DNA of 64,000 nt from an uncultured Solobacterium sp. (GCA_964529805.1 CAZGZT010000007.1:556-64555), one strand, 5' to 3'. Shown: positions 1-64,000, counted from the stretch's first letter. A program made the numbers and translations. The notes: generated by a model from the letters alone, not told the origin.

Positions 1-282
1 AAGCTTCAACACTCCAGGTTTCAGTTCAACACCTTTTTCAAACAGTTCTTTCTCTGTTTCCTGTTCCAGTGAGAAACATTCATCAAAAGACAAAGGCAAT
101 CGATATGTATCTATCAGATTCCTTATGTTTTCCTTTTCCGTCTTTCCTGAGTAATTTCGGGCGTATTCCTCCATGCTGAAAGAATGGCTGTATGTTTCGA
201 GGATCGTTTTATAGATCCTATAAGAAATGATCTCCGTATCAACGAGAAGACCGTCGAAATCAAATATGACCGCTTTGATCAT
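1..282 (-). CDS. HAD-superfamily hydrolase (subfamily IA, beta-phosphoglucomutase-like), N-terminal 94 codons only; the gene runs off the left edge
   Basis: Hand translation of the minus strand from ATG at 282: MIKAVIFDFDGLLVDTEIISYRIYKTILETYSHSF... HAD motif I (DxDG) is present. ATGA stop/start overlap with ORF 279..623. Confidence 0.75.
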   Translation of the reverse strand, partial: MIKAVIFDFDGLLVDTEIISYRIYKTILETYSHSFSMEEYARNYSGKTEKENIRNLIDTYRLPLSFDECFSLEQETEKELFEKGVELKPGVLKL

Positions 283-623
283 AAGTCTGTCCTCAATGCA
301 TTGATGATTTGATTCTCATTGATCACTGCTGGCAGTTTTCCATCTTCACTGACTGCGTCAATGATGTTTACGATGTTCTCTCTGCCAACGCCACAGACAA
401 TCCTGCTTCCTGTATTCGCAGATGCGATCAGTGCAGCCAGGAACGGCGCTCCTCCCTCCTCGTCTGTAAGTATATACGAATCTTCCTTGATTGCTTTCTT
501 TAATTTTGCTGCATAGTCATCCAGCGATTCCTCATCAATGAATGCAAATATGTCATGATTCCGGCAGACTTTGGCAGCCTCCTCCGCGTTCTTTTTGTAC
601 ATTGCGATTAAGATGTTTCTCAT
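279..623 (-). CDS. hypothetical protein, possible PTS EIIA-Man/DhaM-like fold lacking the phospho-His
   Basis: 114-aa track ORF. SD AGGAGGA lies about 7 nt upstream (631..637). The segment ILTDEEGGAPFLAAL resembles the D-x-x-GG-x-PF loop of EIIA-Man domains, but no His sits near residue 10. Translationally coupled to the HAD gene. Confidence 0.5.
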   Translation of the reverse strand: MRNILIAMYKKNAEEAAKVCRNHDIFAFIDEESLDDYAAKLKKAIKEDSYILTDEEGGAPFLAALIASANTGSRIVCGVGRENIVNIIDAVSEDGKLPAVINENQIINALRTDL

Positions 624-686
624 CCGTTTGTCCTCCTGATTTTTTTATAAGATGATAGAATATATTTGTAAATACATATTGTTATG

Positions 687-700
687 TTGTATATATACTT
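687..700. promoter_or_regulatory. candidate GntR/HutC-type operator (palindrome GTATATATAC) in the divergent promoter region
   Basis: Perfect 10-bp palindrome at 689..698 between the divergent genes 279..623 and 744..1451. It fits the generic GT-N-TA-N-AC pattern of HutC-family operators. Confidence 0.3.
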
Positions 701-743
701 AGTAATACAAGTATCAGAATAACAATACAATTGGAGACCCGAC

Positions 744-1451
744 ATGAACCAGAAGGCAAAATACTCTATCATTGAGAACGACATCATTGAAAAGATCACG
801 CAAAATGTCTATCGACCTGATATGCAGCTTCCTACGGAAGAGGAATTGAGAAAACAGTATGGCTGTTCAAGAGTGACGGTAAGAAGAGCACTATCCGATC
901 TTCAGTACATGGGGTATATCTATTCCAGGCAGGGAAGCGGAAGTTTTATTTCTTCGAAGCAGAAACTCCAGTCTCCCGGCAAGGTTTCTTCTCTATACGA
1001 GTACTTTCTTGACAGAGAAATCCAAACGAAAAACGATGTTATCAGATTCGAAATCAGAAAAGCGGACAGGATCATATCTGAACGATTAGGAATAGATCAG
1101 GGAAACAAAGTATACTATCTCGAAAGACTACGTTACGCTGATCTTCATCCAATCATACTGGAAACGAAATACATGTCTGTTGAGATGCATCCCTATCTTT
1201 CCTATGAATCTCTGACCGGAAGCATTTTTACGGAAGCCGAAAAACACGGCTTGTTCATCAAGAATGAAAGATGCAGCGTGATCCCTGTTTTCCCGGATCA
1301 GCAGACAGCAGACCTGCTTCAGATATCGGATAAAAAACCAATGCTGAAAGTGATCGTAACAGCAATCGCAAAAGATGAAAGGATCTTCTCTTACGGAGAA
1401 GAATACTATAATCCGGATCATTATCAATTCAATTTTGTTTTTGAAAAATAA
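744..1451 (+). CDS. GntR-family transcriptional regulator, HutC subfamily (wHTH plus UTRA effector domain)
   Basis: The N-terminus ...LPTEEELRKQYGCSRVTVRRALSDLQYMGYIYSRQGSGSFI is a typical GntR wHTH. Length 235 aa with a UTRA-like C-terminal half. Confidence 0.9.
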   Translation: MNQKAKYSIIENDIIEKITQNVYRPDMQLPTEEELRKQYGCSRVTVRRALSDLQYMGYIYSRQGSGSFISSKQKLQSPGKVSSLYEYFLDREIQTKNDVIRFEIRKADRIISERLGIDQGNKVYYLERLRYADLHPIILETKYMSVEMHPYLSYESLTGSIFTEAEKHGLFIKNERCSVIPVFPDQQTADLLQISDKKPMLKVIVTAIAKDERIFSYGEEYYNPDHYQFNFVFEK

Positions 1452-1453
1452 AA

Positions 1454-1570
1454 GAACCTATTTACTTGAAATAGATTCTTGAAAAATGCTCTGGTGCCTT
1501 AGGGGGGATTAAAACTAACTTTTGCCCCATTCAGCCTGTTTTACACGATTCAAAAAGAAGAATCGCTTGT
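1454..1570 (-). repeat. copy A of an about 100-bp intergenic repeat (terminator-like hairpin plus conserved 45-nt core)
   Basis: GAACCTATTT-ACTTG-AAATAGATTC hairpin followed by TTGAAAAATGCTCTGGTGCCTTAGGGGGGATTAAAACTAACTTTT, identical to 6850..6894. Weaker similarity continues to about 1570. Confidence 0.85.
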
Positions 1571-1719
1571 TCAACCTCATAATAACATAAATGTCTGTAT
1601 TTGCAATATCTTCCGGATACTCTTTTCATATCTGGGAAAGCGTTCGTAAATGTCCCTGCGAACTTTTTTCGAGTCCCCTCTAAGGTCCTTACAAGTAAAG
1701 ATCGAACCTGTGTCCTATA

Positions 1720-2403
1720 TCACTTATTTCCGAATTCTTTCTTCTTAATTGGTTTTATGAAATCCTTCCTTAAAGTTCTCTGATTGTGGAAAATAAGGAG
1801 ATTTGATTTCGACAGCATATTCTCTTTGATCTTTTCTTCCAACATCCTGAGCGTGCACAGCATGTCAGCAACCTGGAATAGTTTATAATCCAACGGGAAT
1901 GCTTTCCTGGCATCGTATCCGGATAATTCAGTCGCCAGTACGGTATTCAGGATGCTGTTAAGCTGGTGCTGACCATTATCGTAATACAGGATGACACTAT
2001 CGAATGACTGAAAGAAATCAAGGTTGTTTCTGATGAATGAGGAAAGATCTCTTGCCATTCTTCCCTGGAGTTTGAATAAATCATCATATTCGCTTTTGTA
2101 ATAAAGGAAGGTCTTATAGGATATGCTGCAGCTCATCGCAAAATAGAACAGCTTTGTAAACAAGGTTCTTCTTTCGTTGGGAGACAGATTCCTGTAATCC
2201 TCTTCCCTTCTGATCAGAGGCTCGGTATGCACGACATGGCCATGAAAACCCAGCTGATCAAGCTCCCTGTTGAAACGGTCTATCTGATCTGAAATATCAA
2301 ATGTCTGGTCATGCAGAACCATTGACACGATATAATACGGTGAATGAGTCTCGTATTCGCCGAAATCTCCGCTCTCGTCTACAAAAACACTTAAAACCTT
2401 CAT
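1720..2403 (-). CDS. DUF3800 domain-containing protein
   Basis: N-terminus MKVLSVFVDESGDFGEY... carries the (V/I)(F/Y)(V/I)DESG signature of DUF3800. I prefer ATG at 2403 (SD GAAGGGA 6 nt upstream) over the TTG at 2418 used by the ORF track. Confidence 0.75.
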   Translation of the reverse strand: MKVLSVFVDESGDFGEYETHSPYYIVSMVLHDQTFDISDQIDRFNRELDQLGFHGHVVHTEPLIRREEDYRNLSPNERRTLFTKLFYFAMSCSISYKTFLYYKSEYDDLFKLQGRMARDLSSFIRNNLDFFQSFDSVILYYDNGQHQLNSILNTVLATELSGYDARKAFPLDYKLFQVADMLCTLRMLEEKIKENMLSKSNLLIFHNQRTLRKDFIKPIKKKEFGNK

Positions 2404-2415
2404 TATAAATCCCTT

Positions 2416-2443
2416 CAAAAAGAATAGCGGGAAGTCTTCCCGC
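2416..2443 (-). terminator. rho-independent terminator ending the RR-HK-GT2-small membrane operon
   Basis: Minus strand reads GCGGGAAG-A-CTTCCCGC followed by TATTCTTTTTG. Confidence 0.7.
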
Positions 2444-2545
2444 CGATTAGGTTGGACCCGGGTCTTGCGACCAGCCCACTTGTACCATTATATTAACAAA
2501 GTTTCCTGAAATTATCAATCAGACATATCTATCTCTTTTCGGTCA

Positions 2546-2776
2546 TTATATATTCTGGAAGATCTTTCTTTTCATCCATAACGCTATAGCTACCGTCAAT
2601 ACTTTTTCCGGTGTAAAAGGGAGCCATATGATTGTCAGATAGAAAGCTGAAATTGAAATCAGAAGATTTGACTTAAAGTACATCCCTATTCCCATAAACA
2701 GATATGCCCATCCATTTGTTATCATCCACGCCAGAACAAAGCATAGAATAAATTGTTTACTAAAGACTGTTTTCAT
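2546..2776 (-). CDS. small hydrophobic membrane protein (76 aa), putative partner of the upstream glycosyltransferase
   Basis: Track ORF with 2-3 predicted TM segments. Its start overlaps the GT2 stop by 17 nt. Confidence 0.6.
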   Translation of the reverse strand: MKTVFSKQFILCFVLAWMITNGWAYLFMGIGMYFKSNLLISISAFYLTIIWLPFTPEKVLTVAIALWMKRKIFQNI

Positions 2777-3986
2777 GAGTAATTGTCACTGTATGCCTGA
2801 TCGGTTTCCAGCTTACATCGGCAAACAAGGCACAGACTGCTATAGGGATGTAGGATGCCATAAACAAAGGAAAAGTAAACGTATATCTGATTTTGTTGAG
2901 CAACCTGGTATTGATCCGTTTCCATTCGGTAATGGTCGTCAGCAGACCGATAAGATACATACACAGATACGCCTTCAGTAATCCTTCCAGCAGATTAGAC
3001 AGGAATGGGATCATATCGCTTTTGGTAACAATCAGATAGGAAGACATCAAGATATCAAATATCAAAGATACGACCGAAAGACCGTAAGCAGACAGGATCG
3101 TGCTCAGCATGTCAAAGCAGGAAAAGGATCCTTCACAAATGCCTTTGACCAATCTTGTACTGTACTTCCAGATGACTTCAAGGTAGCCTTTAGACCATCT
3201 CAGTCTTTGATAGACGGATTGAACGAACGATGTCGGCTGTTCATCATATACGATCGCTTTATCACAATACGCGATCGTGTGATGTCTGCAGACCTGATCA
3301 ACCGTGAATTCAATGTCTTCAGTCAGCGTATGATATGGCCATTCTTTTGCTGTTTCTTTATCAAACAGGAATCCCGTTCCGTTTATGGCGCTGCTTAAGC
3401 CGAGCAGATGCCTGGCGTTGTTCAGGAAACGGTTCTTTCTTAACAGATACAGGGAATATCCTGCGGATATCCAGTTGGATCCGTAGTTCTTGCTGTTTAT
3501 ATATCCGGCAATAATCTTGTTGCCTTGACAGTAGGAAATATTCATCTGCTCAAGATAATCATCCTTCAGGATGTTGTCAGCATCGAAAACCAGAAAGGCG
3601 TCGAAAACATCACCATAATCCTTCTCAATATTTCGTAATAAGCTTTCCAGGGCATATCCCTTTCCTACATACTCATCATCGTTCCTTGTGTAGACTACAG
3701 CACCGCATCCTTTGGCTATTTCAGCCGTTGAATCGATACAGTTGTCTGCCATCACAAATGTCCGATAATGCTTTTCCGGATAAGTCTGACGGTCTATGCT
3801 TTCGAGCAGATTTCCAATCACTGTTTCTTCATTTCTGGCACAGATCAGAACCGCAAAATCGTGATATTTCAGCTCATAATCCTTCTCCTTCTCTTTTCCG
3901 AATAGTGAAATGAGAATGTATAATCCCTGATAAGAAAACAGCAGCAGGAACAGCACTTTCATCATGCAATCAAAAATACCAAGCAT
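2760..3986 (-). CDS. processive family-2 glycosyltransferase (IcaA/NodC/HasA-class membrane-embedded synthase)
   Basis: Motifs VLICARNEE...DNCIDST, FDADN (DxD) and QRLRWSKG (QxxRW). One N-terminal TM and several C-terminal TMs. SD AAGGAGGA upstream. Confidence 0.85.
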   Translation of the reverse strand: MLGIFDCMMKVLFLLLFSYQGLYILISLFGKEKEKDYELKYHDFAVLICARNEETVIGNLLESIDRQTYPEKHYRTFVMADNCIDSTAEIAKGCGAVVYTRNDDEYVGKGYALESLLRNIEKDYGDVFDAFLVFDADNILKDDYLEQMNISYCQGNKIIAGYINSKNYGSNWISAGYSLYLLRKNRFLNNARHLLGLSSAINGTGFLFDKETAKEWPYHTLTEDIEFTVDQVCRHHTIAYCDKAIVYDEQPTSFVQSVYQRLRWSKGYLEVIWKYSTRLVKGICEGSFSCFDMLSTILSAYGLSVVSLIFDILMSSYLIVTKSDMIPFLSNLLEGLLKAYLCMYLIGLLTTITEWKRINTRLLNKIRYTFTFPLFMASYIPIAVCALFADVSWKPIRHTVTITHENSL

Positions 3987-4070
3987 ACATTCGATCCTCC
4001 TTACGGATAAATGGTACTTGGTATTCTGTTTAAGATAATAGCAGCAAACCGATTAAGATTTTATGAACTT

Positions 4071-5996
4071 TCAGATAAGTGGGAATGTCAGTATCGCCTT
4101 GAACAGATCACCGTCGATAGATACCTTCAGTTCACCATTCTGCAATTCTGCCATGCTCTTGGCAATGGACAGGCCCAGGCCGTTTCCTTCGGTATTTCTT
4201 GACTGATCTCCTCTGACAAATCTTTCCATCAGTTCTTCTTCAGAGATGTTCAGCTGTTCTCTGGAAGTATTCTTGAATGTGAATACCGCCTTGTCATCAT
4301 CTTTCTCCAGTGTCAGGTATACTCTGGTATTCTTCTGGGCATACTTGAAGATGTTGTTCATCAGATTGTCGAAGATGCGCCACATCCTTCTGCCGTCAGC
4401 CATGATGGTCAGCTGCTCATCTGGCACTTGCGTGACAAGCGTCAGCTCCGCGTCTTTGAACTTGTCCTGGTACTCTCCGACAGCCTGATTTACGAAGGTT
4501 GCCGAATCGCATGGAGCGAGGCTGACTTCCAGATTCCCTGTCGATGCTTTGGATGCTTCGACCAAATCGTCTATCAATCTCTTAAGTCTTTCCGACTGTC
4601 TCAGAAGTACCTCAGTATACTCTTTTATTTTCTTGCTGGATGTCTTCTCTTTTCCAATCAGATCAGCATAGTTGATGATAGAAGTCAACGGTGTCTTGAT
4701 GTCGTGGGAAACATTGGTTATCAGTTCTGTCTTCATTCGTTCGCTCTTCATCTGCTCATTGACCGCAATCGCCATGCCCTTGCCGATGCTGTTGAGATTT
4801 TCGCCATGCTTTTTTATATCCCAGAACATCCTTCTGGTATCCACATGATAGGACAGATCCCCGCCAGCCAGAGACATTCCGCCCTTAAGCAGCTTTTTCA
4901 TGCATATCGCTATATAGATGATCAATGGAATCAGCACAAGATTCTTCATGAACCAGAAAGCCACATAGAAATCGCTGTATGATTCCACCAGGATGAGCAA
5001 TTCAATCAACGTCAAAGCAGATACAACAAGCACCGTTTTCCAGACCAGCGGTATCTCTCCAAGAATGGAAACGACACTCCTGATCATCCCTTTTGTCGTC
5101 CTGACAACAAACTGCACAAGTTTTACGCAGTTTTTGAGTATCAGATAGGTTAAGCTGCCTTTGATAAGGCTGTGTTGCTTGATCCTGACGGCCAGAGACA
5201 TGCACAGTCCAAGGAACAGACTCAGGGCAACAAATGAACCGATAGCCAGATAAGCGACCGTAAACAGATCGGAACTGCTATGGTTTATAGATTCAACAGA
5301 CACTATGAACAAAACAAGCAGAGACAAGAAGATGCCTGCAATGATATCGAAAGGTATTGTATTCAACGGGCCCGGATAGAGACCATCGTCTTCATTTCTT
5401 CTTCCTGCTACGGACATCAAGGCAACAAAAGAAGCTATCGCCATGATAAGTGCCGCTAATCCGATGAAATAGATACCGTATCTCAAAGAATAGGATCTAT
5501 CGATGACGGAATCAACGAAAGAATAGAAATTAACAGCGGACTCTGTCTTTTTGATGTTTACGTTCGCTCTGTAGTATTCGACATTCTCGTCTGCCTGCGT
5601 TCCACTGTAAAAGATCTCGCTAATATTTCCTTCACCGTCTTTTACTACTCCGTAGTCAAAAGAATAATCCCAGACATCAACAGATCCGGCATCACCTGTT
5701 TCACCGACAACAGAACCATCGGCATTAAGAATCTGATAAACAAGCTGCTTGTCTTCGCCAAGTTCGACTTTTTTGTCCTTGTAGTTTCCGATCGTAAACC
5801 AGACGTCGTCATAGATGTCGTTCCGCATCCTGTCATAAACCACACTTTCATATACGGTTTCTTTATCTTGCGTATAGAAATCAAGCTCAACCATCAGCTC
5901 AGCTGAAACGATCGATATGAGCAGAATACAGACAGAAAGAACACATACAATGAATAATGATGTTTTTCCGCCGATGCTTCTTAGATATCTCTTCAT
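4071..5996 (-). CDS. sensor histidine kinase with a large extracytoplasmic N-terminal domain and multiple TMs
   Basis: H-box NVSHDIKTPLTSI, N-box NLMNNIFKY, G-box GNGLGLSIAK. 4-nt overlap with the response-regulator gene. Confidence 0.9.
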   Translation of the reverse strand: MKRYLRSIGGKTSLFIVCVLSVCILLISIVSAELMVELDFYTQDKETVYESVVYDRMRNDIYDDVWFTIGNYKDKKVELGEDKQLVYQILNADGSVVGETGDAGSVDVWDYSFDYGVVKDGEGNISEIFYSGTQADENVEYYRANVNIKKTESAVNFYSFVDSVIDRSYSLRYGIYFIGLAALIMAIASFVALMSVAGRRNEDDGLYPGPLNTIPFDIIAGIFLSLLVLFIVSVESINHSSSDLFTVAYLAIGSFVALSLFLGLCMSLAVRIKQHSLIKGSLTYLILKNCVKLVQFVVRTTKGMIRSVVSILGEIPLVWKTVLVVSALTLIELLILVESYSDFYVAFWFMKNLVLIPLIIYIAICMKKLLKGGMSLAGGDLSYHVDTRRMFWDIKKHGENLNSIGKGMAIAVNEQMKSERMKTELITNVSHDIKTPLTSIINYADLIGKEKTSSKKIKEYTEVLLRQSERLKRLIDDLVEASKASTGNLEVSLAPCDSATFVNQAVGEYQDKFKDAELTLVTQVPDEQLTIMADGRRMWRIFDNLMNNIFKYAQKNTRVYLTLEKDDDKAVFTFKNTSREQLNISEEELMERFVRGDQSRNTEGNGLGLSIAKSMAELQNGELKVSIDGDLFKAILTFPLI

Positions 5997-6691
5997 ACTT
6001 TTCTACCTTCTTCCATAATGTAACCCTGGCCAAAAACCACTTTGATATATCGCGGTTCCGCAGGATTGATTTCAATCTTCTCACGCAGATGTCTTACGTG
6101 AACAGCAACAATGTTTTCGGCACCGAACGGGTCTTCTTTCCATACCTGTCTGTAAATCTCTTTTGGTGAAAACACTTTATTTGGGTTTGCCATGAGAAAC
6201 TTTAATATCTCAAATTCTTTCGGAGTGAAAGATACGATCTCCCCATCAACTTTGACTTCTTTCTTGCGATCATCAAGTTCAATACCGCCTATCTCATAGG
6301 TTTCTTCTTTCACCATACCGCTGCCGAGTTTAAGGAATCTTCTTAACTGCGAGTTGACCCTTGCAGTAACCTCCAGAGGATTGAAAGGTTTTGTGATATA
6401 GTCATCAGCCCCCACATTCAAGCCAAGGATCTTGTCAGAGTCCTCACTCTTTGCTGTCAGCAGGATGACCGGCATATTATACTTTTCTCTGATTTGAGCC
6501 AGCGTCTCTATCCCATCCATTACCGGCATCATGATATCCAGCAGAACAAGATCGATCTCTTCTTTTTCAAGGATTCCTAAAGCTTCTTCTCCGTTAAATG
6601 CTTCATAGATCATATAATCCGGATTGTTGAGATATATCTTCAGTGCATTTACAATATCTTTTTCATCATCACAAACTAGAATACTAATCAT
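5993..6691 (-). CDS. OmpR-family response regulator
   Basis: Receiver motifs (DDEKD, VLLDIMMP, ITKPF) plus a winged-helix C-terminus (...RHLREKIE...IKVVFGQGY). Confidence 0.92.
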   Translation of the reverse strand: MISILVCDDEKDIVNALKIYLNNPDYMIYEAFNGEEALGILEKEEIDLVLLDIMMPVMDGIETLAQIREKYNMPVILLTAKSEDSDKILGLNVGADDYITKPFNPLEVTARVNSQLRRFLKLGSGMVKEETYEIGGIELDDRKKEVKVDGEIVSFTPKEFEILKFLMANPNKVFSPKEIYRQVWKEDPFGAENIVAVHVRHLREKIEINPAEPRYIKVVFGQGYIMEEGRKV

Positions 6692-6783
6692 AAAGTAATC
6701 TCCCAGAATTAATTGTACTTGAATCGTTGTTAAGATAAAGCATTCTTGTAATTAAGATTTAATTAAGAAAACAACAGCTGCAT

Positions 6784-6806
6784 AATTGTAGCAACTTGCT
6801 ACAATT
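6784..6806. promoter_or_regulatory. perfect 11-bp inverted repeat AATTGTAGCAA-c-TTGCTACAATT upstream of the two-component operon (candidate operator)
   Basis: Read directly from the sequence. It lies 93-115 nt upstream of the RR start, has a 1-nt spacer and has no flanking T-run, so it is not a terminator. Confidence 0.4.
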
Positions 6807-6824
6807 CTCCCTTAAAAAGAAAAA

Positions 6825-6926
6825 GAATCTATTCACTTGAAATAGATCCTTGAAAAATGCTCTGGTGCCTTAGGGGGGATTAAAACTAACTTTTCCCTGT
6901 TTTATACGAACTAAAAGAATTTGCTT
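6825..6926 (-). repeat. copy B of the about 100-bp intergenic repeat
   Basis: GAATCTATTC-ACTTG-AAATAGATCC hairpin plus a 45-nt core identical to copy A. The tail CCCTGTTTTATACGA..AAAAGAA..GCTT aligns with copy A apart from an 8-nt indel. Confidence 0.85.
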
Positions 6927-7020
6927 CTTTTATACTTTCATCTTACCATGAATTTCTTTGAATTCAATATTCAGAATTATAAGTAATAGGCTATAAGAAT
7001 GTACCCTTAGGTGCTTTACT

Positions 7021-7066
7021 AAAAAAGTTCGAGTTATGACCCCTTTGGGAAAACTCGAACTTTTTA
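7021..7066 (-). terminator. rho-independent (bidirectional-looking) terminator after the MFS gene
   Basis: AAAAA-AGTTCGAGTT-N16-AACTCGAACT-TTTTT: a 10-bp stem flanked by an A-run and a T-run. Confidence 0.7.
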
Positions 7067-7128
7067 AAATCGTCTCCTCATCAAAAAATATGGCTCTACG
7101 ATAATGTAGTTTGACAACCAGAACATTT

Positions 7129-8343
7129 CTATGTATTTTTAAGAAAATCATTCTCAATTGTATTTAATTTTTCTCTATAAACCAACGTTGCCACAAAAGC
7201 AAACATCACAGGTATTGTCATTACGATCCACATCATGGGAACATATCCGAATATGTTCGCAACTACGCCACATACTGCAGGTCCAAATAATGTTGCTGAA
7301 TCCAAAGCAATGTAGTTAGTAGACGAAGCAGATCCCCTTTTACTGACTGGCACAGATTTCATACAGATAGATTGCAGAGCGGGCTGAATAGCGCCATATC
7401 CGAAAGAGTTGATCAGTGCAACAGCAAGCAAGTGCCACAATTTCGTAGAATAGCCGATCAGTACCAGTGATACGGCTGTAAGAAGGCAAGCAGGCAACGC
7501 CACTCTTACAAAGCCATATTTGTCGTTCAGTTTTCCAACCAAAGGCTTTGTTGCCATCAGGGCTATAGCATTAACCGTAAAATAGTAACTTGCACCTGAT
7601 ATTCCCTTTTCCTCAGCATAAACAAGAAAGAATGCGTTGATTGAAGTAAAACCAAAGGAGATGAGAAACATGATCAGTGCTGGTATCAAAGCCTCCTTAG
7701 CTACCATGTTGTTAAGGTCAAAAACCAGTTTACCGGTTCCGGTATCAGGTACTTTGGCTGTAATAGCTATCAGGATTATTGATGCCAATACAATCACCGC
7801 TGTAATAAGATATGTGTTATTGTATCCAAATACATCCTTCAAATATACACCAACTGTCGGACCAAATGCCTGAGCAACAGTCTGAGCTAGTGCAAACACT
7901 CCGATTCCTGAAGAAAAAGACTCCTTCGGTATGCAGTCTGAAACAATCGTCAACAAACATGCGTTCCCAAAAGCACTCCCTACACCTTGGAGCAGCCTGA
8001 AAAACATTAACACAAAGATAATATTGATTCCGGTGAATTTGGAGATAAAAGTCGATATCCCGAATCCGGAATAAGCCACTCCAAAAAGGATCATAGCAAT
8101 CTGCAAGATCAGCTTACGATTATAGGCATTCATTGCAGGACCAGCAACAAAACGGAAAACTAGAGCCGTCATTGCAAACATGCTCATCAGGGTGCCGATC
8201 TGGTCAGCAGGAGCTCCAACACTTTTTGCATAAAGAGAAAGGAGAGCTTCACTCATCTTGGTGCTGAGATTTAACAAAATCCCGATAATAAACATGCTGG
8301 TAAACATCGGATTCCATAATCTATAATTCTCTGTTTTTTTCAT
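7129..8343 (-). CDS. MFS transporter
   Basis: 404 aa, about 12 TMs, typical MFS hydrophobic profile. Confidence 0.8.
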   Translation of the reverse strand: MKKTENYRLWNPMFTSMFIIGILLNLSTKMSEALLSLYAKSVGAPADQIGTLMSMFAMTALVFRFVAGPAMNAYNRKLILQIAMILFGVAYSGFGISTFISKFTGINIIFVLMFFRLLQGVGSAFGNACLLTIVSDCIPKESFSSGIGVFALAQTVAQAFGPTVGVYLKDVFGYNNTYLITAVIVLASIILIAITAKVPDTGTGKLVFDLNNMVAKEALIPALIMFLISFGFTSINAFFLVYAEEKGISGASYYFTVNAIALMATKPLVGKLNDKYGFVRVALPACLLTAVSLVLIGYSTKLWHLLAVALINSFGYGAIQPALQSICMKSVPVSKRGSASSTNYIALDSATLFGPAVCGVVANIFGYVPMMWIVMTIPVMFAFVATLVYREKLNTIENDFLKNT

Positions 8344-8423
8344 TCTCTTTCATATGGCTCGTTTTTTTATTCGCCATTTCTCCTTTCTTTCTTCAGATAA
8401 ACGGTATTTGGTTCTTGTGTTTT

Positions 8424-9899
<1,476 letters not shown>

Positions 9900-9922
9900 T
9901 TAATCTTTGCGATTATTATTTA

Positions 9923-11875
9923 TTAAATATGGTTTATGCTTATTTCTCTGATTACTCTGTAGAACGAGTCAAAGCTTCTGCACCCCTTAAGTTTATTGCA
10001 CAAGCTTTCGTTGCTGATGATCGTGGTAACTCCTTTGTAGAATGTTTCATATCCATTATGTGCGTCACTATTGATGCAAACCATGAATATGATCGAAACT
10101 TTTTCATCTTTTTCCCACTCGATCTCTTCCGGCAGGATCGCAGCTACAACAAAGCTTTCATTATTCTCTATCATCTTGTCCGGATGAGGAATGGCTATAC
10201 CGTGATCAAAATAGGTAAAACCATTGTTTTCTCTTTTTAACACAGACTGATACAGGTCTGTTTCATCAAGAGATGCATACTTCCTTACTGCCAAATGGAC
10301 CATTTTTTTCAGCAGCGTTTCCTTTTCAACAAACATCTCGTTTGTGATGACAAGATCAGGATCGAAGAAATCCTCAAACCACAGTCTACTCTGTGTTCCA
10401 TTTAACCTTTGTTCGATAATCTTGTAATCCTGTGTAGAAACGAAATAGTTGATTCGTGGGATGCTTTCCGGAACGATATCGTATCCGGAAGCCGTGGTGA
10501 AAACCGCATCATAATTACTTAGAACAGTTCCTTCATATTCACTGATATTGATAAAATCTAATTCGGAAATCTGACCTTCAAATCTCTTCATCAGCATATA
10601 GCGCATAATCATGGTATTGCCTTTTCTTTCCGAGCTGATGATGAGAACTCTTTTTTTGTTTTTTGCTTCTTTTTTATTTGCCAACCCAAGCGCAAAATAT
10701 ACACCCAAGTAAGAAACCTCATCCCTAGAAAGATGGATGTTGTAAGTGTCATATAAATAATTAGCTCCCGTCAGGGCAATATCATACGCCAATGGATAGT
10801 TAGCTGTAATATCACTGAATATCGGATTTTTTGCTTCAAAATTGTAGTTAATCCGAAGTAGCATCGGTTTGATATGGGCAGCCAGAGACATGAATAATTC
10901 ATAATCGTTGATGAAATCAATTCCATTTTTTTCCCGGATACTTATCAGCATACCATTTACCATGTCTTCGATTTCTTCGGTAATCGTCTGTGAATCATCC
11001 ATATGTTTTTCAGATTGGAGATAAAGCGATAAATATTCTACTTCCGGATACTGAAGCTGCTTGTCGGTTTTTTCATTTATTCTTTCGGCAATCTGCTTTG
11101 CGATAGCCAAAACATGGGCACCGATGATTTCTCTTGATGGCAAGTCCAGAGAGATTACATTTCCCTGTTCAGATCTGAAAAGCGATACATACAGTTTAAG
11201 CAACAGATTCTGAAGCGTGATATCGGAAAGCAGATACCTGTTTTCAGTCAGAACTCCAACTACGATGCTCGTCAATACTTCCATCGTTGCTTTTCTTTCT
11301 TTTTCTGTTTCAAATAATCCCTGATAATACAAGCCATTGCTTAAAATAAGATTTCGGATACCTGCTTCATCTCCGATGATACGAATTCCTTTATAAGGCT
11401 TGTGTTCAAGAAACAGGTTCGATTCGCTAAGAATTTCTTTAACCTTTTTCAAATCTTTTGTCAGTTTAGATTCCGAATAATATGTTTCTTCAGCCAGCTC
11501 GTTTACTTTGACGAAACCATCATGCTGAAGCAACAGCTTGATGATTTCCGATGCCGATAACTGCTTTTCTGAACTGTTGCTGTTTTCAAGCAGAGAGAGC
11601 ATATACGTATACTGTTCCATCGAATACTCAGAAAGACGATAACCCTTGCTTGTAATAGAGATAACGTCAATGCCCTTCTCACATAAAACGCATGTAAGAT
11701 CTTTGACTTCTTTTTGAACGGTTCTGATACTGACATCCAGCTTCTGGGCCAGTTCTTTACCAGTTACGTATTCTTTATTCCCGATATTTAGTAGTTGCTG
11801 CAGTATTATGCTCTGTCTGTTGTTTAACATATCGCTCAACAGTTCTCCTTTTATCCCTTCATGTTTCCGATCCAA
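9923..11875 (-). CDS. LicR/CelR-type PRD-containing transcriptional activator (HTH-PRD-PRD-EIIB-like-EIIA-like)
   Basis: N-terminal HTH (...YVTGKELAQKLDVSIRTVQKEV...), PRD-like middle region, C-terminal EIIA-2-like ...HGIAIPHPDK... The track start at 11875 is TTG. A TTG at 11839 or ATG at 11830 behind SD AAAGGAG is more likely. Confidence 0.85.
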   Translation of the reverse strand: MDRKHEGIKGELLSDMLNNRQSIILQQLLNIGNKEYVTGKELAQKLDVSIRTVQKEVKDLTCVLCEKGIDVISITSKGYRLSEYSMEQYTYMLSLLENSNSSEKQLSASEIIKLLLQHDGFVKVNELAEETYYSESKLTKDLKKVKEILSESNLFLEHKPYKGIRIIGDEAGIRNLILSNGLYYQGLFETEKERKATMEVLTSIVVGVLTENRYLLSDITLQNLLLKLYVSLFRSEQGNVISLDLPSREIIGAHVLAIAKQIAERINEKTDKQLQYPEVEYLSLYLQSEKHMDDSQTITEEIEDMVNGMLISIREKNGIDFINDYELFMSLAAHIKPMLLRINYNFEAKNPIFSDITANYPLAYDIALTGANYLYDTYNIHLSRDEVSYLGVYFALGLANKKEAKNKKRVLIISSERKGNTMIMRYMLMKRFEGQISELDFINISEYEGTVLSNYDAVFTTASGYDIVPESIPRINYFVSTQDYKIIEQRLNGTQSRLWFEDFFDPDLVITNEMFVEKETLLKKMVHLAVRKYASLDETDLYQSVLKRENNGFTYFDHGIAIPHPDKMIENNESFVVAAILPEEIEWEKDEKVSIIFMVCINSDAHNGYETFYKGVTTIISNESLCNKLKGCRSFDSFYRVIREISINHI

Positions 11876-12723
11876 AGAGGAGAATCAATCTTTTTGAGAT
11901 GATCCTGATACTCATTTGTTCCATATAACGCATCTCTGAAGTTAATCAGTTCAATGTGATTACTGATGATCCAGTCTTTGTATTCCTTGCTTCTGGCATG
12001 AATGTTTTCCCTCACTCTATGTATATTACAGGAAGACTCGGAAAGAATCATATCATCGACAAATCCAGGATGCCAACCGTAGAAATATATCTCCTCTTTA
12101 TCAGTCCACTGAAGTCTGGTCATTGCTTCGATCGGCTGATATTCATCCCAATAATTCATATCATACATATGACCGGTGGCAATGCTGGCAGAAACGATGT
12201 GAAGATGTTCATATTTCGGATCAAGATAGTTTTTCTTTCTCCCATGGAAATCATCAGAAAGCGAGAAATAGTTGCTTGCAATATTATATTCCCGTACTAC
12301 ATCGCAGAACGCCTTTTCCATCGGAAGATCATTTTCCGGATCGCAAGGCGCAACGTCAGGATATTTTCCTATCGCATAATAACATAACTGCATTTCCGCC
12401 TTAAACTCACGATAAGCCTCTTCATATTCAACTCCAACACCACACATCTTAACATCGTGACCCCATTTGAATCTTCCTTCATCATTTACCATGCTTGGAA
12501 CTTCCTTTGCGGGAAGAACTGGTCTTCCCCATAGATGGCGATGCCAGCCAATAGAAAGCCAAGGCTTTTCTTTCAGCTTTCTTAATGCTTCGACAGCATG
12601 TTCGGCATCGAACATGACATCAGCACTGCAGCCGATATTGTCTTCGATAACTTTAAAAATACCAATATCATAGGTTTCGCTCATTCCGACATCATCGCAT
12701 CTGTATATCAATCGCTTTCTCAT
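11851..12723 (-). CDS. YdjC/ChbG-family carbohydrate deacetylase-like protein
   Basis: MRKRLIYRCDDVGMS... and ...IGWHRHLW... fit YdjC-family motifs. Start placed at ATG 12723 (SD AGGAGA) rather than the track start 12759. Confidence 0.55.
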   Translation of the reverse strand: MRKRLIYRCDDVGMSETYDIGIFKVIEDNIGCSADVMFDAEHAVEALRKLKEKPWLSIGWHRHLWGRPVLPAKEVPSMVNDEGRFKWGHDVKMCGVGVEYEEAYREFKAEMQLCYYAIGKYPDVAPCDPENDLPMEKAFCDVVREYNIASNYFSLSDDFHGRKKNYLDPKYEHLHIVSASIATGHMYDMNYWDEYQPIEAMTRLQWTDKEEIYFYGWHPGFVDDMILSESSCNIHRVRENIHARSKEYKDWIISNHIELINFRDALYGTNEYQDHLKKIDSPLWIGNMKG

Positions 12724-12807
12724 TTTTTCATCTCCTATAAAGAAAGAATGAAATATCATACCTGTCTTTTCTCTGAACCGGGATAATAATTCATTCTTTC
12801 TCTTCGT

Positions 12808-13164
12808 TTAACCTATTAGTTCAGAAACAGTCTTTTTCAGTTCACAAACCGTATCAATTATCGGAAGAATCTGATTGCATAATTCCTGCATGCTAAGTGC
12901 CATGCTTAAGTGATCGTTTGCATGGATCAGAAGAAGATCTGCAGGAACTGCTGTAGGGTTCTGACCGTATGAAGCAATCATAGAAGCTTCGTGTGAATGC
13001 GCCTCGTTCAGTTTTTCAACACCTTCCTGATATAATCTGTCGGATGAGTTTTTATCTCCGTTTATGGAAGCCTGAATAGCTTCTGAAAACAGAGCCTTTG
13101 CATCTCCGGCGCAAAGAATCATCTGAAAGCATTTTTCCTGAATAGCAGTTATTTCATTATTCAT
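12808..13164 (-). CDS. PTS lactose/cellobiose-family EIIA component
   Basis: 118-aa helical protein resembling the PTS EIIA lactose/cellobiose family in length and composition; family assignment made by eye. Confidence 0.85.
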   Translation of the reverse strand: MNNEITAIQEKCFQMILCAGDAKALFSEAIQASINGDKNSSDRLYQEGVEKLNEAHSHEASMIASYGQNPTAVPADLLLIHANDHLSMALSMQELCNQILPIIDTVCELKKTVSELIG

Positions 13165-13181
13165 CAGATATCCTCCGATCT

Positions 13182-14465
13182 TTATTCTGCAGAAGCAGTT
13201 TTTTCTTCTTCAAGTTGAGATTTTTCGTAAGCTACGAAGAACGGTTTTGTGATCAGATATCCAACACCGAACAGGACCGGAACCAGAATCAGACTCTTGA
13301 AATCACCAGTCGATAAGAACAGAGCCAAAGGTGCAGGACATGCCCAAGACGGATCGACAAACGCTCTGGAGATCAGATTCGTAGAAAATGCCAGCCAGGT
13401 AATGCTTCCGTTTACAATCGTGGTTAAGATCCAAGGAACAATCAGGTAGCTATTGAACAGTAGCGGCAAACCAAATACCAATGGTTCCTGAACACAGAAG
13501 AACATTGGAACTGCGGCAGCTCTGCCAAGCGTTTTGATATTTGGAACTTTTGAGCGCATCATCAGGAACACAACTACCCAATGGAAGCCGATAAATCCAG
13601 CAGAAATCAGTGTTGTTTTGATCCAAATATGCGGAAGTACGGTTGCTCCAGCAACTTTTGCAGCAGCATTTTCTGCAAGGAATCCAGCAACTAATGGATT
13701 AGTTATAGCAGAAGTCAGATTGTTTCCATGTAAACCGCAGAACCAGAACAGATCAACAATGATACTGATAAAGATGTAGAATGGCAATGATTCAGCAGCG
13801 CCACTGATCGGTGCAACAAGTAACTGTACTAAACTAACCACATCAATATTCAGAATGGTACGAATCAGCCAGCATAATGCACAAACAACAAACATCGGAA
13901 TAATTGCACCAAACGATTCACCAACATATGACGGAACAGTATCAGGAAGTCTGAGTTTAAAATTCTTTCTTTCAAGGAAGATATAGAGTTTTGTCATCCA
14001 CACACTGGAAAGCATTGCGACTACCAGACCATCTGCTGCAAAGTTCGCAACAGGCATCATTCCATCCTGAATTCCTTCGACAGCTAACAAGAGGAAGGAA
14101 ACGATACCTACCATGCCAGCCTTCTTTGTATCGAAATCACTGAGTTGAGCGTATGCCTGAGCAATTGTGTAAGCCGACCAGAAAGCAAGAAAATTCAGCG
14201 ATACACGATATACGGTCATAAACTTTCCTGCAATCGGAGTAAAGAAAGGAAATAAAGCAAATCCATCAATCCCCATCATTCCCGGAATAGAGAATACGAG
14301 CAGCAACATAAAGATAGAACCGATCAAAGTCATGGGCATTGTTGCCATCAAACCCATCGTAACTGCTTTAACGCCTTTGATTGATCCAATTTTATTAAGC
14401 GGTTCAGCGATCTTAATCGCCAGATCACCCAATCTATCAGTAAAGTTTTTCTTGTTTTCAGCCAT
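13182..14465 (-). CDS. PTS lactose/cellobiose-family EIIC permease
   Basis: 427-aa polytopic protein located between the EIIB and EIIA genes. Confidence 0.88.
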   Translation of the reverse strand: MAENKKNFTDRLGDLAIKIAEPLNKIGSIKGVKAVTMGLMATMPMTLIGSIFMLLLVFSIPGMMGIDGFALFPFFTPIAGKFMTVYRVSLNFLAFWSAYTIAQAYAQLSDFDTKKAGMVGIVSFLLLAVEGIQDGMMPVANFAADGLVVAMLSSVWMTKLYIFLERKNFKLRLPDTVPSYVGESFGAIIPMFVVCALCWLIRTILNIDVVSLVQLLVAPISGAAESLPFYIFISIIVDLFWFCGLHGNNLTSAITNPLVAGFLAENAAAKVAGATVLPHIWIKTTLISAGFIGFHWVVVFLMMRSKVPNIKTLGRAAAVPMFFCVQEPLVFGLPLLFNSYLIVPWILTTIVNGSITWLAFSTNLISRAFVDPSWACPAPLALFLSTGDFKSLILVPVLFGVGYLITKPFFVAYEKSQLEEEKTASAE

Positions 14466-14467
14466 GA

Positions 14468-14773
14468 TTATTCAACCCCCTCATTAATCATTTTCTTTGC
14501 TTGTTCATAAACTGCCGAACCATCCATTTTCCCGTATGCGCGAGCATCAATAACATCAACTGGAACATTGTCAACAGCACACATCTCCCTGATTTTGTTC
14601 AGTTCCAGACGAACCTGCGGGCCTAACAAAACACAGTCATAATCTTTATAATATTTATTGACTTCATTAACGGAATGAGCTTCAATCACATCATCTGGTG
14701 CAGATACCTTTTTCATGTTTTCAACCATCATTCCAGTAGTACAGCCAAGCGCACAGGCAAGTAGTATCCTCAT
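14468..14773 (-). CDS. PTS lactose/cellobiose-family EIIB component
   Basis: MRILLACALGCTTGMMV... with an N-terminal active-site Cys region. Start placed at ATG 14773 (SD GGAGGA 5 nt upstream) rather than 14806. Confidence 0.85.
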   Translation of the reverse strand: MRILLACALGCTTGMMVENMKKVSAPDDVIEAHSVNEVNKYYKDYDCVLLGPQVRLELNKIREMCAVDNVPVDVIDARAYGKMDGSAVYEQAKKMINEGVE

Positions 14774-14983
14774 ATATGTCCTCCATTTCTCAAAGATTTG
14801 TTTCATCAGCTTTCAATTGGATCCGTATTGAGAGATGACATTCGTTTCTTCTTTTTTACAATTTCAATATATCATCTTGTTTTTCAAACATCATTTCATT
14901 TATGTTGCGTTAATAATAACGAAATAATTAGCACATCTTTTTCATGATAGATCATTGAAAAAGCCATAATAAGTTTTATAAAA

Positions 14984-15027
14984 AACCTATTTCCTTGAAA
15001 TAGATCCTTGAAAAAGCCCTGCTGCAC
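14984..15027 (-). repeat. copy C (partial) of the intergenic repeat
   Basis: AACCTATTTCCTTGAAATAGATCCTTGAAAAAGCCCTGCTGC matches the hairpin and the first ~20 nt of the core of copies A/B, then diverges. Confidence 0.6.
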
Positions 15028-15174
15028 ACATACTGCTCTGTACGATGCTTCATGGGATGTCCTGAGATGCGATCTGCCATCGCTGTATATAACCTGTCCT
15101 TCTTTGTTCTTTACGGACATCATATTTATGGACAGGATCTTCTGCAGAGATACATACAGGAACAGGATCAATAC

Positions 15175-15212
15175 TAAAAAAACCGGTATGTTCTATATAT
15201 ACATATACCGGT
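15175..15212 (-). terminator. rho-independent terminator of ssrA
   Basis: Minus strand reads ACCGGTAT-N15-ATACCGGT followed by TTTTTTT, 15 nt after the tmRNA CCA end. Confidence 0.75.
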
Positions 15213-15226
15213 ACTTACAGATAATC

Positions 15227-15574
15227 TGGTGGAGTTGGAGGGACTCGAACCCTCGTCCTAGAATAATCCCACATTTAAACGTCTACAGTTTAGTTTAACT
15301 TTAAGTAAGACAGCACCCATGGCTTAAACTACCGGATACTGAATCCGTCTTTTCGGTTTTCGGATGGCAAGAGAAAGAACGAAACTTGCTTCACCTAGTT
15401 CATGTATACGACTGACTGTTATGAACCTGGCAGCCAGAAGCGCCTAAAGTCTACGTCGACTTATTGGTTAGGCAAAAGCTAATTCAGTGTTAGCGTTTAA
15501 TTTGTTTTGATGATTAGGTCATCACACCACTGCAGTTTAAATCAAACTAGACCAGTCGAAACCAATTCAACCCC
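15227..15574 (-). ncRNA. ssrA: tmRNA (transfer-messenger RNA)
   Basis: The 5' end GGGGTTGAATTGGTTTCGAC pairs with the 3' end ...GGACGAGGGTTCGAGTCCCTCCAACTCCACCA, giving a tRNA-Ala-like acceptor with G3:U, a T-arm and CCA. The internal tag frame is TGA TGA CCT AAT CAT CAA AAC AAA TTA AAC GCT AAC ACT GAA TTA GCT TTT GCC TAA (...NKLNANTELAFA*). Confidence 0.93.
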
Positions 15575-15587
15575 GTTTAGCATTTCT

Positions 15588-15616
15588 ATTAAATAACAGA
15601 AACGCCTGTAAGTCAA
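15588..15616 (-). promoter_or_regulatory. candidate sigma-A promoter of ssrA (TTGACT-17-TTTAAT)
   Basis: The -35 TTGACT (15611..15616) directly abuts the TAA stop of the 62-aa ORF. The -10 TTTAAT (15588..15593) lies 13 nt before the mature GGGG 5' end. Confidence 0.5.
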
Positions 15617-15805
15617 TTACTTCCTGCGGAAGAAATTCACCAGCAGTATGACTGCGAAAATGACGACTGCGCCAATCAGAATGATTGGGAGAACACCGAT
15701 TGCCCGTGTGACTGGATCCGGTGCAACATCCGCATAAACGCCTAAGGCAAATATACGCATCAGCAGTAAAGAGAATACAACGGTTTTCAGAATATTCTTT
15801 GCCAT
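15617..15805 (-). CDS. 62-aa secreted/anchored mini-protein (signal peptide, short Pro/Asp linker, TM helix, RRK tail)
   Basis: MAKNILKTVVFSLLLMRIFALGVYADVAPDPVTRAIGVLPIILIGAVVIFAVILLVNFFRRK. Strong SD AGGAGG 6 nt upstream of ATG 15805. This is the in-frame tail of track ORF 15617..16078. Confidence 0.6.
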   Translation of the reverse strand: MAKNILKTVVFSLLLMRIFALGVYADVAPDPVTRAIGVLPIILIGAVVIFAVILLVNFFRRK

Positions 15806-16131
15806 AAAAGACCTCCTAAAACAGATATCAGGTTCAGTATCAACGACAGAAACAGACAGTTTCTTTTTACCGGAAGATATTTCCTGTACAGGAGATATTC
15901 GCTTAATACTACTATAGGTTCCAGTAAGAGATAAGTGATGATCTGACCTTTTTCTATACCTATATGATACATCAGAAGAAGAGAAATGTAGACAAGGATA
16001 GGGTTTGTTATGAGGTTGATTAAAGCCGTCAGGAGAAGCTCTTTCTTTCTTAGACCTAGAATATAGGCAAAACCGCATTCCAGCACTAGAGTCAGCAATA
16101 ATGGCCTTAGAAAGAGGCTTAGATCATTCAT
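15787..16131 (-). CDS. 114-aa polytopic membrane protein of unknown function
   Basis: MNDLSLFLRPLLLTLVLECGFAYILG... with about 4 TMs and intramembrane Glu residues. ATG 16131 overlaps the upstream stop by 8 nt. Confidence 0.6.
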   Translation of the reverse strand: MNDLSLFLRPLLLTLVLECGFAYILGLRKKELLLTALINLITNPILVYISLLLMYHIGIEKGQIITYLLLEPIVVLSEYLLYRKYLPVKRNCLFLSLILNLISVLGGLLWQRIF

Positions 16132-17155
16132 TGTCTTCTCCTGTGGCTGCTGCAGCAAGCAGGATGATTAAGGAAGCAACGGAAGAGATGCTTCCGAAGG
16201 GATATGGAGGGATGTTACGGATCATTCCGTATAAAACAGGGAGATAGCCGATAAACAGTCCGAAGGTCAGGATTCCGAAAGCAAAGCCCGGCATCTGGGA
16301 CATGTTTCTCGCTAAAAGATAGAGAGTCAGAGGCATGGTCATGTTGAAGAGGAACAGTGCCAAGAGACCCGGAATCATCTTTGATGACAAAGCGTAGAAT
16401 ACAGCTGAAAGGATCAGCGTTACAATGATGGTCTTCTTCATTCCAAATCTGGCAGAGAGAAGACCTCCTGCCGTTTTACCAAAAGCAAGGAACACGACAC
16501 TCAGGAATACTTTCCATGGAGCATCCTTCCATGGGAAACTGATGGCCATTCCGGTCAAGGAACGAAGCACGACAACAATGAAGCAGAACAGGATCAGATA
16601 CAGGACTTTTCTGTTTACCGAAACGGTTCCTTTATCAATTGTTTCCATCTCTTTCCTGTTTCTGTATGAGACATAGGCCAACAGCAGCAATACTGCAGAT
16701 ACAGCGATCTGTATCATCAGATACTGCTTCGTATCGTAGAACAGCATGCCCAGACAAAGACCGATCGCTCCCGGTGCAACAAATACACCCAGGCCTCTTC
16801 CCTTCATTTGAGAGAGATCATCCTCATGAATGGTCAGAACACCTCCTCCCGCATGGAACAGGGCATTGCCAAGTCCCAGTACAATCGGAGATAAAAAAGG
16901 GCCAATTACCGTCAGAACGATTCCTGCGATCATAAAGACCATGGCCGGATAAAACATCTTTCTTGTTTTTCTGGACCAGGAGTCGATCAGGATGCCGATC
17001 GGCATCTGTAAGGCAAAGGCGCAGTAGTTGTATAAAAGAAATACATCAGGGACAGCACTGAAGCTGTGGTAAAGAGAAAAGGCACAGAGAAAATCGATGC
17101 CGCAGTGGCAAAGGGAATAGATCGAGATCTGCTGCAGTGCCTCTTTTCTGTTCAT
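16124..17155 (-). CDS. 343-aa polytopic membrane protein with MFS-like loop motifs, function unknown
   Basis: About 10 TMs. Loops IGILIDSWSRKTRK and GGLLSARFGMKKT resemble MFS motif A. The start is 1 nt after the DUF62 stop. Confidence 0.65.
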   Translation of the reverse strand: MNRKEALQQISIYSLCHCGIDFLCAFSLYHSFSAVPDVFLLYNYCAFALQMPIGILIDSWSRKTRKMFYPAMVFMIAGIVLTVIGPFLSPIVLGLGNALFHAGGGVLTIHEDDLSQMKGRGLGVFVAPGAIGLCLGMLFYDTKQYLMIQIAVSAVLLLLAYVSYRNRKEMETIDKGTVSVNRKVLYLILFCFIVVVLRSLTGMAISFPWKDAPWKVFLSVVFLAFGKTAGGLLSARFGMKKTIIVTLILSAVFYALSSKMIPGLLALFLFNMTMPLTLYLLARNMSQMPGFAFGILTFGLFIGYLPVLYGMIRNIPPYPFGSISSVASLIILLAAAATGEDNE

Positions 17156-17156
17156 C

Positions 17157-17999
17157 TTATTTGGTCATGGTGATCTTCCATTCCTTGCCTACGCCGATTC
17201 CGTAGACCTTGGAAAAAGATCCCTGATTGATCGCTACAGCCATGTCATAGGCCGAATTCATGTAGATTAAAGGTTCATTGATCTCAACATCCGCAAAAGA
17301 CTTGCCGTAGTTGATCTTGTTGGAATAGACCTTTACATCGTCATGGTAGATCTCTACCAGAATATCGTCGCCGAAATCAAAGCCGCAGGCCTTGAAATCG
17401 GAATAAGGGATAGAAGTCCATAAAGAACCAAAACGCACATCCAGAATATCGATCTGTCCCATGACACCGTTCGGGATCTTCTTACATCCATAGAGTTCCA
17501 GCTTTACGATATCTTCCTTGTCCATCAGAGGGCCTACCTGTTCAAAGCTGATCGTTTCCGATGCCAGTCTGGCTGCCGTGTAGGCATAAACATCTCTGCC
17601 GTGGAAAGTATAGGAGAGTTCCGAGTTCTTCAGTCTGTTGGTTCTCTCTTCGATCTCTCTGATCTCTTCGATACCGATGAAACGGTCGATGTGGGTCAGT
17701 GTACCGTTGTCAGGTGTTACGACATACTGGTTGGTTACGGTCTTGGCTACGACCGATTTTCTGTTGGAACCGACACCCGGATCGACGACCGATACGAAAA
17801 CCGTTCCTTCCGGCCAGTAAGTGATTGCCTGATGCAGACGGTAGGACGCATCAAAGATGTTGTACTGGGGAATGTTGTGGGTCAGATGACGGATGTTCAG
17901 ATCCTGAGATACGCTGTAGGATACGCCTTCCATGGCGCTGATTGCTGCATCATCCAGTCCGAAATCAGTCTGAAATACGATGATTTTATTCATGTTCAA
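17157..17999 (-). CDS. DUF62 family protein (S-adenosyl-L-methionine hydroxide adenosyltransferase / SAM hydrolase family), paralogue 2
   Basis: IVFQTDFGLDDAAISAMEGV..., FVSVVDPGVGS..., TPDNGTLTH..., FHGRDVYAY are family hallmarks. Confidence 0.85.
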   Translation of the reverse strand: MNMNKIIVFQTDFGLDDAAISAMEGVSYSVSQDLNIRHLTHNIPQYNIFDASYRLHQAITYWPEGTVFVSVVDPGVGSNRKSVVAKTVTNQYVVTPDNGTLTHIDRFIGIEEIREIEERTNRLKNSELSYTFHGRDVYAYTAARLASETISFEQVGPLMDKEDIVKLELYGCKKIPNGVMGQIDILDVRFGSLWTSIPYSDFKACGFDFGDDILVEIYHDDVKVYSNKINYGKSFADVEINEPLIYMNSAYDMAVAINQGSFSKVYGIGVGKEWKITMTK

Positions 18000-18831
18000 A
18001 TACCACCTTGTAATCCTGACCGTAGCTCAAGTCATAGTCTTTGCACAGGTTTCCTACGACTTCGGCCATGGCCATTTTATTCAATTCATTATTATAGATC
18101 ATTACGCTGTGATCGGGAGCCTTACCGAAGGAATCGTAGTAAGGGATGACCTGATCAAATACTTTTTCATCGTAGTGATAGATCAGAGCATGTACATTAT
18201 CGCCTATCTTGAATCCGGCATGCAGGAAATCCTGCAGCGGAATATTGGTCCAGAGATTGCCGAAGTTCGGATCGCAGATCTCAAACATTCCTTCGATGGA
18301 TCCGTCCTTGATGACAGGTTCGATGATCTCGTGTCTTTTAATCAGAGCCATATCATAGACAGGGCCGACTTCTTCATAGGTGATCTTGCCGCTGGCAAGC
18401 TTTGCCGCACAGTAGCCAAACAGATCCCGTCCATGGAAGATAGATACAAAACCGTTGTCTTCCCTGTGCAGTCTGTTTACCGTTTCATCGATCTCTCTGA
18501 CTTCCTCGATGCCGAAATACCTGTCGACATGCGTCAGTGAACCGTTATCCGGCGTAACGATGTAGTAGCCGTTCTTCGTTCTGGCGACACAGGCTCTTCT
18601 TGATGTGCCTACTCCCGGATCGACGACCGATACGAAAATAGTTCCTTTCGGCCAGAAGTCAATGTACTGATATAAACGGTAGGATGCCGACCAGGTATCG
18701 TACTGCGGGATCTCATGGGTAGCGGTGATGATCTCAATGTCTTCATCGACACTCTTGACGACACCGTACATTGCGGCTACGGCGCCTTCCTTGTATGTGA
18801 AGTCTGTCTGGAATACCAGCATCTTTTTCAT
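17986..18831 (-). CDS. DUF62 family protein (SAM hydroxide adenosyltransferase family), paralogue 1
   Basis: LVFQTDFTYKEGAVAAMYGV..., FVSVVDPGVGT..., TPDNGSLTH..., FHGRDLFGY. ATGA overlap with the M20 gene. Confidence 0.85.
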   Translation of the reverse strand: MKKMLVFQTDFTYKEGAVAAMYGVVKSVDEDIEIITATHEIPQYDTWSASYRLYQYIDFWPKGTIFVSVVDPGVGTSRRACVARTKNGYYIVTPDNGSLTHVDRYFGIEEVREIDETVNRLHREDNGFVSIFHGRDLFGYCAAKLASGKITYEEVGPVYDMALIKRHEIIEPVIKDGSIEGMFEICDPNFGNLWTNIPLQDFLHAGFKIGDNVHALIYHYDEKVFDQVIPYYDSFGKAPDHSVMIYNNELNKMAMAEVVGNLCKDYDLSYGQDYKVVFEHE

Positions 18832-20180
18832 TTCTCTGTCTCCATTAAAGCGATCTTCTCAATCGTCTCATAATATATTCTAAACATCAGTATACATCTT
18901 TCCAGATCGATATTCTCGCCTTTCTGATGAGCGGTATGTTCCTCGTCAGGGAAAACAGGTCCGAAACTGACGCAGTGCTTGAATACCTTGGAATAGGAAA
19001 CGCCACCGGATACAATCGGTCTTGTCATGTCACCGGTAATGTCCCAGTACGTTTCCAGCATGGTCCTGACATACGGATCATCTTTCTTGCATAAGGTAGG
19101 ATCGTCATTGTATGCGAGAACGATATTACCTTTACTCAGAACCTGCAGGTCTTTTGTGAGTTGTTCGGCAGTCACTCCATATGGATAACGGCAGTCGATC
19201 TGAGCGGATATCTTTCCCTGGGAAATATGTAATACACCCAAATTCAGGCTTAGACATTCCATTGGATCTTCACTGATGAAGTGATTGAATCCTCTGCCAT
19301 AGCTGTCTCCATAGACTTCATAAAGATTCTGACAAAGTTCATCCTGATAGACATCGGCAATGATCTTCAGAAGATCAATCGTAGCACTGTGGCCCAGCGC
19401 CGGCAACGATGCATGTGCAGCAGTTCCATAGGTTTCTATATGGATCTGACCGTTTTCAACTGTAGTCATCCCGTTGATGCCGCTTTGTTTCAGATAATCG
19501 CAGAGTCTTTCATAAGAAGCTGAATCGTTGATAACGCAGGATGCCCTGTCCGGAATGATGTTGCACTGTGAACCACCGTTAAAGGAAGAAAGAATGCCTT
19601 CATACTCGCCATCCAGGGTCCACATGATCGCACCCTTTTCGCCGATCCCCATCGGGAAAGATCCATCCGGTGTGAAAGCGAAATCCGGCAGTCCGGCCTT
19701 GGAGACATAGTAGTACATGTCGTTCATCGTTCTCTCTTCATCTCCGCCCAGAACGATGCGGATCTCCTTATTGATGTCAGGATGTCTTTCTCTTAACAGT
19801 TTCAAAGAAAGATAAGTCAGGAACATCGGTACTTTCATGTCGGTCGTTCCTCTGCCAATCAGTTTTCCGTTTTCTGTTCTAATATTGAAGTCTTCCGGAT
19901 CCGCAGCTACCACATCCAGATGGGAAGCGATATCGATACGGACATCTCCCATGCCGTGAGAAAAACTCATCACATGACCATCGTATTCCGTTACCTTAAA
20001 TCCATCCTTCTCAGCCAGATCCTTCATATACGCAAAAGCCTTACAGACATTGATTCCGTAAGGCATCTGATCATTTGCGCTGGATGCATCGTAGACGGAA
20101 GGGATTTCCAGTAAAGAGATCATCTCCGGTAATGCATCATAAAACAGTTTGCGGTAATCTATTTGATCCATGGACACCAC
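18828..20180 (-). CDS. M20-family metallo-dipeptidase (PepV/Sapep-like)
   Basis: HLDVVAA, GRGTTDMK, GGDEERT and the C-terminal ...EEHTAHQKGENI are typical M20 dipeptidase motifs. 450 aa. Confidence 0.85.
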   Translation of the reverse strand: MVSMDQIDYRKLFYDALPEMISLLEIPSVYDASSANDQMPYGINVCKAFAYMKDLAEKDGFKVTEYDGHVMSFSHGMGDVRIDIASHLDVVAADPEDFNIRTENGKLIGRGTTDMKVPMFLTYLSLKLLRERHPDINKEIRIVLGGDEERTMNDMYYYVSKAGLPDFAFTPDGSFPMGIGEKGAIMWTLDGEYEGILSSFNGGSQCNIIPDRASCVINDSASYERLCDYLKQSGINGMTTVENGQIHIETYGTAAHASLPALGHSATIDLLKIIADVYQDELCQNLYEVYGDSYGRGFNHFISEDPMECLSLNLGVLHISQGKISAQIDCRYPYGVTAEQLTKDLQVLSKGNIVLAYNDDPTLCKKDDPYVRTMLETYWDITGDMTRPIVSGGVSYSKVFKHCVSFGPVFPDEEHTAHQKGENIDLERCILMFRIYYETIEKIALMETEK

Positions 20181-21013
20181 ACTTCAAATTCAGGCTTGTA
20201 TAACATCTTCATGACGGTTTCCGCTATCAGAAGAGCACACAGCAGCAGCACGATCGGAGCCAGAACCTTATCTCCAGGCGTATCCTCGTGCTCGCAATAG
20301 TAAGTCTTGTCCTTGTTCTTGCCAAAACCTCTTAAATCCATGCCGTTGGCGATATTGCCCACTCTGTCGAATGAAGTAATGATCAGCGGAACCAGAATCA
20401 GTACATACTGTTTCAGTCTAGTAAACAGTGAGGACTTTCTCGAATCCAGTTCCAGTCCTCTTGTCTGCATGGATATTCTGATGTTGTTGAAGTCTCTGGT
20501 AATGTCCGGAATATAACGGAAAGCCAGGGATACGATCATACAGATCTTGTATGGGATCTTGATGGAATGTAGTCCTGCCGCCAGTTCGCTAGGCGTAATG
20601 CTTTGAATGAAAGTCAAAGAAAGCAGGAAAGTCGCCATGAACTTGGTCAGACGGACCAGAAAGTACCACAGAGTCTCTGAAGTAACGATAAAGAAATCGG
20701 TAAACCTGAACAGTACCGTTGATCCGCCTACCATTTCCAGACCGTAGTTCGGCTTGATCAGCCAGGTCAGGAAAAGATTAAACAGATTCATGAACAGCAC
20801 AAACAGAATGATCGCGATGTTCTTCTTCTTGTCCGGTTTAATGGATATCAAAGAAACGATCGATAACAGCAGGACCGGAATCATGATCCTGATATCCCAG
20901 GTAAAGGTCAGGATAAAGATCAGCAGGAAGAAGATTCTTACCTTGGTCTTGCCGGTAAGCCTGTCAATGAAAGTGTTTCCCGGAGTCAGAGTAATAAAAA
21001 GTTTCTCATCCAT
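20159..21013 (-). CDS. ECF transporter transmembrane (T) component
   Basis: EcfT/CbiQ-like with the conserved ...IRISMQTRGLE... loop. Start placed at ATG 21013 (SD AAGGAGAG) rather than 21040. Confidence 0.85.
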   Translation of the reverse strand: MDEKLFITLTPGNTFIDRLTGKTKVRIFFLLIFILTFTWDIRIMIPVLLLSIVSLISIKPDKKKNIAIILFVLFMNLFNLFLTWLIKPNYGLEMVGGSTVLFRFTDFFIVTSETLWYFLVRLTKFMATFLLSLTFIQSITPSELAAGLHSIKIPYKICMIVSLAFRYIPDITRDFNNIRISMQTRGLELDSRKSSLFTRLKQYVLILVPLIITSFDRVGNIANGMDLRGFGKNKDKTYYCEHEDTPGDKVLAPIVLLLCALLIAETVMKMLYKPEFEVWCPWIK

Positions 21014-22709
21014 TTTCTCTCTCCTTCTTTTCACATTCAATGAAATAGTGTATGTATTCTTCCGGATCGATTCCCGCTTTCTGGGCTATCGTTACCAGTG
21101 AAGTCTTCTTTAAGGAAGCACGTTCAATGATATCGTCATCGGAAAGGATCTTGTATACGACATCGTCACCGATCATTTCTCCGTCCGTAAAGACGATGGC
21201 TCTGTCCGTGTATTCGATTGCCAGATGCATGTCGTGGGTAACGAACAGGATCGTGATGTTGTGTTTCTCGTTGAGCTCACAGATGAAGTTCATGATCTCG
21301 GTGTAGTGGAAGTAGTCCTGTCCGGCTGTCGGTTCATCCAGAATGATGACCTTAGGCTGCAGGGCAAGGATGGAAGCGATGGTGACTCTCTTCTTCTGTC
21401 CGTAGCTTAAAACGGATACAGGCCAGTTGCGCATCGGATAGAGTCCGGCCATTCTTAGAGTATCTTCTACTCTTTGACTGATCACGTCTTCCGGGAAACT
21501 GTTCAGTTTCAGTGCCAGTTCGATCTCATCCTTGATGATATCTTTTACCAGCATCTGGTTCGGGTTCTGCATGACATATCCGACGATCTCTCCCAGTTCC
21601 TTGATCGAATACTTCAGATAGTCTTCTCCTTCGATCAGGATCTGCCCTTTGGAAGGACGGATGATACCGCATAAGAGCTTGGCCAGCGTGGATTTCCCTG
21701 CACCGTTCTTTCCGACAACTGCGATTCTCTCTCCTTCGTACAGATCAAAAGAAATATCCTTCAAGGCAGGATAGTCGCCGTAGTAGTAAGTTACATCCTT
21801 TACTTCGATCAGTTTCTTTTCTTTCTTTTTCGGTTGACTTATCTTAACCGCATGGAAATGTTTTAGGATCTTGTCCTTGTACTTGTCGATATTCAGATCT
21901 TCGATGGAAGCGAGTTTATCATCCTCTGTAAACTTGACCCCGGCATTCTTTAAGGCAGAAATATATAAAGGCTCTCTGATGCCGTTTTCCTTCAGCATGT
22001 TCGAGGAAAGCAGTCTATCAGGCGTGGTATCCAGAAGGATCTTTCCTTCGTTCATCAGAATGATCCTGTCAACATGACGGTAGAGAACGTCTTCCAGACG
22101 ATGTTCAATGATCAGGACCGTCTTGTGATGATCACGGTGAATCTTATCGATCAGGTCTACCGCATTCATTCCCATGGCCGGATCCAGGGATGCCAAAGGC
22201 TCGTCAAAAAGCAGTATCTCGACATCGTTGTGCAGAATGCCTGCCAGAGCCGTTTTCTGTTTCTGACCTCCCGAAATATTGTAAGGAACAGACTTCAGGA
22301 ACTTCTCCATCCCAACGATCTTCGCCGAAAAATCGACTCTTTCCAGCATCTCCGGTCTTGGCACCATGTCGTTCTCCAGAGAAAAAGCAATGTCTTCTCC
22401 AACGGACAATCCGACAAACTGCGCATCCGTATCCTGCTGCACCGTTCCTACATGTTCAGAAATCTTAAAGATCGAAGCTTCCTTTGTCTCCAGACCGCAG
22501 ACTTTACATGATCCCTTTATTTCACCGTCAAAGGAAAAAGGTATCAATCCGTTAATACAGCTGCCCAAGGTAGTCTTCCCACTACCACTAGGGCCCAGGA
22601 TCAATACCTTTTCACCTTTGTTAATAGTTAGATTGATGTCATGTAATGTGAATTCATTCTGCGTCTTGTAACGGAAACTGAAATCTTTGAATTCAATTAC
22701 AGCCGACAT
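21006..22709 (-). CDS. ECF transporter fused double ATPase (A-A' components)
   Basis: Two complete ABC cassettes: GPSGSGKTT/ISGGQKQK/LLFDEPLASLD and GKNGAGKST/LSYGQKKR/IILDEPTAGQD. Confidence 0.9.
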   Translation of the reverse strand: MSAVIEFKDFSFRYKTQNEFTLHDINLTINKGEKVLILGPSGSGKTTLGSCINGLIPFSFDGEIKGSCKVCGLETKEASIFKISEHVGTVQQDTDAQFVGLSVGEDIAFSLENDMVPRPEMLERVDFSAKIVGMEKFLKSVPYNISGGQKQKTALAGILHNDVEILLFDEPLASLDPAMGMNAVDLIDKIHRDHHKTVLIIEHRLEDVLYRHVDRIILMNEGKILLDTTPDRLLSSNMLKENGIREPLYISALKNAGVKFTEDDKLASIEDLNIDKYKDKILKHFHAVKISQPKKKEKKLIEVKDVTYYYGDYPALKDISFDLYEGERIAVVGKNGAGKSTLAKLLCGIIRPSKGQILIEGEDYLKYSIKELGEIVGYVMQNPNQMLVKDIIKDEIELALKLNSFPEDVISQRVEDTLRMAGLYPMRNWPVSVLSYGQKKRVTIASILALQPKVIILDEPTAGQDYFHYTEIMNFICELNEKHNITILFVTHDMHLAIEYTDRAIVFTDGEMIGDDVVYKILSDDDIIERASLKKTSLVTIAQKAGIDPEEYIHYFIECEKKERENG

Positions 22710-22711
22710 GA

Positions 22712-23290
22712 TTAGTCTTCTTTACTTAAGTTCGTACCGCGGGCATTTCTTCTTGCCAGAGCGAAGAGAACAGGAATGCCTACAACGATCAGTACAGAAG
22801 CGTCAGAAATGATGGCAGCCTGAGCCTGTACCCAAGTGATCGTCAGTTCGCTGGAATACCACAGGTATGTCAGGAACGGAGTAACAATACCGAAACCGAA
22901 TGCACAGCCGATGACACACAGAACAGCGTGAATGACAGCGTGTTTTGTCGTGAATACGCCATTCTCAACGTCAGCACCAAAAGCGCCTACCAGACCGGCG
23001 AAATAACCTGCTACGAAGTTGCCTAATGACCAGTCGAACCAGAAGCCCCAGCCGCCAATCAGGTCAGCGACACAGTTTCCTAAACCTGCGGATAATGCTG
23101 CAGGAAGAGGTCCGAACAGAGCACCGACGATAGCCGGAATAACGTATGCGGATGTCAGCGAAGTGTTGGTCGTAACCTTAATACCGCCATAGTTCATCAG
23201 TACGCCAAACAGTGCAGCGCCGATCGCAACACCGACGATAGTCTTGGTATTCCAAGTACCAAGCAGTTTCTGAGCTAAACTCTTTTTCAT
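22712..23290 (-). CDS. ECF transporter substrate-specific (S) component, substrate unknown
   Basis: 192 aa, about 6 TMs, N-terminus ...WNTKTIVGVAIGAALFGVL... typical of S components. SD AGGGGGA. First gene after the riboswitch. Confidence 0.75.
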   Translation of the reverse strand: MKKSLAQKLLGTWNTKTIVGVAIGAALFGVLMNYGGIKVTTNTSLTSAYVIPAIVGALFGPLPAALSAGLGNCVADLIGGWGFWFDWSLGNFVAGYFAGLVGAFGADVENGVFTTKHAVIHAVLCVIGCAFGFGIVTPFLTYLWYSSELTITWVQAQAAIISDASVLIVVGIPVLFALARRNARGTNLSKED

Positions 23291-23317
23291 AATTTAATCC
23301 CCCTATAATTCTTTTCC

Positions 23318-23445
23318 ATAAAACAAGGCCAATCATCAGATGGGCCTTTCTTTTCTTATTTACCCATCGTTCAAGCTTTAGCACCTTGGATAATCAGGTT
23401 GCTGAGATTTCACAGAGCTTGCCTCTCCACCTCTCTTTATGGACT
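23318..23445 (-). promoter_or_regulatory. SAM-I (S-box) riboswitch with intrinsic terminator
   Basis: Minus strand reads CCATAAAGAGAGGTGGAGAGGCAAGCTCTGTGAAATCTCAGCAACCTGATTATCCAAGGTGCTAAAGCTTGAACGATGG. The S-box signatures AGAGAGGTGGAG, GTGAAA, GCAACC and GGTGCTAAA are present, with P1 as CCAT/ATGG. This is followed by AAGGCC-N12-GGCCTT and GTTTTAT. Confidence 0.75.
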
Positions 23446-23450
23446 TAATC

Positions 23451-23479
23451 ATCTTATCACTAACGGCCTATGAAATCAA
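23451..23479 (-). promoter_or_regulatory. candidate promoter of the riboswitch operon (TTGATT-17-TAAGAT)
   Basis: Hexamers read on the minus strand just upstream of the aptamer and 12 nt downstream of the metI stop. Confidence 0.4.
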
Positions 23480-23491
23480 TCATTCAAAGCT

Positions 23492-24151
23492 TTAGTTTTT
23501 TCTCTTGTCCAATTCTTTCGCCAGCCTGTTTCCGACCAGCTGGAACAGCTGTACCAACACTACGATGATCACTACCGTAATCAGCATGATATCGCTCTGA
23601 TAGCGGTAGTAGCCGTAACGGATCGCAATGTCTCCAAGTCCGCCTCCGCCTACTGCCCCGGCCATAGCCGAATAGCCGATAATCGTACCCAGACAGATGG
23701 TAGCACCGGCGATCAGGGAAGGCCTTGCCTCCTTTAAAAGCACTCTGCAGATGATCTGCAGGTCGGAAGCTCCCATGGACTGTGCCGCTTCGATCACACC
23801 CTTGTCTACTTCTTTCAAGGATGACTCTACCATTCTGCCGATGAACGGAATAGCCGACACGGTCAGTGGAACGATCGTCGCAAAGGTACCGTAGGATTTA
23901 CCCGCAATCAGTCTAGTAAACGGAATGATCAATATCAGCAGGATGATAAACGGGATACTTCTGCCGATGTTTACCGCGATATCCAGAATACGGTAAAGGA
24001 TACGGTTCGGCTTGATTCCATCCTCATCTAAAATGCATAACAGTACTCCCAAAGGCAGACCGAACAGATAGCCGAAGAACGTGGAACAGAAGACCATCAG
24101 CAGTGTTTCGCCGATGCCCTTCAGAATCATCAAAGCTACAGCGCTACTCAT
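23492..24151 (-). CDS. metI: methionine ABC transporter permease
   Basis: MetI-like permease with an EAA-type loop (...EAAQSMGAS...). ATG 24151 behind SD GAGGAGG is preferred to the TTG at 24172. Confidence 0.88.
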   Translation of the reverse strand: MSSAVALMILKGIGETLLMVFCSTFFGYLFGLPLGVLLCILDEDGIKPNRILYRILDIAVNIGRSIPFIILLILIIPFTRLIAGKSYGTFATIVPLTVSAIPFIGRMVESSLKEVDKGVIEAAQSMGASDLQIICRVLLKEARPSLIAGATICLGTIIGYSAMAGAVGGGGLGDIAIRYGYYRYQSDIMLITVVIIVVLVQLFQLVGNRLAKELDKRKN

Positions 24152-25169
24152 AGTCGTTAACCTCCTCGACAACGATCGATCTGTTTTCTTTCAGATACTT
24201 GATCATCTTTTCTGCCAGTTTCTCATCATCCGGAAGCTGTACCATCATCTGTCCTCTGGATGTTCCGGAGATCGAGGTGATGTTGGATTCCAGGATGTTG
24301 ACAGGCGTCTTGAATTCCAGGATCAGGTTGGCGATGACCGGTTCAGTCGTATTGGTTTCTTCAAAGGCAATACGCAGGATCTTTCCTCCGGACATGGATC
24401 TTACCTGATTGGTAGAGTTAAAGATCAGTCTTCTGGCAGCTGCAGTCTTAGGATGTCTGAACAGTTCTTCGACCGTGTTTTCTTCCGCCAGTCTGCCGTC
24501 TTCCAGGACCAGACAGCGGTCTGCGATCTCCTGAATAACCGCCATTTCATGGGTGATCAGGACGATCGTAATGCTGTAGTCTCTGTTGATCTGTTTCAGC
24601 AGTTTCAGGATCGACTTGGTTGTTTCCGGATCCAGTGCGCTTGTGGCTTCGTCACAAAGCAGGATCTCCGGATTGCTGGCGAGGACTCTGGCGATGGCTA
24701 CTCTTTGTCTCTGTCCTCCGGAGAGCTGCGAAGGATAGGCCTTGGCCTTCTCCTCCAGACCTACCACCTTCAGATAAGACAGTGCTTTTTCTCTGGCAAC
24801 CTTTCTGCCTGTTCCGGATATCTCCATCGGGAAACAGACATTGTCCAGGACCGTTGCCTGCATCAGCAGATTAAAAGACTGGAAGATCATGCCGATCTTT
24901 CTTCTCTTCTCTCTGAGACTCTTCTCATCCAGCGACAGCATGTCCTCCCCGTCGATGACGATCTTCCCTTGGCTTGGTCTTTCCAGCAGGTTCAAACAGC
25001 GCACCAGCGTGGACTTGCCTGCACCGGAGAGTCCGATGATCCCGAAGATCTCTCCCTTGTGTACTTCAAAAGATACGTCATTGAGCGCTTCTACGGTGCC
25101 TGACTTGCTTTCGAAAGTCTTGGAAAGATGATCTACCTGGATCATCAGATCAGTATTCGGTTTTTTCAT
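24144..25169 (-). CDS. metN: methionine ABC transporter ATP-binding protein with C-terminal NIL regulatory domain
   Basis: GLSGAGKST, LSGGQRQR and LLCDEATSALD are present. The C-terminal ~100 aa are NIL-like. 341 aa. Confidence 0.9.
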   Translation of the reverse strand: MKKPNTDLMIQVDHLSKTFESKSGTVEALNDVSFEVHKGEIFGIIGLSGAGKSTLVRCLNLLERPSQGKIVIDGEDMLSLDEKSLREKRRKIGMIFQSFNLLMQATVLDNVCFPMEISGTGRKVAREKALSYLKVVGLEEKAKAYPSQLSGGQRQRVAIARVLASNPEILLCDEATSALDPETTKSILKLLKQINRDYSITIVLITHEMAVIQEIADRCLVLEDGRLAEENTVEELFRHPKTAAARRLIFNSTNQVRSMSGGKILRIAFEETNTTEPVIANLILEFKTPVNILESNITSISGTSRGQMMVQLPDDEKLAEKMIKYLKENRSIVVEEVNDYE

Positions 25170-25978
25170 TCAGTAAACGGAACAACCGCCCCTTCATATG
25201 TTTTGTTGATGAAATCTACGATTTCCTGTGAAGTCAGTACTTTAACCAAAGCCTGAATTCCTTCATTGTTTTCATTACCTTCCTTGACAGCCAGAACGTT
25301 GACGTAAGTCTTCGCTGCGGATGAATCGGCTTTCTCATAGGCGATCGCATCGCGGGAAACGTTCAGTCCTGCAGCCAGGGCGTAGTTGCCGTTGAGGATG
25401 ACCAGTGCGGCATCTTCTCTGGATCTGGCGATCTGGGCGGCTTCTACTTCAACGATCTTGATGTTTACGGTGTAGGAAACGACGTCGTTAACGGTAACGA
25501 TGGTGTCTGCTCCTGTTCCATCAGGCAGAGTCAGAATGCCGTTGTCCTGTAACAGCAGCAGCGCTCTGGTCTCATTGGTTCCGTCATTCGGAATCAGGAC
25601 TTCATCGCCGTCTTCCAGCTGATCCAGGGCTGTCTTTTTGCCCGGATAGATGCCGAACGGTTCATAGTGGACCTTGCCTACTACGACCTGTTTCGTGCCG
25701 TGCTCTTCATTGTAGTTGTTCAGATAAGGAACGTGGGCGAAGTAATTCGCATCCAGTTCTCCGGATTCTACGACTTCGATCGGCTGTACGTAGTCTTCGA
25801 ATTCAAAGACTTCCAGCTCCCAGCCTTCCTTCGCCAGAATTTCCTTGGCTACAGCCAGGATCTCAGCGTGCGGGGTCGGTGAAGCCGCAACCGTGATCTT
25901 CTTTTCGTTGCCTTCCTGTTTTCCTGAACAGGCGCATAATGTCAGTAATACCAGCAGCAGTGTAATAATCTTTTTCAT
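25166..25978 (-). CDS. metQ: methionine-binding lipoprotein (NlpA/MetQ family)
   Basis: MKKIITLLLVLLTLCACSG lipoprotein signal. Start placed at ATG 25978 (SD GAGAGGAG). The track extension to 26020 would overlap the T-box terminator. Confidence 0.88.
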   Translation of the reverse strand: MKKIITLLLVLLTLCACSGKQEGNEKKITVAASPTPHAEILAVAKEILAKEGWELEVFEFEDYVQPIEVVESGELDANYFAHVPYLNNYNEEHGTKQVVVGKVHYEPFGIYPGKKTALDQLEDGDEVLIPNDGTNETRALLLLQDNGILTLPDGTGADTIVTVNDVVSYTVNIKIVEVEAAQIARSREDAALVILNGNYALAAGLNVSRDAIAYEKADSSAAKTYVNVLAVKEGNENNEGIQALVKVLTSQEIVDFINKTYEGAVVPFTE

Positions 25979-26017
25979 AACTCTCTCCTCTCTTGATTCT
26001 TTGTATCCCGATAGAAA

Positions 26018-26249
26018 CAAAAAAGCCGCCCATAAGGACGACTTGTCATCGTGTTACCACCTTAATTCGTGTATCTCTACACCTCATCCGGATACAAACA
26101 TATCCCGGCACTGTAACGTGTGCTCTTACGTCCTGTTCTCATCGAACAGACGGCTCCAAGACCATGTTCATCTGCCCCCTGACGTTTCCTTTCACCATCC
26201 GGAAACTCTCTACGCTCTTCAGACAGACTACTCTTCTCTTCTAAGCTTT
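26018..26249 (-). promoter_or_regulatory. T-box leader, Met-specific (AUG specifier)
   Basis: Minus strand shows the AG bulge CGTAGAGAGTTTCC, distal loop GGATGGTGAAAGGAAAC, specifier-loop context CAGATGAACATGGTCTT (ATG at 26163..26165 followed by a purine) and T-box sequence AATTAAGGTGGTAACACG. The terminator is GTCGTCC-TTAT-GGGCGGC plus TTTTTTG. Confidence 0.8.
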
Positions 26250-26255
26250 TTCTAA

Positions 26256-26285
26256 ATTCTAATATAGAAAGGTGTCTGAATGCAA
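26256..26285 (-). promoter_or_regulatory. candidate promoter of the T-box/metQNI transcript (TTGCAT-18-TAGAAT)
   Basis: Hexamers read on the minus strand about 7 nt upstream of the proposed leader start. Confidence 0.4.
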
Positions 26286-26357
26286 TATTCCTTGAAACAA
26301 AACCTGTCGATTTCTTACTTTTTTTCTATTCTTTTGAAAATATTTTCATAACAGAAC

Positions 26358-26390
26358 AAAAAAAGATCCACTACTTTGTGATAGTGGATC
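26358..26390 (-). terminator. rho-independent terminator after rpoC
   Basis: GATCCACTA-N8-TAGTGGATC followed by TTTTTTT on the minus strand, 6 nt after the rpoC stop. Confidence 0.8.
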
Positions 26391-26396
26391 TCTTCT

Positions 26397-29300
26397 TTAT
26401 TCTTCAGTAACTTCTTCGAAACCGTCAGCCAGTTCTTCTTCGCTTACCAGATCCTCGGCGTTATCGCCTAAAATCTCGCTAGGAAGCACTTCTTCATCCT
26501 GAGACGCGAGAAGTTTTTCTTCTCTGATCTCATCCAGTTCAAGGGCTCTTTCCTCGATCTGTCTGGTGGTATCTCTGTCAAATCTGGAACCTGTTCCCGC
26601 AGGGATCAGTTTACCGATAATGACATTTTCCTTGATACCGAACAGATGGTCGGTCTTGCCATTGACAGCGGCATCCGTGAGGACTTTCGTTGTTTCCTGG
26701 AAGGATGCGGCAGACAGGAAGGAATCTGTTTCAACTGATGATTTGGAAATACCCAGAAGCAGCGGTCCGAACTCGGCCGGATCTTTGCCGTTCATCAGCA
26801 GTTCATTGTTGATATCCGTCAGTCTCTTTAAGGAGATGGTCTGACCTGCAGACATCTCGGAGTCTCCCGGTTCAATGATGATGACTTTCTTCAGCATCTG
26901 CTTGATGATGACTTCAACGTGCTTGTCGGAAATGTCGATACCAGTTGCGGCATAGACCTTCTTGACTTCCTTCAGGATGTACTGCTGTACTGCCTGTACA
27001 CCGGCAATGCTAAGCAGTTCCTTCGGGTCGACGTTGCCTTCGGTCAATTTCGCACCGGCTCTTACCTGTTCACCGACTTTCAGCCATTCTCTGATTGTCT
27101 GAGAAATGCCTGTTCTATGGGCGATCGTTTCCTTTTCGTTGGAAATCTCAACGACATAGGAATGATCTTCCATTTCTTCGATTTTTGTGATCTCGCCGGC
27201 GATCTTAGCCAGCAGAGCAGGATGCTTCGGGCAGCGCGCTTCGAACAGCTCTTCGACACGCGGCAGACCCTGTGTGATATCGTCATCGGCATTCGCAACA
27301 CCGCCGGAGTGGAAGGTACGCATTGTCAACTGTGTACCAGGTTCACCAATGGACTGTGCAGCCATGATACCGACGGCTTCACCGGATTCAACCAGCTTGC
27401 CTGTAGCCATGTTACGTCCGTAGCACTTGCGGCAGATGCCGTCCTTGCACTTGCAGGTGAAGGAGTTACGGATGTGCATGCCCTTGTAACCGGCAGCGAT
27501 GATCTTGTCGGCGACGGCTTCATCGATGAAGGAATCTTCCTCGACGATGACCTCACCGGTCTTTGGATCAGTCAGCTGTTCTTTCGCATAACGGCCAACG
27601 ATACGGTCGTAGAACTTCTCAATGATTGAATTGTCCTTCATGTCAATGATGTCTTCTACGTAGTAGCTCTGGTCGGTATGACAGTCTTCTTCCATGATCA
27701 TGACGTCCTGGGCGACATCGACCAGTCTTCTTGTCAGATAGCCAGATTCGGCTGTCTTTAAGGCTGTATCGGTAAGACCCTTACGGACACCGTGCGTGGA
27801 AATAAAGAACTCGGATACATTCAGTCCTTCACGGAAGGAAGAATAGATCGGAACCTCGATGATCGAAGGCTGATATTCCTTTTTCGACTTGGACTGGGTA
27901 GGTCTACCCATCAGTCCACGCATGCCGGCCAGCTGGGTAAAGTTGGACTTGTTACCACGGGCTCCGGATACGGAAGACATGTTGATTGGAGACTTACGAG
28001 GCAGGTTGTTCATGACATCGTCACCGATGGCATTTGTCGTATCTGCCCACAGCTTGGAGAAGTGCTTTTCCCATTCAGGAAGGGTCAGCTGACCTCTCTT
28101 CAGCAGATTCTGCAGGACATCGGCTTTCGCCTTTGCCTCTTCAACGAAGTGCTGCTTGTGCGGTGCGACGTTGATATCGGACAGCGAGATGGTCATACCG
28201 GCAACGGTAGAATACTCGAAGCCCAGATCCTTGATCGCATCCAGTACTTCGGAAGAACCTTCCGTCTTGTATCTTGCGAAGACTTCCGCAATGACCTTGG
28301 AAAGATTCTTCTTGTTGAATTCCGGAGCGATCGGCTGATTCTTGATGTGTTTCTTGATGTCTGTTCCGTAGTCTACGAAACATCTGTCAGGCGTTCTCTT
28401 TAATGAATCACCCTCAACATCGTTAATGTAAGGGAAATCGCTTGGGAACTTGTCGTTAAAGATCAGCTTGCCGATGGTCGTAATCAGATACTTCTGATTC
28501 TGTTCCTCAGTAAAGCAGGTCTTGTGCAGCGAAGCGGCAGGCAGAGCAACACGGGTATGCAGGTGGACTTCCTTGTTCTGATAAGCCATCAGAGCTTCAT
28601 TGAAATCCTTGTAGACATGACCTTCGTTGTCTCCGAACTTTCTCCACATCGCAGCCGTTTCCTTGTCACCCAGAGCTTCGATCACATCGGCCTTCTCATA
28701 GAACTCTTCCGCAGTCTCTTCCATGTTCAGATAGAAATTGCCAAGGACCATGTCTTGTGAAGGCGTAACGATAGGCTTTCCATCCTTAGGACCAAGGATG
28801 TTGTTGGAAGCCATCATCAGGATCTCTGCTTCGGCTCTTGCCTTTTCTGACAGAGGAAGGTGGACAGCCATCTGGTCACCGTCGAAGTCGGCATTGAATG
28901 CCGTACATACCAGCGGATGCAGACGGATGGCACGACCTTCTACCAGTTTCGGCATGAAGGCCTGGATTCCCAGTCTGTGCAGTGTTGGTGCACGGTTCAG
29001 GAATACCGGGTGATTGTTCATGATTTCTTCCAGTACGTCCCAGATCTGCGGATCGGATTTTTCGATCATCTTCTCGGCAAACTTGGAGGACTGGGCGATC
29101 TTCTGGTTGACCAGTTCATTGATGACAAACGGCTTGTACAGCTGAATTGCCATTTCTCTAGGTACGCCGCACTGATACATCTTAAGATCCGGTCCGACCG
29201 CGATAACGGAACGTCCGGAGAAGTCAACACGTTTACCTAGGAGGTTCTGTCTGAAGCGTCCCTGCTTACCTTTTAAGGAATGAGACAGAGACTTTAACGG

Positions 29301-30233
29301 CCTGTTGGCGGAACCCTTGACAGGATTGCCTCTTCTGCCGTTATCGATCAGCGCATCTACAGCTTCCTGTAACATACGTTTTTCGTTCTGCACGATGATA
29401 CTAGGCGTACCGATTTCGAGCAGTTTCTTCAAACGGTTGTTACGGGTAATAACTCTTCTGTAAAGATCATTAAGATCGGATGTGGCGAATCTGCCGCCAT
29501 CCAGCTGAAGCATAGGTCTTAGATCAGGCGGAATGACCGGAAGGACAGTCAGAACCATCCATTCAGGCTTGTTGTCGGATTCAACGAAGGCGTTGATCGT
29601 TTCCAGCCTCTTAATCAGCTTCTTACGCTTATCGCCCTGAGCCTTTTCCAGCTCCTTGACGATCGCCTGCTTCTCTTTTACGACATCAACCTGTTCCAGC
29701 AGCGTCCTGATCGCTTCCGCACCCGTCTGGGCCTTGAAAGCGTCTTTGCCATACAGAGCTTCGTAGTTTCTGACTTCCAGCTCTGACAGAGGCTGCTTGT
29801 ATTCAAGATCGGTATTGCCAGGATTTGTAACGATCCAGGTTACGAAATACACGACTTCTTCCAGTATCTTCGGAGAAACATTCAGCACCAGACCCATTCT
29901 GGAAGGAATGCCCTTCAGATACCAGATATGTGCGACCGGAGCCGCAAGAGCGATATGACCCATACGTTCTCTTCTGACAGAAGACTTGGTGATCTCGACA
30001 CCGCATCTGTCACAGACAACACCCTTGTAACGGACTTTCTTGTATTTTCCGCAATAGCACTCCCAGTCCTTGGTAGGACCGAAGATCCTTTCGCAGAACA
30101 GACCGTCACGTTCCGGTTTCTGAGAACGGTAGTTGATCGTTTCCGGCTTCGTTACTTCGCCATGAGACCATTCCAGGATTCTTTCCGGAGAGGCCAGTCC
30201 GACTTTAATAGCTTCAAAATTGTTTTTTGCCAT
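26397..30233 (-). CDS. rpoC: DNA-directed RNA polymerase subunit beta'
   Basis: 1278 aa with the Zn-finger [22 protein letters not shown] and catalytic [12 protein letters not shown]. Confidence 0.98.
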
Positions 30234-30235
30234 GT

Positions 30236-33200
30236 CTACATGTCCTCCTCATCAAATCCCATAACCGCTTCCGGCACTTCCTCGTCATCGATGTCGTCCC
30301 TGATGTTCAGGCCTGTCGTATCTTCGACGAGCTTGGCATCCTTTGCCTTCTCTACGTCGCGGTCGTCGTCATCGCTTCTGGAAATGCTGACTTCATTGCC
30401 GTTCGCATCCAGCATTCTGACATCGACAGCCAGAGCCTGCAGTTCATTCTTCAGGACATTAAAGGATTCAGGAATACCCGGTTCAGGGATCTTCTTGCCC
30501 TTAATGATCGCATCGTAGGTCTTCGTACGTCCGTTGATATCGTCTGACTTGACCGTCAGGATCTCTTCCAGCGTATGCGAAGCGCCGTAAGCTTCCAGTG
30601 CCCAGACTTCCATTTCACCGAATCTCTGGCCGCCGTTCTGGGCTTTACCGCCAAGAGGCTGCTGGGTTACGAGTGAATACGGACCTGTAGCACGTGCATG
30701 CAGTTTATCGTCGACCATGTGTGCCAGCTTGATCATGTACATGACGCCGACGGCGATTCTTTCATCGTAAGGTTCGCCTGTCTTGCCGTCACGCAGCGTG
30801 AGCTTGCCGTCCATGGAAGTCTGCGCTTCCTTCATGATCTCTGTGAGTTCTTCATTGGTGATTCCGTCGAAAACCGGGGTAGCGAACTTGACCGGTTTTC
30901 CTGTCTTTTCGCTTAAAGCCTTGGCAGCCATGCCCAGATGGATCTCCAGAACCTGGCCGATGTTCATACGTGAAGGAACACCGAACGGGTTCAGCATGAT
31001 ATCGACAGGCGTACCATCCGGCATAAACGGCATGTCTTCGACCGGCAGGATCTTGGAAATAACGCCCTTGTTGCCGTGTCTTCCGGCCATCTTGTCGCCT
31101 TCGGAAATCTTACGTTTCTGAACGACATAGACCTTAATGACTTCCGTAACGCCCGGACCCAGTTCATAGCCTTCAGATCTCTTGAAGACTCTGATCGACT
31201 GAACAATACCGGCACCGCCATGCGGAACTCTTAACGAGTTGTCTCTGACTTCGTGTGATTTCTCACCGAAGATCGCCAATAACAGTTTTTCTTCCGGTGA
31301 AGCATCGGACTGTCCCTTAGGGGTAACCTTACCGACAAGGATATCTCCTTCCTTGACCTCGGCACCCACCATGACGATACCTCTGGAATCCAGGTTGCGG
31401 CATGCGCCTTCCTGAACGTTCGGGATATCTCTGGTAATCTCTTCTTCACCGAGTTTTGTCTTTCTCTTTTCAATCGAATACTCATCGATATGGATAGAGG
31501 TATAGACATCGTCCTTGACCATTCTCTCCGACATGATGATGGCATCCTCGTAGTTGTAGCCGTGCCATGTCATGAAAGCGATCGTGACATTCTGGCCTAA
31601 AGCCAGTTCGCCGTCGTCCATGGAAGGACCATCGGCAATAATATCCCCATCCTTGACCTTGTCGCCGTTGGTGACGATAGGACGGTGGTTAATACATGTA
31701 CCGGCATTGGAACGTTCAAACTTCGCCAGCTTGTATTCGTGTTCTATGCCGTCTTTTGAGGTAATGACGATCTTGTCTGCGTCGACAAAGGTAACAATAC
31801 CCTCATCATGACAGATCAGACCTGTACCCGAGTCTCTCGCGATCTTGGATTCGATGCCTGTGCCGACGTATGGAGCATGCGGTCTAAGCAGTGGAACGGC
31901 CTGTCTTTGCATGTTCGCACCCATCAGGGCACGTGATGCGTCGTCGTTCTCCAGGAACGGGATACAGGCTGCCGCTACAGAAACGATCTGCTTCGGCGAT
32001 ACGTCTGCCAGCTCAACATCTTCTCTTCTGGCCAGGATGGTTTCTCCGGCTTTTCTGGCAACGACCTGATCGTGTACCAGCTTGCCATCGATGACTTCGT
32101 TGGCCTGAGCGATGATGTAGTCTGCCTCATCATCCGCTGAGAGATAAATATAGTCTTCCGTGACCTTGCCGTCTTTTTCAACCCTACGGTACGGAGTCTG
32201 AATGAATCCGTATTCGTTGATCTTGGCATAGGTCGTCAGATAGGAGATCAGACCGATGTTCTGACCTTCAGGGGTCTCGATCGGACAGATTCTTCCGTAG
32301 TGCGAGTTGTGTACGTCACGGACTTCAAATCCCGCTCTCTCTCTTGTCAGACCGCCAGGTCCTAAAGCAGAAATACGACGTTTGTTTGTCAGCTCTGCCA
32401 GAGGATTCTGCTGGTCCATGAACTGAGACAGCTGCGAGGAGGAGAAGAACTCTCTGATCGCACCGGACAGCGGACGGTTGTTCGTCAGTGTCTTAGGTGT
32501 CGCGTTCTCGATCTCCGTGATGGACATCTTCTCTTTGACTGCCTTCTCCATTCTGGACAGACCGATACGGAACTGGTTCTGAATCAGTTCTCCTACCGTT
32601 CTGATCCTACGGTTGCCCAACATATCGATATCGTCGGTTGTACCTACGGAATCCAGCAGGGTAAACATGTAGTTGTAGAATGCCAGCATGTCGGACATCG
32701 TGATGCACTTCTTGTCATTCAGCGGATCGATACCGATCAGTCTGATGATACTGTTTTCATCTTCCGGATGTCTGATATTCACCACCTGGCAGGCCGTACC
32801 GACCAGCCATGCGGAGATCTTTTCACCATTATTGACTCTTTCTTTAATGGCTTCTTCCTTGTCCAACATCAGCATGTAGCTGTCATGATCCGGCAGATAG
32901 TAAGGCATAGCCTGTTCTTCGTCGACCTTGACATCTTCGGAATTCTCATCCGTCAGACGGCCCAGGACGAACAATCTCTGTCCGTAATCCATGACTGCGT
33001 TATAGTTTTTAGCTGTAAGTTTTACTTCTCTGGCGATAATGCCTGAGTAGACTCTTACGGTATTGAATTCTTTGGCGATCTTTTCCACATCGGCAAGCGT
33101 CAGTACGGTTCCCATGAAGTAGGTCCTGTCGGACAGATCGATGTCGTTGGCAAGGATCCTGCCCTTTAAGGCCAGCTTGTCTTCCGTAGGAACTTCGACG

Positions 33201-34384
33201 ATCGTCGGATGCGAGAAAATATGCCTGAACGGGAATGCCTCAACATGGCTTCCCTTGACCAGGAATTCTCTTAATACCTTACGTTCTGCCTTTTCGATCA
33301 TGGTTCCCTTTTTGTAAAGGATAGAACCGTCTGCCTTGTACAGATCTTCCGCCAGAACATGGTGCTCGATACGGTCGATAACACTCAGTTTCTTTCTCAG
33401 CTTGTATCTGCCTGCAGGGGTCAGATCGTATTTCTTCTGATCGAAGAACTTGGCATTCATCAGGTTGGCAGCGCCTTCAACCGTAGGAACTTCATCCTGT
33501 TTCTGGTTCTTGTGCATTTCCAGCAGTGCCGCATCCATCGTCTTGGTCTTGTCTGCCTGAAGAGTATTTACGATCTCCTCATAGGCACCCAGGAAAGACG
33601 TATAGATCGCTTCATAGATATTCAGGAATTCACGGTCTTCATTCTGATTGATCAGATCTTCGTAAACCGGCAGATCCAGTGCCTTCAGGAACGTCTTGAC
33701 TCTATCGATATCAAAACCGTCCTCTCCCTTTTCCAGATTCAGCGCAAAGCCGATGCACTTCAAAAGGATCGTCGACAGGATCTTACGCTTTCTGTCCACA
33801 GACATGTTCATGAGTCTGCCCAGAGCGTTTTTCTTGTCGTCGGTCAGGAATTCCAGCCAGGTTCCGCGGGAAGGGATCAGTTCGCCGGAATACGTATCTC
33901 TGCCTGTCTTGTCGTCAGACTGGCTGTCAAAATAGGCTCCAGGTGATCTAACGATCTGCGAGACAATGACACGCTCCGCACCGTTGATGATAAACGTACC
34001 AGTCGGGGTCATCATCGGGAAGTCGCCTAAAAAGACTTCTTCTCTTCTGGTGATCACTTCACCGGTATCTTCATCAATGATCTCCAACTCCATGTTGGCT
34101 TTTAATGGCGCACGATAGTCTTCTTCACGGTATTTCGTTTCGGCAACGTCATACTTCGGTTCACCGAATTCATAATCGATCAGCTTTAAGCGGATATTTC
34201 CGCCATAGTTCTGAATCGGGTAAATATCATCAAAAACTTCTTTGATTCCATACTTTTTAAACCAGTTAAAAGAATCGGTTTGTACCTCGACCAGGTTAGG
34301 CAGTTCCAGATTACCGCTAACCTTCGAGTAGTCACGGCGAGAAGAATGCTTACCCGAATTAACAATCTTGTATTTTTCTTTCAT
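30236..34384 (-). CDS. rpoB: DNA-directed RNA polymerase subunit beta
   Basis: Rif region [31 protein letters not shown], plus ...[15 protein letters not shown]... Start placed at ATG 34384 (SD AAAGGA). The track ORF extends to 34423. Confidence 0.97.
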
Positions 34385-34419
34385 TAGCGCCGTCCTTTCA
34401 AATAATTGTTTAGAAACCG

Positions 34420-35013
34420 TCAATGGCTATCAATAACCAAATAACCCTTATCCTTCTCAATAACCTCAACGTTTTCAAATACTGTTTCAAGTTTCTTTAT
34501 GGAAGACATCGCTCCCTGAGCCTTACGGATCACGATATACAGATGACCCCCCTCATTCAGTATTTCTTTAGCCTTTTCATACAGTTCATAGATGACCTTC
34601 TTTCCTGCCCTGATCGGCGGGTTCAGAACGATCGTATCGAACTTGTGATCCAGCGTGAGAATGTCCTCACATAAATGCACTTTAATATCTTCTGTATGAT
34701 TATTTCTGTTGTTCAGAACGGACAGTTCAACAGCCCTTGAATTGACCTCTGCCATCTCCACCTGCAGCTGCGGATGAAAACGCTTCAGGATGATCCCGAT
34801 GGGACCGTAACCTGAACCAAGATCAAGCAGGCTCTCTCCCAGATCCTTCTTGTATACAGTTCTAATTAAGATATAACTCCCGTAATCGACGTTGTCTTTC
34901 GAAAACACGCCGTTATCGGTAGTGAAACGAAAAACCTCATTATCGAAATAATAAGTAAACTCTTTCCTGTCCGAAGACAGATCCTTATTATCCGTATAAT
35001 AGTGGTTCATCAA
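34420..35013 (-). CDS. class I SAM-dependent methyltransferase (RsmC/YbxB-like)
   Basis: [13 protein letters not shown] (motif I) and [10 protein letters not shown]. It occupies the same rplL-rpoB position as Bacillus ybxB. Confidence 0.8.
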
Positions 35014-35385
35014 TTATTTGATATCGACAGTAGCTCCTGCTTCAACTAATTGCTTCTTGATCTCTTCTGCTTCTTCCGGAGAGATGTTTTCCTTGATTGG
35101 GCTTGGGCACTTGTCAACCAGACCCTTAGCTTCTACCAGACCTAAGCCTGTGATTGTCTTAACAACCTTGATAACGGCAGTCTTAGCTTCACCGAAGTTC
35201 GTTAAAATAACAGATACTGATGAAGGACCCTGAGGTGCTTCTTCTGCAGGTGCAGCAGCAACAGCAACCGGAGCAGCAGCAGTAACGCCGAATTTCTCTT
35301 CGAGAGCTTTTACTAAATCATTGAGTTCTAAGATGCTGGCTTCTTCAAGATATGCCAGGATATCATCATGTGATAATTTTGCCAT
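35014..35385 (-). CDS. rplL: 50S ribosomal protein L7/L12
   Basis: [34 protein letters not shown]...VEAKGLVD...[19 protein letters not shown]. Confidence 0.98.
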
Positions 35386-35954
35386 AATAAATTTTTTCTC
35401 CTTTTCTTAAATAAATTAGTAATTATGCAGCAGCTTCTGTTGCCTTCTGCCTTAGGGGCAGGGGCATCACCTTTAGAATCCGCAACGGCCTTGACGGCTC
35501 TTGCGAATGAGCTCATAGGTGACTGCAGACAGCTCAGTAACATAGACAGCATACCGTCGCGGTTTGGCAGAGCGGACAGTTCTTTGACTGTAGCTTCATC
35601 AACGACCTTACCCTCAACGATGCCTTTCTTAAGTACCAGAGCCTTGTGCTTCTTCGCAAACTTAGCCAGAACTCTTGCCGGTGCAGTCGCATCTTTCGAG
35701 AATGCAAAGGCGTTCGGTCCGCTTAACGCGTCCTTCAGATCTTCAAATCCACTCTCGTCACATGCTCTTTCGAACATCGTGTTCTTGTAGACTTTGAAGT
35801 CTATGCCTTCCGCTCTTAAGCTGCGTCTTAATTCTGTCACTTCAGCAACACTAAGTCCGCGATACTCGCAAACAACCGTTGAATCGGAATCTTTGATCTT
35901 GTCGACGATTTCCTTGACAACAGCCTGTTTGTTACTTAATACAGCTTGATTCAT
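35328..35954 (-). CDS. rplJ: 50S ribosomal protein L10; the 3' end is anomalous, with no in-frame stop until 58 nt inside rplL
   Basis: [47 protein letters not shown]... Start at ATG 35954 (SD AAAGAGGA). The last ~40 codons ([26 protein letters not shown]...) read through the rplL SD and start codon. Confidence 0.9.
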
Positions 35955-35984
35955 AGTTCCTCTTTCTAACACCCATATACACAT

Positions 35985-36085
35985 AAAATAAAACCTGTAT
36001 CCATAGACACAGGTTAAAAATCATCTTCAGATTAACCTCGGTAACATGATTAAGCGATAGCGCCGTTACTGTCTATGGTATATCG
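35985..36085 (-). promoter_or_regulatory. candidate ribosomal protein L10 leader (autoregulatory 5' UTR structure)
   Basis: Long-range stem CCATAGACA (36078..36070) / TGTCTATGG (36009..36001) encloses nested hairpins (GGTTAA...TTAACC) directly upstream of rplJ. Confidence 0.5.
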
Positions 36086-36095
36086 ATGCGTTAAT

Positions 36096-36124
36096 ATATT
36101 ACCTTATTTAATCTTTTTTTTCAA
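36096..36124 (-). promoter_or_regulatory. candidate rplJL promoter (TTGAAA-17-TAATAT)
   Basis: Hexamers read on the minus strand between the surE stop and the L10 leader. Confidence 0.5.
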
Positions 36125-36135
36125 GTAGAAATGCT

Positions 36136-36903
36136 TTATTTCAGCACATTTTCCAGATCTTCGATACAGTCGTCAAGAACGTGCAAATTTCCTAATGGAG
36201 ATACGGCGACATAGCCTGCCACTACGGCATTCCTATCTATTCTGAGATCTTCAATATTCTCACTCGGTTTCATGTGGGAAGATATGATATAGATGTATTC
36301 TATTCCATCCTCGGAAGCCATGGAGATGTTCTCGGAATATGCCATTCTGGTAAGTCTGTCGCAGACCAGAACACCCTTGATTTCCTCACCCTTTAAATCA
36401 GGAACATTGATGTTGAGATAGTAGTCCTTCTTTTTGTTTTCCAGATACTTCATTCCCAGTATTCTGGCGTATCCGGCTGCAGTTCTGTAATCGTTGTCCA
36501 TGGACAGCTGCAAAGAGACCGCAATGGATGGAACGCCCTGAATCAGCGCTTCCCTGGCGGCTGCCGCGGTTCCAGAATAGATCAGATCCGAAGAGACATT
36601 CAATCCCCTGTTGATCCCGCTGACGACCAGATCGATCTGATCTTTGAACAGAAAACGCAGACTAAGATGAACGCAGTCGGCAGGTGTTCCCCACAAGGCG
36701 TAGGCCTTGACTGTACCTTCCATCTCTCTTTCTTCGATACGGACCTTACCTCTTAAGGTCATATGATGTGAATTAGAACTTCTTTCTCCTTCCGGAGCGA
36801 CCACATAGACATCCATATACTGAGAAAATTCTTCTACCAGCGCCTGCAGTCCTCTTGATCCGATTCCGTCGTCGTTTGTGATCAGTACTTTCTTTCTATC
36901 CAT
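36136..36903 (-). CDS. surE: 5'/3'-nucleotidase SurE
   Basis: MDRKKVLITNDDGIGSRGLQALVE..., GINRGLNVSSDLIYSGTAAAAREA. Confidence 0.92.
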   Translation of the reverse strand: MDRKKVLITNDDGIGSRGLQALVEEFSQYMDVYVVAPEGERSSNSHHMTLRGKVRIEEREMEGTVKAYALWGTPADCVHLSLRFLFKDQIDLVVSGINRGLNVSSDLIYSGTAAAAREALIQGVPSIAVSLQLSMDNDYRTAAGYARILGMKYLENKKKDYYLNINVPDLKGEEIKGVLVCDRLTRMAYSENISMASEDGIEYIYIISSHMKPSENIEDLRIDRNAVVAGYVAVSPLGNLHVLDDCIEDLENVLK

Positions 36904-37570
36904 TTTCTTTCTCCAGAATATCGAATATCTGATCCAGTTTCTCGATGCGGTAGCCGTGGTAATCCAGAGCCGGTCTTTCCGTATCTTCCAGGATCCACAC
37001 CGGCGTCATGCCTGCACGAATGGCTCCCAGGATATCGGATGCAAATACATCGCCGATCATCAGACATTCTTCGCACTTAACACCCAGCTGTTGAGCTGCA
37101 TATTCGAAGATCTCCGTTTCCGGTTTCTTAAAGCTCAGATCTCCCGATACCAGGATCACATCGAAGTAGTCTTCGATCTTGACCTGTTTGATCTTGTTGT
37201 GCTGAGAAAAGGAGAAACCATTGGAAAGGATACAAAGCTTGTACTTGCCTTTCAGTCTCTCCAGCACATCGATCGTTTCATCTTTCAATACCGCAAAACG
37301 GTACATGTTCATCTTGCTGAATTCAATAAACTTCTCATTGAAATCATCCGGCAGAAGATCACCGTATTTGTTGATAAACGGAATCATCCTCTGATGGGTT
37401 TCCGTCGTGCCGTTGCAGTCGAATGTCAGCGCATCCTGCATGACCGCTTCAAATTCGATCTCATTCAGATCAGGAAAATAAGGCTTCAGAAAATCCCTGA
37501 ACATCAGATAGGCATTCATCTGTCTGTTTGACAGTGTGCCGTCAAAATCAAAAAGGATCGCCTTAATCAT
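36896..37570 (-). CDS. HAD-superfamily hydrolase
   Basis: MIKAILFDFDGTLS (motif I) and ...GDVFASDILGA... (motif IV region). 8-nt overlaps on both sides. Confidence 0.85.
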   Translation of the reverse strand: MIKAILFDFDGTLSNRQMNAYLMFRDFLKPYFPDLNEIEFEAVMQDALTFDCNGTTETHQRMIPFINKYGDLLPDDFNEKFIEFSKMNMYRFAVLKDETIDVLERLKGKYKLCILSNGFSFSQHNKIKQVKIEDYFDVILVSGDLSFKKPETEIFEYAAQQLGVKCEECLMIGDVFASDILGAIRAGMTPVWILEDTERPALDYHGYRIEKLDQIFDILEKENG

Positions 37571-37769
37571 CGACCCTCTCCGCCTTTTCTATGATCTTCT
37601 TGCACTTGCGTTCAAATTCAGGTCTCTCCATCATTACGACAGCACCGCATCCCTCGCACTTGATCTTGATGTCAACGCCCATTCTGACGATCTTCCAGTA
37701 ATGCGACTTCTTGCAGGGATGATCCTTCTTCATCTGAACGATATCGTTTAAAGCGTAACCTTCTACCAT
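37563..37769 (-). CDS. DUF951 family protein
   Basis: ...NDIVQMKKDHPCKKSHYWKIVRMGVDIKIKCEGCGAVVMMERPEFERK... matches the DUF951 pattern (HPC...RMG.DI.IKC..CG). Confidence 0.75.
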   Translation of the reverse strand: MVEGYALNDIVQMKKDHPCKKSHYWKIVRMGVDIKIKCEGCGAVVMMERPEFERKCKKIIEKAERVDD

Positions 37770-38212
37770 AATACCTCACTATCCAGTATAACCGTAATCG
37801 GTCCGGCATTAGTCAGATTGATATCCATTTCCGCACCGAATATGCCTTCTTCCACTTCCAGGTTCAGTTTTCTGAGACATTCATTGAAATACTGATACAG
37901 ATGAACGGCTCTTTCCCCGCCCAGAGCATCCGTAAAGCTTGGACGGTTTCCTTTCCTGCAGTCGGCATAAAGAGTGAACTGGGAGATGGATAAAACCTTC
38001 CCGTTCACGTCGTAGATGGACTTGTTGATCTTGCCGTTCTCGTCGTCGAAGATCCTGAGCTTGCTCATCTTCTCCGCCATCTTCTCTACAACAGCCTCAT
38101 CGTCCTGCAGTCCGAAACCGACTAAAACCATATAACCGGTATCGATCTTTCCGGTTATATGGTTATCTACGGTACAGCTTGCCTGTGATACTTTCTGTAT
38201 GACTAAACGCAT
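37763..38212 (-). CDS. dtd: D-aminoacyl-tRNA deacylase
   Basis: MRLVIQKVSQASCTV...MVLVGF...SQFTLYADCRKGNRPSF...GPITVILD. Confidence 0.93.
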   Translation of the reverse strand: MRLVIQKVSQASCTVDNHITGKIDTGYMVLVGFGLQDDEAVVEKMAEKMSKLRIFDDENGKINKSIYDVNGKVLSISQFTLYADCRKGNRPSFTDALGGERAVHLYQYFNECLRKLNLEVEEGIFGAEMDINLTNAGPITVILDSEVLW

Positions 38213-39271
38213 TTATTTTGTATTCTTTACCTTTACCCAAAGTTCAGAGATGATCTTCAGAACTTCCTCATTGCTGTGGAAGACTTCATCGTTCTCCGTC
38301 ATTTCTCTTGGCACGTAGGCATCGTTGCCTTCGTAGTCTCCGCCTTCCATCGTAATATCCTTTACGACTTCCGCATTGGAAGAAGTATAGCCGACAAATA
38401 CGGCGTTTTCGAACGCGGCATCGTAATCGATGATGTAGTTAATGAACTTGTGCGCATTCTCGACGTTCTTGGCGTCCTTGTGGATACACATCGCATCGAC
38501 GAAATAGTTGGTTCCTTCTTCCGGAGCCCAGAAAGCCATGTCTTCGTTCTCCGCAATGATCAGTGCGGCATCGCCGGAATAGACGAATCCCATCGCCTTT
38601 TCGCCATAAGACAGACCATCGATGATCTCATCCGTTACATAGGCAGGATCCATTGTCTTGGCGATCTGAACCAGCCATTCATAGCTCTTTTCCAGCTCAT
38701 CCGGATCATCGGTATTCATCGAATAGCCAAGGGCCTTTTCTGCCATCATGAAGGCGTCTCTGATCGAGTCGTACATGTAGATCATGCCCTTGTACTTGGT
38801 ATTACGCATGACTTCCCAGCCTTCCGATTCTACATCTTCCGCATTGATCTGGGTCGTATCGTAGCAGATACCCGCATTGCCCCAGAAATAAGGAACGGAA
38901 TAATCGTTGTTCGGGTCGAAGTCCATGCCCAGGACACCCTCATCCAGAACAGACATGTTCGGAATCATGGACTTGTCCAGTTTCTGTACCATTTTCTCGG
39001 AGATCAGTCTCTCGATCATGTAGTCACTTGGGATCAGGATGTCGTAGACCGTACCGCCCAGAAGCTTGGTATACATGTTTTCGTTGGAGTCAAAAGTCGA
39101 AACATAGACCTTGATCCCGTATTCATATTCAAACTGTTCCACTACTTCATCACTCAGATATTCGCCCGGGAGATAGATGTAGAGTTCACCGTTTTCGTAA
39201 TTGCTGGAAAGACAGCCTGTCAGAGAAAACAGCATCAGAACACTTAACAGCAAACTAAGCAGCTTCTTCAT
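38213..39271 (-). CDS. potD: spermidine/putrescine ABC transporter substrate-binding lipoprotein
   Basis: Lipoprotein signal LFSLTGCLS, PotD-like body, position in the pot operon. Confidence 0.88.
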   Translation of the reverse strand: MKKLLSLLLSVLMLFSLTGCLSSNYENGELYIYLPGEYLSDEVVEQFEYEYGIKVYVSTFDSNENMYTKLLGGTVYDILIPSDYMIERLISEKMVQKLDKSMIPNMSVLDEGVLGMDFDPNNDYSVPYFWGNAGICYDTTQINAEDVESEGWEVMRNTKYKGMIYMYDSIRDAFMMAEKALGYSMNTDDPDELEKSYEWLVQIAKTMDPAYVTDEIIDGLSYGEKAMGFVYSGDAALIIAENEDMAFWAPEEGTNYFVDAMCIHKDAKNVENAHKFINYIIDYDAAFENAVFVGYTSSNAEVVKDITMEGGDYEGNDAYVPREMTENDEVFHSNEEVLKIISELWVKVKNTK

Positions 39272-40055
39272 TTCTTCTCTTTCTCCTTTCTCTGAGTAGA
39301 GGGATCACGTTCATGAAAATCATGATGATCGTGATTGCAATGACGATCAGCGTACTCAAGGCATTGACGCTTGGGTTGATACGCTTGGTCGTAGCGTAGA
39401 CGTAGGTCGAGATGTTGTTGATGCCCGGACCGGTCGTAAAGTAGGAAATCACGAAATCGTCGAAGGACATCGTGAAGGCAACCAAAGCACCGGATACGAT
39501 ACCTTCCTTGATCTGCGGAATAATGACTTTGTATAAAGCCTGGAAAGGCGTACAGCCTAAATCCAGTGCAGCTTCCGCCAGATTGTCATCCAGCTGTCTG
39601 AGCTTCGGCATGATCGAGAGTATCACATAAGGGATACAGAAGATGATGTGAGCCAGCAGCATTGTAAAGAATCCGGTAGGAATATTGAAAGTCGAGAACA
39701 GCAGCATCAGTCCGATGGCTGTGACGATATCCGGGTTCAGCATCGGCAGATTGTTGACCTGCGTAACGACCTGCTTGATCAGACGGGAAGACTTGCTGAG
39801 ACCGATGGCTACGATCGTACCGGCAATCGTCGAAACAATGGTGGCGATCACGGCAATGATGGTGGAATAGTAGATCGATTCCATCATCGATCTGGTCTTG
39901 AACATCTTCTGATACCATCTCAATGAGAATCCCGTAAAGTTCGTCAGTGATCTGGATGCGTTAAACGAGAAGAAGACCACGTAGACGATAGGCAGATAGA
40001 AGAAAGCCATGATCAGGATCAGATAAAGCTTCTTGTAGTCAAGTTTCTTGTTCAT
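39255..40055 (-). CDS. potC: spermidine/putrescine ABC transporter permease
   Basis: PotC-like 6-TM permease with EAA loop (...LAEAALDLGCTPFQ...). Confidence 0.88.
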   Translation of the reverse strand: MNKKLDYKKLYLILIMAFFYLPIVYVVFFSFNASRSLTNFTGFSLRWYQKMFKTRSMMESIYYSTIIAVIATIVSTIAGTIVAIGLSKSSRLIKQVVTQVNNLPMLNPDIVTAIGLMLLFSTFNIPTGFFTMLLAHIIFCIPYVILSIMPKLRQLDDNLAEAALDLGCTPFQALYKVIIPQIKEGIVSGALVAFTMSFDDFVISYFTTGPGINNISTYVYATTKRINPSVNALSTLIVIAITIIMIFMNVIPLLRERRKRRNEEAA

Positions 40056-40834
40056 TATCTTTCCTCCTTGTCATAGTCGAATTTCTTCGTAAAATACATC
40101 GAAACCAGGATGACCAGAGCCATCAGCAGCGATACGGCTGAACCGAAGTTCCAGTCTCCCGTTGTAACGAAATAGTTCTCGATCAGGTTACCGACCAGGA
40201 CGTAAGAGCCTCCTCCTAAGAGCTTAGGGATAAAGAAGCTGGATACGGCCGGCAGGAATACCAGCGTAATGCCGGAAATGATGCCCGGAACACTTAACGG
40301 CAAGGTAACCTTCAGGAATGCCGTCCTGTCGTCGCAGCCCAGGTCATGAGCGGCAGGAACCAGAGACGGATCCATCTTTGACAGAGACGTATAGATCTGC
40401 AGGATCATGTACGGCAGGAAGTTGTAGACCATGCCGATGTAGACCTTGATCTCCGGAGAGAACCCGGTATTCAGCAGAATACCTCTCCAGGCATACGTTC
40501 TCACAAGCATGTTGATCAGCTGCGGCAGCGTTACCAGCAGGACCATGACGGACTGTGAATCAGGAGCCAGCTGCGCAATGAAGTATGCGGCAGGATAACC
40601 CAGAAGAATACAGATCACGGTCGTGATGAAAGCCAGCCCTACGCTGCGCCAGAGGACTTCGATAAAAATCGAGTCCGAAAAGAATCTGACAAAGTTTTCC
40701 AGTGTCAGCTTCACAGGAATGACATCGTTACCCTGTGTGGAAAAGGCATAGAATACGATGATCAGCATCGGTAATACGATCAGTATGCCTGCCCATACAA
40801 GATACGGGTATACTAATCTCTTAAAGCTCTTCAT
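40055..40834 (-). CDS. potB: spermidine/putrescine ABC transporter permease
   Basis: PotB-like permease (...[14 protein letters not shown]...). Confidence 0.88.
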
Positions 40835-42404
40835 TTCCGATACTCTTCTCCATTACATGAATATCTTCAGGATCAATACTCAGAGATACGATATCTCCTT
40901 CTTCCTGAACTTCGGTTGTATGTACCTTGTAGGTACGGCCTTCCGTTACGAATGTAACATCATAGTTGCCTTCCTTGATCTCCATCGGATCGAAATCGAA
41001 ACGGACATCGTCGATCTCTACTTCGTTCTCTGTTTCCAGATCCCATGCATAGGCATCGGCCCAGTTCTTAAGGTCGACGGAAATCGCCATGGATTCCTCG
41101 ATCTCATCGATCGTCTTGTATACGTCGAATGCCTGAATACCGATCTTCTCTTCCTTGTCTTCAATGACCTTAGGCTGTACGACGTTGACATCCGCATTTA
41201 CTGCCGTACCTGCATCCGTCTTGAAGATGACCGGATACTTGCCCGGTTCAGCCTTGATGCTGTGGGAGACATGGGTGATGGAAATCTCATCCTCGGTATC
41301 AGCCTTCCAGGCCTGAGCATTGGCACGCAGGATCAGTTCCTGATCCGTCAGTGTTTCAACGTCTTCGATATCCATCGTGAAGTCGGCAGCACTCATCTTC
41401 TCGTTGGCTGCTTCATTATAGACATCCTGATTGCCCATGACATGCAGCTTAATCGTCTTGGCGGCACCGCGTTTGGTTTCTACGATCACTTCATAGTGAA
41501 CACCCTTGAACAGTACAGAAAGGACCTGACCGTTCATCTGTCCCTTGCTCTTCTTGCCAAGATGAATATCCTCCGGTCTGATTACGACATCAACCGGCTG
41601 CTTCGGCTTGAAACCGTGGTCGACACAAGGAAAATCCTTGTCGTCAAAGTTAACCAGATAATCCTTCTTCATGATGCCGTCGATGATGTTCGACTGACCG
41701 ATGAAGTTCGCGACATATCTGTTGATTGGTTCATTGTATATTTCTGTCGGCGTACCGATCTGTTCAATGTTGCCGTCTTTCATGACAACGATCTTATCCG
41801 ACATCGTCAGCGCTTCTTCCTGATCGTGCGTAACAAAGATAAAGGTGATACCGACCTCTTCCTGAATACGCTTCAGTTCCTGCTGCATCTCTTTACGCAG
41901 CTTGGCATCCAATGCGCTTAACGGTTCATCCAGCAGAAGAACATCCGGTTCATTGACCAGAGCTCTGGCGATGGCAACACGCTGCTGCTGACCGCCGGAC
42001 AGCTGTGTGACGTCTCTCTTCTGATAACCGTCCAGTCCTACCAGTTCCAGCATCCTGTTGACCTTCGGTTCGATCAGGTCGTTCGACATCTTCTTGATCC
42101 TTAAGCCGAAAGCGACGTTCTCGTAGACGTTCAGATGCGGGAACAGCGCATACTTCTGGAAGACCGTATTGATAGGTCTCTGGTAAGCGGGCACATTCGA
42201 GATCTCTTCCCCATTAAAAATGACCGAACCCTCATCCTGTTCCAGGAATCCGCCCAGGATCCTCAATAAGGTCGTCTTACCGCAGCCTGATGGTCCCAGT
42301 AAAGTCACAAATTCATTCTCATAGATATCCAGATTGATACCCTTCAATACCGTTTGACCATCGAAACTTTTCACAATATTTCTAAATTCAATCAGCTTTT
42401 CCAT
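40821..42404 (-). CDS. potA: spermidine/putrescine ABC transporter ATPase with an about 165-aa insertion in the C-terminal regulatory domain
   Basis: [17 protein letters not shown] and [11 protein letters not shown] are present. Start placed at ATG 42404 (SD GGAGGA); the track start 42419 is TTG. Two internal repeats sit between ...[11 protein letters not shown] and ...[14 protein letters not shown]. Confidence 0.9.
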
Positions 42405-42469
42405 AGTCAGGTCCTCCAAATAAATATATTATAAGTTATTTTTTCAGGTTTTTATCATTATTTGGGAAT

Positions 42470-42498
42470 AAAAAGAAAAAGGCTCTTTTCAGAGCCTT
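42470..42498 (-). terminator. rho-independent terminator after trxA
   Basis: AAGGCTCT-GAAA-AGAGCCTT followed by TTTTCTTTTT on the minus strand. Confidence 0.75.
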
Positions 42499-42521
42499 TC
42501 TTTGATCATGATACGTTTCGG

Positions 42522-42830
42522 TTATTTCAGTGAATCCTCGATGAAAGCCTTCACTCCGCCCTTGTCGCGGTAGCCGTTCATCTTGGCAACGGCAGCACCG
42601 TCCTTGAACAGATAAACCGTCGGAATGGTCATGATTCCCAGACTTTCCGCCAGGTCCATGTTGTCATCGACATTCACTTTTACAAACTCTATATCAGGGT
42701 ATTTCTCGGACACTTCTTCCAGCACAGGTCCCAGCATTTTGCAAGGCCCGCACCAGTCTGCGAAGAAATCCACAAGGGCAGTGCCGCTCTTGATCAGTTC
42801 ATTGAATTCTTCAGTATTGATAATCTTCAT
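42522..42830 (-). CDS. trxA: thioredoxin
   Basis: 102 aa with the WCGPCK active site. Confidence 0.95.
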   Translation of the reverse strand: MKIINTEEFNELIKSGTALVDFFADWCGPCKMLGPVLEEVSEKYPDIEFVKVNVDDNMDLAESLGIMTIPTVYLFKDGAAVAKMNGYRDKGGVKAFIEDSLK

Positions 42831-42892
42831 ATTCCACCTCCTGTCATTTATTATCTATATCTTTTCCAGAAATGGAAGTAAAATGCCCGGAA

Positions 42893-43621
42893 TTATTTTT
42901 CCAGCAGTGCCGCTGCGGCTTCGTCGACGATAACTATTGCATCCTCATGTCTCTGCAGGATGGATGCCGGACAGGCTTCATCAACCGGTCCTTCTATCAT
43001 GTCTTTTACCGCCTTGGTCTTGTTTGCGCCGGTAGCGATCAGCAGGATATGTTTTGCTTTCATGATCGTTCCAATACCCTGGGTCACTGCCTGGGTAGGA
43101 ACTTTTGTGATGTCGTTGTCGAAGAAACGGCAGTTGTCCTTGATCGTGGATTCCGCCAGATCCGTTACATGCGTTCCGGAATTAAATGGCGTGCCCGGTT
43201 CATTGAAAGCGATATGTCCGTCAGAACCGATGCCTAACAGCTGGATATCTACCGGTGAAGCATCGATCATCTCATCGTATGCTTTAGCCTGTCCTTCCAG
43301 ATCCTCTCCCAGTCCTGAAGGAACATGGGCGTTCTCTTCTCTGATGTCGATATGGTCAAAGAGATTTCTGTGCATGAAGGCATAGTAGCTTTCCGGATGG
43401 GTGATCGGAAGTCCTACGTATTCATCCAGATTGAAAGACTTGATCTCCTGATAGGATGTCCCATTCTCCTCATGGTCAAAGACCATGCGGGCATACAGGC
43501 CTAAAGGCGTAGAACCGGTTGCCAGTCCCAGAACCTTACCAGGTTTCAGGTATTCCTTCATCACTTCAAAAGCCTTATCGGAAGCTTCATCGTAATCTCT
43601 GACTTTAATCAAAGTAATCAT
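42893..43621 (-). CDS. nagB: glucosamine-6-phosphate deaminase
   Basis: LGLATGSTP, NLDEYVG, GIGSDGHIAFNEPG. Confidence 0.93.
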   Translation of the reverse strand: MITLIKVRDYDEASDKAFEVMKEYLKPGKVLGLATGSTPLGLYARMVFDHEENGTSYQEIKSFNLDEYVGLPITHPESYYAFMHRNLFDHIDIREENAHVPSGLGEDLEGQAKAYDEMIDASPVDIQLLGIGSDGHIAFNEPGTPFNSGTHVTDLAESTIKDNCRFFDNDITKVPTQAVTQGIGTIMKAKHILLIATGANKTKAVKDMIEGPVDEACPASILQRHEDAIVIVDEAAAALLEK

Positions 43622-43668
43622 AATACTTATACCTCTTTTCGTTTCTATTATAACGTATTTTTAAAGCT

Positions 43669-44472
43669 CTAGATGATCTCAAAACTGTAACCGATCCGAT
43701 ATTCTTCCTCCGGTAACAGACAGACGTTTCCTGGTCTTTCTTCGAATGGAACATCCTCTGTGTCATCCAGGGTATTGACCCAAGGTTCCAGACAGACGAA
43801 TGGCGCATGCGGTGTCCACAGGGCAAAGATCCTGTACTGATCCGATACACGCATGACGACCTTATTCTCTCCATCCGTCAGGGTAAAGGTTCTGCTTTCA
43901 GGATTGTTTACGATGTAGGTCGGATACTTCTCAAACAGTTCATAGGAGAGATCCAGTCTTCCCCCTTCCACGTCTTCCTTCTCGAATTCGATCCAGTAGT
44001 CGCTGAATGATTTTCCCGGAACCAGCGGACAATTGAAGGCAGGATGCTGGCCGAAACCGAAATTCATTTTTTCTTCATCTCTGTTGGTGATCTGATAATC
44101 GATAAAGACCTGATTCTGTTTCAGGGTATACCTGACCAGCAGTTCAAAACGATATGGATACTGCTCGTAGGTCGTTTCATCATCCGCAAGTCTGAACAGC
44201 AGGAAATCTTCTCCCTGTTCCACAAACTCGAATTCGCTCCTTCTGCAGAAGCCGTGATTGTTTACCTTGCAGTCCTTCCCCTTGAAATTCAGGATCTTGT
44301 TCTTCGGCGAAGAGACGTGCGGAAAGAGAACCGGATTTCTTCCTGCCCAGTATTCAGGATCCCCATTCCACATATATTCGATGTTCTTGTCTTTTCTTTT
44401 GAAGCTGTGTATCTCGCAGGCATAGGTATCAACCTTAAGCACGGCCATTTCGTTTTCCAGTGTATACAGCAT
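43669..44472 (-). CDS. aldose 1-epimerase family protein (LacX-like)
   Basis: 267 aa. ...WAGRNPVLFPHV..., ...GFGQHPAFN... are typical of the short mutarotase-like family. Confidence 0.75.
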   Translation of the reverse strand: MLYTLENEMAVLKVDTYACEIHSFKRKDKNIEYMWNGDPEYWAGRNPVLFPHVSSPKNKILNFKGKDCKVNNHGFCRRSEFEFVEQGEDFLLFRLADDETTYEQYPYRFELLVRYTLKQNQVFIDYQITNRDEEKMNFGFGQHPAFNCPLVPGKSFSDYWIEFEKEDVEGGRLDLSYELFEKYPTYIVNNPESRTFTLTDGENKVVMRVSDQYRIFALWTPHAPFVCLEPWVNTLDDTEDVPFEERPGNVCLLPEEEYRIGYSFEII

Positions 44473-44487
44473 GGTTTTCTCCTTGAA

Positions 44488-44510
44488 TAAAAAAGCGGCA
44501 TAATGCCGCT
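44488..44510 (-). terminator. rho-independent terminator after pduL
   Basis: AGCGGCA-TTA-TGCCGCT followed by TTTTTTAT on the minus strand. Confidence 0.75.
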
Positions 44511-44520
44511 CATAATGAAA

Positions 44521-45090
44521 CTATTTAACGATCTCGCCCAATGCGCTTCCCTTAATGCCGGCAGCGTTGCCTTCATCGGTATCGATATGCATGGCCAGTG
44601 CGAAGTCATCTCTGACTCTGACGACTGTATCGCCGAATACCAGGCTTCTGTTTTCAGTCTCAACCTTGACATTGACGATTTCGCCGTTCTGTACGCCGTA
44701 AGCTTCCGCATCCGCAGGAGTCATGTGGACATGTCTCTTGGCAGCGATGACGCCCTTCTCCAGCTCAATCTCGCCGGCAGGACCGATCAGCTTAATGCCG
44801 TTTGTTCCTTCGATATCGCCTGATTCTCTGATCAGAGCTTCAACACCCAGTGTTCTGGCATCCGTTAAGGATAATTCAACCTGCGCTTCTTTTCTGGTAG
44901 GACCCAGAATGGAAGCCTTCAGCTCGCCTCTAGGACCCACGATCGTCAGCTTTTCTTCGCAGGCAAACTGGCCTGGCTGAGACAGATCCTTCTTAGGAGT
45001 CAGCTTATGACCTTCACCAAAAAGTATTTCTACCTGTGCATCTGTAACGTGAATATGACGGGCACTGATTTCAACGATAAATTTTTCCAT
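44521..45090 (-). CDS. pduL: phosphate propanoyltransferase (PduL-type phosphotransacylase)
   Basis: Duplicated PduL motifs ISARHIHV and AAKRHVHM. Start placed at ATG 45090 (SD AAGGAG); the track extension would overlap smpB. Confidence 0.85.
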   Translation of the reverse strand: MEKFIVEISARHIHVTDAQVEILFGEGHKLTPKKDLSQPGQFACEEKLTIVGPRGELKASILGPTRKEAQVELSLTDARTLGVEALIRESGDIEGTNGIKLIGPAGEIELEKGVIAAKRHVHMTPADAEAYGVQNGEIVNVKVETENRSLVFGDTVVRVRDDFALAMHIDTDEGNAAGIKGSALGEIVK

Positions 45091-45118
45091 TTTATTCTCC
45101 TTATACGTTTCTATTATA

Positions 45119-45559
45119 TCATCTTCTGATACCGGCAGAAGCCTGTCTTTCCATACTTCTCTTCTTGGCACTCTCCCGTTTGTCGTAGAGTGTCTTTCCT
45201 TTGGCCAGAGCGATCTCCAGTTTCACTCTGCCGTTCGAGAAATACATTCTCAAAGGAATACAGGTAAAGCCCTGAAGCTTCACTTTGCTGGAGAGTTTAT
45301 CGATCTCTCTTTTGTGCAGCAGAAGCTTCCTGTCCCTTGTTTCGTCATGATTGTTGTAGGTGGCTTCCTTGTACTGTGCGATATGCAGGTCCTTGACGAA
45401 AGCTTCGCCATTAGAAAAAGATACATAGGCTTCTTTCATTGAAACCTTGCCCATTCTTACGGACTTGATCTCCGTTCCTAACAGCACCATTCCCGCTTCA
45501 TACTTGTCCTCGATGAAGTAGTCGTGGTAGGCTTTCTTGTTTACCGCAATTTCTTTCAT
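45119..45559 (-). CDS. smpB: SsrA-binding protein
   Basis: ...NKKAYHDYFIEDKYEAGMVLLGTEIKS...LLLHKREI...IALAKGK..YDKR. Confidence 0.95.
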   Translation of the reverse strand: MKEIAVNKKAYHDYFIEDKYEAGMVLLGTEIKSVRMGKVSMKEAYVSFSNGEAFVKDLHIAQYKEATYNNHDETRDRKLLLHKREIDKLSSKVKLQGFTCIPLRMYFSNGRVKLEIALAKGKTLYDKRESAKKRSMERQASAGIRR

Positions 45560-45570
45560 GTCTTCAGTTT

Positions 45571-45600
45571 AAAATAGTGAAATCTGCATTTCACTATTTT
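45571..45600 (-). terminator. hairpin after secG (possible terminator)
   Basis: AAAATAGTGAAAT-N4-ATTTCACTATTTT, a 13-bp AT-rich stem. The U-tract is part of the stem only. Confidence 0.4.
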
Positions 45601-45604
45601 TAAA

Positions 45605-45826
45605 TTACTCCGTAACTCTGATGATGATCACCAGGATAAAGAACAGGATGCCAAGAGCCATGGTCACATAGGAAATGACCTTCTCCGGTCCGCGTTCCTT
45701 GACGTTCTGGAACAGTCCCAGATCATTGCTTCCGGTAAATGCGGACAGCGCATCCGACTTACCGCCCTGCAGCAAAGAAATCAATATCAGCAATACAGCT
45801 ACGATCAATAATAATATTTTCATCAT
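45605..45826 (-). CDS. secG: preprotein translocase subunit SecG
   Basis: 73 aa, two TMs, ...LLQGGKSDALSAFTGS... typical SecG loop. Confidence 0.85.
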   Translation of the reverse strand: MMKILLLIVAVLLILISLLQGGKSDALSAFTGSNDLGLFQNVKERGPEKVISYVTMALGILFFILVIIIRVTE

Positions 45827-45833
45827 TCACCTC

Positions 45834-46388
45834 TTAGAATTCCGCTTTCGCGAGATCAACATAGTTAATATCCGTCGGTGTTTCTCTACCGAACAGAATG
45901 ATCAGTACAGTAGCGACCTGCGTCTGGTCGTTCATGGATTCAACCTTGCCTTCCATGCCCGAGAACGGACCGGAAAGGATCTTGACGGAATCACCGACCG
46001 CGAAGTCGACTTCAATGTTCTTATCGGACTGACCGATTCTTCTCAGGATCTTCTCGATCTCATCCTGTTTGACCGGGAACGGTTTCGCACCGCCGCCTGA
46101 TGATCCGATAAATCCGGTAACGCCCGGCGTATTTCTTACGACGTACCATGCTTCGTCCGTCATGATCATTTCAACGAAGAGATATCCTGGGAAGATGTTC
46201 TTGACGACTTCCTTGGACTTCTCGTTCTTTACTTCGATCTGTGTCTCTTCAGCCACGACGATACGGAACAGGTTGTCGGAAATGCCCATGGTTTCCAGTC
46301 GCTTTTCCAGATTGTCCTTGACACGGTTCTCATGTCCGGCATAGGTATTCACGACGTACCATTCTTTTTTATTTGCCTGTTCAGTCAT
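45834..46388 (-). CDS. nusG: transcription termination/antitermination factor NusG
   Basis: ...KEWYVVNTYAGHENRVKDNLE... (NGN domain) and the C-terminal KOW ...GDSVKILSGPFSGMEGKV... Confidence 0.96.
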   Translation of the reverse strand: MTEQANKKEWYVVNTYAGHENRVKDNLEKRLETMGISDNLFRIVVAEETQIEVKNEKSKEVVKNIFPGYLFVEMIMTDEAWYVVRNTPGVTGFIGSSGGGAKPFPVKQDEIEKILRRIGQSDKNIEVDFAVGDSVKILSGPFSGMEGKVESMNDQTQVATVLIILFGRETPTDINYVDLAKAEF

Positions 46389-46389
46389 T

Positions 46390-46569
46390 TTACAGTACTC
46401 CCAGAGCTCTCAGCAGTGCTGAGATAACCGCCAGACACAGGGCAAAAAACAGCACGAAGAAACCGGTGAAAATGATTACCTGGGCAGAATTCAAAGCCAG
46501 ATCACCTTTCTTCGGCCAGCGGATCTTAGAGATCTCTTTATAGATAGCACTTAAATTAAACCACTTCAT
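46390..46569 (-). CDS. secE: preprotein translocase subunit SecE (59 aa; below the ORF-track cutoff)
   Basis: Hand translation: MKWFNLSAIYKEISKIRWPKKGDLALNSAQVIIFTGFFVLFFALCLAVISALLRALGVL*. SD GGAGGA. The stop lies 1 nt before the nusG ATG. Confidence 0.85.
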   Translation of the reverse strand: MKWFNLSAIYKEISKIRWPKKGDLALNSAQVIIFTGFFVLFFALCLAVISALLRALGVL

Positions 46570-46579
46570 ATTGATCCTC

Positions 46580-46732
46580 CTACTTTGTCTCCTTATGCAA
46601 CGTATGTTTATTGCACCTTGGACAATACTTCTTTAATTCGATACGTCTGTTGGAACTGCTTGCTTTCTCTGTCGTATAGTTACGGGAAAGACAGACGCTG
46701 CAGGTAAGAATTACTTTCTTCTTTTCTTTCAT
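46580..46732 (-). CDS. rpmG: 50S ribosomal protein L33 (50 aa; below the ORF-track cutoff)
   Basis: Hand translation: [50 protein letters not shown]. CxxC...CxxC zinc ribbon. SD GGAGGA. Confidence 0.9.
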
Positions 46733-46755
46733 AATTCCTCCTTACTAAGGTATAT

Positions 46756-46776
46756 AAAAAGTTATCTCTTGATAAC
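46756..46776 (-). terminator. rho-independent terminator after pyk
   Basis: GTTATC-AAGA-GATAAC followed by TTTTTAT on the minus strand. Confidence 0.6.
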
Positions 46777-46834
46777 CTCTTATATTATTACTGAAAACCC
46801 TTTAAAAGTCAATCAGGTTTTCATTCATAAAACA

Positions 46835-48253
46835 CTATTTTACCGTAATGATCTTCATGAAGTTTGCACTGCCTTCACCGGTCGGATAGCCTGCGGAAAG
46901 GATGATCTGCGAACCCGGCTTGATGCCGTAGGATTTCACCACGCTGGAAGCCAGTTCATCGTCGTTGGTCATGTTGTTTTCAACATAGGACAGGATCGGC
47001 TTGACGCCCCAGTAGAGTTCCAGCTTGCCCTGGGTAGACTTGGTGAAAGTTACCGCAAAGATAGGTACAGGAGGACGGTATTTGGAGATCCTTCGAGCTG
47101 TGGTACCACCCTGAGTAAATACGACAATGGCGGCAATGTCCAGAGTCAGTGTAGCATCGGCAATCGCAATACCGATGGCGTCCTGGATGGTCTTGTCGTT
47201 GGTCATCTTGGCATGTTCCAGTCTTTCCCTGTAATGAATGATCTGTTCCGATGCACGGGCGATCTTGGCCATTGTATCGACAGCCTCAACCGGATATTCA
47301 CCGGCAGCCGTTTCCGCTGAAAGCATGACGGCATCCGAACCGTCCAGTACGGCATTGGATACGTCGGCAGCTTCCGCTCTGGTACATCTAGGATTATTCG
47401 TCATGGAGTCCAGCATGTGGGTAGCGGTAATGACAGCTTTGCCCTTTTTATTTGCCATCTCAATGATCTTCTTCTGATAAATCGGAACATAAGCCGTTTC
47501 GATCTCGACACCCAGGTCTCCTCTGGCAACCATGACGCCGTCTGCGGCATCGATGATCGCTTCCAGATTGTCAAAACCTTCCTGGTTCTCGATCTTGGCG
47601 ATGATCTGAATTTTCGGCTTACCCATCTGGGTAATGATCTTACGGATCGCCATGACATCTTCCGGTCTTCTGACGAATGATGCGGCAATGAAGTCGACAT
47701 CTTGCTCACATCCAAAGCGGATATCCTCATCATCCTTCAAGGAGATGAAAGGCATGGACAGCTTGACGCCCGGAACGTTGCATCCTTTTCTGGAAGCCAG
47801 GGTGCCGTTGACCTCAACTCTGCACTTCATCTCGTTGCCGTCGTTCTCCAGTACGGTAAGACGCTGCTTGCCGTCGTTGACCAGGATGTAGTCATCCTTC
47901 TTGATGTCATCGAAAAGTTCCTTGCACTGGATCGTAAAACGGTCATGCGTACCTTCGATGTCTTCTCTTTGTATCGTTACGATCTCGCCCTTCTGATAGG
48001 TCTCGGTACCGTTGGCAAAAGTTCCCAGTCTGATCTCCGGACCCTTTGTATCCAGCATGATTCCTAAGTTTACGGCATTCTCTTTTTCTACTTTTCTGAC
48101 TGTCTCGATTCTCTTCAGATGTTCCTCATGCGTACCGTGAGAGAAATTCAGTCTAACGATATTCAGTCCTGCCTGTGCCATCTTCAGGATGGTGTTGTAG
48201 TCATCCGATGAAGGTCCCAGCGTAGCGATGATCTTTGTCTGTTTAAATTCCAT
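46835..48253 (-). CDS. pyk: pyruvate kinase
   Basis: MEFKQTKIIATLGPSS..., ...NLSHGTHEE-like NFSHGTHEEH, ...MVARGDLGVEI... Start placed at ATG 48253, 14 nt after the patatin stop. Confidence 0.95.
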   Translation of the reverse strand: MEFKQTKIIATLGPSSDDYNTILKMAQAGLNIVRLNFSHGTHEEHLKRIETVRKVEKENAVNLGIMLDTKGPEIRLGTFANGTETYQKGEIVTIQREDIEGTHDRFTIQCKELFDDIKKDDYILVNDGKQRLTVLENDGNEMKCRVEVNGTLASRKGCNVPGVKLSMPFISLKDDEDIRFGCEQDVDFIAASFVRRPEDVMAIRKIITQMGKPKIQIIAKIENQEGFDNLEAIIDAADGVMVARGDLGVEIETAYVPIYQKKIIEMANKKGKAVITATHMLDSMTNNPRCTRAEAADVSNAVLDGSDAVMLSAETAAGEYPVEAVDTMAKIARASEQIIHYRERLEHAKMTNDKTIQDAIGIAIADATLTLDIAAIVVFTQGGTTARRISKYRPPVPIFAVTFTKSTQGKLELYWGVKPILSYVENNMTNDDELASSVVKSYGIKPGSQIILSAGYPTGEGSANFMKIITVK

Positions 48254-48266
48254 ATCAATAACCTCT

Positions 48267-49145
48267 CTATTCTTTGAATTCTCTGATTCTATCCAGGAAT
48301 TCTTTCGCTTTTGTATAACCGTGGAAATAGGACATAGCCAGTTCATCCTCATCTGTTTCCAGTCTGCCTATTTCCTGCATCGTCGGACGGATGATGATCA
48401 CCTTTCCTTCCTTCTCCAGTTCCTCACAGATTTTGACCTGTTCCCTGTACAGATCGCTTCTCTTACAGAGAGCTTCATAGAACTTCGGATATTTCTTCCC
48501 GTAGATTCTGGAGAAGATCAGCTTCTGTCCATCGGTAATACGCGAGTAGTTGCCTTTCTTTCTGGTCAGGATGACAACGACCTTGTCATAGCCCTTTTCC
48601 AGCGTATGCATGATCGGGATTGAATCGCAGGCTCCGCCATCCAGATAGAACTTGCCATCTATCTCAACCGGTGATACAAGTCCCGGAATGGCACAGGATG
48701 CGCAGCCGATCTTCTTGCACTTTTCAGGATCCGTTGTCGTCATGTATTCGGCTTTGCCTGTCTCGACGTTGGATACGACCATTTCCCAGTCGACCGGTGC
48801 ATCCGTAAACAGACTGAAGTCGAAGCCAAATTCATCCGTATAGTCGTAGAACAGTTTATCCAGATCCACAAAACGGCGGGATTCGATCATCTGCGGAACT
48901 CCGTAGAAAGACTTGAATCTGTTCTTCTGGGTCACGCATTTTCTAAAGTAACCGCGCTGATTTCCGATAAAGGCGATCGTGTTGCAGGCGCCGGCACTCA
49001 CACCGCAAACATAATCAAAAGTGATTCCATGATCCATGAAACAGTCTGTCACTCCTGCGGTAAATATGCCTCTCAGGCCTCCGCCTTCCAGCACTAAAGC
49101 AACTTTACTCATACCCCTATATTTTAACACCAAATCCTGAAACAT
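48267..49145 (-). CDS. patatin-like phospholipase
   Basis: GGGLRG oxyanion motif, GVSAGA nucleophile elbow, catalytic LDGGACDS. Confidence 0.88.
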   Translation of the reverse strand: MFQDLVLKYRGMSKVALVLEGGGLRGIFTAGVTDCFMDHGITFDYVCGVSAGACNTIAFIGNQRGYFRKCVTQKNRFKSFYGVPQMIESRRFVDLDKLFYDYTDEFGFDFSLFTDAPVDWEMVVSNVETGKAEYMTTTDPEKCKKIGCASCAIPGLVSPVEIDGKFYLDGGACDSIPIMHTLEKGYDKVVVILTRKKGNYSRITDGQKLIFSRIYGKKYPKFYEALCKRSDLYREQVKICEELEKEGKVIIIRPTMQEIGRLETDEDELAMSYFHGYTKAKEFLDRIREFKE

Positions 49146-49175
49146 AAAAAAGACAACAGATTGAACTGCTGTCTA
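49146..49175 (-). terminator. rho-independent terminator after the ABC exporter pair 1
   Basis: AGACAGCAG-N7-CTGTTGTCT (one mismatch) followed by TTTTTTAT on the minus strand. Confidence 0.65.
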
Positions 49176-49184
49176 TTACTCTTT

Positions 49185-51074
49185 TTATTCCAGCTCGGCC
49201 TTTCCGGTATACAGCTGGTAGTATCTTCCCTTGAGTTTGAGAAGTTCCTCATGAGTGCCTCTTTCGATGATCTCGCCGTGTTCCAGAACCATAATGGCGT
49301 TGGCGTTACGCACGGTAGAAAGTCTGTGTGCGATGACGAAGGTCGTTCTTCCGTTCATCAGCTCATCCATGCCTTTCTCAATCAGCTTTTCGGTATGGGT
49401 ATCGATAGAAGATGTAGCCTCATCCAGAACCATGACCGGTGGATCGGCAACCGCACATCTGGCGATATTCAGCAGCTGTCTCTGGCCCTGGGAAAGGTTC
49501 GCACCGTTGGCCGTCAGCATCGTCTGATAGCCATGCGGCAGTCTTTCAATGAAAGAAGAAGCATTACATCTTTCCGCTGCAGCGATACATTCTTCATCCG
49601 TTGCGTCCAGTCTTCCGTAACGGATATTGTCCATGATCGTGCCCGAGAACAGGTTCGTGTCCTGCAAGACCATTCCTACGGATCTTCTCAGATCATCCTT
49701 GCGTATCTCTTTAATAGGAATACCGTCAAACGTAATCATGCCTTCCTCATCTTCCACATCATAGAAACGGTTGATCAGATTGGTGATCGTCGTCTTGCCT
49801 GCACCGGTAGACCCGACAAAGGCGATCTTCTGGCCAGGTTTCGCATACAGCGAGATATTCTTCAGAATGTCTTTATTCTCTTCATAACGGAAAGTGACAT
49901 TGTTCAGACGGATGTCTCCTTTCAGTTCAACATACTTAGGAGGCTCGACAGGGATCTTCCATGCCCAGCGGTCCGTCTTGTGATCCGTTTCTACCAGTTC
50001 TTCGCAGTCTTCTCTGACATTGACCAGTTCGATGATGCCGTAATCCAGCTCCGGTTCCTTATCCATCAGATCGAATACTCTTTCCGCACCGGCCAACGAC
50101 ATCATGATACCGTTGAACTGCTGAGAAAGATTGGAAATCGGTCCGGCAAACTGTCTGACAAACAGCAGGAAGGAAGCCAGATCGCCGATCCTTAAAGAAC
50201 CTTCAATGCACATCTTGCCTCCCAGTACGGCAACTACCGCATAGGTGACATAGGCAAGGTTGGCGTTGATCGGCATCAGCATCGATGCGTAGGCATTGGT
50301 CTTGACGGAATACTCGTAAAGTTTGTCGTTGTATCTGATGAAACCGTCTATCGTTTCCTTTTCATGATTGAATACCTTGATTACTTTCTGTCCAGAGAAC
50401 ATCTCCTGGGCATAGCCGTTGATGTTGGAGATCTGTTTCTGCAGACCGGAGAAAGTCTTTCTTGAACCCTTTGCCAGTATAAATGTAATGATCATCATCA
50501 GGATCAGCATTCCCAGTACGACAAGCGTCAGTCTGAGATTCAAGGAGAACATGAAGGCAAAGCATCCGACTACCGTGATCATTGTCGAGATCAGCGTCGG
50601 GAAGCCGTTGGCGATCATCGGTCTTATCGTATCGATGTCGTTGGTATAGTAGTTCATCACTTCGCCATGGGTCCTGGTATCGAAGAAACGGACAGGAAGC
50701 TTCTCCATGACTCTGAAGAGGTCTCTACGCATCTCGTCCAGAATGCCTGTCGAAACGATGGAAATCAGTCTGTTGAAAGCATAAGAAGATATCAGACCTC
50801 CGATGTATACCGCAGCCATTACTCCCAGCATCCTGATAAACCCGGACATGTCCGGATTCTCCATGCCGATGTACGGAACGATGTAGTTGTTGATGATCGG
50901 GGTAAACAGATAAGAACTCAATACTCCCGTAAAGGAAGAAAGCAGGATGAAAAGAATCGCGCAGATAAATTGCCATCTATAGTGTCTGCCGATGTAGGAG
51001 AAGGTCTTGACGATCGTTCCTACGACGTCGTTTGCCCGTGATGTACGGAGCTGTCTGTAGCCTGTATCTGCCAT
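49185..51074 (-). CDS. ABC exporter permease/ATPase, canonical-site subunit of heterodimer 1
   Basis: GSTGAGKTT, LSQGQRQL, MVLDEATSSID, VIAHRLST. 1-nt start/stop overlap with the partner. Confidence 0.9.
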   Translation of the reverse strand: MADTGYRQLRTSRANDVVGTIVKTFSYIGRHYRWQFICAILFILLSSFTGVLSSYLFTPIINNYIVPYIGMENPDMSGFIRMLGVMAAVYIGGLISSYAFNRLISIVSTGILDEMRRDLFRVMEKLPVRFFDTRTHGEVMNYYTNDIDTIRPMIANGFPTLISTMITVVGCFAFMFSLNLRLTLVVLGMLILMMIITFILAKGSRKTFSGLQKQISNINGYAQEMFSGQKVIKVFNHEKETIDGFIRYNDKLYEYSVKTNAYASMLMPINANLAYVTYAVVAVLGGKMCIEGSLRIGDLASFLLFVRQFAGPISNLSQQFNGIMMSLAGAERVFDLMDKEPELDYGIIELVNVREDCEELVETDHKTDRWAWKIPVEPPKYVELKGDIRLNNVTFRYEENKDILKNISLYAKPGQKIAFVGSTGAGKTTITNLINRFYDVEDEEGMITFDGIPIKEIRKDDLRRSVGMVLQDTNLFSGTIMDNIRYGRLDATDEECIAAAERCNASSFIERLPHGYQTMLTANGANLSQGQRQLLNIARCAVADPPVMVLDEATSSIDTHTEKLIEKGMDELMNGRTTFVIAHRLSTVRNANAIMVLEHGEIIERGTHEELLKLKGRYYQLYTGKAELE

Positions 51075-52873
51075 TATTCCATCGCTCCTTCCATCTGTGT
51101 ATTGTAAAGATCGCGGTATACTTCGTTTCTCTTCAGAAGCTCTTCGTGATTACCGATATCGGCGATCTTGCCGTTATCCATGATAATGATACGGTCCGCT
51201 TCTTTGACCGAAGCGACTCGCTGAGCGATGATGATGGTCGTCATGCCTCCCAGCTTTTCCTTTAAAGCCAGCTGAATACGGTGGTCGGTATCAGTATCTA
51301 CCGCACTGGTAGAGTCATCCAGAATAATGATCTTCGGGTGTTTCAGCAGTGCTCTGGCAATACAGAGTCTCTGCTTCTGACCGCCGGATACGTTGACGCC
51401 TCCCTGTCCCAGATCCGTATCGTACTTCTTCGGCATCTGCATGATGAAATCATTTGCCTGGGCATATTTGCAGGCTTCCACGATCTGTTCGTGGGTCGCT
51501 TCAGGATTGCCCCACTTCATGTTCTCTTCAATCGTACCGGAGAACAGCGTATTCTTCTGCAGTACCATCGCTACCGCATCACGCAGCTTGTCCAGCTTAT
51601 ATTCCTTGACATTCCTGCCTCCCACCAGCACTTCGCCCGTGGAAACATCATAAAGACGCGGAATCAGCTGAACCAGAGTCGTCTTGGATGATCCGGTAGG
51701 ACCTAGGATACCGATGACTTCGCCTGATCTGATCTTCAAATCAACATCGCTTAATACATATTTCTCTGCCTCATCGGAATACTTGAATGAGACATCCTTG
51801 AATTCAATAGAACCGTCCTCTACTTCCAGATTCGGATCATTATCCGTATCGGTGATCTTCGACTCTTCGTAAAGGATCTCGTTGGCTCTGTCAACCGATG
51901 CCTGTGCCATGACGACCTGCAGGAAGACGTTGGAAATCATCAACAGCGCGAACAGGATGGCCTTGACATAAGACAGATAAGCCATGAAGTCGCCTGTGGT
52001 CATCGTTTGCGCAATAACGCTTCTTCCGCCGATCCAGGCAATCAGGATCATACAGATGTACATCACCAGTTCAAAGAACGGTCTGTCGATGATAACGATC
52101 TTCTCCGCAAAACGCTGGGCCTTCATGACATTGGCGGAAGAACGCTCAAACTTCTCTTTTTCGTAATCTTCTCTGACAAACGTCTTGACTACCCGGATAC
52201 CTTCAATGTTTTCCTCCAGATTGCCGTCCAGAGCATCGAACTGCAGCATCATCTGTCTGAAACGCGGATGAGCCTTGATGTAGATGAATATCAGACCTGT
52301 ACCTAAAACAGGAACCGCAAACAGGAAAATCATTGACAGCTTCCTGTTGATCTTATAGACAAAGTAGGCACTGATGATCAGGTTGAATGGAGCCCTGATC
52401 AGCATTCTTACGATACTGACATAGGCCATTCTCAGCATTCTCATATCCGTCGTCAGACGCATGACGACTGTCGGAACAGGATACTTTTCAATGTTCTCGA
52501 AACTGTAGGTCTGTATCTTTTCAAACATCGCTCTACGGATATTCCTGACGAATCTGGTAGAAGATATGGAAGAAGCCAGACCGCTGCACGCTCCGGCAAC
52601 CGCAGCCGCCAGAGCCAGACCAACCATCAGAAGACCCTTGTTTACGATGTAGTCCATATCTCCGCCCAATTCATAGATACCCGTATCGATGATATCCTTC
52701 ATGACCAGCGGGATCAGCGCATCAAATATGACTTCAAATACCGTAAAAACAGGCCCAAGAATGGCAGCCGTTAAACCGTCTTTCGTATATTTCTTTAATA
52801 GATCAAACATATACCTAAATAGTACCACATTTTCAGGCGGATGATCTGCCAAACGCTTGTCAGCAATATGCAT
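51074..52873 (-). CDS. ABC exporter permease/ATPase, degenerate-site subunit of heterodimer 1
   Basis: GPTGSSKTT and VSGGQKQR are present. Walker B reads IILDDSTSAVD (Asp for the catalytic Glu) and the switch loop reads IIAQRVAS (Gln for His). Confidence 0.9.
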   Translation of the reverse strand: MHIADKRLADHPPENVVLFRYMFDLLKKYTKDGLTAAILGPVFTVFEVIFDALIPLVMKDIIDTGIYELGGDMDYIVNKGLLMVGLALAAAVAGACSGLASSISSTRFVRNIRRAMFEKIQTYSFENIEKYPVPTVVMRLTTDMRMLRMAYVSIVRMLIRAPFNLIISAYFVYKINRKLSMIFLFAVPVLGTGLIFIYIKAHPRFRQMMLQFDALDGNLEENIEGIRVVKTFVREDYEKEKFERSSANVMKAQRFAEKIVIIDRPFFELVMYICMILIAWIGGRSVIAQTMTTGDFMAYLSYVKAILFALLMISNVFLQVVMAQASVDRANEILYEESKITDTDNDPNLEVEDGSIEFKDVSFKYSDEAEKYVLSDVDLKIRSGEVIGILGPTGSSKTTLVQLIPRLYDVSTGEVLVGGRNVKEYKLDKLRDAVAMVLQKNTLFSGTIEENMKWGNPEATHEQIVEACKYAQANDFIMQMPKKYDTDLGQGGVNVSGGQKQRLCIARALLKHPKIIILDDSTSAVDTDTDHRIQLALKEKLGGMTTIIIAQRVASVKEADRIIIMDNGKIADIGNHEELLKRNEVYRDLYNTQMEGAME

Positions 52874-52961
52874 AATTCCCTATTTATTTTTCATATTTAA
52901 TTGAATTAAAATAGAAGTAGAATATGTTTCATATTTCATCATGTAATAAAGGAGGATCATA

Positions 52962-53741
52962 ATGAATCTATTACAGTTATTACTGGGTACACTGACGACC
53001 AATGATTCCGTCTCTTCCGTATCCAAGAAGACCGGCGTATCGTCAAAGACGATTTCCAAGCTCTTGATGGTAGCCGTACCTTTGCTGATCAGCTATATGA
53101 CCAAGAACGCATCCAAGAAGGATGGCGCTCAGTCTCTTTTAGGTGCTCTGACACAGCATACTAGCACAGAAACCGTTTCTCAGCAGATCGCCAAGGCCGA
53201 TACCGATGACGGTGCCAAGATCATCGCCCATATCCTGGGTCAGGATCAGAACGCAATCGTAAACAACCTGGCAAAGGAAAGCAACCTGACTGCCAAGGAA
53301 GTCAACAGCGTCCTCAACAGCATCGCTCCGGCTCTGCTTAACAGCCTTTCAACAGCTACGACAACGGCAGCAAAACCTCAGACAACAGCCAAGAAGAAAA
53401 AGACTTCAGGCGTTGACCTCTCTGACGGCATCGATCTTACGGATGTATTCGGACTGCTCAGCGGCGCTACTTCAACCCAGTCAAGCTCACCAGCTTCTCT
53501 GTTAGGAAGCCTGCTTGGCGGAACGACGCAGACACAGGTAAGCCAGAGCTCAGATCTAGCAACCAACCTGCTTGGAACGCTGCTGACATCAGCTGCAACT
53601 TCCAACAAGAAGCAGTCATCACAGGCCGATCTGGGCAACCTGTTAGGTTCTCTGCTTGGCGGAACAAGCCAGAAGCAGACCACAACCGCTCAGGCTGACG
53701 GTACAGAACTCTTAGGACTTCTGACCGGCTTACTGAAATAA
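52962..53741 (+). CDS. DUF937 domain-containing protein with a low-complexity Thr/Ser/Leu/Gly-rich C-terminal half
   Basis: MNLLQLLLGTL...SKKTGVSSKTISKLLMVAVPLLISYM... SD AAAGGAGGA. Confidence 0.65.
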   Translation: MNLLQLLLGTLTTNDSVSSVSKKTGVSSKTISKLLMVAVPLLISYMTKNASKKDGAQSLLGALTQHTSTETVSQQIAKADTDDGAKIIAHILGQDQNAIVNNLAKESNLTAKEVNSVLNSIAPALLNSLSTATTTAAKPQTTAKKKKTSGVDLSDGIDLTDVFGLLSGATSTQSSSPASLLGSLLGGTTQTQVSQSSDLATNLLGTLLTSAATSNKKQSSQADLGNLLGSLLGGTSQKQTTTAQADGTELLGLLTGLLK

Positions 53742-53766
53742 TCGGATCAACAGATCACAAAGAAAA

Positions 53767-53800
53767 GCACTCAGGCAAGTAACCTGAGTGCTTTATTTAT
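53767..53800 (+). terminator. rho-independent terminator of the DUF937 gene, embedded in the 3' end of the convergent lipid-kinase gene
   Basis: GCACTCAGG-N7-CCTGAGTGC followed by TTTATTTAT. Confidence 0.7.
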
Positions 53801-54646
53801 GATCGTGATTTCCGCTTTCCTGTCTGTCGTTCCGGCTTTTTCTCCATCCAGAGTCCAGACGGTATCGTCATCTTCAAATTCCAGAGTAATATGATCGGTC
53901 TGATAACGGTGGATCAGTCTATTCCTCTGCAGCAGATAGCTTAACAGATCCGATGTCTCAAAAATCGAAGGGATGTAGTCCACCATCAGGACATTGAACT
54001 TCCCGTCATCCACTTTCGCTTTATTCTTATCTTCCAGTTCCATTCCCGCCACCCTGTTTCCGGAATAGATCAGACCGAACAGAACGTTCCGTTTATAGTC
54101 CTTACCGTTAAGGGAATACTTTACCGGAATCTTCTTGATGTCAGGAAGATGGCTGATGCCTTCCAGAATATAGGCAATATTGCCTAAGGCTTCCTTGGCG
54201 CTCCTGTCGGTCGTAAACGGCACGTCGCACATCGCTCCGAAGGCTGCCACGTAATTGAAGTAACGGTCGTTGAACAGTCCCACATCGAAAGGCTGTACAT
54301 TCTTCTGAACAATCCGCTCGGCGATCGTCTTTGGATCATTCCCCAGATCGAAATTCGTTCCGAAGTCGTTCATCGTACCGGAAGGGAAATAGCCAAGCAG
54401 AGGCTTGTATTCCTTATGCATCAAAGCATTAGATACTTCATTCATCGTGCCGTCTCCGCCAAAGACACAGACAACGTCGTACTTCGTTCTGTTTTTCAGC
54501 AAATATCTTTCCGCATCGTTTGGCGACTGGGTCACATAAGTCGTGACATCATAACCATTCTGACAGAAGATATCGATCGCATCCAGAAGATGTACCTTGG
54601 AGTTTCTCATCCCCGATCTGGCATTTATCAGCATCAGCAGTTTCAT
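53771..54646 (-). CDS. diacylglycerol/lipid kinase family protein (YegS/DagK-like)
   Basis: VCVFGGDGTMNEV and the overall DAGK_cat architecture. 291 aa. Confidence 0.88.
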   Translation of the reverse strand: MKLLMLINARSGMRNSKVHLLDAIDIFCQNGYDVTTYVTQSPNDAERYLLKNRTKYDVVCVFGGDGTMNEVSNALMHKEYKPLLGYFPSGTMNDFGTNFDLGNDPKTIAERIVQKNVQPFDVGLFNDRYFNYVAAFGAMCDVPFTTDRSAKEALGNIAYILEGISHLPDIKKIPVKYSLNGKDYKRNVLFGLIYSGNRVAGMELEDKNKAKVDDGKFNVLMVDYIPSIFETSDLLSYLLQRNRLIHRYQTDHITLEFEDDDTVWTLDGEKAGTTDRKAEITIINKALRLLA

Positions 54647-54716
54647 ACTTTAATTCTAAAAATGAACTTGTTATTTTGCAATGATAATACACAACAAAAC
54701 GCTATATAATACAGAT

Positions 54717-55130
54717 ATGAAAGAAATCAGTGCCGGAGCAGTACTCTATACAAGGAAACAGGATGAGATCCTGTATCTTTTGATCAAGGACTTTCATGGC
54801 AACTACGGTTTTCCGAAAGGTCATCTGGAAGAAGGAGAAACTCTGAAGGAAGTGGCTGAACGGGAGATTCTGGAAGAAGTAGGCTTACAGGTTGAAACGA
54901 GTACGAGGTTTAGAGAGGATCTGAACTACATCATGCCTAACGGGATCGAAAAACAGGCCGTATACTTCATCGCAGAATTCTCTGATCAGAATTATCAGAA
55001 ACAGGAAGAAGAAGTCGATGAGATTATCCTGCTGCCATATGAAGAAGCCTATGAAACCATAAGCTTCGACAACATGAAAGAAGTACTGACAAAAGCCGAT
55101 CGATACATCAGGGAGGACCATCATGAATAA
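54717..55130 (+). CDS. NUDIX hydrolase
   Basis: Nudix box GHLEEGETLKEVAEREILEEVGL. ATG 54717 preferred, with TATAAT at 54705..54710 and no SD, which suggests a leaderless transcript. The track start is 54681. Confidence 0.85.
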   Translation: MKEISAGAVLYTRKQDEILYLLIKDFHGNYGFPKGHLEEGETLKEVAEREILEEVGLQVETSTRFREDLNYIMPNGIEKQAVYFIAEFSDQNYQKQEEEVDEIILLPYEEAYETISFDNMKEVLTKADRYIREDHHE

Positions 55131-55518
55131 AAAAGAACTGTTAAAGACCATCAAGTTTACTCTCTTCTCCATTTCTGCAGGAATCATCCAGATCGTATCC
55201 TTTGCTTTGTTTAACGAAGTACTGAAACTGGGGTGGTGGCCTAGCTATCTGATCTCTTTGATCCTTTCTGTTTTATGGAACTTTACTCTGAACAGGAAAT
55301 TCACCTTCCAGTCCGCATCCAATGTCCCGGTAGCGATGCTGAAGGTATTCGCCTACTACTGTGTCTTCACACCATTGTCTACCCTGTTAGGAAACAAACT
55401 GGTTGGCATGGGATGGAACGATTATCTTGTTACCGGCATGAACATGCTGATCAACCTGGTAACGGAATATCTTTATCAGAAGTATTACGTGTTTAGAGAT
55501 ACGCTGAATAAAGAATGA
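55123..55518 (+). CDS. GtrA-family membrane protein
   Basis: 131 aa, 4 TMs, ...KFTLFSISAGIIQIVSFALF...NFTLNRKFTF... typical GtrA pattern. Confidence 0.8.
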   Translation: MNKKELLKTIKFTLFSISAGIIQIVSFALFNEVLKLGWWPSYLISLILSVLWNFTLNRKFTFQSASNVPVAMLKVFAYYCVFTPLSTLLGNKLVGMGWNDYLVTGMNMLINLVTEYLYQKYYVFRDTLNKE

Positions 55519-55970
55519 TTACAAAAACAGATCTAAGCAGGATCATTCTAAAAAAGGATGATCTAGTCATCAGAAGGATTACAGAAAGCGATCGTGATAC
55601 ATTTGCGCAGTACACTTCTCTCGAATACTTCGATGAAGCAATCAAAGCAGATGACACGCTGGGAGTATTCATGGATGATGAAATGGTTGGAGCTTTTGTT
55701 TCCTACGGCCACAGCAGCAATGAGAGAATTGCAAAAGAAAACATGCATGGTACAGCACTGGGTTTCTCCTGCAAAAAGAGTCAGAGAAACAAAGGAATCA
55801 TATCCAGTGCACTAAAAGCATTAAGCGATCATCTGCTTAAAGAACTGGATTATGTCTTTCTGGAAATAACTAAGGACAATATCGCCAGTCAGCACGTTGC
55901 AGATAACGCCGGTTTCAGTAAATATGATAAGGATGAAGAGATTGATTATTATATAAAATGTCACATATGA
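55515..55970 (+). CDS. GNAT-family N-acetyltransferase
   Basis: 151 aa with the acetyl-CoA motif ...KSQRNKGIISSAL... Confidence 0.7.
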   Translation: MITKTDLSRIILKKDDLVIRRITESDRDTFAQYTSLEYFDEAIKADDTLGVFMDDEMVGAFVSYGHSSNERIAKENMHGTALGFSCKKSQRNKGIISSALKALSDHLLKELDYVFLEITKDNIASQHVADNAGFSKYDKDEEIDYYIKCHI

Positions 55971-56012
55971 AAGACAACATATAATCAGTGGTAAACTAGT
56001 AATTAAGAGAAT

Positions 56013-57074
56013 ATGGAACAAGAAAAGAAAAACAACAGAAATCAAGGAATAGACCTGTTAAGGATCATATTGATGTTTATGGTCTGTGTTCAACATGTCG
56101 TAACAAAAGCCGATATCATGGATACCGGCACCAGTCCCTATGGCTATGTATACTGGTTCATTGATATGCTCTGCTGCTGTGCGGTCAATTCCTATGCAAT
56201 GATCAGCGGATATGTATCGAATAAAAAAGAGATTCCATACAAAAGAATCATTAATCTCTGGTTCCAGGCAATATTCTATTCGTTTATTGTTTCGATCCTA
56301 ATGAATCTTCTATATTCTAAAAAAGAGATCAGTCTGTCTTTTATCATTAAATCGCTTATGCCGATTACAAACAATACTTTCTGGTATGTTACGGCATACA
56401 TACCTCTTTTGTTTCTAATGCCTTTCTTAAACCAGTATCTGGATGATCTGAAAGAGAAAGAACTCAAATTTTTGTTTGTAGTAATGTTGTTTGTGTTCTC
56501 TTTTCTGGCTGTGTTAGGTGACAGTTGGTCCTCATATGGATACAGCTGTATCTGGATTATGACTCTTTATGTTATAGGAAAGATAATTCGAAGAATTAGT
56601 TTATTTAAAAAAATCAAAAGCATTTCTTTAATGCTTATTTATTTACTGAGTGTTGCTGTTTCCTGGCTGTCGTTTTATATAACCGGCATACCTAGAATGG
56701 AAGAGTACATCTCTCCAACAATCGTGTTATGTGCAATGATTCTGGTCGTCGTCTTTTCAAGAATCAGTATTCAAAGCGAAATAATCCGAAAGGTCAGTGC
56801 CTTAGCCTTGGGAATCTATTTATTACAGGGAAATTCAAACTTTTCCCAGTTCTTTTTCCAGAATATCATTCCATTGAATGGCACAAATCTCTTACCAACT
56901 CTGTTACTGATCTTTCTAAAAACGCTGTTGCTAATGATTATCGGTTGCATCGTAGAAAAAGTAAGAGTACTGACTTTTAAGCTTTTAAAAATCGATAAAT
57001 TGGAAAATCTGTTATCAAGTTTCTTGGAATGGATGATCAATAAGCTACAGGTAATTCTAGAATTCTTTATATAA
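56013..57074 (+). CDS. acyltransferase family 3 membrane protein (O-acyltransferase)
   Basis: 353 aa, about 10 TMs, N-terminus ...RNQGIDLLRIILMFMVCVQHV... typical of Acyl_transf_3. Confidence 0.82.
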   Translation: MEQEKKNNRNQGIDLLRIILMFMVCVQHVVTKADIMDTGTSPYGYVYWFIDMLCCCAVNSYAMISGYVSNKKEIPYKRIINLWFQAIFYSFIVSILMNLLYSKKEISLSFIIKSLMPITNNTFWYVTAYIPLLFLMPFLNQYLDDLKEKELKFLFVVMLFVFSFLAVLGDSWSSYGYSCIWIMTLYVIGKIIRRISLFKKIKSISLMLIYLLSVAVSWLSFYITGIPRMEEYISPTIVLCAMILVVVFSRISIQSEIIRKVSALALGIYLLQGNSNFSQFFFQNIIPLNGTNLLPTLLLIFLKTLLLMIIGCIVEKVRVLTFKLLKIDKLENLLSSFLEWMINKLQVILEFFI

Positions 57075-57099
57075 AGTGTATCTTATAGAAACATATAAA

Positions 57100-57122
57100 A
57101 AGGAGAACTAATCGTTCTCCTT
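57100..57122. terminator. bidirectional terminator between the acyltransferase and C_GCAxxG genes
   Basis: AAGGAGAAC-N5-GTTCTCCTT. The stem overlaps the last codons of 57108..57524 and has T-runs on both strands. Confidence 0.6.
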
Positions 57123-57524
57123 AATTTCATCTATCGTTATTTCTAGAGCCTGCGTTCCCAGAAGGATCGTCTTGAAACAGCCTTCTTCTTTTGTATGGTA
57201 TTTCGGTTTCAGTTCCACACATGTCGTTCCTTCCAGATGATTCCTGAAATTTCTGACCATCTTCTGAATCTTCGGTCTGACAGTTTCCTTCTCTTCCTTG
57301 GCGCTTCTTTGTACGATCATCTTGGAGATGACCGCAACGCCCGCAACCAGAGCGCCACATACCATTCCCGAAAACATGCCTCCGCCGAATCCTCCGAACA
57401 GCTTCATATCCTCTTTGTTAATATTCAGATGATAGTAGTCGTTTGCCGCATGAATGATGGTTTCCGCACAGTTGTAGTTCTCATCCTTGAAATAATGACA
57501 TACCAGTTCTTCAAATTCACTCAT
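57108..57524 (-). CDS. C_GCAxxG_C_C family protein
   Basis: ...YNCAETIIHA..., ...GMVCGALVAGV..., ...TCVELK... and a C-terminal Cys match the family pattern. Confidence 0.8.
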   Translation of the reverse strand: MSEFEELVCHYFKDENYNCAETIIHAANDYYHLNINKEDMKLFGGFGGGMFSGMVCGALVAGVAVISKMIVQRSAKEEKETVRPKIQKMVRNFRNHLEGTTCVELKPKYHTKEEGCFKTILLGTQALEITIDEIKEND

Positions 57525-57604
57525 CCTTTATCTGCCTCCTATCAGCTTCTGTTATCATTTTACCATTCTGTACTATAATGGAAACAGCAATTCGAGGTAA
57601 AAAA

Positions 57605-58087
57605 ATGGATAAAACAACAATCAGAATCACAATGGAAAACGGAAAAACGATGACTGCGGAACTCTATCCGGAATATGCACCGCTGACTGTTCAGAACTTC
57701 ATCGATCTGATCAACGAGCACTTCTTTGACGGACTGATCTTCCACAGGGTCATTAAGGGATTCATGATCCAGGGTGGCGATCCTAGCGGTACGGGAATGG
57801 GCGGAAGCGAGAAGACGATCAAGGGAGAATTCGAATCCAACGGATTCAAGAATGATCTGAAACATACCAGAGGCGTTCTTTCCATGGCCAGAACAATGGA
57901 TCCGGATTCCGCATCCTCACAGTTCTTCATCATGCATCAGGATGCTCCGCATCTGGATGGACAGTATGCGGCATTCGGCAAGGTCATCGAAGGCATTGAA
58001 ACCGTAGATGAGATTGCCAATGTGAAAACGGATTTCAGAGACAAGCCTCTGGAGCCGCAAAGAATCAGAACCATTGAAATCATATAA
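57605..58087 (+). CDS. peptidyl-prolyl cis-trans isomerase (cyclophilin type)
   Basis: ...FHRVIKGFMIQGGDP...GGS...GVLSMAR...SQFFI... Start placed at ATG 57605 (SD GAGG). TATAAT at 57574..57579 overlaps the track start. Confidence 0.92.
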   Translation: MDKTTIRITMENGKTMTAELYPEYAPLTVQNFIDLINEHFFDGLIFHRVIKGFMIQGGDPSGTGMGGSEKTIKGEFESNGFKNDLKHTRGVLSMARTMDPDSASSQFFIMHQDAPHLDGQYAAFGKVIEGIETVDEIANVKTDFRDKPLEPQRIRTIEII

Positions 58088-58111
58088 AAAGAGTACTGAG
58101 TACTCTTTTTT
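58086..58111. terminator. bidirectional terminator between the PPIase and ABC exporter pair 2
   Basis: AAAAAGAGTAC-TGA-GTACTCTTTTTT. Confidence 0.75.
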
Positions 58112-59870
58112 AGTTATCAAACTGCAGCTGATACAGCTTCCAGTAGTAGCCCCTGTTCTTCAGCAGTTCCTGATGATTGCCTCTTTCTACGATCTCGCCA
58201 TTCTGTAGCACGATGATCTGATCGGCATGCTGAATGGTAGACAGTCTGTGCGCCACTACCAGCATTGTTCCGATGGACTTCATCTTTTCCAGCGACTGTT
58301 GAATAAGGACTTCAGTCTCCGTATCGATATTGGCGGTCGCTTCATCCAGGATCAGGATCTGCGGTTTATGAATGACTGTTCTGGCAAACGACAGGAGTTG
58401 TCTCTGGCCTTGGGAGAGGTTTTCTCCCTTTTCGATCAGTTCTTCATTGATGCCTTTAGGAAGCTTGGAAATGAAGCTGTCCGCATTGACATAACGGCAG
58501 GCTTCCATGATTTCTTCTTCTGTAAAGGATGGATCGTGCAAAGTGACGTTATCCGCAATCGTACCTGAAAACAGGAAGACATCCTGAAGCATCTGCCCGA
58601 TGGCCTTTCTTAAGGAAGAAATCTTGATGTCGTTGATGTTGATTCCGTCAATCAGGATCTCGCCCTTCTGTACCTCATAGTTTCTAACAATCAGGGAAAG
58701 GATGGTCGTCTTTCCTGCACCTGTAGCTCCTACAAAGGCACAGGTCTTTTTCGGTTCGATTACGAAGGATACATCTTTCAGGATCCAGTTCTCATCCGTA
58801 TAGGCAAACCAGACATTCTTGAATTCGATTTTTCCTTCAAAGTGTTCGATCTCCAGTGCATCCGGTTTATCCAGTACATCCGGCTTGACATCCAGTAGGT
58901 TGAAGATCCTTTCAGATGCCGTCAGAGCCTTCTGCAGTGCATTGAGCTGGTCAGCCAGATTCTGGATCGGGTTAAAGAACTTGGAGAGATACAGATAGAA
59001 AGCTACGATCTCCCCGGCTGTCAGCCCGTAACGGATACCCTGTATGAAGCACAGAGCGACAGCTGCGGTATAGATGAAAGAAATCAGCGGACGGTAGATT
59101 CCAAAGGCTGTAACGACGTTGAAACGCTGTTTCCTCAGCTTTTCATTCTTTTCAGTAAACTGTTCATCCTTGGTCTGTTCCTGGTTGAAGACCTGAGTCA
59201 GCTTCATGCCGGCGAGGTTTTCGGACAGGAAAGTATTCAGATCAGAAATGCAGGCACGTTCCTCACGGAAGTAGCCTCTAACTTTCTTAGAGAACACGTA
59301 AGAAACGATGAAGAGTACGACAATAATTCCCAGCATCGAGACCGACAGCTGTACCGATAACACAAACATGATCACATAAACGCCGATCAGCGTCGTGAGG
59401 TCTCTCAGGATTCTGACCAGAACACCGGTAAACAGATCGGACATGGATGCGGTATAGGAGGTAACTCTGGTAACAAGTGAACCTACAGGCATCTCGTTGA
59501 ACTGGTTCAGAGACATGTTTTCGATGTGCTCGAAGATCTCCTGTCTGAGTCTGTAGATGATACGCTGTCCGCAGTTCTGCAGGATCATGGATTCAATGTA
59601 AAGGAAAGCCTGGTTGATGCACATGATTGCAAAAGACAGCAGCGACAGATTGATGATCAGATGGATGTTGATGTTGTCCTGAACGAGCTCATCGGTGATC
59701 CTGCTGGTGAATAATGGAGAGATCGAATCCAGCACAACGTTCGTAAAAAGCAATACCAAAGACAGGATGAAGCCACCCTTCTCGGAGCTGATATACTTAA
59801 GCGTTCTCTTGATGATGACACTTAAGGGCAGTTTATGGTCGCCTTTTAGTTTTTCCAGTTCCTCATCCAT
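58110..59870 (-). CDS. ABC exporter permease/ATPase, canonical-site subunit of heterodimer 2
   Basis: GATGAGKTT, LSQGQRQL, LILDEATANID, VVAHRLST. Confidence 0.9.
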   Translation of the reverse strand: MDEELEKLKGDHKLPLSVIIKRTLKYISSEKGGFILSLVLLFTNVVLDSISPLFTSRITDELVQDNINIHLIINLSLLSFAIMCINQAFLYIESMILQNCGQRIIYRLRQEIFEHIENMSLNQFNEMPVGSLVTRVTSYTASMSDLFTGVLVRILRDLTTLIGVYVIMFVLSVQLSVSMLGIIVVLFIVSYVFSKKVRGYFREERACISDLNTFLSENLAGMKLTQVFNQEQTKDEQFTEKNEKLRKQRFNVVTAFGIYRPLISFIYTAAVALCFIQGIRYGLTAGEIVAFYLYLSKFFNPIQNLADQLNALQKALTASERIFNLLDVKPDVLDKPDALEIEHFEGKIEFKNVWFAYTDENWILKDVSFVIEPKKTCAFVGATGAGKTTILSLIVRNYEVQKGEILIDGININDIKISSLRKAIGQMLQDVFLFSGTIADNVTLHDPSFTEEEIMEACRYVNADSFISKLPKGINEELIEKGENLSQGQRQLLSFARTVIHKPQILILDEATANIDTETEVLIQQSLEKMKSIGTMLVVAHRLSTIQHADQIIVLQNGEIVERGNHQELLKNRGYYWKLYQLQFDN

Positions 59871-61645
59871 TAGAGTTCACTCTCCAGTTTCTGCAGATAG
59901 ACCATCTTCTGATAGGTCGGTGATGATTTTAAAAGTCTTGTCGGGGTATCGAAAGCTTCGACATTTCCTTCATTCAATACCAGGATCTTGTCCATGTGGG
60001 CAACCGTCGAAACACGGGAAGCGATGATGATCGTCGTCTTTCCCTTGCGTTTCTCGTTGATGTTGTTGAGGATCGTCTCTTCCGTCTTCATGTCGACAGC
60101 GGAAACGGAATCGTCCATGATCATGATCGGAGAATTCTTCATATATGCTCTGGCGATCGAGATCCTCTGCTTCTGACCGCCGGAGAGGGTCACTCCCCTT
60201 TCGCCCGTAACGGTCTCATATCCTTCAGAAAAGCCCTTGATGTTTTCGTCGACATCCGCAAAGACAGCGGCATTGGTGATCTCGTTCATGTCGGCTTTTC
60301 TGTTAGAAAACGAAATATTGTTTCTGATATTGTCCGAGAACAGGAAGTTGTCCTGCGGAACATAGGCGATTGCGTCTCTCAGACTGGTGATGTCAATATC
60401 CATCAGATCGATGTCATCGATGAAGATCGTGCCTTTATCGATGTTGTAAAGTCTTAGCAGCGAGTTGACCAGAGTCGTCTTTCCAGAACCGATCTTTCCG
60501 ACAACACCTACCATCTCGCCCGGCTGTATTTCAAAAGAAACGTGATTCAGGGAATGTGTATTGCCGTCAGGATAGGCAAAAGAGAAATCCTTGAAAGTGA
60601 TCTTGCCCTTGCAGTCTTTTAATACAACGGCATTCTCGCTGTTGTGTATTTCTTCTTCCTGATCCAGGAAAGCATAGATTCTTCCTGCAGAAGTCCTGAA
60701 ACGGGAATACATCTGCAGGATCTGTCCCATGGCTATCATCGGCCAGATCAGGGTATCGACATAACCGACGAAAGTGGTCAGCGTTCCTGCCGTCATTAGG
60801 ATCGTATGGCCAAGCAGTACTACCGGACTTCCTATCGAAGAACGATAAACGAACCAGGCGCCTACACCCATCAGCAGGCTGAGCATGATGCCGATGATCA
60901 TTTCAATGTATACATCAAAACGGATCGACATCTTGACGAAATCAAGGTTGGCCTGTCTGTTGTCTTCCGCTACTTTAGAGAAAGCTTTTAATTCCTGGAT
61001 CTCTTTGACAAAAGCCTTGATGACTCTGATACCGGTAAAGGTCTCATTGGCGAAGTCATACATCCTGTCGAACTGTTTTTGTCTCTCTTCCCATTTCTCG
61101 GACCAGATCTTCTCTACTTTATTTCCCCAGATGACCAGTGCCAGCATCGGTACGATGGCGATGGCGCTCATGACGACATCCATGCGGACCATCTTGTAGA
61201 GACCTACGGCAGACATGAAGAAAGCGTCAACAGCCATAATACTGCCCCAGCCGACGAATTCCTCAATCGCTTCCACATCCGAAGAGAACCAGGACATGAT
61301 CGTACCGCTCTTGTTTTCATGGTAGTAGCGCTGAGAAAGCCTTTCAGCCTTCAGGAACATCTCATGACGGATATCGGCTTCGATCTTGCCTGAAGCACCC
61401 AGAATAAAGAATCTCAAAAATGCCCTGCCGATCAGCAGAACCATGGCAACGACAAACATCTGTCTGATCAGAAAACCGATATCGGCAACAGTGACATCTG
61501 TACGAGTAGAAACGATCTCAACGACCGTACCCAAAAACTCTGGCACATAAGTCTGTGCATAGTCTACTGCTGCGTTAAAGATGATGCCCAGAATAAACAT
61601 CCAGCCATACTTCAGATAGTATTTACCGACACGATTCTTTTTCAT
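59870..61645 (-). CDS. ABC exporter permease/ATPase, degenerate-site subunit of heterodimer 2
   Basis: GKIGSGKTT, LSGGQKQR, Walker B MIMDDSVSAVD, switch loop IIASRVST. Confidence 0.9.
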   Translation of the reverse strand: MKKNRVGKYYLKYGWMFILGIIFNAAVDYAQTYVPEFLGTVVEIVSTRTDVTVADIGFLIRQMFVVAMVLLIGRAFLRFFILGASGKIEADIRHEMFLKAERLSQRYYHENKSGTIMSWFSSDVEAIEEFVGWGSIMAVDAFFMSAVGLYKMVRMDVVMSAIAIVPMLALVIWGNKVEKIWSEKWEERQKQFDRMYDFANETFTGIRVIKAFVKEIQELKAFSKVAEDNRQANLDFVKMSIRFDVYIEMIIGIMLSLLMGVGAWFVYRSSIGSPVVLLGHTILMTAGTLTTFVGYVDTLIWPMIAMGQILQMYSRFRTSAGRIYAFLDQEEEIHNSENAVVLKDCKGKITFKDFSFAYPDGNTHSLNHVSFEIQPGEMVGVVGKIGSGKTTLVNSLLRLYNIDKGTIFIDDIDLMDIDITSLRDAIAYVPQDNFLFSDNIRNNISFSNRKADMNEITNAAVFADVDENIKGFSEGYETVTGERGVTLSGGQKQRISIARAYMKNSPIMIMDDSVSAVDMKTEETILNNINEKRKGKTTIIIASRVSTVAHMDKILVLNEGNVEAFDTPTRLLKSSPTYQKMVYLQKLESEL

Positions 61646-61672
61646 AAAAAAAGCCAGGTTTTCACCTGGCTT
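61646..61672 (-). terminator. rho-independent terminator after the GltD-like gene
   Basis: AAGCCAGGT-GAAA-ACCTGGCTT followed by TTTTTTTATG on the minus strand. Confidence 0.8.
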
Positions 61673-61715
61673 GATTATACCTTGAATATATCCTTATTTC
61701 AACCGAAGCACTATG

Positions 61716-62939
61716 CTACTGTTCTGTTTTTGACATCACGTAAGCATCTATCTGTTCCGCTACGGCTTTCGCTTTTGCCACTGCCGCAACAATGGTGTTT
61801 GCACCGGATACGACATCTCCTGCCGCAAACAGGCCTTCTACCGTTGTCATGCCTGTCTGTTCCGTAATCAGCAGGCCTTTCTCGTTTCCTTTCAGTCCCG
61901 GAGTCGTAAGAATCAGCTTATTCTTAGGTCCCTGAGAAACACAGATGATCACTGAATCGCAGACGACCTGAACAGGTTCTTCCTCATATCCGATCTTATT
62001 CCCTTCCTCATCTCTGATGGCTTTCTTGAATACAGGACCCTGATGATTGATCTCCTGAGTCTCCAGATCGTATTCGAATTCGCATCCATCCAGTCTTGCG
62101 TATTCCTGCTCCGCCTTGGCTGCAGAAAGACGGTTGTTATGAGAATAAATCGTAACATGTTCAACGCCCTGTCTCAAGGCCGTTCTGGCCACATCCATTG
62201 CCGTATTGCCCGTACCGATGATCGCTACGTTGTTTCCCAGATGGAATGCCGAAGGAGATGCCAGATAATCGATGCCGAAGTGAACATTTCCAAGGCTCTC
62301 TCCCTTGACACCGAGTTTCTTCGGTCTCCAGACACCGGTTCCGATAAAGACTGCGCTGTATCCGTCTTCCAGAAGATTGCGGATCTCCAAGGCACCGCCT
62401 ATCGTGGTATTCGGACGGATGGATACACCGATTTCAATCAGCTTTTTCCTGTACCTTTCCATGATCGATTTCGGCAGTCTAAAATCAGGGATGCCGTACT
62501 GCATGACGCCCCCGATCTTGTCCTTGGCTTCAAAGATCGTGACCTTGTATCCTTTTCTCGTCATGATGAAAGCAACCGCAATTCCTGCAGGGCCTGATCC
62601 GATGATGGCGATCATTCTGCCGTTATACGGGGCACATTCGATCTTCATCTTGTCGAAGTAGGTATCGGAAATATAGTGTTCGATATCGCTGATATGAATG
62701 GCTGAGTTCTTCTTCCCCTGAATGCAATGGCCTTCGCACTGATTCGCATGGTTGCATACCAGAGAAGTGACCAGAGACAGAGGGTTGTTGTCGAACAACA
62801 GCTGTCCTGCTTCATTGAGCTTATTCTCTCTGAATAGATGGATCATTTCCGGTATCGGCGTGTTGATTGGACAGCCTTTACGGCAGAACGGGTTCTTGCA
62901 CTGCAGACATCTTTCGGCTTCAGATATTACATAGTTCAT
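61716..62939 (-). CDS. NAD(P)H-dependent FAD/Fe-S oxidoreductase, glutamate synthase small-subunit (GltD)-like
   Basis: N-terminal Cys clusters CLQCKNPFCRKGCP and CNHANQCEGHC. Dinucleotide folds IAIIGSGPAGIA and VAIIGTGNTAMD. Confidence 0.8.
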   Translation of the reverse strand: MNYVISEAERCLQCKNPFCRKGCPINTPIPEMIHLFRENKLNEAGQLLFDNNPLSLVTSLVCNHANQCEGHCIQGKKNSAIHISDIEHYISDTYFDKMKIECAPYNGRMIAIIGSGPAGIAVAFIMTRKGYKVTIFEAKDKIGGVMQYGIPDFRLPKSIMERYRKKLIEIGVSIRPNTTIGGALEIRNLLEDGYSAVFIGTGVWRPKKLGVKGESLGNVHFGIDYLASPSAFHLGNNVAIIGTGNTAMDVARTALRQGVEHVTIYSHNNRLSAAKAEQEYARLDGCEFEYDLETQEINHQGPVFKKAIRDEEGNKIGYEEEPVQVVCDSVIICVSQGPKNKLILTTPGLKGNEKGLLITEQTGMTTVEGLFAAGDVVSGANTIVAAVAKAKAVAEQIDAYVMSKTEQ

Positions 62940-62999
62940 AACTTACCTTCTTTTTTTCTACTTCATTGTAACAAGAAATTCATCTGGTCATTCACTGAA

Positions 63000-64000
63000 T
63001 CAGTTCTCAAACTGTGCATTATACAGCTTGTAGTAGAATCCCTTCTTCTCCATCAGCTGTTCATGGTCGCCTACTTCTACGACATCGCCCTTATCCAGAA
63101 CGATGATGATATCGGCATTACGTATCGTAGAAAGCCTGTGGGCGATGGTGAAGGCTGTCCTTCCTTTTCTTAGTTCTTCCATGGAATCCTGGATCAGCTG
63201 TTCCGTTCTGGTATCGACTGAAGATGTCGCTTCATCCAGAATCAGGATCTTAGGGTTCTTCAGGAAGGCTCTGGCAATCGTCAGCAGCTGTTTCTGACCC
63301 TGGGATATTCCGGATGTATCTTCAGAAATCACGGTGTCATAGCCGTTCTCCAGGGTCTTGATGAATCTGTCAACATGTGCCAGTCTGCAGGCTTCATAGA
63401 TCTCTTCGTCGGTAGCGTCAGGCTTGCCGAAACGGATATTCTCCTTGATCGTTCCGTCAAACAGCCAGGCATCCTGCAGAACCATGCCGAAGATGGACCT
63501 CAGATCCTCTCTGGTGTAGTCCTTGATGTTCTTGTAGTCGACGTAAATGGCACCGCCATTGAGTTCATAGAAACGCATCAGCAGTTTTACCAGTGTAGTC
63601 TTACCTGCACCGGTAGGACCGACAATGGCAACATCCTTTCCCGGAGCCACATACATGGAGAAGTCATTGATGATGATCTTATCCGGATCATAGCCGAATC
63701 TGACGTTCTCAAAAGTAACATTCCCTTCGATCTTCATGTTTCCGTCTGCATCATAAATAGAAACAGGGTCCTTACAGTCGGCTTCTTCTTCCGTCTGATT
63801 CAGCAGATCGAATACTCTCTCCGCTGCTGCAATCATTGTCTGTATCGTATTCATCAGCTGGGCAATGGATGAGATAGGATGCTGCAGCCTTCTGACATAA
63901 GTCGTAAAGGACTGAATATCTCCGATCAGCATTCTCCCACTGATGACTTCAAATCCGCCGACCAGACACACCGCAACATAGCCGATATTCTGCAGGAATC
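63000..64000 (-). CDS. ABC exporter permease/ATPase (canonical-site type), C-terminal part; the gene continues beyond the right edge
   Basis: GPTGAGKTT, ISQGQKQL, LILDEATSSVD, TIAHRLST. The frame stays open from 63971 to 64000. Confidence 0.88.
   Translation of the reverse strand, partial: FLQNIGYVAVCLVGGFEVISGRMLIGDIQSFTTYVRRLQHPISSIAQLMNTIQTMIAAAERVFDLLNQTEEEADCKDPVSIYDADGNMKIEGNVTFENVRFGYDPDKIIINDFSMYVAPGKDVAIVGPTGAGKTTLVKLLMRFYELNGGAIYVDYKNIKDYTREDLRSIFGMVLQDAWLFDGTIKENIRFGKPDATDEEIYEACRLAHVDRFIKTLENGYDTVISEDTSGISQGQKQLLTIARAFLKNPKILILDEATSSVDTRTEQLIQDSMEELRKGRTAFTIAHRLSTIRNADIIIVLDKGDVVEVGDHEQLMEKKGFYYKLYNAQFEN

Follow-up and report, generated by a model that had tools for sequence, protein, structure and literature searches.

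A predicted SAM-I riboswitch-controlled operon in an uncultured Solobacterium sp. joins a dedicated ECF importer to paired DUF62 enzymes

Introduction

S-box (SAM-I) control is the ordinary Firmicutes switch for methionine-supply genes. The S-box and Met-T-box regulons of Firmicutes include MetNIQ, a type I ABC importer of methionine itself that has no coupled hydrolase. Intact S-adenosylmethionine (SAM) is imported by the obligate intracellular bacteria Rickettsia and Chlamydia via carriers of the DMT/EamA family, without riboswitch control, and is used unhydrolyzed. Hydrolysis of SAM in vitro by DUF62 enzymes has been known since 2008. The DUF62 hydrolases StDUF62, PH0463, MJ1651, and SaciSAMH belong to a common two-domain fold family with an Asp-Arg-His triad; they stand alone and are interpreted as metabolite repair enzymes. 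Among ECF importers, MtsTUV of Rodionov et al. 2009 is presumably the same family as TCDB 3.A.1.29. The latter is a predicted system, named "Methionine precursor (Met-P)" (PMC3654945). QueK-QrtT-QueL of Clostridioides difficile is a characterized queuosine salvage operon under a preQ1 riboswitch (PMC11477304). Characterized DUF62 enzymes cleave SAM to adenosine and methionine and prefer the (R)-sulfonium epimer (10.1101/2025.08.29.672840; PMC12120602). What they do in the cell is disputed (PMC12120602), and a 2025 paper questions whether (R)-SAM repair is the true function.

Here we describe a nine-gene operon in a 64,000-nt window of DNA from an uncultured Solobacterium sp. Like Met-P, to which we liken it by description rather than by sequence, the operon encodes a dedicated, S-box-regulated ECF transporter that brings A and T components of its own. 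In the Met-P descriptions found by literature search, there was no DUF62 partnership, Met T-box variant, accessory M20 protein, or MFS trio. The remark in the initial annotation that no SAM-type ECF importer is characterized needs qualification, since the predicted Met-P family was already listed. In outline, the cassette would work like QueK-QrtT-QueL: the final metabolite would be sensed by a riboswitch, a nucleoside conjugate would enter through an ECF S component, and a hydrolase in the cytoplasm would free the wanted moiety. The two systems share neither riboswitch class nor S family, their enzymes and metabolites are different as well, and QrtT uses a shared ECF module whereas the cassette encodes a dedicated fused AA' protein and T protein. 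With the Firmicutes methionine regulons, including the T-box(Met)-metQNI operon directly upstream, the cassette has sensors and logic in common. The activity we propose is that of the Rickettsia and Chlamydia carriers, which belong to an unrelated family.

The cassette suggests an undescribed route by which a gut bacterium scavenges methionine when methionine or SAM is low. The transporter almost never occurs without DUF62, and three lineages have independently placed it under methionine- or SAM-sensing RNAs, which gives DUF62 a testable role: releasing methionine from an imported compound. Such a role would answer why a cell destroys a costly cofactor. If it is correct, ECF importers gain a new substrate class, a widely propagated "riboflavin transporter" annotation is corrected, and a nutrient-scavenging route is added to abundant rumen and gut Firmicutes, of which three cultured carriers exist, Stecheria intestinalis and Massilimicrobiota timonensis being examples of cultured species with the cassette.

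The leader RNA and the operon

All features described here are on the minus strand. Upstream of the operon, a T-box leader with an AUG specifier (26031..26252; RF00230, 109 bits) precedes metQ (25166..26020), metN (24144..25169), and metI (23492..24172). MetI scored 248 bits (cutoff, 212), and MetN and MetQ were the top matches for their genes. The metI gene ends 13 nt ahead of the ECF operon promoter, and a terminator scan of the interval between metI and the aptamer found no terminator-like site. The promoter (23451..23479) has a −35 element, TTGATT (23479..23474), a 17-nt spacer, and an extended −10 element, TGaTAAGAT (23459..23451), whose TGnTAnnAT core is invariant across nine orthologous leaders; the equivalent site in locus L095 reads TTGAAT-17-TACTAT. 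Because a consensus scan did not list this promoter, we infer it from its conservation.

The S-box-like aptamer of the initial annotation was borne out. RF00162 matched 23361..23445 over the full model length at 54.3 bits (gathering threshold, 44.4; E value of 9.7e-10 for the whole window), and it matched the leaders of L013-L019, L031, and L095 at 51.7 to 63.9 bits. The aptamer is a P4-minimal variant. Helices P1 to P3 are retained (100/95% pairing), P2 with three compensatory pairs; P4 is nearly absent, with at most one G-C pair and 17 model positions deleted, and the same holds in all 10 orthologous leaders. The aptamer is followed by an intrinsic terminator (23318..23348) with a hairpin at 23325..23348, AAGGCCCAUC-UGAU-GAUUGGCCUU, next to GUUUUAU, the U-tract running to 23318. 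This hairpin folds at −12.8 kcal/mol, has equivalents in 10 of 10 leaders (−12 to −18 kcal/mol), and shows three compensatory pairs in its stem. Taken together, P1 to P3 and the terminator are 95% paired with six compensatory pairs, a covariation score matched by none of 500 shuffles.

The terminator 5' arm, CCCAUC, can alternatively pair with the P1 3' strand, GAUGGG, to form an antiterminator, which in the leader alignment is 98% pairable yet invariant. The expression platform thus consists of a terminator and a mutually exclusive antiterminator built on the P1 3' strand. With SAM bound, P1 would form and the terminator would halt transcription; at low SAM, the P1 3' strand would pair with the terminator 5' arm and the operon would be read through. 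Just 3' of the terminator, the sequence UUAUGG (23316..23321) is invariant in 10 leaders. It is complementary to CCAUAA of the P1 5' strand (23442..23437), with which it pairs in the minimum-free-energy fold of the whole leader; no covariation between these two strands was found across the leaders.

Behind the leader, the nine ORFs were present as annotated. The junctions also agreed, with a 2-nt gap between the S and AA' genes, a 1-nt gap between the second DUF62 gene and the gene for the 343-amino-acid (aa) protein, and, given ATG starts, overlaps of 4 to 22 nt at the remaining junctions. As predicted from sequence, this arrangement supports a single transcription unit gated by the SAM riboswitch. 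The absence of an internal terminator, claimed earlier, proved wrong: a terminator-like hairpin found by terminator scan lies within the M20 gene (20030..20064), 116 nt into it, where the transporter genes meet the enzyme genes. It consists of GCCUUACGGA-7 nt-UCUGUAAGGC, next to UUUUGCGU, with 10 bp and −17 kcal/mol, plus UUUUG. The hairpin is found at an equal offset in six relatives (L016-L020 and L031), among which M20 identity falls as low as 47%, and includes a C-G to U-A compensatory change made at the expense of an amino acid change. It was absent from the M20 genes of the other clades examined.

The ECF importer and its enzymes

The family assignments of the initial annotation for the transporter and enzyme genes were upheld in HMM searches. 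The S component (22712..23290; 192 aa) matched PF07155 at 85 bits. It represents a narrow subfamily of PF07155, in that no more than 12 cluster representatives (50% identity) reached an E value of 1e-30 or lower, and it had no sequence match among solved S components in the PDB at an E value of ≤10. The fused A-A' ATPase (21006..22709; 567 aa) has two ABC_tran domains and DUF3744 and scored 413 bits with TIGR04520 (cutoff, 315) and 355 bits with TIGR04521 (cutoff, 330). The T component (20159..21040; 293 aa with the TTG start or 284 aa with an ATG start at 21013) matched PF02361 (CbiQ) at 86 bits. The three genes are adjacent, with junctions of 2 nt to 35 nt, and the predicted proteins make this a dedicated (group I) ECF system, for which the A and T components are encoded at the locus itself.

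The M20 protein (18828..20180; 450 aa) is a metallopeptidase of the Sapep/PepV dipeptidase type (TIGR01887, 297 bits; cutoff, 208). Its score lay under the PepV equivalog cutoff (301 versus 435). Alignment with Sapep (3khx; E value of 3.5e-46) matched the metal and catalytic motifs HxD, D, EE, D, and H.

Two DUF62/SAM hydroxide adenosyltransferase genes follow, encoding D1 (17986..18831; 281 aa) and D2 (17157..17999; 280 aa), which are 46% identical. D1 scored 154 bits with SAM_HAT_N and 42 bits with SAM_HAT_C and retains the triad Asp71/Arg78/His133; D2 scored 166 and 69 bits, respectively, and retains Asp73/Arg80/His133. The PDB homologues are 2zbu (E value of 8e-41 for D2), SalL, and PH0463. 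The Asp/Arg/His residues are retained in 114 to 123 of 126 cassette DUF62 copies. Unlike the characterized stand-alone hydrolases, the window enzymes form a divergent paralogue pair joined to an importer under methionine/SAM control, and they score far under the curated (R)-SAM hydrolase equivalog cutoffs, NF058624 (95/137 bits versus 350) and NF053629 (84/116 bits versus 470).

Conservation and regulation of the cassette

The cassette was compared across 47 complete loci drawn from Erysipelotrichaceae, Lachnospiraceae, Oscillospiraceae, and other Firmicutes families. At least one DUF62 gene stood beside S-AA'-T in 46 of the 47 loci, at least two in 35, and five in tandem in three (L077, L082, and L087), while M20 was present in 32. 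Around the cassette only five gene families recurred, and no methionine genes other than the cassette's own were recurrent beside it. By this comparison, the conserved unit is predicted to be S-AA'-T plus DUF62, with M20 an accessory. The nine genes of the initial annotation do not make up a single conserved system: M20 can be missing, and the membrane trio belongs to a module of its own. The ECF-DUF62 linkage argues that DUF62 most likely acts on the cargo of the transporter.

The co-occurrence of S-box, ECF, and DUF62 proposed as a check holds for ECF with DUF62, but the riboswitch is lineage specific. It was found in 8 of 79 loci with upstream sequence, all orthologous and confined to the clade of the window; in addition, L095 combines the same SAM-I leader and D1-D2 genes with a different ECF module (S component only 28% identical). 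In L061 (106 bits) as well as L080, L088, L090, and L092 (85 bits for L080), the S gene lies behind a Met-type T-box (GAA-N-AUG-G), with the specifier reading of the window's metQNI T-box (AUG, Met). Two independent methionine/SAM sensors are thus in control of the cassette. The link to methionine starvation drawn in the initial annotation is reinforced, because these T-boxes, in two other clades, independently tie orthologous cassettes to methionine supply. No SAM or Met leader was recognizable in about 66 of the 79 cassettes whose upstream sequence was available, so regulation ties only three clades to methionine.

Proposed function and alternatives

We infer as follows what the transporter carries, in which direction, and what M20 and the membrane trio do. 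In the best explanation, in which we place about even confidence, the ECF transporter would take up an adenosyl-sulfonium compound, and the DUF62 pair would free methionine from it. The simplest candidate is environmental SAM, including the inactive R epimer; extracellular SAM is a mixture of the two sulfonium epimers, of which (S) is active and (R) inactive. In the cytoplasm, the DUF62 paralogues would direct water at C5' to yield L-methionine and adenosine. The M20 dipeptidase would be an optional extra that liberates methionine bound in a peptide or present as an N-blocked derivative, and the MFS/114-aa/62-aa trio would be a separate transport module joined to the operon in this Erysipelotrichaceae group only. 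The paradox seen earlier in expressing SAM hydrolases when SAM is low largely dissolves, because characterized DUF62 enzymes hydrolyze the inactive (R) epimer and the S-box commonly activates methionine-supply genes.

A bolder form, possible but less likely than not, is that S-AA'-T with DUF62 would constitute the first ECF importer of SAM and would give bacterial DUF62 enzymes their physiological role, the two divergent paralogues turning both epimers of environmental SAM fully into methionine and adenosine so that SAM would serve gut and rumen Firmicutes as a nutritional source of methionine; the paralogues would then perhaps have complementary stereoselectivity or form a heterotrimer.

Several observations sit against SAM import. 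ECF importers typically scavenge micronutrients at low capacity, whereas the demand for methionine is high. The window DUF62 proteins (95 and 137 bits) fall far under the 350-bit "(R)-SAM hydrolase" cutoff. SAM hydrolysis also leaves unexplained the M20 gene in two-thirds of cassettes and the loci with five DUF62 paralogues.

An alternative that we consider unlikely assigns the ECF transporter another methionine source (Met-dipeptides, N-acyl-methionine, or a "methionine precursor"), which M20 would process. DUF62 would then be a housekeeping (R)-SAM repair enzyme, and, just as improbably in our estimate, its coexpression would, under scarcity, win methionine back from SAM that had suffered spontaneous damage inside the cell. 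The M20 protein, as a true dipeptidase of the Sapep type whose metal ligands are intact, the TCDB name of the S-box-linked ECF family, simply "methionine precursor," and the (R)-SAM-specific repair/salvage activity of characterized DUF62 hydrolases (10.1101/2025.08.29.672840; PMC12120602) are consistent with this. However, the near-obligatory partner of the transporter is DUF62 (46/47) and not M20 (32/47), even where no Met or SAM leader is found; no other methionine gene recurs beside the cassette; and five tandem DUF62 genes are hard to fit with housekeeping repair.

The presence of a peptidase with one to five C5'-cleaving paralogues suggests a range of related substrates, and the cassette might take up and disarm or exploit a SAM-like antimetabolite or peptidyl-nucleoside (S-adenosyl-ethionine, a sinefungin-like compound, or an aminoacyl-adenosine). 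We regard this as quite improbable, as is the associated division of labor in which M20 would strip an amino acid cap and DUF62 would cleave at C5': control by a SAM riboswitch or Met T-box points to nutrient supply rather than defense, and M20 is dispensable in one-third of cassettes.

Import of riboflavin or another flavin, as implied by the public annotation "ECF-type riboflavin transporter substrate-binding protein," is scarcely credible: NF010182 is passed marginally by the window S component (106 bits versus a cutoff of 99) and clearly by that of L095 (213 bits), but the leaders in the loci examined are SAM-I or Met T-box and never FMN, the S component has no similarity to solved RibU or other solved S components, flavin genes are not linked to cassette loci, and the riboflavin name appears to be inherited from a Pfam family title.

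The membrane trio and the distal end of the operon

The 343-aa protein (16124..17155), previously listed as unknown, is predicted to be a compact transporter of the major facilitator superfamily (MFS) with two six-helix bundles. Its AlphaFold model (pLDDT of 93, pTM of 0.90, 12 to 13 helices) matched MFS carriers in Foldseek with a probability of 1.0 and TM scores of 0.60 to 0.68, and it has an invariant motif-A-like G54xxxD58. A Pfam search of the protein gave no family at an E value of ≤0.01, MFS_1 being unmatched; precomputed PF07690 matches exist for some homologues only.

The 114-aa and 62-aa ORFs were confirmed as real, with homologues in many loci. The 114-aa product (15787..16131) is a four-helix membrane protein and a conserved MFS partner: in the majority of 80 metagenome loci its gene follows that of the MFS protein, at identities as low as 35%. 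Residues E18, N39, T42-N43-P44, E71, N100, and S103 are invariant, and its model (pLDDT of 85) had no significant fold match in the PDB. The 62-aa product (15617..15805) is a bitopic membrane protein with a signal-like N terminus and a C-terminal transmembrane segment. An AGGAGG ribosome-binding site precedes its ATG, and tblastn found homologues at the equivalent position in at least 13 loci. The trio mostly occurs without ECF or DUF62 and is an independent MFS module, recruited to the cassette only in the window's Erysipelotrichaceae group. The tmRNA gene ssrA (15227..15574; RF00023, 110 bits) follows the last ORF at a distance of 42 nt and is likewise placed in L011, L016, L019, L020, L031, L095, and L100.

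Gene content of the ECF-DUF62 cassette

All nine minus-strand ORFs of the operon at 15617-23479 were present, with the junctions that the initial annotation had described borne out from the sequence, and HMM searches confirmed each of the gene families that it had named. The S component matched PF07155, the fused A-A' ATPase matched TIGR04520 and TIGR04521 (both above cutoff), and the T component matched PF02361. The M20 peptidase belongs to the Sapep subfamily (TIGR01887, 297 bits versus 208). The two DUF62 proteins, designated D1 and D2, each contain both SAM_HAT domains; they are 46% identical to one another, and the Asp-Arg-His triad is intact in both.

To examine conservation of this gene set, genomes (one for each species) were scanned for the S protein, with closer S sequences as the query. 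The scan returned 192 relatives, from which 80 loci were kept, 47 of them complete enough for gene content to be judged. The 80 loci are from Erysipelotrichaceae, Lachnospiraceae, Oscillospiraceae, Christensenellaceae, and other Clostridia, and three cultured species are among them: Stecheria intestinalis (L068), Massilimicrobiota timonensis (L063), and Suilimivivens aceti (L083). At least one DUF62 gene adjoined S-AA'-T in 46 of the 47 complete loci, which supports the proposed association of ECF and DUF62 genes in related genomes; at least two did so in 35 of 47. An M20 peptidase gene adjoined S-AA'-T in 32/47 loci and the three membrane protein genes in 3/47. When all neighboring ORFs were clustered, only the five families of the cassette recurred, indicating that the cassette is self-contained. 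The most frequent other neighbors (a MATE pump, metI/metQ, and a second M20) were found at no more than 8 of the 80 loci, and metK, nucleosidases, and deaminases, which were sought specifically, did not recur at these loci.

The DUF62 copies divide into two main groups that have diverged from each other, with one of each in most cassettes, and catalytic residues are retained in nearly all copies. Five DUF62 genes adjoin S-AA'-T in 3/47 complete loci. Such tandem arrays, with no M20 gene, occur in Oscillospiraceae (L077, 5393..9217; L082, 13349..17199; L087, 13337..17147), and the second copy of each has lost the catalytic Asp, Arg, and His.

The SAM-I leader and promoter

The proposed SAM-I riboswitch was confirmed by a full-length match to RF00162 at 23361..23445(-), which scored 54.3 bits against a gathering threshold of 44.4 (E = 9.7e-10 over the 64 kb of the window) and is followed by a terminator hairpin. 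The hairpin, AAGGCCCAUC-UGAU-GAUUGGCCUU followed by GUUUUAU, lies 3' of the aptamer at 23348..23318(-) and has a folding energy of -12.8 kcal/mol. Directly 5' of the aptamer on the same strand, a promoter was read from sequence and conservation (-35 TTGATT, 17-nt spacer, TGaTAAGAT); its extended -10 core shows no variation across nine orthologous leaders. P4 is nearly missing from the aptamer (17 model positions deleted; AAAGCUUGAACGAUGGG), as it is in 10/10 orthologous leaders. Across the clade (the window, L013-L019, L031, and L095), P4 is cut to at most one base pair, yet scores exceed the gathering threshold.

The fold of P1-P3 and the terminator is well supported. In ten leaders, these elements were 95% paired, with compensatory changes in six pairs (three each in P2 and the terminator), and their covariation score was reached by 0/500 shuffles. 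The antiterminator would pair GAUGGG of the P1 3' strand with CCCAUC of the terminator 5' arm; this helix is 98% pairable and its sequence is invariant, so the antiterminator fits the model but is not proven. Just 3' of the terminator, the sequence UUAUGG (23316..23321, minus strand) is invariant in ten leaders. Its complement, CCAUAA, lies in the P1 5' strand (23437..23442, minus strand) in 10/10 leaders, with no covariation, and the two could possibly pair as a long-range helix in transcripts that read through. An upstream ORF of 10 codons that would start from the invariant AUGG was rejected, as it is just 2 codons long in L018.

Regulation of the cassette at other loci

The suggested co-occurrence of S-box, ECF, and DUF62 held for the window's own clade, in which a SAM-I riboswitch lies upstream of S at L013-L019 and L031, and for L095, which has an alternative ECF module. 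A T-box with an AUG specifier precedes S at L061 (106 bits), L080 (85 bits), L088, L090, and L092. No leader was recognized for the other cassettes, ∼66 of the 79 whose upstream sequence was available; about 20 of these loci were scanned with Rfam and the others by sequence pattern only. Down to permissive thresholds, no riboswitch was found at L001 or L005, and none was found at 15 further orthologous loci; the idea that every cassette includes the riboswitch was therefore rejected.

In all T-boxes upstream of S, the sequence of the specifier loop is GAA-N-AUG-G. Reading the specifier as CAU (His) was rejected because the conserved purine abutting the helix sets the codon at AUG, and the T-box of the window metQNI genes, which served as a positive control, gives the identical reading. 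That T-box leader, at 26031..26252(-), controls metQNI. In the window, no terminator was found from the end of metI to the ECF promoter. Transcripts reading through from metQNI would therefore run into the S-box terminator as well, placing T-box and S-box control in tandem.

In three lineages, the cassette has thus come under the control of an RNA that senses SAM or uncharged tRNA-Met. Although these are a minority of loci, we argue from them that the output of the cassette is methionine.

A proposed route for methionine scavenging

Of the readings considered, a scavenging pathway is best supported; in it, the ECF importer would take up a putative adenosyl-sulfonium compound and the DUF62 enzymes would free methionine from it. 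DUF62 chemistry needs a 5'-sulfonium leaving group, which makes SAM the simplest candidate cargo. The initial annotation found it paradoxical that SAM hydrolases should be expressed when SAM is scarce. This paradox dissolves because S-box control is the usual switch for methionine-supply genes and because the enzymes need not touch the cell's active SAM. Characterized DUF62 members hydrolyze the inactive (R) epimer, and the (S) epimer is the substrate of the related fluorinase (PMC12120602; 10.1101/2025.08.29.672840); it is tempting to speculate that the two divergent paralogues deal with both SAM epimers. The characterized QueK-QrtT-QueL operon, under a preQ1 riboswitch, follows the same logic as the window cassette (PMC11477304).

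D1 and D2 score low against curated (R)-SAM hydrolase models, which counts against the scavenging reading. That ECF systems are usually of low capacity is a further weakness, and neither the M20 peptidase nor the five-copy DUF62 arrays are accounted for. The main rival would have the importer bring in a different source of methionine for M20 to act on, the DUF62 enzymes being simply coregulated for SAM repair. It is disfavored since the constant partner of the cassette is DUF62, not M20.

TCDB lists predicted ECF "Methionine precursor" and "Methylthioadenosine" families (PMC3654945), so the idea of an ECF importer linked to an S-box is not new; the window S protein may belong to the former family. 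A literature search found no paper joining ECF transport to DUF62, SAM hydrolase, or SAM uptake. With the physiological role of DUF62 explicitly disputed in 2025 (PMC12120602), this old question becomes open to direct experiment, and cultured carriers exist.

The S subfamily is narrow (E ≤ 1e-30 for just 12 cluster representatives among 1.8 billion), and its profile had no match among solved S components. The S component has an invariant GGWGFWFDWS motif, which, together with D76 and E148, may line the binding pocket. In public annotation the subfamily is called "ECF-type riboflavin transporter," a name apparently taken over from the title of the Pfam family. NF010182 ("ECF-type riboflavin transporter substrate-binding protein") scored 213 bits on the L095 S protein (2991..3536), which lies behind a SAM riboswitch. 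The riboflavin name is probably a propagated misannotation for the S subfamily, including the window S protein (22712..23290).

A conserved hairpin within the M20 gene

The operon had been described as having no internal terminator. This is contradicted by a terminator-like hairpin at 20064..20030(-), which lies within the M20 gene, 116 nt from its start, and has a 10-bp stem and a trailing UUUUG. Six relatives of the SAM riboswitch clade that carry M20 (L016-L020 and L031) have the hairpin at this position, down to 47% M20 identity, and it is not present in M20 genes of other clades. A compensatory change from C-G to U-A is made at the cost of a Cys-to-Tyr/His substitution. The hairpin may act as a partial terminator, or as a processing or stabilizing element between the transporter and enzyme genes, and may set the ratio of their transcripts.

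The membrane proteins and the surrounding locus

L095 corresponds to the window in chromosomal location, with metI upstream and ssrA downstream. Its ECF module differs (28%, 51%, and 35% identity for S, AA', and T), and despite this it has a homologous SAM-I leader and the same block of D1, D2, and three membrane proteins. An alpha/beta-hydrolase gene (S33/S9-like; L095 1996..2787) lies between metI and the S-box leader and overlaps the metI stop codon by 1 base.

The three membrane protein genes are present in the operon as annotated, but the 343-aa protein has a clear MFS fold (confident model, pLDDT 93), and the trio lies outside the conserved system. Many polar residues of the 343-aa protein are invariant, among them a motif-A-like GxxxD, and its gene adjoins DUF62 or ECF genes only in close Erysipelotrichaceae relatives. 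The protein is 100% identical to one on a 1.12-Mb MAG contig, marking the host as an uncultured Erysipelotrichaceae bacterium from rumen or gut. At 80 metagenome loci, the 114-aa four-helix protein almost always came after the 343-aa protein, at identities as low as 35%. Since the trio is mostly found apart from ECF and DUF62 genes, it represents an independent transport module recruited downstream of D2. A role for the 343-aa protein as an alternative S component where PF07155 is missing was rejected by its fold; such loci (L095) can carry a divergent PF07155 S protein. The 343-aa/114-aa pair (window 15787..17155(-); L008, L009, and L093-L172) is a widespread two-gene module in Firmicutes. 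The 114-aa partner has invariant Glu, Asn, and Ser residues, and at distant loci a ∼280-aa protein follows the pair; neither of these two proteins had a Pfam match or a significant fold match.

The tmRNA gene ssrA (15227..15574(-)) lies 42 nt downstream of the last ORF, and no terminator was found in this gap. Relatives retain the adjacency regardless of which ECF module or gene set comes before ssrA. In L016 (18386..18444) and L031 (18403..18460), ssrA is closely followed by pemK RNA motifs. Elsewhere, the window contains an L10 ribosomal protein leader at 35979..36096(-) and a match to the DUF3800-XI RNA motif at 2429..2478(-) (RF02975, 59.8 bits versus 37.8), which adjoins a 232-aa ORF (1720..2418).
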